A stretch of 58,993 nt of DNA, filler included, from Sphacelaria rigidula (Eukaryota), in NCBI GenBank assembly GCA_964200075.2. It is 7 parts of 7 records of this genome, joined end to end, with 100 filler letters (N's around TTAATTAATTAA, not from the genome) between each part and the next. Parts side by side here need not be neighbours in the genome. Positions count along the whole stretch, not along the records: positions 16,886 to 25,227 come from CAXNAA020011451.1; 6 more parts are not named here. One strand, given 5' to 3'. The notes beneath the pieces were generated by a model. That model had not been told where the DNA came from. It ran no database searches and was given only the letters and a program-made list of their open reading frames with translations. The translations under genes were made by a program, and so were the position numbers. Every line of letters starts with the position of its first letter. Within the stretch, counting starts at the first letter, position 1. This document shows positions 1 through 58,993 of this stretch, in pieces.

Positions 1-2696
1 CGAACAACCGTTGCTGCTTTCAACGACAATCTGGCTCAAACTTTCGAGCAACAAATGGCCCAAAATACACCCCCCCTATCGCAGGATGACTCACCAGGCG
101 AATACATCGCTGATTCAGGATTTCTTGAGGTATCGAATCTACAGCCTCTCCAGGCGTGTTGTATACCCTGTACTTTCCCCACAAGGGAATTGCAGGGTAT
201 ACGATCTTCTGCTGGCCGGACTTCGTGATGAGGAACAGCTCGTTCATCTGATTGAACGTCCAACGCTGCGACCGAAATCAACGGTGGACAAGGTAGAGAC
301 GGCCGACGGCAACCAACATGAGGAAGTCAGTTCGGGATACGGAGGAGGGGCGGCGGTTGGAATCAGCGCTCAGACCGGGGTCTCAAAACCACGATGTGTA
401 GTTGTTCCCGGAACCACATGTCCCCCGGGCATCGCGATGTGGACGCGCCCATAAATGGACCCGAAACAAGCTGTTTTACACGATGTGCGGTAAAGCGGGA
501 GGGAAAGAAATTCGATACCACGCAGTAAAAACAACACTACATCTCCAGGGGTGCACGAAGAAAACAAAAAAGCGCACCTATGTCCCAGTTTTTTATTTGG
601 ACCTCTCAGGGGGGTAGGGGGGGGGCGTACTCGTTTGTTGCTTGCCTTAGTCATTTGACCATTGACCACGCATCTTTTTCGAGACGGAGCACCAATCCTA
701 CTCCAAATAGACACACCTCCAACATTTTTGCGCTCGTTACGTTTCTTCAGCAGCTCACTACGATTTTTCCATACATTACACAAAAACCTTTGACATATCT
801 TATCCCCGTTCTGTTTCGCCGTCTCTGGCCACGATTTATCTCCTAGTATAGATATCGTCTTCTCCCCACTGTCTAATGCATCAAACGATGGTATACCACA
901 TTCGTTCACGTCCCGGATTTCCCCCGCTAGCACGTCCCGTTCCGTCCCGTTCGGGTAGGGGGGGAGGGGTTCATAGGTGTGCGGTTTGTTTTTCTCTCGT
1001 GCACCCCCGACATCCCTTTAAATCATGAGACACTCGCGTACATATCAGGACGCAAACGGCGGTAAAAGGTGAGGGAAAAGAGGACTACGGGGTCACAGTG
1101 TCTTTATTGCCCCGCATGCAGCGCTGTTCTCACCTCTAGCTTGTAACCGAAAGTCCGTGAAGCACCCGCCAAGATCTTTTCGATCGTGTCTCCCGGACCC
1201 CGAACCAGCAATCCTCCCGGCGTAGTTTAATGCGTGAGAGGACCGCGTGCTTAGAGGACCGCGCTGTAGTTTGAAATACCTCAGGATCGACATTTCTCGA
1301 AACTAATCGGGTCAGTCCCTGCAGGTACCATGCCCCTGACCCTAACTCCAACATTAACCATAACCCCACCCCTGATCATAAGGGTGTTCAAATTCCGATG
1401 CGGTCCTCTAAGCACGCGGTCCTCTCACGCATTACAGTAGTGTCCGTGGGCAGCGCAGATGGGAGCAGTGTCGGGCCCACGTACACCTCGCCGCTGATAT
1501 CATACTGCCGGCAAAGGTGACACATGAGCACACGCGAGTTTGGGGTCATTGGTGTAAGCTACATCTGGCACATCAGATATAAGTCGCGAGAAATCGAATC
1601 CGATCCGGTACCTACACGTCGGCCAAAGACGCGGACTAAGGACTGCGATACCTCGAGCAAGGATTTTTTTTCTTTCATTTTTTTTCACTGGTTTAGGGCG
1701 TTCTACTATGTTAAAGACCAGTTCTCCACGAGAACGCCCTAACCTCTACGAAAGAAAAACATGAAGGCCCACTTTTGTTTTCTTTCGGCACCTTTTTGTG
1801 GTTCTACACACCAAAATTCGTCGCAATCCGCTAAATGCATCGATCGGGAGTTTCATAGAGATTCTAGTATTGGCGCTATCTCCCTTAGGTATAGGAATTA
1901 CTAGATATGGGGTTTAATGAACGAGAAAATATGGGCTCAAACGTTTGAGCAGATGGGCACCTTCCCCTTGATCAGACCATCGATACGATATGCGGATCAC
2001 GGCCCAACTCGTCTGTGTCGAGGAGATATTGCTTCTAGAGCTTAAATTTGTTTTAGGCTGGCCCAGCTCGTACAACAGCAGGGTCGGCGGTTGGGCTCGG
2101 GATTGATTCAGTCATATATCCCGCAACGTTTGCGGTTGACCGTTTTACGATATCCTCCGACCTACTCGAGCACGCCACTCAGGCCGCTTCTTACGAGCTC
2201 GGCCAGCCTAGAGGCGGGGTTGAAGTTTGCAGGCCCATGCTCCCACCAATATCTAGAAGAGTTGGACCCTGAAATTTGGTATTTACAATGAATAGGGCAT
2301 GAACAGAAAAATGACCCCGGTACCACAAGTTGTTTTTTTCCATGAGTTGAAGGAATTTTACTGATACCTAAAAACTGAATATTGCTCTGGATACTTGAAA
2401 AAAAAAAACTCTTTTGGCACCGAGGTAATTTTGTTCATGCCCCATTCGTTGTGCATACCAAATTTCAGGGTCCAACTCTAAATATTGGCGGGAGCATGGG
2501 CCTTCAAAAAACAGGGTCGGTCAAAATTTGGAACAGTATTCCGAAGGCCACTCACCGGCCGACGTTGTATTGAAATATTGCGTGGGCGCTCTCCGAGGCA
2601 AAATCAACAGAAGAAAGCAGGTCAGTTTTTTTCACTATTTTTTCACTGGTTTAGGGCGCTCTAGTATGGTGAAGAGCATTTCTTCACGAGGACAAT
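1..2696 (+). repeat. Left arm of a large inverted repeat (partner 5782-8343)
   Basis: Position i pairs with 8344-i over the outer ~2.2 kb, and the ORF track is mirrored exactly. The inner ~0.6 kb has a few SNPs and indels. Confidence 0.95.
1228..1434. mobile_element. MITE with 35-bp perfect terminal inverted repeats; mirror copy at 6910-7116
   Basis: TAATGCGTGAGAGGACCGCGTGCTTAGAGGACCGC at 1228-1262 and its exact reverse complement at 1400-1434. The interior has CCTAAC-like units. Confidence 0.75.
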
Positions 2697-2770
2697 CTAA
2701 CCTCTACGAAAAAACCTTGAAAAATAAAGGCCCACATGTTTTTTATTCGCAACGCTTTTATGGTTCTCCG
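1680..2770 (+). mobile_element. Two partial copies of a TA-flanked non-autonomous DNA transposon family (terminus TACGAGCTGGGCCAGCC): right end ~1680-2072, left end 2192-~2770
   Basis: Terminal motif at 2056-2072 (reverse) and 2192-2208. Internal ~75-bp inverted repeat (~2230-2305 vs ~2430-2503). Colinear with the copy at 25328-26116. Confidence 0.7.
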
Positions 2771-5700
2771 TGCAAAGTTTCAAATCACAGTTCCAAAAAT
2801 TGAGCCAAAACATCGAGACAAGGCCTAAGAGCAACGTTCGTTTCTCCCCGAAATTCCACTAAAAAAACGAAAAAGATGAAAAAATGAAGGTGTAAAGCTC
2901 TTTTGAATTTTACCATACCTGAAGTCATCGGGACAGAGCGGGCAAGGAGCAGAGGCAGATATTTTACGAACCCCGCAAAGCCCACCAGACTTTTCGAATC
3001 CCTCCAGAGATATTTTACAAACCCCATATGAGGGGAAAGGTGATGGGTTGGGGAGGGGAAAGGTGATGGGTTGGGGCAGCGCCTAATTCCTTTGCCTCGA
3101 GACGAAACAGCCAATACCCCATGAAGGTTTCAAGGGTGTGTACTGCGTGCCGACAATATTTTCAGCAAACCAGGCATTCCTAGCGGAGATCAAACCGTCT
3201 CCACAAAGGCCTGAAGACGCCACAGCGCGGCTACATCTACAACACACAAGACAGACCATGAGTGTGTTTGTGCTGCAGCACAGTCATACAGAGCACGCCC
3301 CATTCGATAGTCTTTGCCCTGATTTCAGGTGGGTCCTCGATTTTTGCCCAGCGGCGATTTTCAAACGCTCGGCCATAATAGCGATTCCCGGCAAAAATAT
3401 TTTAGTTCACTTTGAGTCACCCCTATCTGTGGGAGGTGAGCAACTTTTTCAGGGTTTTGTTTTTGTCTGTTAAAAGGAGCGGCCTCACCAGAGACCCGAA
3501 ACAGTACAGGCAGACCCTGCTATACCGCTTAACAGGGGCGGGGTAGTTTGTTTTCACGAATCACGTTTGTCGTCTCGAATGAAATACCGGAAGAAGTCTG
3601 AAGGAAGCCGATTCGGAAGACAACTACAAGAACTTCAAATCAAAGGTCAAGACTGTGCAAGCCCGCTCCAGCGAGTGTGCATCCAGCAACCGGAGCAAGG
3701 CTGGTTCCTAATCACCTCCGTAAACTCCTCTGCATTCGCATCCGCTAGCTGTGACTTTCCACCTTGAGGGAACGACTGTGAGGTGTGGTATAGGTGAGGT
3801 GAAGGAGAGGCGGGGTGGGTGATGTCCGGTTATCCGTTTTTTTTCGTCTCGCGGAAGCAGCTGCACCTAAGGTATCCTCAAGCTCTACTTTTCAGGGGCG
3901 ATGTGCAGGTACGCCACCGAACGAGCAGGTGTACCCGAGTTCACCGGTACGTTAATATACACGACAACACGGACGAGACAAGCTGTTGTTTCAACTGTGT
4001 CGTGCATACTGTTGCCTTCAGTCCCCGTCATGAGGAACATTGCCGAGGAACCTCGGGTATGCAACCTGCCAAAATACAATCCATGTATGTAGGATGATGT
4101 TGAAACAACATTTGCGCCACGAAGTGAACACAACAAAACTACAGATTTGAACCCGAACTTGCATTGTCCATCCGTGATGAGTGTTTTGGCGTTTATATGC
4201 CCCTACGTATGTGCAAATCATCAAGGGAGTTTCGATTCGATGCTGTACATATGTCCGTATGCCTGTGACCAGTACTCGATAGTGCAACCTCAGAGTTTTG
4301 TGCGCATCGTAGTACTGGCTTGCGCTAGTGATCGCTTCGACTCAGAACTCGTGTCCGCCCCTCTGCCGCCAGTACCCCCTTCGCCACTCTTCTTTCCATC
4401 CGCTTCACCAACAACAGCAGGCTTCACCCGCCACCATGCCCTTGACTAAAACCGGCTGGTCTCTGCCCTCACGCGTCTCGCGGAACACTCCACCCCTTGA
4501 GGCGATCGACAACGTACCCAACAGAAAATCCGAAGATCGTACGAAAAAAGAAACAGTCGGAGCAGTTATGACTGCAGAGAAGTTTACGAAGGTGGGTTAA
4601 AACGTAAAAAAACTGGCTCAAAACCCTTGGGTAGTTGGTAGCTATAGTTGAACCGAATGTTGACAGAGTACACGCCAAACCATAATGCATGGTACACAAT
4701 AATCACCGCCCGCACATGCGTGCCGATGCGCCTATTTCGACACTGCATATCTCAGGAATCGCGGCGGCTGTCGGGCGAGGCAAGCTTCCGACCGCGAGCG
4801 AACTAGACAGATTACGAATAAGGGGAAGGTGAGGGTATCTAACGTATCTCAATGCTCCATGAAATGTGCACACCAAAAATCGTCGTCACCCGCTGAATGT
4901 ACCGATCGGAGGTTTCATATAGATTTTTGTCATGTGACGAGGATTTGTAATCTTCCCATCCCAAACTGGCGGGGGTCGGCAAGCACAGATTCTTGCGAAC
5001 AAATTTTTGCTCCGCGCTCAATCTTGAACCTCGGAGCCAAGCAAATCTGAAAAGCAGACGAGGCTCCTCTCTGTGGGTGATGCAACGTGTCCAAGACGTG
5101 TGTTGGCGGTTTTCTTGGCTTGAGGGTCACAAGGTGGGTCAAACGTCCCTGAAGCGAACAATCCGTCGGCCAAAAATCTGCCCACATTGTACAGATATAC
5201 CCTGAGGGTGTAGGTATACTTGCAAAAGGTGTATCCACCTATATAGGTGGATCCTCATTTCCACCGTGACCGTTTATCATGACCGATCCTGCATTGTTTT
5301 TAATTCAGGAGCCCACATTTTTTTAATCAGCTGCCCGTTACCAATTTTTCAAACAAAATGAAGCCTTCACGCGTAGTACCGGAGTGCAGGCAATAGTACA
5401 CAGCAGTAACACACACAGTGAACAAAGTGAAGCTTTCACGTGTAGTACCGTAGTGCAGGTAGTAGTTAATAGTCATATCCTCTGCATCTGCATCCACTGC
5501 CATGGACGTGCATCTGCATGTTACCTCGAACCCTACAGTGAAGACGGTATAGTACTGTACTGTATTGGCAAAGCACAGCTGCCTACTGTGCTCGCGAGTA
5601 CAGCCCGTGCTCGCAACCTGGCAGAGTACAGCCTAAACTCGGACATGGAGTAGTGCAAGATAGCAAGTACAGGCTACAGCTGTGCCGTGTTTGCGAAGCA

Positions 5701-5781
5701 TAGCCTATACTTGTAATGTCGTACTGTTCGCAAAATCCACGGCCTGTATTGTGAATACTCTTGCCTGCTGCAATGCACTGC

Positions 5782-8343
5782 ATTGTCCTCGTCAAGAAAT
5801 GGTCTCCACCATACTAGAGCGCCCTAAACCAGTGAAAAAAACTGACCTGCTTTCTTCTGTTGATTTTGCCTTGGAGAGCGCCCACGCAAAATTTCAATAC
5901 AACGTCGGTCGGTGAGTGGCCTTCGGAATACTGTTCCGAATTTTGACCGACCCTGTTTTTTGAAGGCCCATGCTCCCGCCAATATTTAGAGTTGTACCCT
6001 GAAATTTGGTATGCACAACGAATGGGGCATGAACAAAATTACCTCGGTGCCCTATTCATTGTAAATACCAAATTTCAGGGTCCAACTCTAGATATTGGTG
6101 GGAGCATGGGCCTGCAAACTTCAACCCCGCCTCTAGGCTGGCCGAGCTCGTAAGAAGCGGCCTGAGTGGCGTGCTCGAGTAGGTCGGAGGATATCGTAAA
6201 ACGGTCAACCGCAAACGTTGCGGGATATATGACTGAATCAATCCCGAGCCCAACCGCCGACCCTGCTGCTGTACGAGCTGGGCCAGCCTAAAACGAATTT
6301 AAGCTCTAGAAGCAATATCTCCTCGACACAGACGAGTTGGGCCGTGATCCGCATATCGTATCGATGGTCTGATCAAGGGGAAGGTGCCCATCTGCTCAAA
6401 CGTTTGAGCCCATATTTTCTCGTTCATTAAACCCCATATCTAGTAATTCCTATACCTAAGGGAGATAGCGCCAATACTAGAATCTCTATGAAACTCCCGA
6501 TCGATGCATTTAGCGGATTGCGACGAATTTTGGTGTGTAGAACCACAAAAAGGTGCCGAAAGAAAACAAAAGTGGGCCTTCATGTTTTTCTTTCGTAGAG
6601 GTTAGGGCGTTCTCGTGGAGAACTGGTCTTTAACATAGTAGAACGCCCTAAACCAGTGAAAAAAAATGAAAGAAAAAAAATCCTTGCTCGAGGTATCGCA
6701 GTCCTTAGTCCGCGTCTTTGGCCGACGTGTAGGTACCGGATCGGATTCGATTTCTCGCGACTTATATCTGATGTGCCAGATGTAGCTTACACCAATGACC
6801 CCAAACTCGCGTGTGCTCATGTGTCACCTTTGCCGGCAGTATGATATCAGCGGCGAGGTGTACGTGGGCCCGACACTGCTCCCATCTGCGCTGCCCACGG
6901 ACACTACTGTAATGCGTGAGAGGACCGCGTGCTTAGAGGACCGCATCGGAATTTGAACACCCTTATGATCAGGGGTGGGGTTATGGTTAATGTTGGAGTT
7001 AGGGTCAGGGGCATGGTACCTGCAGGGACTGACCCGATTAGTTTCGAGAAATGTCGATCCTGAGGTATTTCAAACTACAGCGCGGTCCTCTAAGCACGCG
7101 GTCCTCTCACGCATTAAACTACGCCGGGAGGATTGCTGGTTCGGGGTCCGGGAGACACGATCGAAAAGATCTTGGCGGGTGCTTCACGGACTTTCGGTTA
7201 CAAGCTAGAGGTGAGAACAGCGCTGCATGCGGGGCAATAAAGACACTGTGACCCCGTAGTCCTCTTTTCCCTCACCTTTTACCGCCGTTTGCGTCCTGAT
7301 ATGTACGCGAGTGTCTCATGATTTAAAGGGATGTCGGGGGTGCACGAGAGAAAAACAAACCGCACACCTATGAACCCCTCCCCCCCTACCCGAACGGGAC
7401 GGAACGGGACGTGCTAGCGGGGGAAATCCGGGACGTGAACGAATGTGGTATACCATCGTTTGATGCATTAGACAGTGGGGAGAAGACGATATCTATACTA
7501 GGAGATAAATCGTGGCCAGAGACGGCGAAACAGAACGGGGATAAGATATGTCAAAGGTTTTTGTGTAATGTATGGAAAAATCGTAGTGAGCTGCTGAAGA
7601 AACGTAACGAGCGCAAAAATGTTGGAGGTGTGTCTATTTGGAGTAGGATTGGTGCTCCGTCTCGAAAAAGATGCGTGGTCAATGGTCAAATGACTAAGGC
7701 AAGCAACAAACGAGTACGCCCCCCCCCTACCCCCCTGAGAGGTCCAAATAAAAAACTGGGACATAGGTGCGCTTTTTTGTTTTCTTCGTGCACCCCTGGA
7801 GATGTAGTGTTGTTTTTACTGCGTGGTATCGAATTTCTTTCCCTCCCGCTTTACCGCACATCGTGTAAAACAGCTTGTTTCGGGTCCATTTATGGGCGCG
7901 TCCACATCGCGATGCCCGGGGGACATGTGGTTCCGGGAACAACTACACATCGTGGTTTTGAGACCCCGGTCTGAGCGCTGATTCCAACCGCCGCCCCTCC
8001 TCCGTATCCCGAACTGACTTCCTCATGTTGGTTGCCGTCGGCCGTCTCTACCTTGTCCACCGTTGATTTCGGTCGCAGCGTTGGACGTTCAATCAGATGA
8101 ACGAGCTGTTCCTCATCACGAAGTCCGGCCAGCAGAAGATCGTATACCCTGCAATTCCCTTGTGGGGAAAGTACAGGGTATACAACACGCCTGGAGAGGC
8201 TGTAGATTCGATACCTCAAGAAATCCTGAATCAGCGATGTATTCGCCTGGTGAGTCATCCTGCGATAGGGGGGGTGTATTTTGGGCCATTTGTTGCTCGA
8301 AAGTTTGAGCCAGATTGTCGTTGAAAGCAGCAACGGTTGTTCG
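5782..8343 (-). repeat. Right arm of the large inverted repeat (partner 1-2696); lacks the equivalent of ~2300-2419
   Basis: Reverse complement of the left arm. The deletion junction is AATAGGGCA/CCGAGG with GGCA microhomology. Confidence 0.95.
7392..7720 (+). mobile_element. 5'-truncated non-LTR retrotransposon (LINE-like) 3' fragment with 12-bp TSD; mirror copy at 624-952 (-)
   Basis: The direct repeat CCCCCCCTACCC flanks it (7380-7391 and 7721-7732). It has an ORF-like remnant (ILGDKSWP..ICQRFLCNVWKNR). Related copies lie at ~12770-12975 and 42009-42052. Confidence 0.65.
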
Positions 8344-8443
8344 NNNNNNNNNNNNNNNNNNNNNNNNNNNNNNNNNNNNNNNNNNNNTTAATTAATTAAN
8401 NNNNNNNNNNNNNNNNNNNNNNNNNNNNNNNNNNNNNNNNNNN
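8344..8443. other. Artificial contig linker (N-run, TTAATTAATTAA, N-run); same linker at 16786-16885, 25228-25327, 33670-33769, 42112-42211, 50553-50652
   Basis: The same 100-nt spacer, with stops in all six frames, occurs six times. The flanking contigs decrease monotonically in length (8343 to 8341 bp). Confidence 0.97.
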
Positions 8444-8509
8444 TGAGGTTTTCTCTCCTTGAGGTCCTTTTTTGACCATAGGTTTTCTCTCCTCTTTTTC
8501 TTCAAAGAA

Positions 8510-8583
8510 AGTGCGTCCGCCGGGAATCGAACCAGCGACTAACTTTTGTGAAGGTTTAAGAGACTACCAACTAGACTACTGAC
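8510..8583 (-). mobile_element. tRNA-derived SINE-like head (Pol III A and B boxes); not a functional tRNA
   Basis: The minus strand reads TAGTCTAGTTGGTA ... GGTTCGATTCCCGGCGGAC. The anticodon arm is not canonical. Confidence 0.55.
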
Positions 8584-8887
8584 AAATCAGCGCTGACTCA
8601 TTAGTAGTCTAGTTGGTAGTCTCTTACACCGTCACAGGTTTCTTCCAACTTCGACTTGAACTCTACAGGCAGGTTCTCAAAGATCGCCTGTTGACGTAAA
8701 TTGATATTAGCGCCGGCCGCACACAGCGCGCTGACTACGTGATGAACTATGGCTGAGTCAACCCGCGAGGGCGCACACTAGCTCGTCGATCGAACGAATG
8801 TGTGCAACAACTACAGAAAGTACAACAACAGACGCAGTGTCTTTACTGCTTGCAGCCCGCAGCACGATTCTTCTCTCCCAAGACCAG

Positions 8888-9330
8888 TACGAGCTGGGCC
8901 AGCTTAAAAGCGGCTGAAAGTTGCTCACACCACACCTTTTTCCCAGTTTCCCGAATGAACCCGATGTAAGCATATCACTGTGAAGTGTTGACCAACCTGG
9001 TAACACACGGGACCGCCGCTGAATGGGAAAAAAATGAAAAAAATGTACTGCAACATGTATGACCTTAACGAAGGACGGAAACAAAAAGAGAATATGACAG
9101 GATTCGAACTCGGGACCTCCTCATTCGGGGTCGACGATAGCTTGATTTACACTTAAGTCTTTTGTTTGCATCGCGTTTTTTTGTGAATTTTCAATCTGGG
9201 TCGATTTTGTTTCTTTTGGGGGTTTTTTGCAAGGCTGTGACCACGGAAGGCGTCCGCATCAGATTTAGATGCCAAGTACGAATGTACTGCGCAGATATCG
9301 GAAAGACAGCAACAAAAACAATACGGGTGC
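8888..9330. mobile_element. Fragment of TACGAGCTGGGCC-ended MITE with a tRNA-like B box, plus a dispersed repeat shared with ~49030-49097
   Basis: TACGAGCTGGGCCAGC at 8888 and GGATTCGAACTCG at ~9100. Segment ~9233-9305 matches the reverse complement of ~49035-49097. Confidence 0.45.
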
Positions 9331-11545
9331 AGCAGCGTCACGGAAAATCTTGAACGCATGGCCCAATTCGACGACTCTTGAGCTGAAATTTCAGGTAGAC
9401 CTTCTGCACCCAAGGAACTGATACTTCACGTGAGCAGCTGGAGATTCTCCTTTTTTTTCCCGGACTTACGAATGACATCATCTTATTTTTGCTGAAATTT
9501 CAAATGCCCATAACTTCTTTTTTTTCTTTGCTGCTCACGTGATCTTCTGCGTTTCGATCATAATGAAAAACTGCTGTCAATATTTTAGCGTACAACCCCT
9601 AATATCGCGCCGTGCGTCGCCTGAGCGAGATTCACACCTACTCTTGGCTGGCTCAGCTCGTGGTAACCTGCAGTATTATCAGGTCAAGCAACAGGTGAGC
9701 AGCCACTCTTTATTGAAGCAACGACAGGAAAAGACACGGTCATATATGGGCTCTGCTTGCGATGCGGGTACTGTCCTGTCGTTGCTTCAACAAAGAGTGG
9801 CTGCTCCCCTGTTGCTTGACCTGCAAGTGCTGTAGGTTCCTACTGGTCTTGGATAAGAACAATCATGCTGCGGGCTACGAGCAGCGAAGACACCGTAGTA
9901 CTGTCTGTAGTCCCACACATTCGTAGTAGGTAGCAAGAAATCCCCGAGAAGAAGTCGGCATTGGTGTTCCCGGAGCAGCTCGAACCGCGGACACCAACAC
10001 ACCAGAAGGTGCAATAGGCACATAGAGGGGTGGGGGGGACAGCGGCCGATGTGTCGTGTCGGAATGAGTTGGTGATCTTCGCCAGTGCACAACCGCGATC
10101 TAGGTACTGTACGCCATGCGGTAACACAGCACCACACGTCGCTTACTGTCCACATTATTTGTAAGATCTTCGCTGATTCATTCTGTGTTGACTTGCGGCT
10201 CATGTCTTCCGACAGCGCACCAAAGATACGGCCGGGCTCGGAATAGATGATGTCGAGCAGGGTCTTCGTAAATTATGCTGGGATAGTTGATACGCCGTGA
10301 GACGAGATGGAACGCACTAAGAGCGCCTGAATGGTGCAAATTCCCTACAGGCTGCGACGTGGCTTTCTCGTGTGTTCTCTGTGCAAAGCATATGCCTACA
10401 TGAACCGGCAACAGTATGTACCGCATCCACTGCTACTACTACTGTTGTTGTTTCTATCATTAGACCGCCCGAAGGACTCCTGGCCACAGAAATGGAGGGA
10501 ACTACTCCATACAGCCTCACTTGCGGTAGAGATGCAGACGGCTGTTTACGCGTGGGTCTCCCCCTCAAGTGCGGAGATGAGCAAAGAGATGCGGCTACTG
10601 TACTAGCGGCACGGCATTGCTGCCCACGGCGGAGGGTAGCAGTGCGAGCCCAGCGCCTCTTCCGTGAAAATGTTCTGCGTACTTCTACTCGAGATGGGAC
10701 TGATGAAGGGACATCATGAAACTTTCACATAGGCACCGCAACAGTTCGTTGCAACAACTGGGGGTGTACAACCAACAATTTGTTCTTACCCGTGCGAAGT
10801 ACTGGTTAAAGCTCTAGAGGGGGAGGAGGAGGCCGATGCTCCCCAGGTTGGGAGTCCTTCTCCACCTTCCTGTGCCGGCGATGCTGAGAGAGATAGCGAA
10901 GAAGGGCGAAGAGCCGAGGTGCTACAAGTAAGTAATGAAGCTCGCAGGCCGGGTCAAGGTGTGTCGTCTGCTAGAAACGCGAGCATTTCATCAGACCCTG
11001 GGGTAACCAAGGTTTTTACCCCGCATCCCCTGCGATTTTTAGCCGCAGGCGTTTCAACCGTTTCTCCTCCTGCGGGAGTCCCGCTTCAAGGCGGCCGAAT
11101 TTGACTCGCACAACCATCCCCTCCCCCCCGAACTGTACCAGTACATGACTGCCGCTTACTCGAAGTGGTATATTCAGCAACAGTCGCCATCTATTGGTGG
11201 ACTGCTCTGTCCACTCTCAGGATATCCTCTTCTCAGTTGTCTACCTTTGTTGATGTAGAAATGGCGACAAAGAAACTTTTATTCTTCTGGACGGATGGCA
11301 GGTATTATTGTAAAAACATCATAGACACCCATGGAGTGGTTCCGCGGTAGGGGTGCACTTTCCAGTCCAAAACCTTTCTGAGGCTGCACACTAAGGCCCA
11401 GCTATTTATCATCGAGAGGCCCTTACAGCAAATAGCCTCAGAAAAAAGATGTTCGCCCCTACCGTGGCATTGCGCCTTACTCTGTGTAACCCTAGGATAG
11501 ATACAAGTAGCCTGGAGCACCACGGTTTGTTTGAGACAGGACGAA

Positions 11546-12485
11546 ACGGTGGATACCACCCCCGGGGACGGCTATTTGTCTACCCCTGTAGAGACCATGG
11601 GCCTCACCTCCACATGAGACATCATCAGCGCATTGCAAATGTTTCTATAAAGTCACACATGACACGCAGTAAATTTCCGACACTTGATGGGGTATAGTAA
11701 CTTGTGATATAAAATGGAGGGGATGTGCAAACGGGTCAACAATGTAGTAAAAAAGTGGAAGTAATGAGGACATGAACTAATAGATGATGTATGTATAATG
11801 ATGCAATGGATGGGATGGGATGGCTTTTTGGTTGTGTTGGTGGTTTTTGGACATACTGTAGAGAAGACACTATTAAAGGTACTGAATGTGCAAAAGAGGG
11901 GCAGGATTAGCACGCAAGGTGTTGTTGCACATTCAAACGGTTCAAATAATTTTCGAATGAATTGGTCAGGACCCGTCGGTCCAAGTTCCGAAACTTTACG
12001 TGGCGTACTTATTTCCATCCTCCGCTCTTCGTGGAGAGCCTCTACTGTTGCATACTAGAGATGAACGATTTTCGGACCGCTCACCACCTTGGATGAGATT
12101 TTAATGCCATTCAAGTAGGACTGTGAACTGGACCAGTTTATACCGTCATTAATCCTGGACCTGGAGATAAACTTGTACTGGCGACGAGGGTGCCGATTGT
12201 CCAGTTGATGTGAAGTTTGAGGCTACCTTCTATTTTTATACCAATTATATTATAGGGGAGTTCCACGCTTTTCCTGGCCACGTTTTTGAAATTTTCGAGT
12301 TCAATACATGAAGGAGCTCCTTAAGAGCCCAAAATTTGACAGGTGACGCGTAGTAGTAGTGTACAAACAAGATCGGTGAAGTCCGACTGATGTGGGGGTG
12401 CATAGCCATATGTCGGACAGCGCGTGAGCTACCACAGACCACAGGCGACAATAAAATAGCCGTCCCCGGGGGTGCTTTCTACCGT
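11546..12485. mobile_element. Non-autonomous TIR element (~940 bp)
   Basis: ACGGTGGATACCACCCCCGGGGACGGCTATTT at the left end; AAATAGCCGTCCCCGGGGGTGCTTTCTACCGT at the right end (21-bp perfect core). No recognisable coding interior. Confidence 0.7.
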
Positions 12486-12769
12486 GATTTTAGGGGTGGT
12501 ACCCAATGGTTCGGCCTATAACGTGCAAATGGCAATACGTTCGAGTGGCATGAGAGTTTTTTTAGATACTGGAAGCTGGACATAAATAAATACTTGAAAC
12601 ACTTCCTGATCCGGAGACTGAACGTACGCATCCCCTTACAAATCCATTGTCACCTGGATGGTCTCTCCCGGTTCGGCCTGTTACACACAGGTGGCAATGT
12701 ATCTAAATACATGAACACATCGATAGAACTTGTTAACAATGAAGTATTTTCCCCCGTCCCTCATTTCTC

Positions 12770-12980
12770 CCTTCCCCGGGATATGATGGTGGCCACAGAC
12801 GCGAAACAGGAAGAGGATAAGATATGTAAGAGGTTTTCGTGTCATGTATGGAGGAAACATGATGAGCGCCGAAATATGGGAGGTGTCTCTCCTAGGAGTA
12901 GGATCGGTGCTCCGTTCAGAAAGGGGTGCGTAATCAATCGTCAAACAACTAAAGCAAGCAATAAATGCGTACGCCGCCCC
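12770..12980 (+). mobile_element. Diverged LINE-like 3' fragment (same family as 7392-7720)
   Basis: Translates as DKICKRFSCHVWRKH..MGGVSPRSRIGAPFRKGCVINRQTTKASNK, similar to ORF 7411-7974. Confidence 0.6.
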
Positions 12981-13849
12981 GCCCGAGGATGAATCGCTCC
13001 ATCTCGCCTCCAGATATGATGGAGGTGTTATGTACCGTTTAAATAGATACATGGGCATTTACACACGAATAGCGATGCCCCTGAAATCGCGGGAGGCATC
13101 GTTAGAACCTTATCGACCACGTACTATTCCCTAACGACCCTCTTCTCCTCCTATCTCCTTTCCAGGAGATGAAACAAATGTATCCCCTCCCTAAACAATC
13201 TCAGCGAAAAGGGGGTATGATCTGATGTTTGAACCGATTGCGGCCGGATACACTAGTAATTTTCAAGGGAAAACAAGCCATATACTGCATTTTCTTGTCT
13301 CCGGCGACTCTTACGGGGCCCCCTCACCCGCCAGGGGGGGTGTCGGGGCTTACGGATTCATCCCTTGCCGACAATGTTTTTCCCGTTAACCAGCGAAGCT
13401 GATTATGCGGAAACTATCGATTAACTGGCCATTAGCGCGATCAGTTGGAACTTGACTGGCCGGAGCCGCCAGCTCACAGCCGCACATTGTCTCTCTTCTG
13501 GATAGTCACGTGAGTGTGACTACGGCGTGGTGAAAAACATCGCAGAAACATCCGAAGCAACCTCCACTGTCCCTGCTAATGGACACAAGCCTACGAACGA
13601 TTTCCGCCACTATCGACGAAAAAGCTTTGAGAATGCAGATTTCGCGGCTGAACGCACCCTGCTGGAAAAATAATCGCGACAGAGCAAACATGGGCAAGTA
13701 CGGTGCGGGAGCAAAGGTAGGGAACAGAAACGGTAAAGCGCACAACGGCCGAGAATGACCACGCAAGATGTTATAGGCACAGAGTTGAGTTTTTCGAAAG
13801 CGAGGCCATAGACGCTCAGCTGATCAGGCCCCTGTGCGTCGGGTACGTG

Positions 13850-13908
<59 letters not shown>
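13850..13908 (+). repeat. (AAC)n microsatellite, about 19 units
   Basis: Directly visible perfect trinucleotide run. Confidence 0.95.
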
Positions 13909-13909
<1 letters not shown>

Positions 13910-16900
13910 ATTAGTGCCGTACCATCGCCACTCCATGACCTTGATAGCGCTTGGCTGGAGGGGGAAACCGGCAAGCAAGGCTACCAGCGCGAATAAGACA
14001 CACCCGTCAACATCGGTGGCTCTCGAGGAACTGACATCTCACGCCACTGCGCATGACAATATGGCGCAACCTTCGACTTTTTTAGGGTGTCGTGATCGTA
14101 ACCCCTCAAGGAACAGTGAGCACGGTACACTCTCTCTCGTGTATAGAGTTACCAGATACATGAATATATACCGTTCGCAGGATAGCTACGCACAATCAAA
14201 AGCCACCGCGTCTCGGTGGTATGAAGGTCCGATTGTCGTCATTAGGGTGGCGAGAACGAGGGTTTGATTCTCGATGCGTTGGGGTTTTTCTTCGTAATAT
14301 CTGAATTCCATCGTGGAAAGCGTGAGAACGCGAGTGAACAAAGTAGTCGACTTAGTTTTTTTTACGTGGGTTGACGCGGTGCGGGAGTCCTGATCAAACC
14401 CGCGAGACCAAAATGCAAGGCGTGTACCGGGGAGAAATGGGGTGGTTCCTTGATATCACGGGCTCATCCCGAGGAAGGGGAGGGATACAAGGTGCGATAA
14501 AAAACAACGAAACGTAGACATATATCCATACTATCGTCTGACAATTACCGTTCATGTTAGGACCCTCGGTGACCGAAATGCCCAATAGATGGCACTCTTG
14601 GACCTCCTCATCCACCCTCCTCTCTATTTTTCACTATTCAGGTCCGAGTTATGGGTCTAGACAAGTGCATGGACGTTCGAAACGCGTTGCTAGGTGTAAA
14701 TGTCTCACCCACACACTCCCCCCCCCCCATCCCGCCACATGGGCGTATAGCTCACCATCCGGTCGGTGTAAACTTGACCGCTTCGAAGTCCTCTCGGGCG
14801 TAGTCCCATGGTGAACCGTACACGTGCACCCTCTTCACCTGTCGCACAAAACATATCAGCGACAAACAAGGACGCTTGCTGAGGCGAAGAGTAGAAAATG
14901 ACCCTCATAATATGCATCTGCACGTACTGGTGGAAAACCTTCGACCACTAGAACGATGGCATTTTTTATCACACATGTGTTCCGACCCGTTCCGGGGAAA
15001 AATAGCAAAAGCGCTCCATCCTGGGTCTTGTGGTGTACGTGGTTGATCTGGAGGATCCGGAACTGACGCAATTTCGTTCATGGACATCGACATACACATG
15101 CTTCACGCATTTCGTATCTCTAAGATGCTCAAGATGAAAACACAATTAGAGCCACTCAAATCGCGAGAACAGCATAATCCATAGGAACAAACATATATAC
15201 AGCTAAGCACCGGACTGACAGCAAGCCGAACGGGCTCCTACTTGTGTTTCTTTGGCACAGGACCACACCAACATCAACCATTTTGCTCGCCCGAACAGTG
15301 TACTGAGTCAAGTAGCAGGCACGAACAGTTGGAGGGTATGTGCGCCGTGCTCATACCTCCCCGCGCGGTCTGTCCATCTTCACCGTACACCCGTGTGGAA
15401 CCCATCACGCTACAGCCTCGACCATAAGGATGTGCGGTTCAAACCGCCCCCACCTCGCTGCCTTCGCTCGTTGTCGCTGCTGCTGTTGATGCTCCTCCGG
15501 ACATCCCTCCTGCTATTTCTGCTCCTGCCGCTGCTTCTGCTTCTGGTGCTGCCGCGACAAACCCTCCTCCCACATCGTGCGTCCACAGTACTACCCCCTC
15601 ACTGTTGCGTACCGATGGATACCTGGGCGGATCAGCAATACCACATGTTGTGACTGAACGGTCTCGCGGTCGGCTCGAAACTTCACGTACACATCTCAGG
15701 TCGTGACCTACGTTTGCGTTGTTTCCAGTGAAAAATGCCAACCCCACAGAAGCTCACATACATGCTATCATGCGCCGCACGCCCGTGGAAGATTGTGACA
15801 TGCCGACCACTACGGTAGTACGCCGTAATAAATTTCGTTGCAAGCAGACACATGCGATGTTTTTTTGTGTTTGTGCTGCTTTCGGTGACGTCGCATGGAC
15901 CGACAAGCAGAGCGATGTCGACGTACAAGATGTCATGGCATACCCGATGGCACCAACAATGCAAGGAATATCCTATTTTGCACAGGGCAAAAACCGCCAC
16001 AAGCCGACCAGCAGCGCCGCTTTCTTATTCTCACCCTAAATCTTTTAGTTTCTTTGCGTACTGTCCAGAGCGGTAGCCAACAGTGCAGTAGGGAACTATC
16101 ACTTCTCCCTCGCCAGCAGCGGTGCGGTCCCCTGCAGAATGTTCCTGAAATTTTTCTGAAGACCGCGCGGCCTCCCCTAATCGACTGCTTTCAAACTTTT
16201 CCCTGCATATGTGCGGGAAAACGTCATAAGACATGATGACACGAAATCACTCAGTAGCGAAACATGATGGGGCCTGGTGTGCGCAGCACGCGACGGTACA
16301 CGGCACACCGCAAGCACTCGAGTATCACACACACCGCATCCAGAGCATCACACACAATGAGTGGGGATGTGTTAACACAGCACACGTTGAAGCACGACAC
16401 ACGCGGTCCATGACGAGGGTGCAAGTAGTATGAGCAGAGTCAAACCATTTTCGAAACGAAAGCTGAAGTAGGTGCAGCACGGGCGCGGTATTGACGCAGT
16501 GGTATTTGCTGGATGGGACCCTGGACAGAGCAGGTATTCATCCATCCGAGAGCTTCACCGAACGCAGAAATTTAATATTTTGCGTGACAAAGCAAAAATG
16601 GCTTCGGAGCAAGCAAGAGGCCGAGACATTCTTATCACTCTTCATCTCTCTCCCTCCCCCCCCTCTCTGTAAAAAAAAAAGCGGAAGGGACAGAAGGGCA
16701 AGGGCAGGGGAGCGGGGGGAGTAGGGTTTTTAGTCAAAGAGTATCTGTGACATTACAGAGGTGATCGATGACACGAAATTCGACGNNNNNNNNNNNNNNN
16801 NNNNNNNNNNNNNNNNNNNNNNNNNNNNNTTAATTAATTAANNNNNNNNNNNNNNNNNNNNNNNNNNNNNNNNNNNNNNNNNNNNCAACCACCCCCCCCC

Positions 16901-18876
16901 CCCCCCCCCCCAGAACCAGGGAGGACACCAGGGAAAGACCAACTTGGTTTCAATTTGAGCTAAGTGCTTTACTTGGATCAGGTAAAGCCATGATCATTCG
17001 AGTACAGTGTGGATATTCTGAACTCATACAGTAGAGATAACCGCGTGGCTTGATACAGAAAATACCCAACTTGGTGGACATGGTACACAGGTACTTTCAC
17101 TACTCGAATTCAGTATGGTCAGACAATGACTTGGATCAAGCATAACCTGTAGAACTCATCGAGAAACGATGTGGCCGTTCGGAATCATACGATTGGAACA
17201 TACTATATGCACGCCAGATAACAATCTTACAGTTATAGAGGGCGCATAGAATTCCCTGGAACCCCCGTCCCCCCTCATGCTCCGTGACCACCAAATTTCA
17301 GCTTTATGGGATACTGTGTATTCTTCCAAGATTTGGGCACTCTTGGCACCAGCATGGAAACCTGTGCGACTCCGTCGTGAGTATTCAGACGCAACTACTG
17401 TATGTGTAATGCGACACAAAACTACCTTGCCTTTGGCATACTAGTGTTTTTGGACGCAGGTGAACAGTGTACGTGGGGTTCCATGTACAGGAGCACCAAC
17501 ACCATTCTGATGACACGAGGTACAGATCGCGATAACTGCTGTGCACCGTGTCATGTGGCTCACATTTTACGCAACCTCCTGGGAGCACAGTTTGTAGGAT
17601 TTAGAGAGCGTAGGGCATCTGTGCTGCATGTCGTTGAGTGACTTAACATACCACTGTAATGTGTAGATAGTATTGTGCTGCAACGACTGTGACGTAATTG
17701 TACAGTACAGTACTGGACGGTCAGTTAATCGCCACTCCATATCCTGAACCCTGAGCGGTAGCGCGTAAACACAGTTGCACTCGAGCTAGCAAAGCTACAA
17801 AGCCGCAGTAGATTTGATTGTAGCAACCCTGCTGCCCACACGCAACGTTTGTTGCACGCGGTGTGCGACCGTGCTGTACTGTTGTTTGCACTGTTCGCAC
17901 GGTATTATTCTGTGTTGGGGTCGTTGGCTTTCTGCTGTCTGTAGTACCCACCGCCGTGGATCGGTGTGCTCTATCAGAAGGCCACCTTGACCCTGCCTTT
18001 GGAACCCAAAACGTCAAGCTAGTTGATGGAGTAGGAGGATTTCAACCAAGATTCCTATCAGACAGATCATCACGTGTGTCGCTGTACTCGCCGGAATGAG
18101 GTTTTGTGCGAGAGGTTGAGGTAGGTGAATCCCAGTACCCATTGAATTGCACTGTAACTCTGACAATACGATGGAACGAAGCGGCTGCAACGCAATACCG
18201 AGCCCTTAGCACACGTTTTCATTCACGGAAGATTCTGCATGTATAGTAGGGGCTAAACAAGCACTTGCACGTCTCCAGGCTGCCTCATCTCCTAACACAC
18301 GGTGATTTGTATCATGCTCAAGAGATTGCCGTCGATGTGAGGGTCAAGATGCTGGGAGATGTGTGTCCCAATACTTGTGGAAATTATTCCTCGAGATACA
18401 GAGGATACGTGATGCACGTTGCAGCAAAATACCGTATTCTGGAACACTGGCAAATGCCCACTTGCCTACCGTATAGTTCAGACCCGGGGGCGGCGGGCGA
18501 GGGGCGGGGGCAAGGGATTGTATGTCATACCCTGAAAATGTCACGATATATGCGCTATCAACCAAACACGTTCCACACATGACCTGCAGCATGTTGCCAT
18601 AAATGGAAGCTGTATAGCCCGGGTAAAGCTCGCCGCACCTGGACTCCTCGATGTGCTTCTAGTACTGCTTGTACGCTGACATTATAGCCAAAGTGATGAT
18701 GTGCAGCAGTTAAGTACAGGCAGTCCACGGTTCTTTCGACACAGCTGCACCCCTCAAAGTACAGTACACTGCGGTACCAAATTGTACATAGAATTAGGGT
18801 ATGCAGGAGACGGCACAACAACAGTACTCCTTGAGCAACACCTTCCAGTCTGTAGTACCGCCGGTGTGTAATTGAT

Positions 18877-21800
18877 ATGAGCAAATGTGGCGAATCATAT
18901 AACGGAATGGCTGGCTTGTTTACTGCTACCTACGTTTCCAATGTTGCGAAACCCCGTCAGTTTGGCAGGATGGTGAATGTCAAGGATGAGGCGTGCTCCA
19001 AAAAGGGCTGCTCCATGTGGCCGTCGTTTGGGTTGACAGAAAGCAGAAAGGCGGAGTTCTGCTCACAGCACGCAGAGGACGAGATGGTGGATGCTAGCAA
19101 CAACACGTGCTCCACGGAGGGCTGCTCCATGCGGCTTCCCTTCAAGTTAGCGGGAAGTACGAAGGCGGAATTCTGCTCACAGCACGCCGAGGATAGGATG
19201 GTGAAATTAACGAAGAATACCTGCTTCGATGAGGGTTGCTGCAAGCAGGCGTCGCTTGGGTGGGCAGGAAGCAAGAAGCGTATGTTTTGCGCCCAGCACG
19301 CTGAGCGCGGGACGGTAACTGTCACCAACAATACGTGGTCGAGAGAGGACTGCTCCGAGCAGGCGTCGTTTGGGTTGGTGGACAGCAGGAAGCGAGTGTG
19401 TAGCTCACGGCACGCCGAGCGCGGAATGGTAACTGTCACCAACAATACGTGGTCGAGAGAGGACTGCTCCGAGCAGGCGTCGTTTGGGTTGGTGGACAGC
19501 AGGAAGCGAGTGTGTAGCTCACGGCACGCCGAGCGCGGAATGGTAACTGTCACCAACAATACGTGGTCCAGAGAGGACTGCTCCGAGCAGGCGTCGTTTG
19601 AGTTGGTGGACAGCAGGAAGCGATCGTTTAGCTCACAGCACGCCGAGCGCGGAATGGTGAATGTCAGGAGCCACATTTGCTCCCGCAACGGCTGCTTCAA
19701 GCAGGCGTCGTTTGGGTTGGCGGAAAGCAGCAAGCAATTTTTTTGTCCACAGCACGCCGAGGACGGCATGGTGAACGTGAGGCAGAATACGTGCCGCAGG
19801 GAGTGCTGCTCTAAGCGGGCGTTGTTTGGGTTGGCGGGAAGCAAGAAGGCGGAATTCTGCTCACAGCACGCCGAGGACGAGATGGTGAATGTCACGAACA
19901 ACACGTGCTCTCACGACAGCTGCTTCACAAGGCCGTCTTTTGGGTTGGCAGGAAGCAAGAACGCGGAATTCTGCTCACAGCACGCCAGGGACGGGATGGT
20001 GAACGTCAGGAACAAAACGTGCTCCCACGACAGCTGCTCCAAACGGGCGTCGTATGGGTTGGCAGGAAGCAAGAAGGCAGAATTCTGCTTACAGCACGCC
20101 GAGGACGGGATGGTGAACGTCAAGAACGAGACATGCTCCAGGGGCGGCTGCTCCAAGCAGGCGTTGTACGGGTTGGCGGGAAGCAAGAAAGCGGAGTCCT
20201 GCTTACAGCACGCCGAGGGCGGGGTGGCAAATGTCAGGCGGAATACGTGTTCCCGCGACGACTGCGCCAAGCAGCCGTCGTTTGGGTCGGCGGGAAGCAA
20301 GAAAGCAGAATTCTGCTCACAGCACGCCGAGCACGGAATGGTGAATGTCAAGATGAAGATGTGCTCCCGCGACAGCTGCTTGAGGCCGGCGTCATTTGGG
20401 TCAGTGGGAAGCAGGAAGCGAGTGTTTTGCTCACAGCACGCCGAGCACGGGATGGTGAATGTCATGAACAACCCGTGCTCCCGCAGCGGCTGCCCCAAGC
20501 AGGCGTCGTTTGGGGTGGTGGGAAGCAGGAACCGATTGTTTTGCTTACAGCACGCCAAGGGCGGGATGGTGAATGTCACGAACAAAAGGTGCTCCCGAGA
20601 CGGTTGCTCCAAGCAGCCGTCGTTCGGTTCGGCGGGAAGCAAGGACGCGGAATTCTGCTCACAGCACGCTGAGAAGGGGATGGTGAATGTCAGGCGGAAC
20701 ACGTGCACCCGCGAGGGCTGTTTGAAGCAGGCAATGTTCGCGCTAGCGGGAAGCAAAACGCGAGTGTTTTGCTCACAGCACGCCGGGGACGGAATGGTGA
20801 ATGTCACGAACAACCCGTGCTCCCGCGGCGGCTGCTCCAGGCAGGCGTTGTTTGGGGTGGCGGGAAGCAAGAAGGCGGTGTTCTGCTCACAGCACGCCGA
20901 GGACGGGATGGTGAATGTCAGGAACAAAACGTGCTCCCGCGACAGCTGCTCCAAGCGGGCGTCGTTTGGGTTGGCGGGAAGCAAGGAGGCGGAATTCTGC
21001 TCACAGCACGCGGGGGACGGGATGGTGAATGTCGCGAAGAACGCGTGCTCCCGGGACGGCTGCGCTAAGCAGGCGTCGTTTGGGTTGGTGGGAAGTAAGA
21101 AGGCGAAATTCTGTTCACAGCACGCCGAGCATGGGATGGTGAGCATCTGGAAGAAAACGTGCTCCCGCGACAGCTGCTCCAAGCACGCGTCGTTTGGTTC
21201 GGCGGGAAGCAAGAAAGCAGAATTCTGCTCAAAGCACGCCGAGAATGGGATGGTGAATGTCAGGCTGAACACGTGCTCCCGCGACGGCTGCTTGAAGCAG
21301 GCGTCGTTTGGGCTAACGAGAGGTAAGAAGGCGGAATTCTGCTCTCAGCACGCCGAGAGCGGGATGGTAAACATCAGGCTGAACAAGTGCTCCCGCGACC
21401 GCTGCTTGAAGCAGGCGTCGTGTGGGCTAACGAGAAGCAAGAAGGCGGAATGCTGCTCACAGCACGCCGAGGACGGGATGGTGAATCTCAGGCAGAACAC
21501 GTGCTCCCGCGGCAGGTGCTTGAAGCAGGCGTCGTGTGGGCTAACGAGAAGCAAGAAGGCGGAATTCTGCTCACAGCACGCCGAGGACAGAATACTGAAT
21601 GTCGGGAAAAATACGTGCTCCTGTGACCGCTGCCTCAAGCAGGCTTCCTTTGGGTTGGCGGAAAGTAGGAAGGCGGAATTTTGCTCACAGCACGCCGAGG
21701 ACGGAATGCTGAATGTTGGGAAGAATACGTGCTCCCGCGACAGCTACCTCAAGCAGGTGTCTTTTGGGTCGGCGGAAAGTAGGAAGGCGGAATTTTGCTC

Positions 21801-22257
21801 ACAATACGCCGGGGACGGGATGGTTTACCTCACGAGAAATACGTGCATTCGGGATGGTTGCTGCCAGCAGGCGTCGTTTGGGTTGGCGGGAAGCGGGAAT
21901 GCAGAGTTCTGCTCACAGCACAGCGACGACGTGATGGTGGACGTCCGCTGCGGGAAGTACACGCGGCCAGCCACTTGTCGTGTTGAGACACCAGTGAGTC
22001 GCTCGAAAATATTGAAGCTAGAAATTGCTCCGCAAGAGTTGAAGGATAATGGAGGATATTCAAGACGGCCATGCAGTGGTGGAGTGCTGCAGTCCGAGCA
22101 AGCTGTTCCCTCGAAGGGTAGCGCTACAAGAAGAGCCAAACAAGCCCATGCGACTGGTGGACTAGTCCCGGCGCAGGCAGCCCGCAGCACGACTCTCGCA
22201 GGCATGCTGGTGTCCGAGGGCGGGACGAACGTCAAGTCGGAGGTGACCGTTTTATAG
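18877..22257 (+). CDS. EsV-1-7 domain protein with 26 tandem 38-aa cysteine-rich (C-x4-C-x16-C-x2-H) repeats; the true start may be the ATG at 18970, after an acceptor-like site at 18960
   Basis: Uninterrupted 1126-aa ORF. Repeat consensus CSRDGCSKQASFGLAGSKKAEFCSQHAEDGMVNV with a 114-nt period from 18970 to ~21935. This matches the EsV-1-7 motif known from phaeoviruses and brown algae. Confidence 0.9.
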   Translation: MSKCGESYNGMAGLFTATYVSNVAKPRQFGRMVNVKDEACSKKGCSMWPSFGLTESRKAEFCSQHAEDEMVDASNNTCSTEGCSMRLPFKLAGSTKAEFCSQHAEDRMVKLTKNTCFDEGCCKQASLGWAGSKKRMFCAQHAERGTVTVTNNTWSREDCSEQASFGLVDSRKRVCSSRHAERGMVTVTNNTWSREDCSEQASFGLVDSRKRVCSSRHAERGMVTVTNNTWSREDCSEQASFELVDSRKRSFSSQHAERGMVNVRSHICSRNGCFKQASFGLAESSKQFFCPQHAEDGMVNVRQNTCRRECCSKRALFGLAGSKKAEFCSQHAEDEMVNVTNNTCSHDSCFTRPSFGLAGSKNAEFCSQHARDGMVNVRNKTCSHDSCSKRASYGLAGSKKAEFCLQHAEDGMVNVKNETCSRGGCSKQALYGLAGSKKAESCLQHAEGGVANVRRNTCSRDDCAKQPSFGSAGSKKAEFCSQHAEHGMVNVKMKMCSRDSCLRPASFGSVGSRKRVFCSQHAEHGMVNVMNNPCSRSGCPKQASFGVVGSRNRLFCLQHAKGGMVNVTNKRCSRDGCSKQPSFGSAGSKDAEFCSQHAEKGMVNVRRNTCTREGCLKQAMFALAGSKTRVFCSQHAGDGMVNVTNNPCSRGGCSRQALFGVAGSKKAVFCSQHAEDGMVNVRNKTCSRDSCSKRASFGLAGSKEAEFCSQHAGDGMVNVAKNACSRDGCAKQASFGLVGSKKAKFCSQHAEHGMVSIWKKTCSRDSCSKHASFGSAGSKKAEFCSKHAENGMVNVRLNTCSRDGCLKQASFGLTRGKKAEFCSQHAESGMVNIRLNKCSRDRCLKQASCGLTRSKKAECCSQHAEDGMVNLRQNTCSRGRCLKQASCGLTRSKKAEFCSQHAEDRILNVGKNTCSCDRCLKQASFGLAESRKAEFCSQHAEDGMLNVGKNTCSRDSYLKQVSFGSAESRKAEFCSQYAGDGMVYLTRNTCIRDGCCQQASFGLAGSGNAEFCSQHSDDVMVDVRCGKYTRPATCRVETPVSRSKILKLEIAPQELKDNGGYSRRPCSGGVLQSEQAVPSKGSATRRAKQAHATGGLVPAQAARSTTLAGMLVSEGGTNVKSEVTVL

Positions 22258-23418
22258 CACTATTTGTCTGATTTGACGGCTACATAGGAAGTTAATAACT
22301 ATGGTGGAGGCGATGGTCGTGATCCTTCAGGGCTGGTGGCGATGTGTAAGCACTCTGCTGGTGGTCCACAAAGGGTTCTGTGGGCGCCTTTCGGCAGAAC
22401 ACTCGTGGCCAATTCCAGCTGCTGCTCATCGGTTGGTGGTTGTTGGTGGCGTCGTCACCATGTACGGGGATTTGGACGGTCTTGAACAAATAGTGGCAAG
22501 GGTCTGTCTGTTCACGCCTGGAGGATGCAAATTAATGACAGCGTACAATGCAGATTCATCCGCTGAGCATGGAGGCCACGACTAAGGACGTTTTCATTGC
22601 TTGTGCAAAATCTCTTCTTGTTCGAAAGGTGTTCCGCTCATCAAACGCGTGCAGACTGTAGTCGCACATCGTGCTTTGTCTGCCAAGGCCTTGCGAATTT
22701 CTCTGACCCTTGAGTTTGATGTTTGGCGCACACGTAAGGGGTACGTGAAGGTGGTCACCTTGAGATCGGTTGCGCATTAGTCGCGCCGAATGCATTTCAC
22801 CCTGCTTAGAATGCTGGTATATCAGCCCCATTTGTACATGAAACAGGTTGTCAAATGTCGTGATGGCTGAGTGTGTCGCTGCTTGACATTCAATCAATCA
22901 GCCGGTGTTGTCGCTGTGCTTGCTGCTTCCAACAAGAGGACGATCGGCGCTGTCCGAGATCAGCTGAGGAGTCCTGCACGTGACGTACCTAATGAATGCC
23001 GTTTACACGAATATCATTGATCCTCGGGTTTGAACATTCCACACCCTGGACAATTGACATTTCTATTGCGATAGCAATAGAATCCGCTGCAGTAGATGCC
23101 AATATTGTTGTCCGTGATGGCCACCGATCGGCGAGTTTATCTTCCTATTGTCGTTGGTAATGTCTATCGATAGACCAGTTTCCCACATTCTTGTCTGGGC
23201 AGCCGTCTGCTATGGCCTTACACCAAAATCTATTGCGGCCGACTAAATGCATCGGTCGATAGCTTTCCGAATTTATTGATGACGGCAATGGCTATCCATA
23301 GACCGCGTGCCAAATCTATTGATGACGACGATGGCTACCGACAGATTGTATACCAAATCTATTGATGACGGTAATGGCTATTGGTAGATTGCGTATAAAT
23401 CTATGCATGGCGACAGTG

Positions 23419-23666
23419 ACACTTTCTACGATAGCCCCCCCCCAAGAAGTGCATGATTTTCGGTGGCAAAATCTTCACGTAAATAGAAGTGGGAAAAGCC
23501 GAGCACAACGAGCAGCTGGGTGTTCCCACGCTTGGGTCCGTTCTAGCCAATGTCGCCAATATGAGGCGCTTCATGAAGCCTGAACCCAAACGTCAGGCGC
23601 TGTATGGCCAATTTTTTCGTGACACTTTTGGGCTAGTTTCGGGGGGGGGCTACGGTAGAAAGTGTC
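23419..23666. mobile_element. ~250-bp TIR-bounded module, copy 1 (copy 2 at ~24330-24577)
   Basis: GACACTTTCTACGATAGCCCCCCC ... GGGGGGGCTACGGTAGAAAGTGTC. The interior is clearly homologous to the second copy. Confidence 0.7.
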
Positions 23667-24329
23667 CAATGGGTATCGATAGATACAATCCAGAATCAAG
23701 TGTGGTATATAATGCCTACCGACAAATTTTCTCCGCCGTCTTTTGCCACACCCACATTGTAACATACTACGTCTAGAGCACATTATACTCCGTTAAGGTA
23801 CGGTAGAGAAGCCGCAGGTGGACATGCAGTGGGTATATACTGATACTGCTTGTGAATGTATGACATCACGTTTCTACAATTTTGGAACGCCTGTATTTTG
23901 TAGGAATCCGCAACGTGTGTAAACAAAAGTGTACAACTTTTGTTGTTGGTGTGTTGTTGGTACTTATGGTTGTCCCTCTGATGGATATGAGTTACAGTAC
24001 TTTTGTGTGTGGGTGAGATGTGCTTATACCCTGGACAATACCCCATGTAATAGAACATTGGCGTTACAACAGCCCCCAAAAATTTGACTGTCATTGTTCA
24101 TTGTCAGTCATAATCGACTGGCATCAAAGTCTCTCGATACTTATTGGAGGCAACAATAGCTGCGGGACAGGGGACACGATGTGTCATTGCCGTGACAATA
24201 TAGGGGCCCAGTTGTCTATCGATACATTTTATTTGTCGCAATAGGCTCTGAATTGTGGCCACCCGTGCTTATTGCCAATCACAAAAAGATGTACCACGCG
24301 GCCACCAATACATATTGTTGGTCACAGTG

Positions 24330-24577
24330 AACACTTACTACGATAGCCCCCCCCTAGAAGTGCATGGTTTTCAGAGGCAAAATTTTCACATGAAAAGAAG
24401 TGGGAAAAGCAGAGCACAACGAGCAGCTGGGAATTCCAACGCATTGGTTCGTTCTAGCCAATGTCGCCAATATTAGGTGCTTCATACAGCCTGAACCCAA
24501 ACGTCAGGCGCTGTACGACCATTTGTTTCGTGACACGTTTGGGCTAGTTTCGGGGGGGGACTATCGTAAAAAGTGTC
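24330..24577. mobile_element. ~250-bp TIR-bounded module, copy 2
   Basis: ACACTTACTACGATAGCCCCCCC ... GGGGGGACTATCGTAAAAAGTGTC. Confidence 0.7.
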
Positions 24578-25327
24578 AGTAGGATACCAATCGCGCCCAC
24601 CGAAGTCTACTGAGGGTCACAACAGAATCTGAATCGCGGCTACCGATGTCTACCGCTGGTCATATTGCAATTTGAATCACGGCCACCAATATCTATCGCT
24701 GACCACAAAGGTAGCTGAATGGCGCCGATCACTAGCGATATGTATACACATCTTTCGACTTATGTTTCCGCCTTATTCCACAGAAGCTATGGCCAGCTAT
24801 CGCCTTGGTTCGTTGCCTGTTCATGTGTAAGCGGTAACGCCGTTGATATCATGAGATCACTGGAGTGAGCATTCTACATTTCAAACCCTATCGTTGGCGT
24901 CACTGGCTGTCGATAGGTGCCCCCGAGAGCAATCGATTGTTGACGGCAATGCCCATATTGGTGAACGCGAAAAAATGCATTGTGCGCGGCAGATGCTACC
25001 AATAAACGGCTCACTAAATCGATGAATGGCGGTCACAGGTATTGATGGATAACTCACTTAATCTATTGATAACGGCAATGACTATCTATCTACAAAACCC
25101 ATCATATATTGCGGTACACGATGTCCATCGATGGCCGTTGGCAAATACAATGAACAGCAAATTGTGCGAATTGAGGTTTAACTCTGAATTGAGGCTCAAG
25201 TGGGCAACCCGACTTGCGAACTGTTTGNNNNNNNNNNNNNNNNNNNNNNNNNNNNNNNNNNNNNNNNNNNNTTAATTAATTAANNNNNNNNNNNNNNNNN
25301 NNNNNNNNNNNNNNNNNNNNNNNNNNN

Positions 25328-26116
25328 GCCGTGATCCGCATATCGTATTAATCGTCGTCTAATGAAGGGGAAGGTGCCCATCTGCTCAGAGTTTGGGCCC
25401 ATATTTTCTCGTTGATCAAACCCCATGTCTAGTAATTCCTATACCTAAGGGAGATAGTACCAATGCTCAAATCTCTATGAAACTCCCCATCGATGCATTT
25501 ACCGGATGGCGACGAATTTTGGTGTGGAGAACCACAAAAGAGTGCCGAATAAGAAAAACAAATGGGCCTTATATTTTTATTTCATCGAGGTTAGGGCGTT
25601 CTCGTGAAATATGATATTTACCATGGTGGAACGCCCTAAACCAGTGGAAACAAATGAAAAAAAAAAAACTTGACCCACTTTTTTTTGTTAATTATGCCTC
25701 AAACAGCGCCCACACCAAATTTCAATACACGAAAACCAAACTTGGGCAAGTGAGTGGCCTGCGAAATACTGTTCCGAATTTCTACCGACCCGGTTTTTGA
25801 TAGGCCCATTCTCTTTTATTCATTTAGAGTTGGACCCTGAAATTTGGTATGGACAATGCACATGGCATAAAAAAAACTATTACTGCGGTACCAAAATGTT
25901 TTTTTCTTCTCCATGACTTAAGGGCAATAACCGCTTTTCAGGTATCAGTAAAATGCCCCTAACTCATGAAAAATATGTATATACATTGGTACCGCAGTAA
26001 TATTTTTCTTTATGCCCTATGCATTATCCATACCAAATTCAGGGTCCAACTCTAAATGTATTAAAGAGCATGGGCCTGCAAACTTCAAATCCGCCTCTAG
26101 GCTGGCCCAGCTCGTA
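25328..26116 (-). mobile_element. TA-flanked non-autonomous DNA transposon (TACGAGCTGGGCC family) abutting the Ngaro 3' repeat
   Basis: Ends in GGCTGGCCCAGCTCGTA at 26116. Homologous to 6341-6660 and 5820-6150. Internal inverted repeat ~25802-25870 vs ~26010-26077. Confidence 0.75.
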
Positions 26117-26620
26117 GCGTGTCGCTGTCTGGTCAACTGGTCTCGAGTGATTACGTCTTCTTCTTTGGTGCTCTTGCACCACACCAGTCTCGCCCGCTTG
26201 AACCAACTCTGCGGCGTTTGCGCCTTGATCACGCGATCCCTTACATCTTATTTCAACTTCGGCATACGCCAGAGTACATCCCTTATAATTCGTCATCCGC
26301 CAACACAAACCTCGTATATATACTGAATACACCCATCTGCTTTTGGCTCAAGAACTATGGATTATTTGGGATGTAGAAAATACGGAAAACTAACACGAAC
26401 AAAACTGCGAGACAAAGAAAAGCACGTTCTCGCAGTTGGGAAACTATCGGGCTAACCCGACACTACCGTACTTAATATTGGCCCGCCCTTGCGGTAGGTC
26501 ACTTTTACTCCATTAAGCAGCCCGATCTGTTCCCTCTTTCCTTCTCTTAATTTTCTTCACTTCAATTTCAATTTTTTTCTTCTCTTCTTTGTTTGTACTT
26601 TACTCCTCAGCGAGTGCCTG

Positions 26621-27700
26621 CTATACGAATTTCGCTCCTTCGCCCCCCGCTCTTACGTACGTCATGAAGGCCAGCGATTTCCACCTCCCCGCCCTCTGAA
26701 TCTGCAGTTGCGACACGCCCTGCGCCGCTAGATGTGTTACTCCCCCGATCCTACCGGAGTGCAGTGCGTACTTCGTCGGGTCCCTCCCTGTGCTGGAAAT
26801 TAGTTGCCTAAGCGCGCTCGTCGCGGGTGCCCGAGTGACTGTTACCCATCCGGTCTCACCTACGGTCTGCATCAGTGGAGCTTCTGCCCCCAACTCTGGG
26901 TGGTAGCCAAGCAGCTCGAGTAGAAGCTCTAGCGCCCCTGTGTTTTCAGATCTTTCGGCGCCCCGCGCGCTTCTCCCTACTTTAGTTCGAGATACCACCG
27001 CCCGTAGGCGTTTCTGGTCCGCCTTGGAGGCTCCGAAACGCACCTCGACCCTATCGGCCATGCCCCTGTCTGACCACATCAAATGGGAGTTTCCTCTGAA
27101 AAAGGTGAGGTCTCCCCTCCGGAGGCAAAAATCTGGATGTACCGAACCATCGTTGTATGCCCAGATTTCGGAGGCCCTGCACAGAAGACAATATTATAGG
27201 GCTAGGCCTATCCATGTGACTCGGCTCTGTGTCGTACCCATCTCTAGCATTCTCCCTTCTACCAACAGCGGTAGCGTCAGCGGTTTTCGCACGCGGGGCC
27301 TTGCTTCGGATTTTCCGTGTTCTCGATCCACTCTCTTGAGCACGGCTGCTATCATTCAGTGTTTCATAGGTAACTTCCAACCGGTATGCATCTTGTGGTA
27401 AAAACGTATCGCTGACAAATCCCCCCGCACTGTACCCCTCTGGTTTTTGTGCGTAAAAAGCCGCCACGCAATAAATTCAGTGATATCGATGACCGCGCTA
27501 GCCTCGCCGTCGGTCCTTGACATATATACGGGCTTCTCTCGGCGGGCCCTCCACTCCGACCACGTTTCGAACTTCTTCTCGTACCCGCTTCTTGTGCTGG
27601 CGTTAATTGACGCGTGGGCTGTTAGTTCTACTGGCTTCGCAACGCCCTTCTCGTCTCTGGCGGGGCCTACCTTTTGTTCTGCAATAGTATCACGAGATCA
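26621..27700 (-). pseudogene. Tyrosine recombinase of the retrotransposon (frameshift and premature stops)
   Basis: LCRASEIWAY (catalytic Arg) preceded by an in-frame TAA, then SKADQ, HSGRIGG (HxxR) and GRWKS..FMTY. N-terminal TRSGYEKKFETWSEW segment. Confidence 0.9.
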
Positions 27701-27828
27701 GCGCGGGTTCAGTCTACTTGTCGGGACACTACGTTCCAGATCTGTTCATCTAGGCTGTGGTCCAGGGGTCTTTCTTGCAGAATCACTTCGAGTATCTCTC
27801 TGCCTCGGTTTCCCAGCTCTAGCCGTTT

Positions 27829-28440
27829 TCAATTGAGATTTCCTGTCAACTGTGCTACCCTCTCGGCCACCTCCGACTCCGGCCATCTCGAGATGCCGTC
27901 TCCTAGCACGTTTTCTACGCTAGGTATGTGTTTCGCTATAGTGCACCACCCGGTGGCGACTTCCATGCGACCCATCATTCGCATCAGGAGGGCGGCGCGT
28001 CTTTCTTTTGATCCCCCGCATTTATTTACCCAGTGTACAGCCGACGAGTTGTCGCCGCGCATCAGGATTGGGTCCCCTCTCTCTGTGGGCCTTTCGCCCT
28101 GAAACATTTGGATAGCGCAGGCGGTCATGAACATTTCACACAGTTCTAGCAGATTGATGATCGCACAGATTTCTCTATTTTTTGCTTTTCTCTTCAGTTT
28201 ACATGTGAGCTCATGAGGTAGAGAGTACCGCCAGAATAGCCCGAGCTCTGGGCATTACCCGCCTACCGCTGCCAGGCTCGCGTCGGAGATGTATCTGCGA
28301 GATGCGGTGCGTTCTGCGTGGGCAAAGAATGGAGCGCTAAGCGATTCACCGCCATGCACCAGGTTCTCCGCGATAGCCCATTTCCAGAAGGCGATATTCT
28401 CGTAAAACTCCCAGCCGAGGTTCGCTGTTCGTCTCACCTT
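27829..28440 (-). pseudogene. DIRS-type RNase H domain (disrupted)
   Basis: ISDAS..AVGG, IINLLEL, MRGDNSSAV and HIPSVENVLGDGISR motifs, split across stops or frames. Confidence 0.85.
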
Positions 28441-29760
28441 ACGTTTCTTTTTCGCGGCTACGTGTAGTTTGGTGAGACGTAGTAGTTGCCATACGAAGTA
28501 TTTTCCGGGTCTTACAATAAACGTGAGGTTTCAGAGTTTTCCAGCTATGCTGAGTGCGTCTTGCGCGGTCGCGCGTGCCTTGTCGGCGGGCCGGTCGCGC
28601 TCCAGCGATTCTTTGATAGCTTCGACCTTTTCTCGAGTGACCGCTATCCGCATGGTGTGTGTGTCGATCGTGAATCTCAACGCATCCTCACTGGTGTCCC
28701 AGTCTGTACTCTTTTTAGGTGCGAGGATGGGTATCTCGCCCGGCTCTCCGGGACCGAACAGTCTGATGTGGTCTGAGGCTAGCGAAGCTGACGTGGCTAG
28801 CGACGATTTATCCTGCACGCCGTGCTGTACCCTTGCTAGGATATAGTCGTCCACATACACGCTGACGAAAAAGGGGTCGTGGAGTCCCCCCCCGTTTGCC
28901 GGGGGAATAGCGGTGTCGGGCGGGACCTTTGTAGGCGTCCCTTCTTCCCAGGGCTCGACCATGGTCACGTGTTTCATCATCTCTCTACCTTCGTTGAGTA
29001 TTACGGCGTCGAGTATTGTGGTATTGCAGTGTGCATGTTCAGCAGCCTGTGATAAGAGTCCCCACTAGCCGGGGAACCCCTTTCATCCAAACGTGAGCCG
29101 AAAGTCTGCTACTATGACATCGTCTACCACGTAACAGCAGTTTTGCGCCTGGTTGGGCGCGATCCTGACATTTCTGAATGCATTCGAGACGTCCGCCTTT
29201 GACAGTAGGATTCTGCTATCCGGAAACTTGAGACGTAGCCTCAGGAGTGCATTCAGTAGTTTTAGGAGTGCCTCTCCGCAGAGGCATTGCGGCACCTCGT
29301 CCACAATCGTGTCCCGGTTGAGGCCGCCTTTTCCTCCCTTCGGTACGCTGGGGTCAAACGAAAAAACGTTGATGATCCTGACTTTGCCAGTTACCATTGC
29401 CCCAAGGGGACCTCTCTCCAAGGGGGGCCACTCTGAGGCCGCTGATTTCGAGCGCCGCCCCTTTTTCAAACACCAGGCATATGTTCCTTCCTACATCCTC
29501 AACAAACTTCTCCCAGACCTGAGGCATGTGTTCTTCAATACTGCGGTGATTACCGTATTTCAGGGCTCCTCGAAGATCGGGAACGCTACACGATGTTTTC
29601 ATTGGGACTCTGTACTCAATCATGTGTAGTAGTTCTCGTATCCGGGGAAAGTGTATTTGGTTTCCGAAATACTCGTGTACGTCTCTCAGGTTCATCGGCG
29701 GTGACACCAAAGTGCCGCCGAGCCCCTTTGCTACGTCCCCGATTCTTCCGTGGTTGAGTC
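28441..29760 (-). pseudogene. DIRS-type reverse transcriptase (frameshift and stops)
   Basis: YGNH, KVRIIN, KADVSNAFRNV, RLTFG*KG.PG*WG and YVDD motifs. Confidence 0.9.
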
Positions 29761-30109
29761 GGACGAGACTCGTGCAGGTGGCGGCTAGGTCTGTGATGAT
29801 GCGCTTCATTTCTGTTAGGTCTATGTGTGTATTCGATAGTTCTTGCTGTTGCTGTTTCCACCGGGTATTGAGGTTTTTGCTTGGGTGGTCTGTGTGTCCG
29901 GTCGGGCTTCGGTGGCGTGTGGTCCCAACTGGAGGTGACTTTTTCACCGACCCGAAATTTCGCCCACCAATGATCTCCTTACTATCGGTGTTGTTCTTTT
30001 TCTCTGCGGGCTTCTCACTCGTCAATGTGTGCGAGACGTTGTCTGGGGCTACCTGTGTGTAACTATCGGTCAACGGTTTTGTTTCAGTGCACCGGGTGCT
30101 GTTTTGAAC

Positions 30110-30740
30110 TCGTGCACGCTTTGCGCTCGTCAACATGGACGTGCCGTTATCCAGGGTTCCCTCAGAACTGCCAGACAACGGGTCTTCTTCTGCACCCCTT
30201 AAGTCACTAGTTATCGAGTTTGCACGCTTTGCGCTCGTCAACATGGACGTGCCGTTGTTCAGGGTTCCTTCGGAACTACCAAACGCCCGGGCTTCTTCTG
30301 CACTGGGTGTGATTCGAATTTCACGGGGAGCATGAGTTCTGTTATGGTCTGATCTACCGACGTTCAGGGTTACCTGTGCGTAACTGCCGACCGCCGGGTC
30401 TTCATCTGAGCGATGATGGTTGGTTCGACCTCTTGCATGCTTTGCGCTCGTCAACACGGACGTGCCGTTATCCAGAGTTCCCTCGGAACTGCAAGACAAC
30501 AGGCCTTCTTCTGCACCTCTATGTTCTTTTGCTCCCCTTAAGTCACTAGTTATCGAGTTTGCACGCTTTGCGCTCGTCAACATGGACGTGCCGTTGCTCA
30601 GGGTTCCTTCGGAACTGCCAAACGCCGGGTCTTCTTCTGCACCGGGTGTGATTCGAATTTCACGGGGAGCATGAGTTCTGTTATGGTCTGATCTACCGAC
30701 GTTCAGGGTTACCTGTGCGTAACTGCCGACCGCCGGGTCT
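30110..30740 (-). repeat. In-frame internal tandem duplications (108-bp and 339-bp periods) in the ORF upstream of RT
   Basis: GCACGCTTTGCGCTCGTCAACATGGACGTGCCGTT-like units at ~30114, 30222, 30437 and 30561. Block ~30195-30401 is repeated at ~30534-30740. ORF 29354-31225 stays open. Confidence 0.85.
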
Positions 30741-31214
30741 GCTTCTAAACGTCTCCTGTCTGTGGGGATGCGCGAAGTTGTGTTGGTGTGGTTTCTGTAT
30801 GTACTACTGTTGTTTTCGTTAGTCATGGACGGGCGGATTACCTGATCTTGTTGCTGACTTACCTGTGCCCGTTCGTGCGTTCCGTTGTACCACAATGTCG
30901 ACCGGTTACAGTGGTCGTGCGGGCCGTTGTTCGCGTGTTTGTTGATTTTCGTGTCATTGCGCGGGGCGGTGGTTTCATCAAATATTTCATGCGTGTGAGC
31001 TCCACCGTCCAATCTAGTGTACCCTGCCGGCATTTGCTTGTTACAGTACGTCTTGGTGGGGTTGGTCATCGACGTTTTTGTCGGTCGTGGGTACTGCGGA
31101 ATGGGACTACGCGGTCTACCGCTGTGACGTGCTTTTGGGTAGTTAAATGCGTTGGTACTTCTGCTCTCACCGTGAAAGAAGCTTGCCACCACCGATCCCG
31201 GTTGGGGGGCCTGG

Positions 31215-32314
31215 GTGGTATCCACCGACCTCGCTGAGTCCGTGACTGATGCTCCTCCTCCCCCCAGACTGGTAGGCCCCGCCGGCTGGCGGAGCCCGCA
31301 CCCTCAGGTGCCCCGCCCAGCTCCGCCATTTCCGCCGAAGCTGTGGGAAAAGCGCGCCACTGTACTCGCCGCGGCCGCCGGTGCCGCTGGTGCTGGTAGT
31401 TTTGCCGTCGCCGCCGTCGGGGCTGTTGGATTATCTGGAACGCCGCTGGCGGCTGGAGGGGAGGGCCTCCGACGGCTTCATGCTTGCTGGTGTGGTCCGG
31501 GAGGCGGCAGCCGCGCCCCCGTGAGCATGTGAGGCACTGCCAAGCTCGTAAGCAGACGCCCGCCGGCGGGGCCCATGACGCCAGCTCCGTGTTGAAATCG
31601 GTGTTCGGTGGCGTGAGGTATTGCCACTAGGGCGGGCACGGCGGGGGTTGGGGAACGATGCGTTTGACCGCGTTGCTCGTGCCCCCGTCGGGGAGTGCCT
31701 TTCGCTTGACGGCTGTCTTGGGGGCGTGCTGCGCGGGTGAGCCTGCTACCGCTAGCCCGGGGTTTTGGCGACCGATGAGGCTGCTGGGATGGCCGTCGGC
31801 GGTGAGCGTCTTCACGCGAGTGAACGATTGTACCGGCGCCGCGGGGCCCTGCCCGTTGGCGGGTGGGGCGGCGGGAGACTCCATGCGCAGGTTCAGTCCC
31901 GCGTCTCTGCGTTCTGTGAGCCACCCGTTGATGTCGTGGTTAAAATCAGTGATTATACGGGTTTTGACGGCCGCCTCGTCTCTGTGTAGAGCGGCGCAAT
32001 TTTTCCCGGTATACGCGTCCAGCGCCGACACTATCCTCGTCAGCTCTCCTGTGATGAAGGCTCTCCTATCCCGCCCGCCGTCGTTGTCGGTGGGCCGAAG
32101 TTGATGATAATGGCCAGCGCCTTGGTGAAGGTGGCGACGTGCACCTCAGCGCGAAAGTAGCTTTTTTTATGCTAGGCGGCACCGGGGAGTGGAAGTTGGT
32201 GACGTCTACGTCGGTCAACGTCTGGAGATTGCTCAGCATGCCCCGGTTGGTTTCGGCCACGTCGCGGAGTTTTAGTTTCAAGTTTGCATCAGACATGGGA
32301 ATGGAATCGATCAA
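31215..32314 (-). pseudogene. gag-like ORF1 of the Ngaro element (disrupted)
   Basis: Lies immediately inside the 5' repeat. GC-rich, Pro/Ala-rich ORF pieces at 32066-32314 and 31627-32031. No diagnostic motif. Confidence 0.5.
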
Positions 32315-33822
32315 GTGCCAGGGACTACTGTACTACTGAGACTGCTGGCGTGTCGCTGTCTGGTCAACTGGTTTCGAGTGATTATGTCTGCTTCTTTGGT
32401 GCTCTTTCACCACACCAGTCTCGCCCGCTTGAACCAACTCTGCGGCGTTTGCGCCTTGGACACGCGATCCCTTATATCTTATTTCAACTTCGGCATACGC
32501 CAGAGTACATCCCTTATAATTCGTCATCCGCCAACACAAACCTCGTATATATACTGAATACACCCAGTGCAATGATCATTACTGTTATTTTCGCACATGA
32601 GCCTGGTGCACGGAACAACACCTCTCGCCACGTCTATTCGACACCAATTGTCACCTCCTTCGTGACAGTCCCGGAAAAATTTCGCCGCTTTTCAGCAAGA
32701 GCGAGCACACACGCTCAGTCAATGACACGCACGCACCCTCAAGCGCACACTCACGCACACAAGGACACTGCGCAGCATTCCTGTTGCCCCTGGACGTGCC
32801 AAGTTGCTGCAGTACACCAGCTTTGAGGAGAAGACCTCACTTGGTACTTGCAGTAGTCTGGCCACATGTGCACGCATTCGAGTACCGTAGCAGTTGCGCA
32901 ACACACCTCCCGCTGCTGCAATTGCTATGCGGGTGACGTAGCGCCGAGGGTAGAGTGACACACTCCGACACAGCTCGAGTGTCAATGTCAAGGCTGCATC
33001 ATCACACTACAGCGAAATCGTGGGATTGTACCCGAGAGAGGTTGGGCATGGGTAGCAGCGATGGTGTGTACTTGAGTGACTTCCATGCTGTACTGGCCGG
33101 AAATCATACTGTTCTGGCGGGAAGCGACGGCGATAACGGAAACTCCGTCCTCCGTGATGGAGGCGAGCTTGTTGCCGAGGGAGTCGACGGGATGCCGTCG
33201 GTCCGTCCTTTCTCGGTCGACACTCAACACGCGGGCGACAGCGCTAATCCCCCGGTAATATGCTCTGTACAATACGACCCTTCGTCTTCTACCAGGCCAT
33301 CCTATTGGTCGGAAATGGATTTGGTTGTTCTGAACCGACACTGGTCGTTCGGGGCACTCCAAGCGGCACTACTGCAACGCAGGATGGGGCAAAACACCAA
33401 ACCAGACATATCGCTTCTTACATGGGGAGGGGGGGGAGGGGGCATGGGGGGAGTAAGGTCGATCAGACGGTTCATCGGCGGAGGTGGTGGCAGAGGCGGT
33501 CGCGATAGGAACGACGGTGGAGGGGAAGGCGGTGGCGTAGAGTCGTTGTTATGCGCAAGGTGCAAGGTGGTGAACTAGGCATCACTCCATCCTACGAAGC
33601 GCCGGGTGTTCAACCTTCCCAGAGTACCCGAAAAGGTCATGATCGTGGGGGTATAGCGGGGGAGGGGGGNNNNNNNNNNNNNNNNNNNNNNNNNNNNNNN
33701 NNNNNNNNNNNNNTTAATTAATTAANNNNNNNNNNNNNNNNNNNNNNNNNNNNNNNNNNNNNNNNNNNNCTCTGAGAGCGTGCCCTCCCCCCACCTCGTA
33801 GTCTTTCGTCCAGCCATACCCT

Positions 33823-33853
<31 letters not shown>

Positions 33854-35210
33854 TGTCCCTTTTTCGTCCGTCGATGCCAACCTCTACACATGTTCTCGGG
33901 GGGCGTTGACGACGTACAGCGATAAACTGAAAACGTCAGCTCCTACATTCAGCTCAGTGCTGAGCAGTAGGCCATAGTGAATGCAGCGGATGATATTCCT
34001 CGACGATGAATCCTCTGAAGCGCACGAAATTTCCTGTTCTTCGGGTCTAACGAGCGGCCTGGCACAGTTGATTGGCAGCTTCTACCACGACACGACTGTT
34101 GTACTAGTATGGTACTCGTGATATTACCATGGTAGTACCATGACAGCACCATGACAGTCCCATTGGACCTTTCATGGAGTTTCTGCCCGGGTACCGTGGT
34201 GCCCGGTATCATGGGATATCCACGGGAGGTCCATTGTGAACCCGATTGACCGGAAAACCTAGTTGGCACCCTTATGCGCTGAAGTGGGTACGAAGATTTT
34301 GAAAACATTATCATCGCGGTTGATTGCCGATATCACGTAAAACCATCACCGTCGTGCGTGCGCGCGTGCGTATATGCCTGTGTGTGGTCACATGCATGGG
34401 GGTAGCATCTGCCTGTGAGCCACCAAAAGGTAACCGAACCCGAGCCCTACTATATTGCTTACATCACTGTAACTTTACATCACCGACCACGGTCATCCAG
34501 GGTCGGTTGATATAGTGTAAACCTGGGCTGCATGTGCGTTGGTAGGGGGTTATCTTGGCTGTTCGCGTCAGGACGTACATATGGACTATCTATCAACATC
34601 GTGGCACAGTACATTCAAGTTACTGCCATGATAACGCCGTGGTGCCTTAACTAGAGCAGTATGGCACTACCGCGGTGCCCCCGTGGTGTACTCTTACGTA
34701 CCATACGAGAATTCGAATGCCATGGTGGGACATACCATTGCGAATAAGGCCCATTGTTATCGACACTGTTTTTTCGGAGATCTCCGAAATTGTCGAGACA
34801 GGCAAGGTACCTGATGATTCTCGAGTGCTTGCGAGCGCCACGGCGTATTCACTGGGCAGCTCTCCAAAGTACTACCTTGCATTCCGAATTCCCCGGACTT
34901 CTCCAAAAATGAAACTTCGGAGGAAAAATCAAGCCGCTTCATTATTGGAAATGTCAAAGGTCTGAATGCGGAGTCCGAAAACTCTGAAAATTCCCGAGAT
35001 CTCTGAAAGAGACAGTGCCAATACGTTGTCACCCACACAAGAGCGGTACAGTAATTGAAACGGTTGCATGTTGCATCTCCAACGATTTCAGTGAACCGTC
35101 ATAAATTGTACCGCTATTTGTAAAACCGACGTTGACTACGAACATCCTGACAGAATCGTCAGACGTCGCAATATTCCCATCGTCTTTCACCTCTCCTCCT
35201 TTTACTAAAG

Positions 35211-38200
35211 GTCCGAGAGGAGTTGCGGAACTGTTGCGACGGCATCCGAGACGGCAGGGGCTACAAAGGAGGGGACTCCGTGCGTTGCAGGACATGGCAT
35301 ACAAAGGTAAACGATCCGCGCCCAGAGGACCTGAAAATTAGCCACAAGCAGACTCCCACCAAGTCCTCGTTGACACAGACAAAGCGATCGCGGGGTCGAC
35401 AGTTCCAGAGTTGGCAGGACCTGAAAACTCGAGGAAACACGATACACATTCCGATATTGAGCCAAGCCAATGGCCGGAATCGCGGTCAACCGGTACAGTC
35501 TGACCGCGACGCAAAGCTCCACGGCGTCTTCTCAGGACTGCCTTGAGTGTGTACGCTTCGCATGGTTGAATGACGAGAGAGACGATGTAAAGCAACCGAC
35601 CCTTGATAATCTTTCATCCGGCAGGGGACACAGGGCGTGCAGGCGTGGCGGCAGCCGGAGGAATAGCTGCTACGGTGCGTGCGATGGAGCGATTCCCCAG
35701 GGATGCCAGAATACAGGTGATCCCGCGACCGCCCCATAATACTCTAATAATTCGAGAATAAGGATCTGCATGCTCAAGTTAACTACAAGCGGGACTAATA
35801 TCTGCGGTCACAATGGTCCTGCGTTGTGACCGCTGTACCAGCTTGGCCGTTTGGCCCAAGATACAGTAGGTGCAGAGGCCCCTTTTGGGACAAGTCCGTG
35901 GTATCAAGGCATCGACCCTTCTATTCCCTGGTACACGCCCTATATGTTGGTGTCGCGGATTGGATCAGCACCCCGGCACCGCGTCGACACTCGTCTCACA
36001 AACTCGGCCAAACATACTCTTTATCTTACTCACATCATGACACTTTCAAGGACGGAAATCAGATACATCTGAGAAAAAAGACAAAGTGAACGTATCCGGC
36101 GGGAGTCGACCTGCGTTTTGCCCTCCCGAATAGTGCCCGTTGTATCATTAGATCAACGGGACGCGGCGGCTGATGTGCAGTTATGGACTTGCAAGGTTGA
36201 CGGGCGACCGAACGCCGGTTACTCCTGTTCTCGTGCAAAACTCGGTTGCAGGGCAGAATAATGAATAGTGCAATGATTCCCGATGTTTGCCACCGGTAGC
36301 GATACATATACTCGTACCTAGCTCGCTTTGAGGTTCTACGTCATCAGCTAGCTGGACAGGGCTCCATCATGCATGCAAGCGGGTAGTGCTTTCCATGCAC
36401 GCTCGAGTACAAGTGCATCTCGGCAGCCACGAGTACAGCTCTTCTATGGGTGACCGTTGTTCGGAAACGATGATCTTGTCTTCATCCGTGCAATGTTTTT
36501 GGTATGGTGACGGCAGATTGGTGGGATGAAGACTCTTGCACACCTGGCATTCGGCAACGACGTGAATCGGATCGAGGCAAGTATGGACACGTTCAGTTGC
36601 GAAACCCCATCACTACTCATGACGGATCCAAGTGCAGTTGGCACCCACTCCTCGTTCTCTCGAGACCCGCGACGCCGTTAGTTCTGCCTGCGCAATCACG
36701 TGTCCTCACAGAACAACTGTACCTGAAGATGATTTCGTCGTGCAATCTTGGTGGGAATCATCACTTACTATTTGATGCTCTTCACGTGTTCCGCGTACGA
36801 ACATCGATCGCTTTCATGTCACCGGTATCGCCGCTGTAAGGAGCAGTGCACCCTCCATGGGCAGTCACGAGTACTATTTCGTTATATTTGGGGTAGGGTA
36901 CTTACCCAAAACGAGAAGGTAAATGCTATGGAGTATCGCCTTGATCCCTCCCCCCCCCCCCTCCCCCCCATCAAACCAGCCCCAAAACGGTCATGAAGAA
37001 AGTAGCGCCTCACATGGACGGTATTGGCGAAAACGATCCCAAGCGTGGGAGGTCTTAGCTGGTCGATGTGCTCGGCTTTTGTAACTTTGTTTTACATGTA
37101 GATTTTGTCTTCTTAAAACCCTCTTCTTTAGATGGGGGGCTATCACGGCCTCAGTCTACGAAAGTCGGCATTCTGCTGTGCACTGTGTAATGTTGCGCTC
37201 CCCTAAATCCAGGTTGGCTCGGCTGGAGGAGTCAAAGCGATCCTCCGCGGAATGTCAGCTTTCCCATCGGACACAGATATCCAGGGCGAGGCTTGCACCG
37301 TGTTGACAAACTTATCGCACAATTGCGACCGCAACAGGCGACACGTCGTCGAAAGTGGTGGTTTAGTGCTCATTCTCGACGCAATGCAGGTGCAAAAACA
37401 TGGGTGTCGTGAAAGATTTAGAACACGGCGATGCCCGTGGAAACGGCGTGCCCCTACATCGAGTTGGTGCCGCATATCAGACTAAATCCAATATATGGAT
37501 AGTGATCGTGAGACTTGAGCTGTGTGGCAAGAGTTGATGTTCCGCAGCATCGGGTCTGAGACTGAGACTTGGTCACCCACTCCAACTCCAGAAAAATTAA
37601 TGCGGTACAGATCAGGGAGGAAGTGATGGGGTGTTAGGGCATGGCTGCGTCTTCGTCCCGGCGCCTCGGGAGGAGCGAAGTCGGTTGGCACTACCCACAC
37701 ATGAGAAGCTGATGAATGCGACATAATGCCCTAATTTTATAATTAGTCCGATCTCGCGAACCCGTGGTCACAGACGTAGGCTCGCCTTTCCAATACTATC
37801 CCTGCTATTCCTTACAAGACATATGCCCTGAAACAAAATATTTTCGACAACTTCCATCTTGAGATCTCAGTGAAACACGAATAAACGCCTTTACAAAAGG
37901 TCCTAACTGTGACATTACCAGTAAAACAGTGAAGCACGTGATCCTCACTCCAACCGTTTGCAAGGCTGAGCAACTACTGCAGTGCCCGGACTTCCGACAT
38001 ATTGTGAATGTAACAGCAAAAAAAATCTGAGCCCGTACCCTATCTCCCACTCTTTTCAAACGTTAGGCATTCCCAGCAGACGCCAAGCTCCAGCGCCAAG
38101 CGTGCTGGGCTCTACTCACGCTGGCTGCGAACGACGACATATCGAAGTTAATCGCTAGCGAGGGAGGCGTCGGCGCGATCATCGCGGCAATGTTGAACAA

Positions 38201-39805
38201 CGCACAGTGAGTTTGCGTTGCTGTTCTAGGCACCGAAAACACCCCAAGGAACTGCAACGTCGAACCCGACGGGATCGGTCACAGAGAGTTCTATAGCAAG
38301 TGGTTCCGAGCAAATTCTGCGGCAGGAAGAACATACATGTATGCACGCATCTTTTTACGATTGTGGAGAGAACTACACGTGCGTATTTGAGCAATTGAGC
38401 ATGGTTTTTTTCATCCCCTCTTTTATTCCAGCGGACACGTACCTCTTGTCCCTCCGTCCACACAGAGACAGTTCGGTGCAACACTTTGGGTGTTGGGCGC
38501 TGGCAAACGTGGGGTGGGGGCAGGCCAACGTGCAAAAGTTCGCCCGAGAAGAAGGGGCCATGGAAGCGATACAGGTAAGCACCCCACGTGATCGCTTTTT
38601 TACCGTGCTGAACTTGAGCGCCATTTCGACTTGTGTTTCGAGCCTGCCAGGGCACGGGCGATACGTCCCCTCGACCCTCAAGCGGAGTGTTTTTATACGA
38701 AAACTTGTCGATCCCTGTACAGCCGGTGCAGGTGGGCGCTCGGAGTCCTGTGCAATATATGCAGCTGGGCGCTTCCGCCGGGAATGGGCGATAAGCGCAC
38801 AGAAGCTGCAATTGATTTCCAAAAGCAGACGGCGTTTCAATATTGTTGTCTGGTTGCTTTCAGGCTCGAGGCGCACCATGTCCGATTACAGTTTCAGACG
38901 TGTTCCCCAACTTCGCTGCCGCCAACGGTGCGCGGTACATGCTTAGTTTTAGACACGGAGGTTAAGTTTTTTCGAGGTTTTTTCGGCGACCGTTGATATC
39001 ATGACACATCAACTGCGAAGACATTTTCCGCTCATTAACCTCAAGTTATTAAAAGTATACATTTTTGTTTCTTTTTTGTTGCCCTTGCTTGAGGTTTTTT
39101 CCCTTGAGATCATGGGTATACACGTTACACGTGACGCTTTTGCGTGACACATTCGAAAATACGTAACTTAGGGTCGTTTAACGCTGCGTAAGGTTTAGGT
39201 TTTTCAATGGGACAGATGTAACGTAACGTGATGTAACGTGTGGTCCTTCGCATGAACCCTAACGTAGCGTTTTACTTTATAAATGTGACGAGGACTCCGC
39301 GTTTTTCGTGAATTTGTAACGTGTAACGTGTCACGTTAAAAATGACAAAAACAGTCTTGTTTTTACATCTGGAATATCCCAAGAGGCCGTGCTTCAAGTT
39401 TAGCACGTTACATCACGTTACGTTACATTTGTCCCGTCCAAAACATCAAAGCTTACTTGGCGTTAATCGGCTCAAAGTTACGTTTTTCTGTTTTTTTTCA
39501 AATGTGTCACGTGTGTAACGTGTATATCCCTGCTTTAGATGGTATTTTCGTTTCGCTTGCCTTGGGCACGCCCACCTTGTTATCGCAACTGTATTCCTCG
39601 GGGTTCAGGTAATGTGCAACGATTGACCAACCATTTCAATCATGTGAATATTATCTCTTCCTGGAGTTGATCCATGGTATATCTATTTTCGTGTTTGCTT
39701 GAGCAGGCGGCGATCCGCAGATTTCCGTCACACCAAGCCCTGGTAGCGAAGGCGCGGTTGGCATCGGACGTCATCTTAAGAGAAGCGGGTCTCGATCCTC
39801 TTTGA
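35211..39805 (+). CDS. Armadillo-repeat protein, spliced, 5'-partial; exons 35211-35306, 35625-35716, 36517-36576, 37213-37389, 38067-38206, 38466-38574, 39707-39805 (stop); possible upstream exon 34749-34801
   Basis: Phase-compatible splice sites join into continuous ARM repeats: AGGIAATVRAMERFPRDARIQ, AGGVKAILRGMSAFPSDTDIQGEACTVLTNL, LQRQACWALLTLA, VQHFGCWALANV. Confidence 0.85.
39111..39532. mobile_element. hAT-type MITE in the last intron of the ARM gene
   Basis: TIRs CATGGGTATACACGTTACAC / GTGTAACGTGTATATCCCTG. 8-bp TSD CTTGAGAT / CTTTAGAT. Many ACGTTAC subterminal motifs. Confidence 0.85.
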
Positions 39806-41240
39806 CGGGTGTTCGTGCTTCTGTCACACGAGTAGTGTCGAGTAAAGATACGAGAGTGTTGTTGCGGACATATGGGGACATTTCTTCGGATTTTTCCAGA
39901 TATGAAGACCCCCATCTCTTAACAAGTACTTTGCCTGTTAGCAGGTGTTCTTGTCTTGTTTGTAGGTTGTTTGAGCGATAACTTTCCTCAGGACCGACCC
40001 CTTTAGACCCCCTTGTCGCCGCCTTTGTAGTACTGTGTGCTTGGACCTAGACTGAGGAGATCTCTGATGTGACCATGCCGGGACTTGACCCCATACCGTA
40101 TGCACCGTTCTTCAACCCGGCGTTTGTCCTTGGAACCACTGATTGCGTACTCGTCCAGAGGTCAGGTGCCCGTTCGTGAAATCAATGATCTGGGGTTCGT
40201 GTCCCTGCATAGCAGAGTAGGCTTTCGGTAAAATATGGGCGTTGAGTGGATAGGCTTGGAAGGAGTTGGGGCTCCGGAGTCCTCTGATGTAATCAGGCGG
40301 GACGGACGACACACTGCATATCTTGAGCTTAATAGCGAACCGTTGGCCAGTGAGCTTAACTTTTGATAGTGAGTACTTAGAATTTACCGGTTAATAATTA
40401 ACCTTAGCTTATCGGATAGCTGCCTTTCTTTCGCTTGGAAGTAGCTAAATGCCAATCCTTCGCCGCCTGTTGCTGAGAATAGTTATGATAGTGCCTTTAT
40501 AGAAACACGTACAAAGAATGGCAATGTGTCACAATTTCAAGAGGCGAATCACCTGCCAGCGCGGGTCCCATGCTCAACGATCATCATTTCACTAAATTAC
40601 GGTTCTTACCCCTTAGACCGCCAGGTTAGTCTTCTGTTGAATCAGCATCAATTTCAAGTGAAAAATTGTATGCATGATCCAGAAAGACTAATCTCGCGGT
40701 CTAAGGGTTAACTTGAAATTCCTCGGCCGTGTTGCCCTATGTTGAGAGCAGTTTGCGTCTCTTGAGGAGATGAACGCTGAGCTTCACCGTTAACATGCAG
40801 CAGTACGGGTAGCACTATGCAGAGTCTTATGGTTCTCTGTTGATTTATTTTGTACTCCGGTGTGCTATTTATTCACTCATCCCCTCCCTTTGAATGACTA
40901 CGGCATGCAAGATCATGATCGCACCCCCTCTCTTTAGGGTTGGCGTCGGTTGGCAATAGCGTTGTAACAGCTTAAACTCACTGAGTGAGCCAGGCGACAA
41001 GGTAGCCGATTTTTTTCTCGCTAGTTTTTTTTTGCGGTAGTGATGATGTTCGAGTTAGATCATATTGTTCGGGGTGGAGAACCTGAGCTCCGCGCAAGGG
41101 GGAAGATTGTACGATGCAGTATATATGATGAGACACCCATCAGGCAGTGTAAGCCCTGGCCGTCTTGAAGTGGCGATACCAGAAAAGGAAGCAACACATT
41201 CGAGACTATCGTGTATATGCAAGATTTCAGGGAGGGAGGG

Positions 41241-41283
41241 TGTACTCATGATCATGCATGCCGTAGTCATCAGACCATTGACC
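41241..41283 (-). mobile_element. 43-bp 5'-truncated retroposon tail with perfect 15-bp TSD
   Basis: TTCAGGGAGGGAGGG at 41226-41240 and 41284-41298. The insert matches the 3' end of copies at 43758-43970, 46487-46690 and 40893-40925. Confidence 0.8.
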
Positions 41284-42341
41284 TTCAGGGAGGGAGGGAA
41301 GGGGAGGAATATTTTGGGTCATTTCTTCCACGATATTCCACTTTAAATCGCCGTTGAAAGCACCAACGCTTGTTCTAGCACGCTTGTTATCAGTAAGACA
41401 CACTCATTCACACCACTTGACACCGTTTCACCCAAACACAAAATCACCGCGAGTAGTTAGGTCATCCTACACACACCTGCGGGCCCCTGTTTTCCGTGGA
41501 GGCAACTCCCCCCTCCCTATCGTAGCATCACCCTACACAACATATCCGTGGTGAAAGCGGTAACGGAAGGAGGGCTTGGTCCGTGACGCAACAGCATGTC
41601 GTTCTCTGTATAGGTAGGAAGGTAGGTCTGTTTGAGTCGCGGCCCGTTTTGCTGTCTGGACAGTGCCTAGGACCGTTGTGCTACCCGACAAGCGTTGTCG
41701 TTGCCCGACAACCGTTGTAATACTCCGAAGTAGAATTTTTCCAAAGTTGATGCATTGCCTGTACCGGATAAGAAGCCTGCCCTCAAACGCTTTCAGGAAA
41801 ATCAATAACTGTCCGGATATATTTGAAAATCTTACTGAAATATTTGTCGAACTCTCCGTGCAGAGCAGTGACGCAGCAATCCTATTCGCCCTTCGGGGTT
41901 TAATATTTTTGGGCATATTCCTTTGGGTCGCGAGCCCTGGGGTTCCTTTGGGGTATCTGCAACTGTTGTTGCAGAAGAGAGTGGTGCCGTGATAGCTCCC
42001 ACCCCTCTGGTCAATGGTCGAACGACTAAGGCAAGCAACAAATGGGTACGCCGCGCGAGCGCCCCCCTGCCCGCCCCCACCCCCCGCCGCCCTTGTACCG
42101 CACACCACCCGNNNNNNNNNNNNNNNNNNNNNNNNNNNNNNNNNNNNNNNNNNNNTTAATTAATTAANNNNNNNNNNNNNNNNNNNNNNNNNNNNNNNNN
42201 NNNNNNNNNNNAAACAAAAATATATTATTTTTACAAAAAAAATCATTAAACCACACCACACCCCCCCCTTAACCACCCCACAAAAAAAAAAAAAAAAAAA
42301 TGCAGACGAAAAATCCGACGCTTAATAGTCGGAGAAATCTA

Positions 42342-42983
42342 TACGAGCTGGGACAACCCACAGTTTTTTTTTTTTTTTCCCCTCGGTTTACAGGTGATGC
42401 GGGGCTTAATTTGAGGAGGTAAGCGCTGAACGCTTGACACACGACATTATTGTCATCAACACGCGCAACATCTCCAGGGATGGCAAGAAGAAGAAGAAGA
42501 AAATAAATAAATAAATAAGGCGATTTAAAAATTCAGCAAAAACAAGAAAAAATCAGTACGAGTAGTTCGCGAGAAAATAAACGGCAGCATCCCCCCTCAC
42601 GAATTTTACATTTGCGCGCAGAAGATCCTGGTAACTTTCCGGCTAGAACCTTCTAAAGTTGGGCCCAGCGGGGAAATTTTTCTGTGACACCGCTGCGCCC
42701 CGGTAATCTAAGTGATACATACAAGAGACTCCAGTTGTGGAGGTGACGAGTTCGAATCCCGACATATTCTCTTTTTTCTCACAGACATTGGTCCCGTCGT
42801 TGAGGTAATGCAGTATACACAACCGTCTTTTTCCTTCTTCATTTTCATTTTCGGTGGGAGGACGTGCATGACCAGGTTGGTCCGCAGTTCACAGCGATAT
42901 GGTTACATCAGGTGAATTCGGGAAGCTTGAGAAGTTGTGTGTACAGAGAGGGGTTCTACGTTTCACGACTGGTTCAGCTCGTA
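42342..42983 (+). mobile_element. TA-flanked MITE (TACGAGCTG ... CAGCTCGTA) carrying a tRNA-like A/B-box module
   Basis: Short TIRs. The interior is homologous to 56668-57100. GAGTTCGAATCCCG at ~42748. Confidence 0.7.
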
Positions 42984-43266
42984 CCCCAGTCTCGAATTGA
43001 ATCTATCGTCAAATCTGATAATTAAAATACATTTTGGAGGGGAAAAGAAATATATAGGGACCCGCCAATAATACCTTTCGAGTACATCGTGCACAACCTG
43101 CCCCCGTCTACACGTCGCTTATTGGGCTCTGCAGGACTTTATGCGGCGACCAACCAGCCAGAGTTCAAACAGCATCTAGCAATATTATACTGTGTTATCA
43201 TACAGTATCACATGACGGGAATACTCGAGCTTGAACTACTGTGGTACGGAAGGCAAAAATTCCAAC

Positions 43267-44406
43267 CTTGGAGGCAGGCATGGGCCTGTCGCTGTTTCCA
43301 CTCTCTCTCGGCAGGATGGCCCCGTTGATGACAAACCCGACCAGATTAGCGGCGCGCAGAGCATCGCGCAGATATTCCTGTAACAGGGGCACGAGTATTT
43401 TTTTTCGGTATTTGGTTCGTGAGCGCACAGGGAAACGATGAGAGAGGTCAAAATGACGACGACGACGACGACGACGATGACGACGACGAGGAAAACAACA
43501 ACCACAACGGCACGACACCATGGACAATGACATTACATTAAGTTGGCAAAAAAGTGCACCTGATCCTCGCAGGAGAGCACGTGCTGCCGGAGGGCCGTGG
43601 CGTCGAGACTAGTGAACAGCAGACTGCTTCGAACCAACTCCGGTACTGTGTTGCCCAGTATATCGGCTGCCCAACCTCCGCAAATGGATCGGCCTGCAAA
43701 GTCAGAAATGGACGCGACGGCGGGGGGGATGGGGATGGGGGGCAGGATGGGATGTAATATACTCGTGATCTTGCATGCCGTTGTCATGATATCATTGACC
43801 TCGCATCCCTAAAAAGCCGGGACGGAGCACGCCGGGTTTTGGCCGGACCAGGCACGCAATCAATCAATCACCAAGCGCGAAGCGTCGTGATGTGTTCAGC
43901 GAGTCGCATGAAGGGTGAGCTGCTGCATCCTGCTAAGATGATTCGGCCCGAAGCGTACTGGTCGTCTTGCACACGGACGACAGCCTGAATGGATGATGAC
44001 CTATATTGCTGTCTACCTCACGTATTACCCTACAGTCAGTCACAATCCAATCTTCTGGTTTTTCACCTCTGACAGGCACGGCCACGGTAAAGCTGAATGG
44101 ATGATGACCTATATTGCCGCCTACCTCACAGATTGCGGTACAGTCAGTCACAATCCATCCTTCTTGTTTTTCACCTCTTGCAGGCATGGCCACGGTAAAC
44201 CTCGCCTCCACCGCGCCCCCAGCTTGAACCACCACGCTAGTACGTTCCAGGATGTGCTGCCCCGGCTCGTCGATAGTGATCTCGCCACCTTTTGCGCCAG
44301 ACCAGCCGCCGCTCTGCGTGCGCTGATCTGCGCCGGCTCTCTGAGCGGCCTCAAGGAATCGTCTAGTCAGAAAGTCGCAAAGGGCCACCTTACGCACCTG
44401 GCAAAA

Positions 44407-44442
<36 letters not shown>

Positions 44443-47400
44443 ACACACGCAAGAAGGAAAAAACCAGGAAAACATGCTCTTGGTGTGTTTGAAATACTCG
44501 TCTTCTTGTTCCTGTTTTTTGTTTCTTGTCTTATTCATCTTACTTTTTGGTGTGTTGTGTTGTTTTGTGTGGTGTGTTGTCATCCCATCTGTGCTTGACG
44601 CCAGTCTTTACCATTCGGCTTACGTGGGTACATCAAGCCAGGTCACAGAAGAAAGGTCAACACAAAGAGTTTTTATCCCCTTGTTTTCGTTTTTTTCGCG
44701 CTTGTGTTCCTTCTGCGATGCTTGCTTGTCTTTTTCGCCGCGAGAAGGGGCCAGCGGTCCCTTTTGCTCATCGACCGTGAAGTCGAAATTTTCATCCCAA
44801 CGACACACAACGGACGCTTTTCACTGGGGGGCATGATGTAAGAACAAGACCCAGATCGTGTGACTGCACCGAGATCCGAACCCGTCTAAACCTTCAGAAT
44901 AAATCGACATTATGTGAATGTTTTTTACTTGTGTGAAAATCCAGTGTAGGGGTGGACCTATAGTGAGTACACAGAAGAGTACAGTGGAGTACAGGAGAGT
45001 AGAGTGCAGTAGAGAACAGTTGAGTATAGTCGAGTACAGTTCAGTAGGGTACAGCACAGCACAGCACGGTGCGTCGCATGCCATTGGTTACCTTCTTCTC
45101 TTGAAAAATTAGCCTCGTCCGACCAAATTGAAAAGACACACGAGAAAAAGAGAGAAAGACGTTTGTGAGGGGGAGGAGGTAAAGTATCGCAATTTCGTTT
45201 GTTAGTTCATCCTATTCAATTTTTCTTCCTTCATTGTGTGCGTTGTTATTGTTGTTGTTGTCACTACCTCCTTTCTTATTTTCTGTCTGTGGCTGCTTCT
45301 GTCTTCTTCTGTTCCCCTCCTTCTTTTTTTCTGTTATTTTTGGTGCTGGTCCTGACCACAAGCTGGATTGTTGCAAATCAGCTAAAATATGAAACAATCA
45401 ATCCAATCAGTCCATCATTGTATTTCCGCTTATCTGAGAATGAACAGAGAGCGGACGGGCCCATAGCAAGTCAGTACAGTAAGTTGTTCCGTGCTGTAGG
45501 TAAACAGATAATGACGCAATATCCCGAGGGTAATGAGTTTTTCACCGTCCATGGTTTCACTGTAATAAAATGGTCTCGCACCACCAAACTAAACAAAGAT
45601 CGTTTTCCAATAGTGAAAGTCTCCCAATCATTCTGTCCAATGACACAACATGCCATGATCTGTTTTGTCCAACCAATGACCAACACATTCGCGGGGCGTG
45701 GTCGCAAAACATCTCCATACAAAACGCCAAGTTGAAAAAACCATCATCCGGGGGGGGATGAATGACATACAGTACAGTGACTTATTGTTGCGTCATCTTC
45801 TCGCACCGCTCAACATTTTCGCGTTTTCGTCCCAACAGCAGTTTGGGCGTTGGGACGTGCTTCGAAGAAGTCATCGGGACGTGCTTCGAAGAAGTCATCA
45901 CATAGCAGTCATTGTTATTAATGAGGCATAAATACGTACACACGCAGATCTAGACGCGGAAAATGAGACTCATGCGATAAGTCTTCATAGTGGAACACAA
46001 ATACAGGGGGGAAGGGGGAAGGGGAAAGGGGGAGCAAACCAGGAATGGACGAAATAAAAAAATAAAAAACAAACCCACGCAAAACAAAACAGAACAAGGC
46101 GAAACAAGAGAACCGAAGCGAAGCACTATACCCTTAACAAAACGAAACAAAAATGAAACAGGACCAAAAAGAACTAACTGCAGCAACTACAAAAAAAATG
46201 AAAAAAACACAGAGCCATCCAGCTCTCGACACGCGTCAAGCATCATCACCAACGTTCCCTTCCTGCCTTGCCGACACCTCGATAACTTACCTTTGTAGAG
46301 AACGCCTCCGCTGGAAACCCGGCAACGCTGCCCGGAATCACGACGTGGAACCTGGAGGGGGCAGCAAATGGATCTGCCTGTATCTTATCGACGTGTAGGC
46401 TAAACTCGGGAAGACTCTGTTCACAACGCCGGAGGAAATCCACGGGGCGCATGGCAGATGGAGGGAGAGGGGCGTCGTGGGGGGATATACTCATGATCTT
46501 GCATGCCGCAGTCATAAGACCATTGACCTCGCATCCCCTACAAAGCCCGGACGGAGCACGCCGGGTTTTCGCCGGACCAGGCTCGCAATCAATCGCCAAG
46601 CGTGAAGCGCCGTGACTTGTCCGGCGAGTCGCATGAGGGGTGAGCTGCATCCTACTAAGCTTGTCCGGCCCGAATCGTACTAATTATCTTGAATATGGAT
46701 GGCAGTCTCGAACAAGATGCTTCATTTTGTGGTATTGCCACTTCCAGAGACAGCCACGGGCTACGTACTGCTTCATGGGTGGCTCACCATGTAAACATCT
46801 ACGTGATACAATCATCCCCTTGGCGCGGAGTTCGGCTTCTCCGCCCCGCACAATATGATCGAGCTCGATCACCATTACGGTGAACGCAAAAAAAAAAACG
46901 CAGGCAGAGAAACAAGGTGACCCGCTTGCCTAGCTTACGCAGTGAGTGGCGTGTTTTACAGGGACATTGCCAACCTACGCCAACCCTCAAAAAGCGCGCG
47001 CGCGGGGGGGTGGAGAGGGGGGCAAACGTGAAGATCCTGGTAGAGGTTAGGTGAAAAATGAAATTATTCTCAGGAACCAAAACCCAAGTATGTATAGTAG
47101 ATGATGACACTAATATAATTAAGTTGAACAGGGGGCAGGTGGTGCCATGTAGCCGTCGAAATTTTCCAAGGGTCGGACGAATTAATGATTCGTTCGGAAA
47201 TTACGTGATTTAAGTGAAATTGATTCATACCGTACGAATCAGTCCTTAGGCTTTGTTTCCAGCATTGTAACCCAGGTATGCGCAGCCCAGGCACGTCGAA
47301 TGGCGCAAAAGTTGCGTGGATACCTACTTGATCAGCGGTCAACTTTTTTCTCTCTTTCGAGCGATCAGGCCTAAGCAATCGTGGATTTGGTAATTCGAAC

Positions 47401-48415
47401 GGGCGATGATTCTTCCGAACCGTAAAATTTTCCACACCATGGGCAATATATGGTCATTAGATGCAATGGATAAAAAATGTGCTGGGTAACGTATGGGCCT
47501 ATCGCAGCTATTGGCGGTCGACCCTAATTACAACAGGCCTACACATTATACGGTACACTCATTGTCTGTTGACATTAATATCCATATATGTCCACGGTGA
47601 TAAATTTTACAACGACCACACTCTCCAAGTATATGGGGAAGTATATGGGGAAGCATTTTCAATGCCTCGGGTATTCAGCAGAATCATACAAAGCACGTGT
47701 GTATGCTGTATGTACCATACCACATGTCAAGCTGTATAGGCTGGCTCAGGGTGACTGCCCAAAATATATTCCCCACTAGATACAGAAGGCAAAACTAACC
47801 CGATAGACACATATTTGGTATCTTAGTGGCATTTTCTTGAACGAGTGTATCAGTCTTGCTTTTCCAGGGTACGTTTATCATGCGACCACGGCTGGACTCA
47901 TGGGTGGTCAGTTAAAGTGCGACAATCAGTCTGATCAATCGAGTGCTCCCCACGAGTAGGTCAATCGCGTTGCGTCGTCAGAATTCTTCATGCGCCCTTT
48001 GCTGTGGCGCCACGTACTATCGTAAAAAATCGGTAGGTACCGGCAACAAAAGGAAAGCGACTATCCTAGTTCCTGTTCAAGAAAGATCCTAAGGTTACGG
48101 AACAAAGCGACTGTTCACGTATGACATAGTTCTTCCCCACAGCAGTGTTTTACTTCGTCACACCTGCCCACCAAAGCTCCAAGAACCTTCGATGTCCTTG
48201 TAGCCCGGATACTGCCGCCCGTCTAGCCGTCGCAACGTTTCCACCATCTGGAACGCCTGTCCGCTCCTGTTTTTATTTTTTTTGCGTCCGTCCGTCCGTC
48301 CGTATATGCGTGCGTGCGTTCGATCGTGTGTCATAATCCAGTGTGTTTTACATGCCACAAGGGCAGCAGCAACTAACAAGAAACGCTGAGAGGCTTGGGG
48401 TTTACTTCGAAGCAT
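43267..48415 (-). CDS. Predicted ABC-class ATPase (COG3044 / ABC_ATPase-like), N-terminal exons only: 48164-~48260 (ORF open up to 48415), 46291-46416, 44175-44397, 43560-43693, 43267-43377
   Basis: Phase-compatible GT-AG junctions give LRRLDGRQYPGYKDIEG, VDKIQADPFAAPSR, ALCDFLTR, KGGEITIDEPGQHILERTSV, MPARGRSI, EDQEYLR, FVINGAILPRESGNSDRPM. These match the family N-terminus as I recall it. The Walker A exon was not found in this contig. Confidence 0.85.
43758..43970 (-). mobile_element. SINE-like repeat in an intron; homologous copy at 46487-46690
   Basis: About 200 bp of clear similarity between two introns of the same gene, ending in GGCATGCAAGATCA(C/T)GAGTA. Confidence 0.7.
43985..44199 (-). 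repeat. 108-bp tandem duplication spanning an exon end and splice donor
   Basis: CTGAATGGATGATGACCTATATTGC starts at 43985 and 44093. Both units contain AG|GTGAAAAA on the minus strand. Confidence 0.9.
46487..46690 (-). mobile_element. SINE-like repeat in an intron (second copy)
   Basis: Homologous to 43758-43970. Confidence 0.7.
47435..47599. mobile_element. CACC-ended MITE (possibly CACTA/CMC-like)
   Basis: CACCATGGGCAATATATGG ... CCATATATGTCCACGGTG. Confidence 0.65.
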
Positions 48416-48675
48416 ATTGCATAGATACGAAAGACGAAGCAGCGAAAGACATTCTGGTCCATACGATACAAGCTGGAGCGCAGCACAGCAGCAGAATAAT
48501 GGACTTGACCATAAATGTTCCGAAAGGTCACCCGTACCTGACTACTGTCGATGATTGACAACGTGAGGAATAACTTGAAATGAGAGTCGATGCGGCGCGG
48601 GCGTGCTGATGGTCATGATCCAATCTGCGACACAAAAATGAAAGGTTTGCTACAGGAGAGCAGGTGGGTTATATG

Positions 48676-48917
48676 CAAGGGTGTACACGTTACACTAGTT
48701 ACGTGTCACATCGTGTCACGTTTCACATCTAAAGTTCAGCCAGGCTGGTACCACGATGGAGTATGAGGACTGCATGGACAGCCTTGATTAGTGAAAATGG
48801 ACTAATCAGGGCTGCCCATGCGGTCCCCATACTCCACCGTAGTACCAGCCAGGCTGAACTTTTGACGTGAAACGTGACACGACGTGACACGTAACTAGTG
48901 TAACGTGTACACCCTTG
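48676..48917. mobile_element. hAT-type MITE, almost entirely palindromic
   Basis: CAAGGGTGTACACGTTACACTAGTTACGTGTCAC / GTGACACGTAACTAGTGTAACGTGTACACCCTTG. 8-bp TSD GTTATATG / GTTATATC. Confidence 0.9.
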
Positions 48918-49858
48918 GTTATATCCCTTGAGACCATGCATTCTCGCCTCGAGGGAGGGGAGGGGCTAAATAAAGGTGTGACGACAACAACACAAAACTC
49001 CCAACCTTGTTGTTGTCTTCACATCAAAAACCGTTCCGATATCTGCGCGGTACATTCGTACTGGGCATCTGATGCGGACGCCATCCGCGGTCACAGGCTA
49101 GCCACATATAATAAGATATGAGGAAATCAAACAAAGCCAGAAAAAAAAAGGGCCCCGAAAAAAACTCACAACCGATACAGGGAAAACAGGAATAAATAAT
49201 AAAGAAGAAAGAGAATAAATATGGCTAACCTCAAAAGATCCGGTGCCACAGGTGGCCATTCGGACTTCAGGGGGTGGCGCCCGACTTTGCAACTCGACGC
49301 ACGAGGCCAAGTAGAATGAACACAGGGTCCGACTACGGGAGGAACTCAAGGCCCAAAGACCACCAACCAAATAACTAAGAATCGCAAGGTCCTATCCTTC
49401 GACCTCTGGAGGGACAGCCATACGTACAAGCATACAAGACATATCAAGACAAGGACCGGATGACATACTGCTGAAAATCGGACCCGTTAACCTAATCTTG
49501 GAATCATTTCTTCAGGGTCGTGTACTGGAGGGTACGGGTACGCTCAGTAGGGATTGACTTCAACAGAATTTGCAGAACTGTGGAGTACGGGTATGGAGCT
49601 TGTGCAGACACTACAGAAGCCCTTACCCGCAAACCTGGTATTTCTGGGAGGGTTATACCCGCACGACGAGTAAGGGTAAATATTTCGTGAATATTTTGCA
49701 GAACTGTCTGTCATGGGCAATACCCGGGTAAATTAACCCGAGTATACAGAAAAATCGCAATCTACAGAACACAAACTTGGGTTTTCCCGATACAATGAAA
49801 CGCCGCACCCCCGTGATCTAGCTGGTACACCCGCGGCCTATCACGGCAGAAAGTTTCG

Positions 49859-50275
49859 CACCCTGGACAATATATGGTCACTAGATGCAATAGACCAAAC
49901 ATGTACTGGATAAAGTACAAGCATATATTGCAACTATTGTCGACAATAGTTGCAATTAGGTCTATACTTTATCCAGTAGACTAGAGAACACAAACTTCGA
50001 TATTCTCGATAAAAAAAATGTACCGGGTAAAGTATAGGCCAATTGCAACTATTGTTGTCAACAACATACAATAGACCAAAAATGTACTGGATAAAGCGTA
50101 GGCCTACTGCATCTATTGTCGTCGACAACAAACCATAGACAAAAATGTACTGGATAAAGTATAGGCGCATTGCAACAATTGTCGGTCGACAGCAGTTGCA
50201 CGACGCCTACACTTCGTCCAGTACATTTTTGGTCCACTACATCTGTCATCTATTGACCATATATTGTCCACGGTG
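49859..50275. mobile_element. CACC-ended MITE with ~60-bp internal repeats
   Basis: CACCCTGGACAATATATGGTCA ... TGACCATATATTGTCCACGGTG. Repeated ATGTACTGGATAAAG units in both orientations. Confidence 0.75.
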
Positions 50276-50800
50276 TGGAATGTTTCAAGGCTGTCTCCTG
50301 TAGGGTGTACGCGGAAGTGGGAGGGGTTCGGTTCACACATTAAGCCACACCCAAATATGTACCGAACGTTCGGGTATTGGTGCGGCAGGGTATCGAGCCG
50401 CCTAGCTCCGAACAATCCGGTATGGTTCGGAAGGGTATCCATCGCTACAATAAAACACCTCTTCTATATATATATATATATATTTCAATCACACTTTGAA
50501 CCCCTCCCCTTCCTCGGGATGAGTCCGTGGTATCAAGGGACCAACCCATCTCNNNNNNNNNNNNNNNNNNNNNNNNNNNNNNNNNNNNNNNNNNNNTTAA
50601 TTAATTAANNNNNNNNNNNNNNNNNNNNNNNNNNNNNNNNNNNNNNNNNNNNCCCCTACTCCGATCCCGAAAGGCCACCGGGTGAAACGGCAAAAACCGC
50701 AATCAAACCACAAAAGGGATACCCCCCCCCCCCCCCCCCCCCCCCTCTCCCTTCCGACCACTACCCTGTTGCCGCACACACGTATGTATGCACATAGCAG

Positions 50801-53800
50801 GGGGCGATGGAAGCCCTTGCAAATGCGGATGACAACGGAGCCCTGTCGATTGTGTTCGCCAATGATGCAGGACGTCCGCCCACGTCATCTTCCAACATGG
50901 ACTCCACGAACAGGCAAACACACCGCTCCGACAAGTTTGTCGACTCGTTTTTTGCCGGGTCGCAGACACGAAACGAAAAACATATTATATATATATATAC
51001 ACATGTATGCACCAAAACGGTTAATATAAAATGTGTGCGCCACGTGGCCGATAGCATGATGACGATACTCCAGAGTTGACTTGCAACACAGTACGGGCCA
51101 GGCGTTAACGTTTTCCGATATATTTTTGGTATTCAATTAATTTAACGCTTGAATATTTATTTTATCGCCAGTGGACGCGCAGGTACCGCCTCAACCAATG
51201 CCACCCGACCGTCGACAGCTCAGAGTCGACCGTCGACGGCTGGGGTGACGAGCAATGCGTCGGGCGAAGAGACGGGTGGGTATCGTGTGTGGGCGTGTAA
51301 GCGTGTCGACGTGTCTGCTGTTGGAGTTTTCGCTCGTCAATGTTTTCGTGTCACGTCTGATTTTGTCGCTTAGGTGTATTCTGTCAGTCATAGGGACGAC
51401 TACGCACTTCGGCACACGAAACAGTTTGGTCTTGGTGGTGGTAATTATGGCGGTGATGATGACCGCGACGATGGCGATGACTTTGATGACTACGCAGAGG
51501 AGGAGGAAAGCATCGAACACTTTCAATGGGAGAAACCCGAGGAGTTCGCCAAAGAAGAGGCGGTTCTTCTCGGCTGGGCGTCCATCATCAACCACTCGGA
51601 GTATCTTAGGACACACGCCGCAAGGTGAGTCACGCTACCAGTTCCCTGTGGACTACCGTAGAAGACTCTGAACAGTTATTGAGAAAAAAATTGTAGAGAA
51701 TCGCAGTCTCTGTGTAAACCAACCAACCGTATCCAAGCTGTTGCTCAATCCAAACTTTCGGTGTGTTCGGTGATTGGTGCTCACGGTATAATCCATCTCT
51801 ACCACCACTTAGGCGCGGACATTGAAGGGCATGCATGATGCTTAATAGCTCGTCACAGTACTGCTAAGGTATTGAAGGTGCTAGCTCAACGCGATAGGTA
51901 CACTCGAACAGTGGTCTCGATAACCTTTAAGCCCGATCCTAAATTGATTTCCTGAGGATATCATCGGGCATGTTTCACTGTTGTTGCAAATACGCGTAGT
52001 TTGATCTAACCGAGTGGGAGCGAGGCGACCAAGCGTCGCTGTGACCACACCAACCGCTCCACATCAGCTTTTCACCCCACATATAAATGACACGTCACAG
52101 CGACATTACATGACAGATATCATGCGGAGGAAAACGGATGTGGTTATCTATGAAACATACGGGGTACCTGGCAGTCAACAGCCCCGCAATTTCGTTCGTG
52201 CGCACAGATACAATGCCTTGAGGGATAAGAGAACGGGCGTGGTGTTCTACGTTGACACCACCAATGAGACATGTTTTTTGACGACCCCGAGAGAGGCGAT
52301 GCTTCCGGTGGCGTGCGACGGCAGCGTGGACACGGGGAGGTGTCTTGGTCAGAATCGCGAGTGGGAGGCAAGCATACGTACGCAGTGTACTACTCTGTGG
52401 TCATATACCTCCCGTTAGGATATCTGTAGGGTACGGCTACAGCATTCCTACTTCTGCGTAGCACTGCATGACAGATTATAAAAATATAGATTCTCCAAAC
52501 TCGGTTTGAAGGCTACGTTTTCCACACGGGAATACGTCTCGGTCGGGGTCTTCAGCGGGCTGGTCATATTCCATGGTTTGTGTAGTCATGCAGTGGGGGT
52601 CAACACTGTGACACCGTAACAATTAAGCACCAAAATGGACACTTCTGGGTGAAATAACTATATCCACAGTGTCCCTCCGAACCTCACGGCTCGCGAAGTG
52701 AAACGCCAGTTAGACTAGCTGTGTTAAGAAGATCGAAATAGCTGTAGGTGGAGATACGCCACCTTTACTGAAAGGTCTTCGCCATGAATGCGTCGCATGT
52801 TATCGTTCCTTGGACATTCGGTACGGCTAGAAGTACGCTTGATCTTCAAAGTACCGTGCAAGCAGTAGTGGTGATCGCACCAGAAGTGCATCTAGTCTTG
52901 CGTGCACGACAGTATCTAGCACGCACAGCCGAATGATGCATGGGAAAGGGAATAGTCGTGCCGCCCTCCCAGCTATGGCGCAAGGTTGCTGCATCCTTGT
53001 TTAGCCATGACCCATGCTTTTCGAGACACTCCCGCTAACCGCCTATATCCAACTGGTGGGCCACTCACGCCTAGGAAACGAAATACCATCTCCCAAAACC
53101 TCGCAGGACTGTCAGCGAATGTAATCCCGCAGGAAGAACAAGCTCAGGGATTTGACGTAGGCGTGGGCTAAGGTCTAGTGGATGAAAATATCCCTCCTAT
53201 ATTTCAACCCTATGATCAAAGTGTCTGAGGCCACATTTTCACACGTTGAAGGATTACGGTGTCAAAAATCTCTCCTGAATCCTACTGCACGTGCCATAAA
53301 TCAGGCTTTCTCATTCGGGTTTAAGGACTAAGACTCCCCGCCGTACAGGGCTGCAAGAGTACAGTAGAACGGTACAGTCGCAGTACTCGTTGTGGCAAGC
53401 AAAGCCCACGGCCTGTACTAGCAGCGGAATCATACCTGGACAATGGGAGACTACTCGGTGATGCGTGTTTGTATGGCCACAAGGTGTCATGTTCCATTTC
53501 TGGGCAAAAGATGCATAGCCACACCACGCACGTATGTATACTCTGCTGAGGGTTTTTTGCCTGTGGCCGGCTTCGGAGTTTGGGCACTTGGGCGCTTCGA
53601 CCTCTCAACCCTTCGCTAACTCACTGTACTGTATCCGGAAGGGCGTGGACCATACGTAGCCCGATGGCGAGCTCATAGCTATGTCGCTAGTACAATTTGC
53701 ATCGTTTGAGCAGAGGGTGTGCACCAATCGATGGAGGAGGAAAGCGAAATCGCTTGATGGCACAACTAGTATTTTGTAGATCGTGTGTGTTTTGATGTAT

Positions 53801-56233
53801 TGTTTCTTCACTCGAAGGTTTTTCGCTTAGAAATCAGGAAACACATGTGGGACTTATACTCACGCCGAGGGCACACGTTGTCTTTTCGCCCGTAGTGTTT
53901 GGTGCACCGGTACATGCACGAACTCAGACGAAAACGTTCTGCCCAATAAAGGTATGATCCTATTATACTACAGTAGTGGGCGGTCTAACTATTCATTTTG
54001 AGATATTGTGATTTCTTCGTAATTGGCGATTTTCTTGGGCTTTTTTCGCTTGCTACCACTCATCACATTGGGGATCTGAAGATATTTGTGTCAGCGCCAC
54101 ATTCCGACACAAAAAAAATAATCCGTGCTTGATGTTGAGGGACTTACGGACTGACCGGTCATCGGGGCTCCTACGACGTTTCAGCCCAGATTTTTACTCT
54201 CGGGTATTTTCGGCCGATCGAGCCTGTCCCGATCGTACTTCTAGAAAAATGTACAGTTGTATTTTTCTGAAATTCTGCCTACTCACTGCACTAGAGCCGA
54301 AAAACTGTGTTTCACGGTCAATAACACGCTCCTGATGAAGGAGGTATTTACTCGTTTCGCCCGATAACACCAACTAGCACTGACTTGGGCACTGTGGGTT
54401 GAGGACGAACTGTTTATTGCATCAAAATCTACCGACGCTAATAATTTCGAGTTCTATCGAAGAGTAGTACGCGAGGAAAACCTCAACACCCCGCCGAATA
54501 GTTAGATCGCCCACTATTGTACGACGAAAAAAGCGAAAAAACACTTGGATATAGTGTGGCGGGTCTAAATCGTATGAAATAGCCGACATGATTCGACTTT
54601 AGACAGCAAGGCCTGATTCACTTGTGTTCAGAATATCCCACTCGAATGACGTGAAGTTAGTATCAGGAGCGACATCAATTTGATTGAGTATGAACGTTGT
54701 TAATTACTTGTCTACATGGCGTCGGCTGTAAATCCTATACACAAGCCGAAATGTTTGCTTGCTGCACAAACAGCATGCGAGGCACTCTCATGTGTTGAAC
54801 CCGTAAATCGTGCAACACATGGGACTCCGCAGTCGGTATATGTTTACACAAAATATTGTCGGCGCAGCTAAACAACGGAGTCCTTGGGAGGAGAGAGCGG
54901 ATGGTGCGCTCTCGGACACAGACAGGCTCGACAACGAGGAAACTGAATCTGGCACAACCTATCTCTGCCTCTTCCTGATATGGCATCGGCGTACATATAT
55001 ACCCAACGAACACAAAAGCTGATACTTGTAGTATAGCAAACATTTCTAAGGTACGAATGTACACCCTCGTATTCACGCTACGGGTTCCGGACTACGTTCT
55101 ACACAGGGTGCACCAAATCCCACCCGTAGACTCTGAATCTTCAACCCGAGTCCAGACGTTTTCGAGATACTGTCTGATGTTGTCACGTGAATATCACACC
55201 CTGGACAATATATTACATTGCTAAAAAGTGTACTGTGTACAGTATCGACTAGTGCATCTATTGCAATGGACAATAAATCCCATACTGTACGCAGTACATT
55301 TTTTAACAATGTAATATTTTGTCCACGGTGTGGTAGATGTGTACACTATTCGGCGTTGACACACAGTGCGGCTGTGGCACGTGGCACTCTGAGGTGTGCG
55401 GGCTCGTTGAGGACATAGGGAGGCGTTTCGGCCACTGTCGCCGATGGAAGGAAAGTACGCACAAAAAATGCCGTACTCCACTGGCCCACATTTCACGGTC
55501 AGTGCGGCCATACTGTGTGGTGTGTAGTTTGTCACGGTACTGCTGGATATGATGGGGGATATAGCAGGACGCATGTTTTACGACCCAGCGATGAGGACAA
55601 GCATGCCCTGTATATTGTCGACGTGGTGTGTTTGACAAGATTACTCGTACACGTTTTGAGCATGAAAAAGGCTGATTAACTGATCAATCGAATGATTGAT
55701 ATTTGGACACGGTCTGATGTTTTACGAGTCACGCAGTTTCCGCAGGATATATGTATCCGAGGTAAAGAAAGAAGGAAGCACTCGCTCAAGGAAACTCGAG
55801 GAGATGAGATAATCGCCGTCAAAAGGAAAGCGACAACACAGACAGAGACTATTATAACATCATGATTTGTTCGTTCACGCTGCGTTGTGTATACATCACA
55901 ACTTAATGGAATATGGCAGCCTTTTCCCGTTGTTCCCAATACTGTACAGCGTGGTACACGTTTCAACATACCTATATAAAATGGCAACGGCTTTTGTACT
56001 CCCTCGTGGGTTTTGTACTCCCTCGTAGGTAATCAATACGGTGGAACACAAAATCAGGCAATTGTCGCTTTCTTTACTCTGTGAAGCAACGGAGGATATT
56101 CTGCTTATTAATAATAAATAATAATCTAGGTGCGGATTGATGAGGATGGCAACGATTTGTACTGCCTGGAGAAGGCGGAGAAAGTCAAGAAAGGCCGAAT
56201 GACGGAGGTCCTCATCACCAGAGATCTGCGCTG
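50801..56233 (+). CDS. Spliced gene fragment of unknown function with an acidic tract and two WW-like motifs; exons 50801-50913, 51172-51279, 51394-51624, 52208-52367, 56130-56233
   Basis: Phase-compatible joins give RPSTAQSRPSTAG, DDDRDDGDDFDDYAEEEE, ARYNALRDKRTGVVFYVDTTNETCFLTTP and REWEVRIDEDGNDLYC. Two of the joins need GC donors. Confidence 0.6.
53971..54519. mobile_element. Tc1/mariner-type MITE with TA TSD
   Basis: TA|CAGTAGTGGGCGGTCTAACTATTC ... GAATAGTTAGATCGCCCACTATTG|TA (24-bp TIR, 2 mismatches). Confidence 0.85.
55197..55330. mobile_element. 134-bp CACC-ended hairpin MITE
   Basis: CACCCTGGACAATATATTACATTG ... CAATGTAATATTTTGTCCACGGTG. Confidence 0.75.
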
Positions 56234-56667
56234 GTGAGGGTCACAAGTAATCTTCTGGGTGGGACCTGGTATTGTTATGCTCCTTTCTATCGCCAGATTG
56301 ACTTTGTTGTGACACGAAGCTGATTTGGTACGTTCTGTAGTGATGGAAATAGACGGAATAATGTATATTTCTGGTGGTGGCAAGGGGTGGTGCCAACGTA
56401 GGGGTGCCAATAATATTCCTCAGGTTCAATTGCTTGGAACCCTATATCTCATTCCAAAAAATAACCTATGAAGTATGTGAGGGCGCGCCGCGATTAGCAT
56501 TACAATGAGCAAAGGATAGGCATCTCAAATGAACTTTACAGCAGGAATGCCCTCACTCGTACTCTTGTGTAGCTCTTAACTCCATGAGACCCTCAATCAG
56601 AAACATCTGGGCCAAAATTTGAAACCCCTGTTGTGGCATGACTCAATAATGTCATTGGTGTTAACAG

Positions 56668-57120
56668 TACGAGCTAGGCCAGTTGATGGTCTTTTTTGTC
56701 GGTAATCGGGTGAGGCGGTGCTTAATGTGAGAAGTTGGGCGCTACGTATTTTACACGACATTTATATCATCAACACGCGCAACATGTCATGGGATGTAAA
56801 ATAAAAAGAAAGAAAATGTTGGAGCAACTTGAATTTCCAGCAAAAACTGCAAGATGTCATAACCCCGTCGAAAACAAAAGGGCGGCATCCCTGGTCACGC
56901 ATGTTGTACTTGTACGCGGGAGATCCTGGTAAATATCTGGCTGAAAAAATCCTAAGATTGGGCCCAGCGTGGAAATTTTTGTGTGATACCGCTGCGCCCC
57001 GATGGTCCAACTGGTACACGGACCTCCAATTACACAGGTCACGAGTTCGACTCCCGACACGACTATTTTTTGCCCTATAATCTCGCAGATTTTGTTTTTT
57101 TTCAACTGTAAGATAAAAAC
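56668..57120 (+). mobile_element. Partial TACGAGCT-ended MITE with a tRNA-like module (family of 42342-42983)
   Basis: Shares ATCAACACGCGCAACAT, AGATCCTGGTAA, TTGGGCCCAGCG and ACCGCTGCGCCCCG with the 42342 copy. A box TGGTCCAACTGGT, B box GAGTTCGACTCC. Confidence 0.65.
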
Positions 57121-57999
57121 CATCATCTTTGGTGAAAATCTCAGACAACATCGATTCGCGATGCTGTCACCAACTGATGGTCGCACCACACCCGTCTCCC
57201 GGATCTCATAAACCTCGACTTCAACCCAGACACCATTATTGTCACTTCATCGTGGATGCACTTGCCCTTGTACCTTACTGCTTCTCCCACACTGAACTGA
57301 CTCACTGGGTTCATCACACAGGCAATCTTGCATGTCAATGTGTTCTGAAATGGCTTCTAGATACTGCAACCACTATAAACATCTGGGAAAATTCTTCCCG
57401 CTTCTGCACAAAACATCGATTCTTCGCTAACACAGAATCGAGCCTTTTCCGCAGTTGCTTTCGAATTTTGTCATATTATGCATTCCCGCCCCAACCCAGC
57501 TTGTGGGGGGTGGGTAGGGAAAACCTCATGAATCACCCGTTCAAAAACAGTGTGACTCCTCACGTATCCGACCGTTTGCTCCCATCTGGAGATTGCGCTG
57601 AGCGCAGTCTCACCAGCCTCCACAAGAACCTAAGCCGACGCGCGGATACAACATGTCTCCCCTACGCTCTCCCCCGCCACAACAATGCAATCCATTCCGT
57701 ATGGGCAAGACACTTCCGTGCACATGTGACCGCCAACTTAGTCTCGGCTCCAATTCCGACATCCAATCCTCTTCTTTGACACATGACTGTACTACTCTTC
57801 ACTTATCCAGTCATTTACCATATGTTACCGTATCCCTTTCATTGCCACTATTTTTATGTAGCATCCATCATGTGACTCGGCGTCATGAGCCGCCTTTCTC
57901 CAATGAGGCCTCTACTCGTCCCTCTAATCCGTGCCCTGACCCGGCTACTGATCCCACTTCTACGCCGATCGGCGAAAGCTTCTGACCCCGAACCGCAAA

Positions 58000-58350
58000 T
58001 AGCATTTACACGTACCTTATTTTGCAACATCCTCAAGGTCATTCCTGCTGCGGACAAGTGTCTGGTGCCACCAATGCACAACTCTGCAGGCATTAGCCCA
58101 GTCACCACCGCCACTTGCCGCAACGTAGTCACCGCATCATACCGAGTCCATATCAGAATTCTCCCGTTGTTCCAAACACGTCGACGCAACTGCGTCTTTC
58201 ACCATAAAATGCCAAATCACTTCTGCGCACAGGTTTACTGGGTGATGAGAACGAAACAGGATGGGTACACATCCGGTGTGATCTCGTCGAAGGAAAAGGA
58301 GCTACAGACACCCAACTACAACACGTGACCACCCGGGCCCCACGCAAGGG
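58000..58350 (-). pseudogene. Highly decayed tyrosine-recombinase relic (DIRS/Ngaro-like)
   Basis: VRRSDLAFYG and LRQVAVVTGLMPAELCIGGTRHLSAAG resemble LRRGDLTFFRG and LRQLISSTGRDP..GRIGGVTHLAAQG of the element in contig 4. Confidence 0.5.
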
Positions 58351-58993
58351 ACAAATGTTCCCCGTCCAACAGCACCGACAATGAAGCGGCCGCCAAACTC
58401 GTTGCTATGTTCTCATCACAACGCGCTCACGTTTCAATTCCATCAACGTATTCTTAATGAAGGAATATCCCTAGTACGTTCTCGCAGACGACCGCGCAAT
58501 GGCATTTTGGACGAGCCCGAGTCGAAAAGCCTGAACACGGATGCCTCCACTCTGTCCTGGTGTCCTGCATAAACCATTGAATACCGGGACAGAGGGACAA
58601 AAGGTTAGCGGAAACACCATCCATGGGCCACCACAAATTGCTTCAGCCACACCATGGGAATTCTTGGAACATGCTTCGTCTCAACACCAAGCCCAAGTCG
58701 ATTTCCAGCACGCCAAGCATGCGTATCGCAGCACCCGAACGCGGCTCCTCACCGCTCTGCGCTTATTCATACCCACATTACGGCGTACGAGTTGTCTCCT
58801 TACAACCGCACACAACCAGCACGTAACCGTGGACGTCTCCTGCACAGAAGAAATATTACCGGCGCCGACATTACCGTACCCAATCGTTCCATTACATTGG
58901 TCGAATATCATCATCCGAGTGCACAGGAGAACCTTCAACATGGGGTTTTTTCCTCGGCGGTAAAGTCACACCGCCGCCACATGCCCGACGGCA

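What the first reader, a model, noticed from the sequence alone, without database searches (positions are those of the whole stretch)
18970..21945. 26-module EsV-1-7 C3H zinc-finger-like array with fixed scaffold and variable positions: candidate modular recognition protein
Seen: 26 gap-free 38-aa units in one ORF. The scaffold (C-x4-C, (S/L)FG, GS, FCSQHA, GMVNV) is near-constant. Variation concentrates after the second Cys (SKQA, SKRA, FTRP, AKQP, LRPA, SKHA), before the first Cys (RNKT, RRNT, KMKM, TNKR, WKKT) and in two alternative loop types (KKAEF vs RKRVF). The tail ends in LKLE and VKSE, which fit the psi-K-x-E SUMO consensus. Known: EsV-1-7 repeats are shared by brown algae and their giant viruses and are expanded in Ectocarpus (IMMEDIATE UPRIGHT family); I know of no established ligand. 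Inference: the architecture resembles TALE, PPR or C2H2 arrays and could be a programmable nucleic-acid binder acting in TE or virus control.
Basis: partly seen in the sequence, partly recalled or inferred. Interest (0 to 1): 0.75.

Follow-up and report, generated by a model that had tools for sequence, protein, structure and literature searches.

The report
Brown-alga protein of 26 zinc repeats
A brown-algal gene encodes a protein made almost entirely of 26 copies of a small, known but functionally unexplained zinc-binding repeat (EsV-1-7); it is an unusually long member of a known family and shows no sign of a TALE-like recognition code.

Summary
Window 18877-22257 (+) is one open 1126-codon frame. 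It holds 26 gap-free 38-residue EsV-1-7 units (Pfam PF19114, 26 stretches; TRF 114 bp x 25.7). The ligand pattern is C-x4-C-x16-C-x2-H, intact in 22 of 26 units.

A spliced neighbour gene has brown algae as its best matches, so this is a host gene. The family is known and hugely expanded in brown algae. No relative I retrieved comes near 26 units: the maximum is 16 in 231 relatives and 12 in 121 giant-virus frames.

Variation is non-uniform but diffuse. The top 2 positions hold 11% of the entropy, no site is clearly above neutrality, and the 'loop types' are repeat lineages. This does not fit a TALE/PPR-like code.

DNA binding is plausible by association only. 100 of 231 relatives, and 46 of 50 complete giant-virus frames, carry the array in front of a conserved, putatively Vsr-like nuclease domain. 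This gene lacks that domain. The scan noted such viral array-nuclease fusions before, on other DNA.

AlphaFold gives a confident fold with no clear PDB match. Expression is unproven.

The parts
18877..22257 (+). Single open reading frame of 1126 codons plus stop. It is the whole predicted gene, with no intron needed.
   Evidence: There is an in-frame stop 24 nt upstream of the first ATG (sequence read). Other in-frame ATGs stand at codons 11 and 32.
18877..18981 (+). N-terminal 35 residues. They end in a G-R-M-V-N-V remnant of a unit and hold no zinc ligands, so this is probably a decayed 27th unit.
   Evidence: TRF's array starts only at 19006.
18982..21945 (+). 26 head-to-tail EsV-1-7 units of 38 residues (114 nt) each, pattern C-x4-C-x16-C-x2-H.
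19324..19665 (+). Units 4-6, degenerate modules. Trp replaces the first Cys, and the third Cys is shifted (units 4, 5) or lost (unit 6). Units 4 and 5 are identical over 114 nt and unit 6 is 93% identical, so this is a recent local triplication or possibly an assembly effect.
21718..21831 (+). Unit 25, a degenerate module with Tyr for the second Cys and Tyr for the His.
21946..22254 (+). C-terminal tail of 103 residues. It is basic (net +9, pI 10.1), has no Pfam family, and has no match in 231 relatives. It holds LKLE (1046) and VKSE (1119).
   Evidence: The HMM of the viral C-terminal domain finds nothing here.

Best explanation
This is an intact, intron-less nuclear gene of a brown alga. It encodes a basic protein that is almost nothing but 26 contiguous EsV-1-7 modules.

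Shown here:
- family membership;
- four ligand positions (Cys5, Cys10, Cys27, His30) that are nearly invariant across the family;
- purifying selection on the scaffold in this reading frame;
- a confidently predicted, regular, linker-less beta/coil structure;
- absence of any catalytic or other domain.

Inferred: each of the 22 intact modules holds one zinc ion. The array forms a long, positively charged rod that binds DNA along an extended stretch without cutting it. On this reading it is the 'array-only' host form of a module that, in most of its nearest giant-virus-type relatives, sits in front of a putative Vsr-like nuclease domain and would aim that domain at DNA.

If binding is sequence-specific, recognition is spread over many surface positions. 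These lie mainly around the first Cys knuckle (positions 1-2, 8-9, 11-12) plus positions 25 and 33. It is not a one- or two-residue code per repeat.

My odds: EsV-1-7 array protein about 0.97; real, constrained gene about 0.8; DNA (or other nucleic-acid) binding about 0.5.
For: Family: PF19114, 26 stretches, 1076.6 bits.

Ligands in 1049 repeats of 166 relatives: C5 986/986, C10 1022/1037, C27 1029/1036, H30 1026/1035.

Constraint between units: pS 0.379, pN 0.226, omega about 0.51. Ligand codons have pN/pS 0.08-0.15.

Structure: six units (9-14) with an alignment of 84 relatives give mean pLDDT 92.4 and pTM 0.62. No 10-residue block falls below 86. There are short strands at unit positions 16-18 and 35-37 and a helical turn at the C-x2-H. 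Two units give pLDDT 86.7.

Charge: pI 9.14, array net +49. Family-wide conserved basic residues stand at positions 3, 12, 22 and 23.

Association with DNA enzymes:
- Pfam confirms EsV-1-7 arrays in 50 of 50 complete giant-virus frames that I scanned.
- 46 of those 50 end in a 147-204-residue domain with invariant D78, E91, D93, E94, H97, R108, R125, N127, P128 and D129.
- An HMM of that domain finds it in 100 of 231 relatives of this protein. That includes 81 of the 139 new proteins from the unbiased representative search. It finds it in 0 of 42 relatives named as brown-algal, and not in this protein or window.
- Weak pointers to a Vsr/PD-(D/E)xK nuclease: Pfam MTES_1575 in 2 of 46 (E 0.01) and Hjc in 2 of 46; Atlas feature hits to DUF559 (0.85) and 'very-short-patch-repair endonuclease' (0.84), which are leads only.
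- The D..H..D spacing is 19 and 32, against 18 and 28 in Vsr (residue numbers from passages of PMC3239194).
- A Tc1/mariner transposase with an N-terminal EsV-1-7 domain is reported in Ectocarpus (PMC12477816, passage).

Host origin: a spliced ABC-class ATPase gene 21 kb away has its best matches in Pylaiella (76%) and Scytosiphon (77%). No viral hallmark appeared among 114 window frames scanned.
Against: - Nothing here shows zinc or DNA binding; the DNA argument is guilt by association.
- The nuclease identity of the viral domain was not established by sequence. The profile search of PDB found nothing (best E 0.82), and PHROGs gave single chance-level hits in 2 of 46 members.
- The only structural resemblances are weak and are to protein-binding zinc domains. 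These are RING (Z 3.2, rmsd 2.6 A, 43 aligned) and LIM/PHD-type folds at Foldseek E above 1.
- Four of 26 modules have lost ligands, and overall omega is 0.5, so part of the array may be under relaxed constraint.
- A repeat without stops keeps frames open by itself. Other frames across the array are open for up to 453 codons.
- Units 4 and 5 are identical, so the count of 26 depends on the assembly.
- Expression is not shown.
Confidence: 0.5

Rival explanations
1. It is a protein-protein interaction scaffold. The modules would be small zinc-stabilised adaptors like LIM, RING or PHD fingers, and the array would assemble or bridge protein complexes, for example in developmental signalling as for IMM. 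Nucleic acid would not be the ligand.
For: The only structural resemblances found are to RING domains (Z 3.2, 2.9, 2.5; Z 2.4). LIM, PZP/PHD, B-box and RBR entries appear at Foldseek E 1.8-9. The one family member with genetics, IMM, is described as a protein of unknown function with a developmental phenotype (PMC7457493, passage).
Against: All these matches are below any level of confidence; the tool notes that Z under 8 is common for unrelated models. The recurrent fusion of the array to a putative nuclease and to a transposase places it where DNA-binding domains usually sit. The array is strongly basic.
Confidence: 0.2
2. It is an RNA-binding array, as with many Cys3His fingers, acting on transcripts or viral RNA.
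For: The ligand set is Cys3His and the protein is basic. A weak Foldseek row points to GRF zinc fingers, which bind single-stranded nucleic acid (E 4.2).
Against: The spacing C-x4-C-x16-C-x2-H differs from the classical C-x8-C-x5-C-x3-H RNA-binding finger (spacing recalled, not tested). Pfam gives no hit to any CCCH family. The enzyme fusions seen are with DNA enzymes.
Confidence: 0.1
3. It is a young, runaway tandem expansion with little or no function. On this reading it is a member of a fast-turnover family, drifting or decaying and possibly not expressed.
For: Four of 26 units lack ligands, and units 4-6 are a very recent triplication of an already defective unit. Omega between units is about 0.5 and several sites are neutral. 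The N-terminus is a decayed unit and the tail has no relatives. No run on record as RNA holds the gene. A preprint reports that EsV-1-7 genes behave like young, peripheral genes in Ectocarpus (10.64898/2026.04.27.720984, passages).
Against: The frame is open over 1126 codons through units that differ by 9-41% in DNA, so the array is not recent as a whole. Ligand codons are under strong constraint (pN/pS 0.08-0.15). Internal diversity is ordinary for the family: mean pairwise identity is 0.59, and 41 of 98 comparison arrays are as uniform or more so.
Confidence: 0.12
4. It is a TALE/PPR-like programmable binder. Each module would read one base or a few bases through a few fixed hypervariable residues, giving a decodable cipher.
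For: The modules are gap-free, the scaffold is constant and variation is significantly non-uniform (p=6e-7). Six of the ten most variable positions lie within positions 1-12 around the first Cys knuckle.
Against: The top 2 positions hold only 10.8% of the entropy. No site has pN/pS clearly above 1; the maximum is 1.37. Variants follow repeat lineages: the R-K-R-V loop units form one clade with support 0.95, units 21-23 one with 0.99 and units 24-25 one with 0.90. In 49 nuclease-type arrays the within-array profile is likewise diffuse, with a maximum of 1.85 bits at position 15. It correlates at rho 0.88 with array-only relatives. The fold is not a helical solenoid.
Confidence: 0.06

Closest known systems
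EsV-1-7 domain family of brown algae (Pfam PF19114 / IPR043822), including Ectocarpus IMMEDIATE UPRIGHT (IMM)
   Same: It has the same repeat by Pfam, the same Cys3His pattern, and a brown-algal host genome. Like the Ectocarpus members it has no other Pfam domain (10.64898/2026.04.27.720984, passage).
   Different: It has 26 units. The 42 relatives named as brown-algal have a median of 5 and a maximum of 10. All 231 relatives retrieved have a maximum of 16. IMM is described with five repeats and a unique N-terminal domain (10.1101/2024.02.19.579948, methods passage), whereas this protein has only 35 residues before the array. It stands alone in the window, not in a tandem gene array.
Giant-virus-type proteins with an N-terminal EsV-1-7 array and a conserved C-terminal, putatively Vsr-like (EDxHD/DUF559-like) nuclease domain.
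   Same: The repeat and the period of about 38 residues are the same. The within-array variability profile is similar (rho 0.48 with this array). These proteins make up 81 of the 139 new best-scoring relatives in the representative library.
   Different: They have 2-12 units and a C-terminal domain of 147-204 residues. This protein and its whole window lack that domain.
TcMar-2_Ec32 transposase of Ectocarpus with an N-terminal EsV-1-7 domain (PMC12477816)
   Same: An EsV-1-7 module is joined to a DNA-acting enzyme, and the authors suggest an uncharacterised zinc finger (passage).
   Different: This gene has no transposase domain and no terminal inverted repeats around it.
Poly-zinc-finger arrays of the C2H2 type, such as KRAB-ZNF and PRDM9 (recalled, not tested beyond Pfam)
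   Same: These are long tandem arrays of small zinc modules. Variation is spread over several surface positions, and the arrays grow by unit duplication. This is the best functional analogy if the array binds DNA.
   Different: The ligand pattern and spacing differ. Pfam gives no C2H2 hit. The predicted structure is beta/coil rather than beta-beta-alpha, and there is no linker between units.
TALE and PPR repeat proteins (recalled)
   Same: They are gap-free tandem modules with a constant scaffold.
   Different: Those are helical solenoids with one or two specificity residues per repeat. Neither feature is found here.

Membership tests
EsV-1-7 cysteine-rich repeat family (PF19114) | Match to the Pfam model above its gathering score | tested here: met
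   1076.6 bits against a cut-off of 25, with 26 stretches
EsV-1-7 cysteine-rich repeat family (PF19114) | Four conserved ligand positions, C-x4-C-x16-C-x2-H | tested here: met
   Intact in 22 of 26 units. The same four positions are at least 98.6% conserved in 1049 repeats of relatives.
EsV-1-7 cysteine-rich repeat family (PF19114) | Zinc binding by the motif | not testable with these tools
   [quoted passage not shown] No solved structure of a relative exists by sequence search.
IMMEDIATE UPRIGHT orthologue | The IMM-specific N-terminal domain in front of five repeats (as described in 10.1101/2024.02.19.579948) | tested here: not met
   Only 35 residues, a decayed repeat, precede the array. 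The IMM sequence itself was not compared.
Giant-virus-type EsV-1-7 array plus nuclease-like domain | Conserved C-terminal domain of about 190 residues with invariant D, E-x-D-E, H and N-P-D | tested here: not met
   The HMM of 46 viral domains finds nothing in P0001 or in six frames of the window; the best E-value is 0.24 with a negative score.
TALE/PPR-like coded repeat | One or two hypervariable specificity residues in otherwise near-identical repeats | tested here: not met
   The top 2 positions hold 10.8% of the entropy. The highest pN/pS is 1.37.
TALE/PPR-like coded repeat | Alpha-helical solenoid fold | tested here: not met
   The AlphaFold model has short strands and coil, and no helix of 4 or more residues. 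This is a prediction only.
C2H2 zinc-finger array | Match to C2H2 models and a C-x2-4-C-x12-H-x3-5-H pattern (pattern recalled) | tested here: not met
   No Pfam family other than PF19114 at E up to 0.01. The ligand spacing differs.
Treble-clef or RING/LIM/GATA-like zinc fingers | Structural superposition on a solved member | tested here: inconclusive
   The best Z is 3.2 to a RING domain (rmsd 2.6 A, 43 aligned). Foldseek E is 1 or more.
Vsr-like / EDxHD nuclease (for the relatives' C-terminal domain, not for this gene) | Recognisable homology to Vsr, DUF559 or I-Bth0305I | tested here: inconclusive
   Pfam MTES_1575 in 2 of 46 at E 0.01. Atlas DUF559 at 0.85, a lead only. PDB profile search found nothing. 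PHROGs gave nothing useful. The motif spacing is compatible.

The most novel reading that the evidence does not exclude
Brown-algal 'array-only' EsV-1-7 proteins, of which this 26-module gene is the extreme, would be domesticated DNA-targeting heads of giant-virus homing-type nucleases. An array this long would then recognise a very long or reiterated DNA target. It could act as a non-cutting site-occupying factor: a transcriptional or chromatin regulator, or a guard that shields host or proviral sites from the related viral nucleases. That would give the largest brown-algal gene family a molecular function and define a new class of modular DNA-binding zinc array.
Probability: 0.12. Interest if true: 0.8.

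Novelty: new member of a known kind. Interest (0 to 1): 0.36.

Why it matters
EsV-1-7 genes form the largest orthogroup across brown-algal genomes. One member, IMM, controls early development, yet no ligand or structure is known (passages). This gene adds no new kind of element.

It is, however, the longest and cleanest natural array I could find: 26 units, no linkers, no other domain. That makes it a convenient substrate for zinc stoichiometry, structure determination and DNA-binding assays.

The context gathered here makes the DNA-binding hypothesis concrete and testable. Most of the nearest relatives carry the same array in front of a conserved nuclease-like domain, while the host forms lack it. 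My searches of the held library ('EsV-1-7' alone; with 'zinc finger'; with 'endonuclease') found no paper that describes such a fusion. The founding paper (Macaisne et al. 2017) and the supplementary tables of the genome paper could not be read, so the fusion, or longer arrays, may be in print there.

Tried and rejected
Expression. The look-up of sequencing runs listed 9 holders in 3 studies, and no RNA holder is listed; four small runs are only guessed to be RNA. Read laying on 21830-23265 (the repeat array itself was not sent) shows contigs of all 4 runs over the end of the coding region and over 22442-22966. There are no joints, and there are holes at 22262-22309 in all runs. Contig depths cannot rank parts of a gene, so this says nothing about transcription, RNA ends or splicing. 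The copy number of the array could not be checked against reads.

Whole genome. None is held, so paralogues and tandem gene clusters outside the window are unknown.

Viral scans. The pattern from the unit alignment gave 4 loci. My unit profile finds only 11-residue fragments in them, and PF19114 finds nothing in them, so they are false leads. The scan with a 152-residue piece found nothing. Alignment A3 was too variable for the tool.

Solved structures. phmmer with the whole protein found none. The unit profile gave only a chance match to sortase, E 0.27.

Fold searches. Foldseek found no match at E up to 0.001 for either model. VIA wide gave a best Z of 2.4 and 3.2. This does not show that the fold is new.

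Viral C-terminal domain. Pfam found nothing at E up to 0.001. PHROGs gave two single chance-level hits. The PDB profile search gave a best E of 0.82.

Unusually uniform modules (a periodic target). Rejected: within-array identity is 0.59, and 41 of 98 comparison arrays are as uniform or more so.

Mobile element. There are no flanking inverted repeats; the inverted matches inside the array are parts of the repeat itself. There is no Rfam family in the window.

Tail and N-terminus. No BLAST match at E below 1 in 231 relatives. The psi-K-x-E motifs therefore cannot be judged by conservation.

Papers. Macaisne et al. 2017 is not held. Table S17 of 10.1101/2024.02.19.579948, which lists 2018 family members, is a closed bioRxiv supplement and may hold longer arrays.

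Earlier notes by place and by sequence returned nothing.

Complex prediction was not used: no protein partner is claimed.


Full report
OBSERVATION

The window holds one open frame at 18877-22257 on the + strand, 1126 codons. Tandem Repeats Finder reports a 114-bp unit, 25.7 copies, at 19006-21939, with 78% matches. Pfam assigns the protein to PF19114 (EsV-1-7 cysteine-rich motif) with 26 separate stretches and no other family.

Cut every 38 residues from residue 36, the protein gives 26 units in perfect register. The 25 distinct ones align in 38 columns without a gap. The ligand pattern is C-x4-C-x16-C-x2-H. It is intact in 22 of 26 units:
- Units 4-6 carry Trp for the first Cys and have a shifted or lost third Cys.
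- Unit 25 has Tyr at the second Cys and at the His.

Units 4 and 5 are identical over 114 nt and unit 6 is 93% identical. All other pairs are 59-91% identical. So the array as a whole is old, with one very recent local triplication of an already defective unit, or an assembly effect.

The 35 residues before the array end in the tail of a unit and look like a decayed 27th copy. The 103-residue tail is basic and has no relatives. A profile of the units finds no other copy in six frames of the window.

WHERE IT SITS

The window has few long frames. Pfam on 114 frames of 85 residues or more finds only exons of an ABC-class ATPase on the minus strand at 43201-46683. The best matches of one such exon are brown algae: Pylaiella 76%, Scytosiphon 77%, Choristocarpus 82% over a shorter part. 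Next comes the xanthophyte Tribonema. The best-matching named relatives of the array itself are also brown-algal: Sphacelaria, Pylaiella and Ectocarpus, at up to 61% over four units.

No viral hallmark gene and no flanking inverted repeats were found. I read it as a host nuclear gene of a brown alga. No protein near-identical to it is in the 5.8-billion-cluster collection; the best match has 45% identity over 38% of the query.

HOW UNUSUAL IS THE ARRAY?

The family is large. 6388 cluster representatives match at E up to 0.001 and 946 at up to 1e-30. Papers describe 2018 members in 31 brown-algal and sister genomes and call it the largest orthogroup (passages).

Unit counts in what I retrieved:

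| Set | n | Median units | Maximum units |
|---|---|---|---|
| All relatives retrieved (pattern count) | 231 | 7 | 16 |
| Relatives scanned with Pfam | 80 | - | 12 stretches |
| Relatives a source names as brown-algal | 42 | 5 | 10 |
| Giant-virus frames | 121 | - | 12 |

So 26 is well beyond anything I could retrieve. The published family table could not be read, and gene models in metagenomes are often cut.

Internal diversity is ordinary. Mean pairwise identity of units is 0.59, and 41 of 98 comparison arrays are as uniform or more so.

THE VARIATION

Per-position entropy is highest at positions 1, 2, 8, 9, 11 and 33, then 25, 12, 4 and 20. Variation is non-uniform (p=6e-7) but diffuse. The top 2 positions hold 10.8% of the total, the top 6 hold 28.6% and the top 10 hold 43.4%.

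Between units pS is 0.379 and pN 0.226 (omega about 0.51). Ligand codons have pN/pS 0.08-0.15. The most variable sites (1, 2, 7, 11, 24, 33) have 1.03-1.37, which is near neutral and not clearly above it.

- The eight units with the R-K-R-V-like loop (3-7, 13, 14, 16) form one clade, support 0.95.
- Units 21-23 form a clade with support 0.99.
- Units 24-25 form a clade with support 0.90.
- The S-K-R-A units 8, 10 and 18 lie together with unit 9.

Across 1049 repeats of relatives, only C5, C10, C27, H30 and M35 are almost fixed. Many positions that are constant in this array (6, 7, 15, 21, 28, 29, 31, 32) are free in the family. Much of the 'fixed scaffold' is therefore shared ancestry of the units rather than structural need. 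Array and family entropies correlate at rho 0.46.

Within-array variability profiles of 49 nuclease-type arrays and 49 array-only relatives agree with each other (rho 0.88) and with this array (rho 0.48-0.49). Neither has an outstanding position. This does not fit a TALE- or PPR-type cipher.

STRUCTURE

With an alignment of 84 relatives, AlphaFold2 predicts units 9-14 at mean pLDDT 92.4 and pTM 0.62, with no weak linker. Each unit has short strands at positions 16-18 and 35-37, single bridges at 4, 13 and 26, and in some units a helical turn at the C-x2-H. Two units give pLDDT 86.7.

Neither model has a convincing match among solved structures:
- Foldseek best E is 1.4 for the six-unit model and 1.0 for the two-unit model.
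- VIA-align against 48,161 chains gives a best Z of 2.4 and 3.2, both to RING domains.
- The weak rows are all small zinc domains: RING, LIM, PHD/PZP, GRF and the nsp13 zinc-binding domain.
- No relative by sequence has a solved structure.

I could not inspect coordinates. Zinc geometry and surface clustering of the variable sites therefore remain untested.

WHAT THE MODULE DOES ELSEWHERE

Following a lead from earlier notes of this scan, I scanned viral contigs with a degenerate pattern for the conserved end of the unit. 121 loci hold a frame with 2-12 units. I then picked 50 complete frames, and all 50 are PF19114 arrays.

In 46 of the 50, the array is followed by 147-204 residues. These align well (mean column identity 38%) with invariant D78, E91, D93, E94, H97, R108, R125, N127, P128 and D129.

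An HMM of this domain finds it in 100 of 231 relatives of the window's protein:
- 10 of 27;
- 81 of 139 new ones;
- 9 of 65 new ones;
- 0 of the 42 named as brown-algal;
- nowhere in this protein or window.

Its identity as a Vsr-like nuclease is only weakly supported here:
- Pfam MTES_1575 and Hjc each hit 2 of 46.
- Atlas feature hits to DUF559 (0.85) and a Vsr-named cluster (0.84) are below the level the tool calls more than a lead.
- The acidic-His-acidic spacing is like that given for Vsr in PMC3239194 (passages).
- PDB and PHROGs give nothing.

Separately, a paper reports an Ectocarpus Tc1/mariner transposase with an N-terminal EsV-1-7 domain (PMC12477816, passage). Precomputed Pfam labels show single relatives with retroelement gag or reverse-transcriptase domains. 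The module thus recurs in the place where DNA-binding heads of nucleases and transposases sit.

MECHANISM AND ODDS

Shown: a constrained, domain-pure array of 26 EsV-1-7 modules in a host gene.

Inferred: one zinc per intact module; a long basic rod (pI 9.14, array net +49); binding of DNA without cleavage, with recognition spread over many positions, if it is specific at all. I put DNA or nucleic-acid binding at about one half.

Rivals are a protein-interaction scaffold (0.2), a drifting expansion with little function (0.12), RNA binding (0.1) and a true fixed-position code (0.06).

COMPARISON AND NOVELTY

It is a member of the EsV-1-7 family by every feature I could test. By architecture it is not an IMM orthologue and not a member of the viral array-nuclease group (see the membership table). 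It is a new, extreme member of a known kind. The family's function is the open question, not this gene's existence.

The scan has already noted EsV-1-7 arrays fused to nucleases on other DNA. What this window adds is the host array-only extreme, and the count that most of its nearest relatives are of the nuclease-bearing type.

CAVEATS

- Expression is unproven (see Tried and rejected).
- The unit count rests on the assembly.
- The founding paper and the family's supplementary table could not be read.
- Structural statements are predictions.

Noticed in passing
window 23030-23221 (and 23062-23254): About 800 bp downstream of the stop codon lies a very high-copy element. Summed contig depth reaches about 93,000 in run X1 and about 38,000 in X3, against 25-80 in the neighbouring sequence. 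Many contigs have loose ends at 23062, 23157, 23220 and 23254.
   Followed up: no
window 23270-23404, 23418-23443/23641-23666, 23642-23671/24325-24354, 24589-24708: MITE-like structure. There are two 43-bp tandem repeats, plus inverted repeats of 26-30 nt ending in a run of C/G, 92% and 83% complementary.
   Followed up: no
window 29357-31303 (-): A 649-codon open frame with no Pfam family lies in a G+C-rich stretch with strong AT skew. It holds internal direct repeats of about 70 residues and a non-repetitive C-terminal part. It may be part of a mobile element or an unannotated gene.
   Followed up: no
window 43201-46683 (-): Exons of an ABC-class ATPase gene (Pfam ABC_N, ABC_ATPase) are separated by introns. 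The best matches are in brown algae. A 108-bp unit is repeated twice at 43985-44199, inside one exon-bearing frame.
   Followed up: partly
window, 12 blocks of N: Pairs of 44-base N blocks, 12 bases apart, recur every ~8442 bases (8441-8442) (8344, 16786, 25228, 33670, 42112, 50553). This looks like masking of the record rather than biology.
   Followed up: no
window 22213: T>C in the contigs of three runs of 'organism A', but not in the 'algae metagenome' run. It is the first base of codon 1113 in the tail, which would change Ser to Pro. X3 differs at 21866, 22406 and 22584.
   Followed up: no
loci L005-L129 (IMG/VR giant-virus contigs): Frames with 2-12 EsV-1-7 units are followed by a conserved domain of about 190 residues. 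The domain has invariant acidic, His and N-P-D residues and, at its start, a C-x-C...C-x2-C cluster. Pfam does not name this domain.
   Followed up: partly
relatives P0034, P0080, P0066; L043, L010, L018: Pfam models Zf_WRKY19 (PF24906), CoV_NSP13_ZBD, Cys_rich_KTR, DUF1936 and DUF2769 give whole-protein scores over their cut-offs on EsV-1-7 arrays, but no single stretch passes. These are cross-matches of Cys-rich motifs, and they could mislead automatic annotation.
   Followed up: no
window 13850-13908: A perfect (AAC)n microsatellite of 19.7 copies.
   Followed up: no
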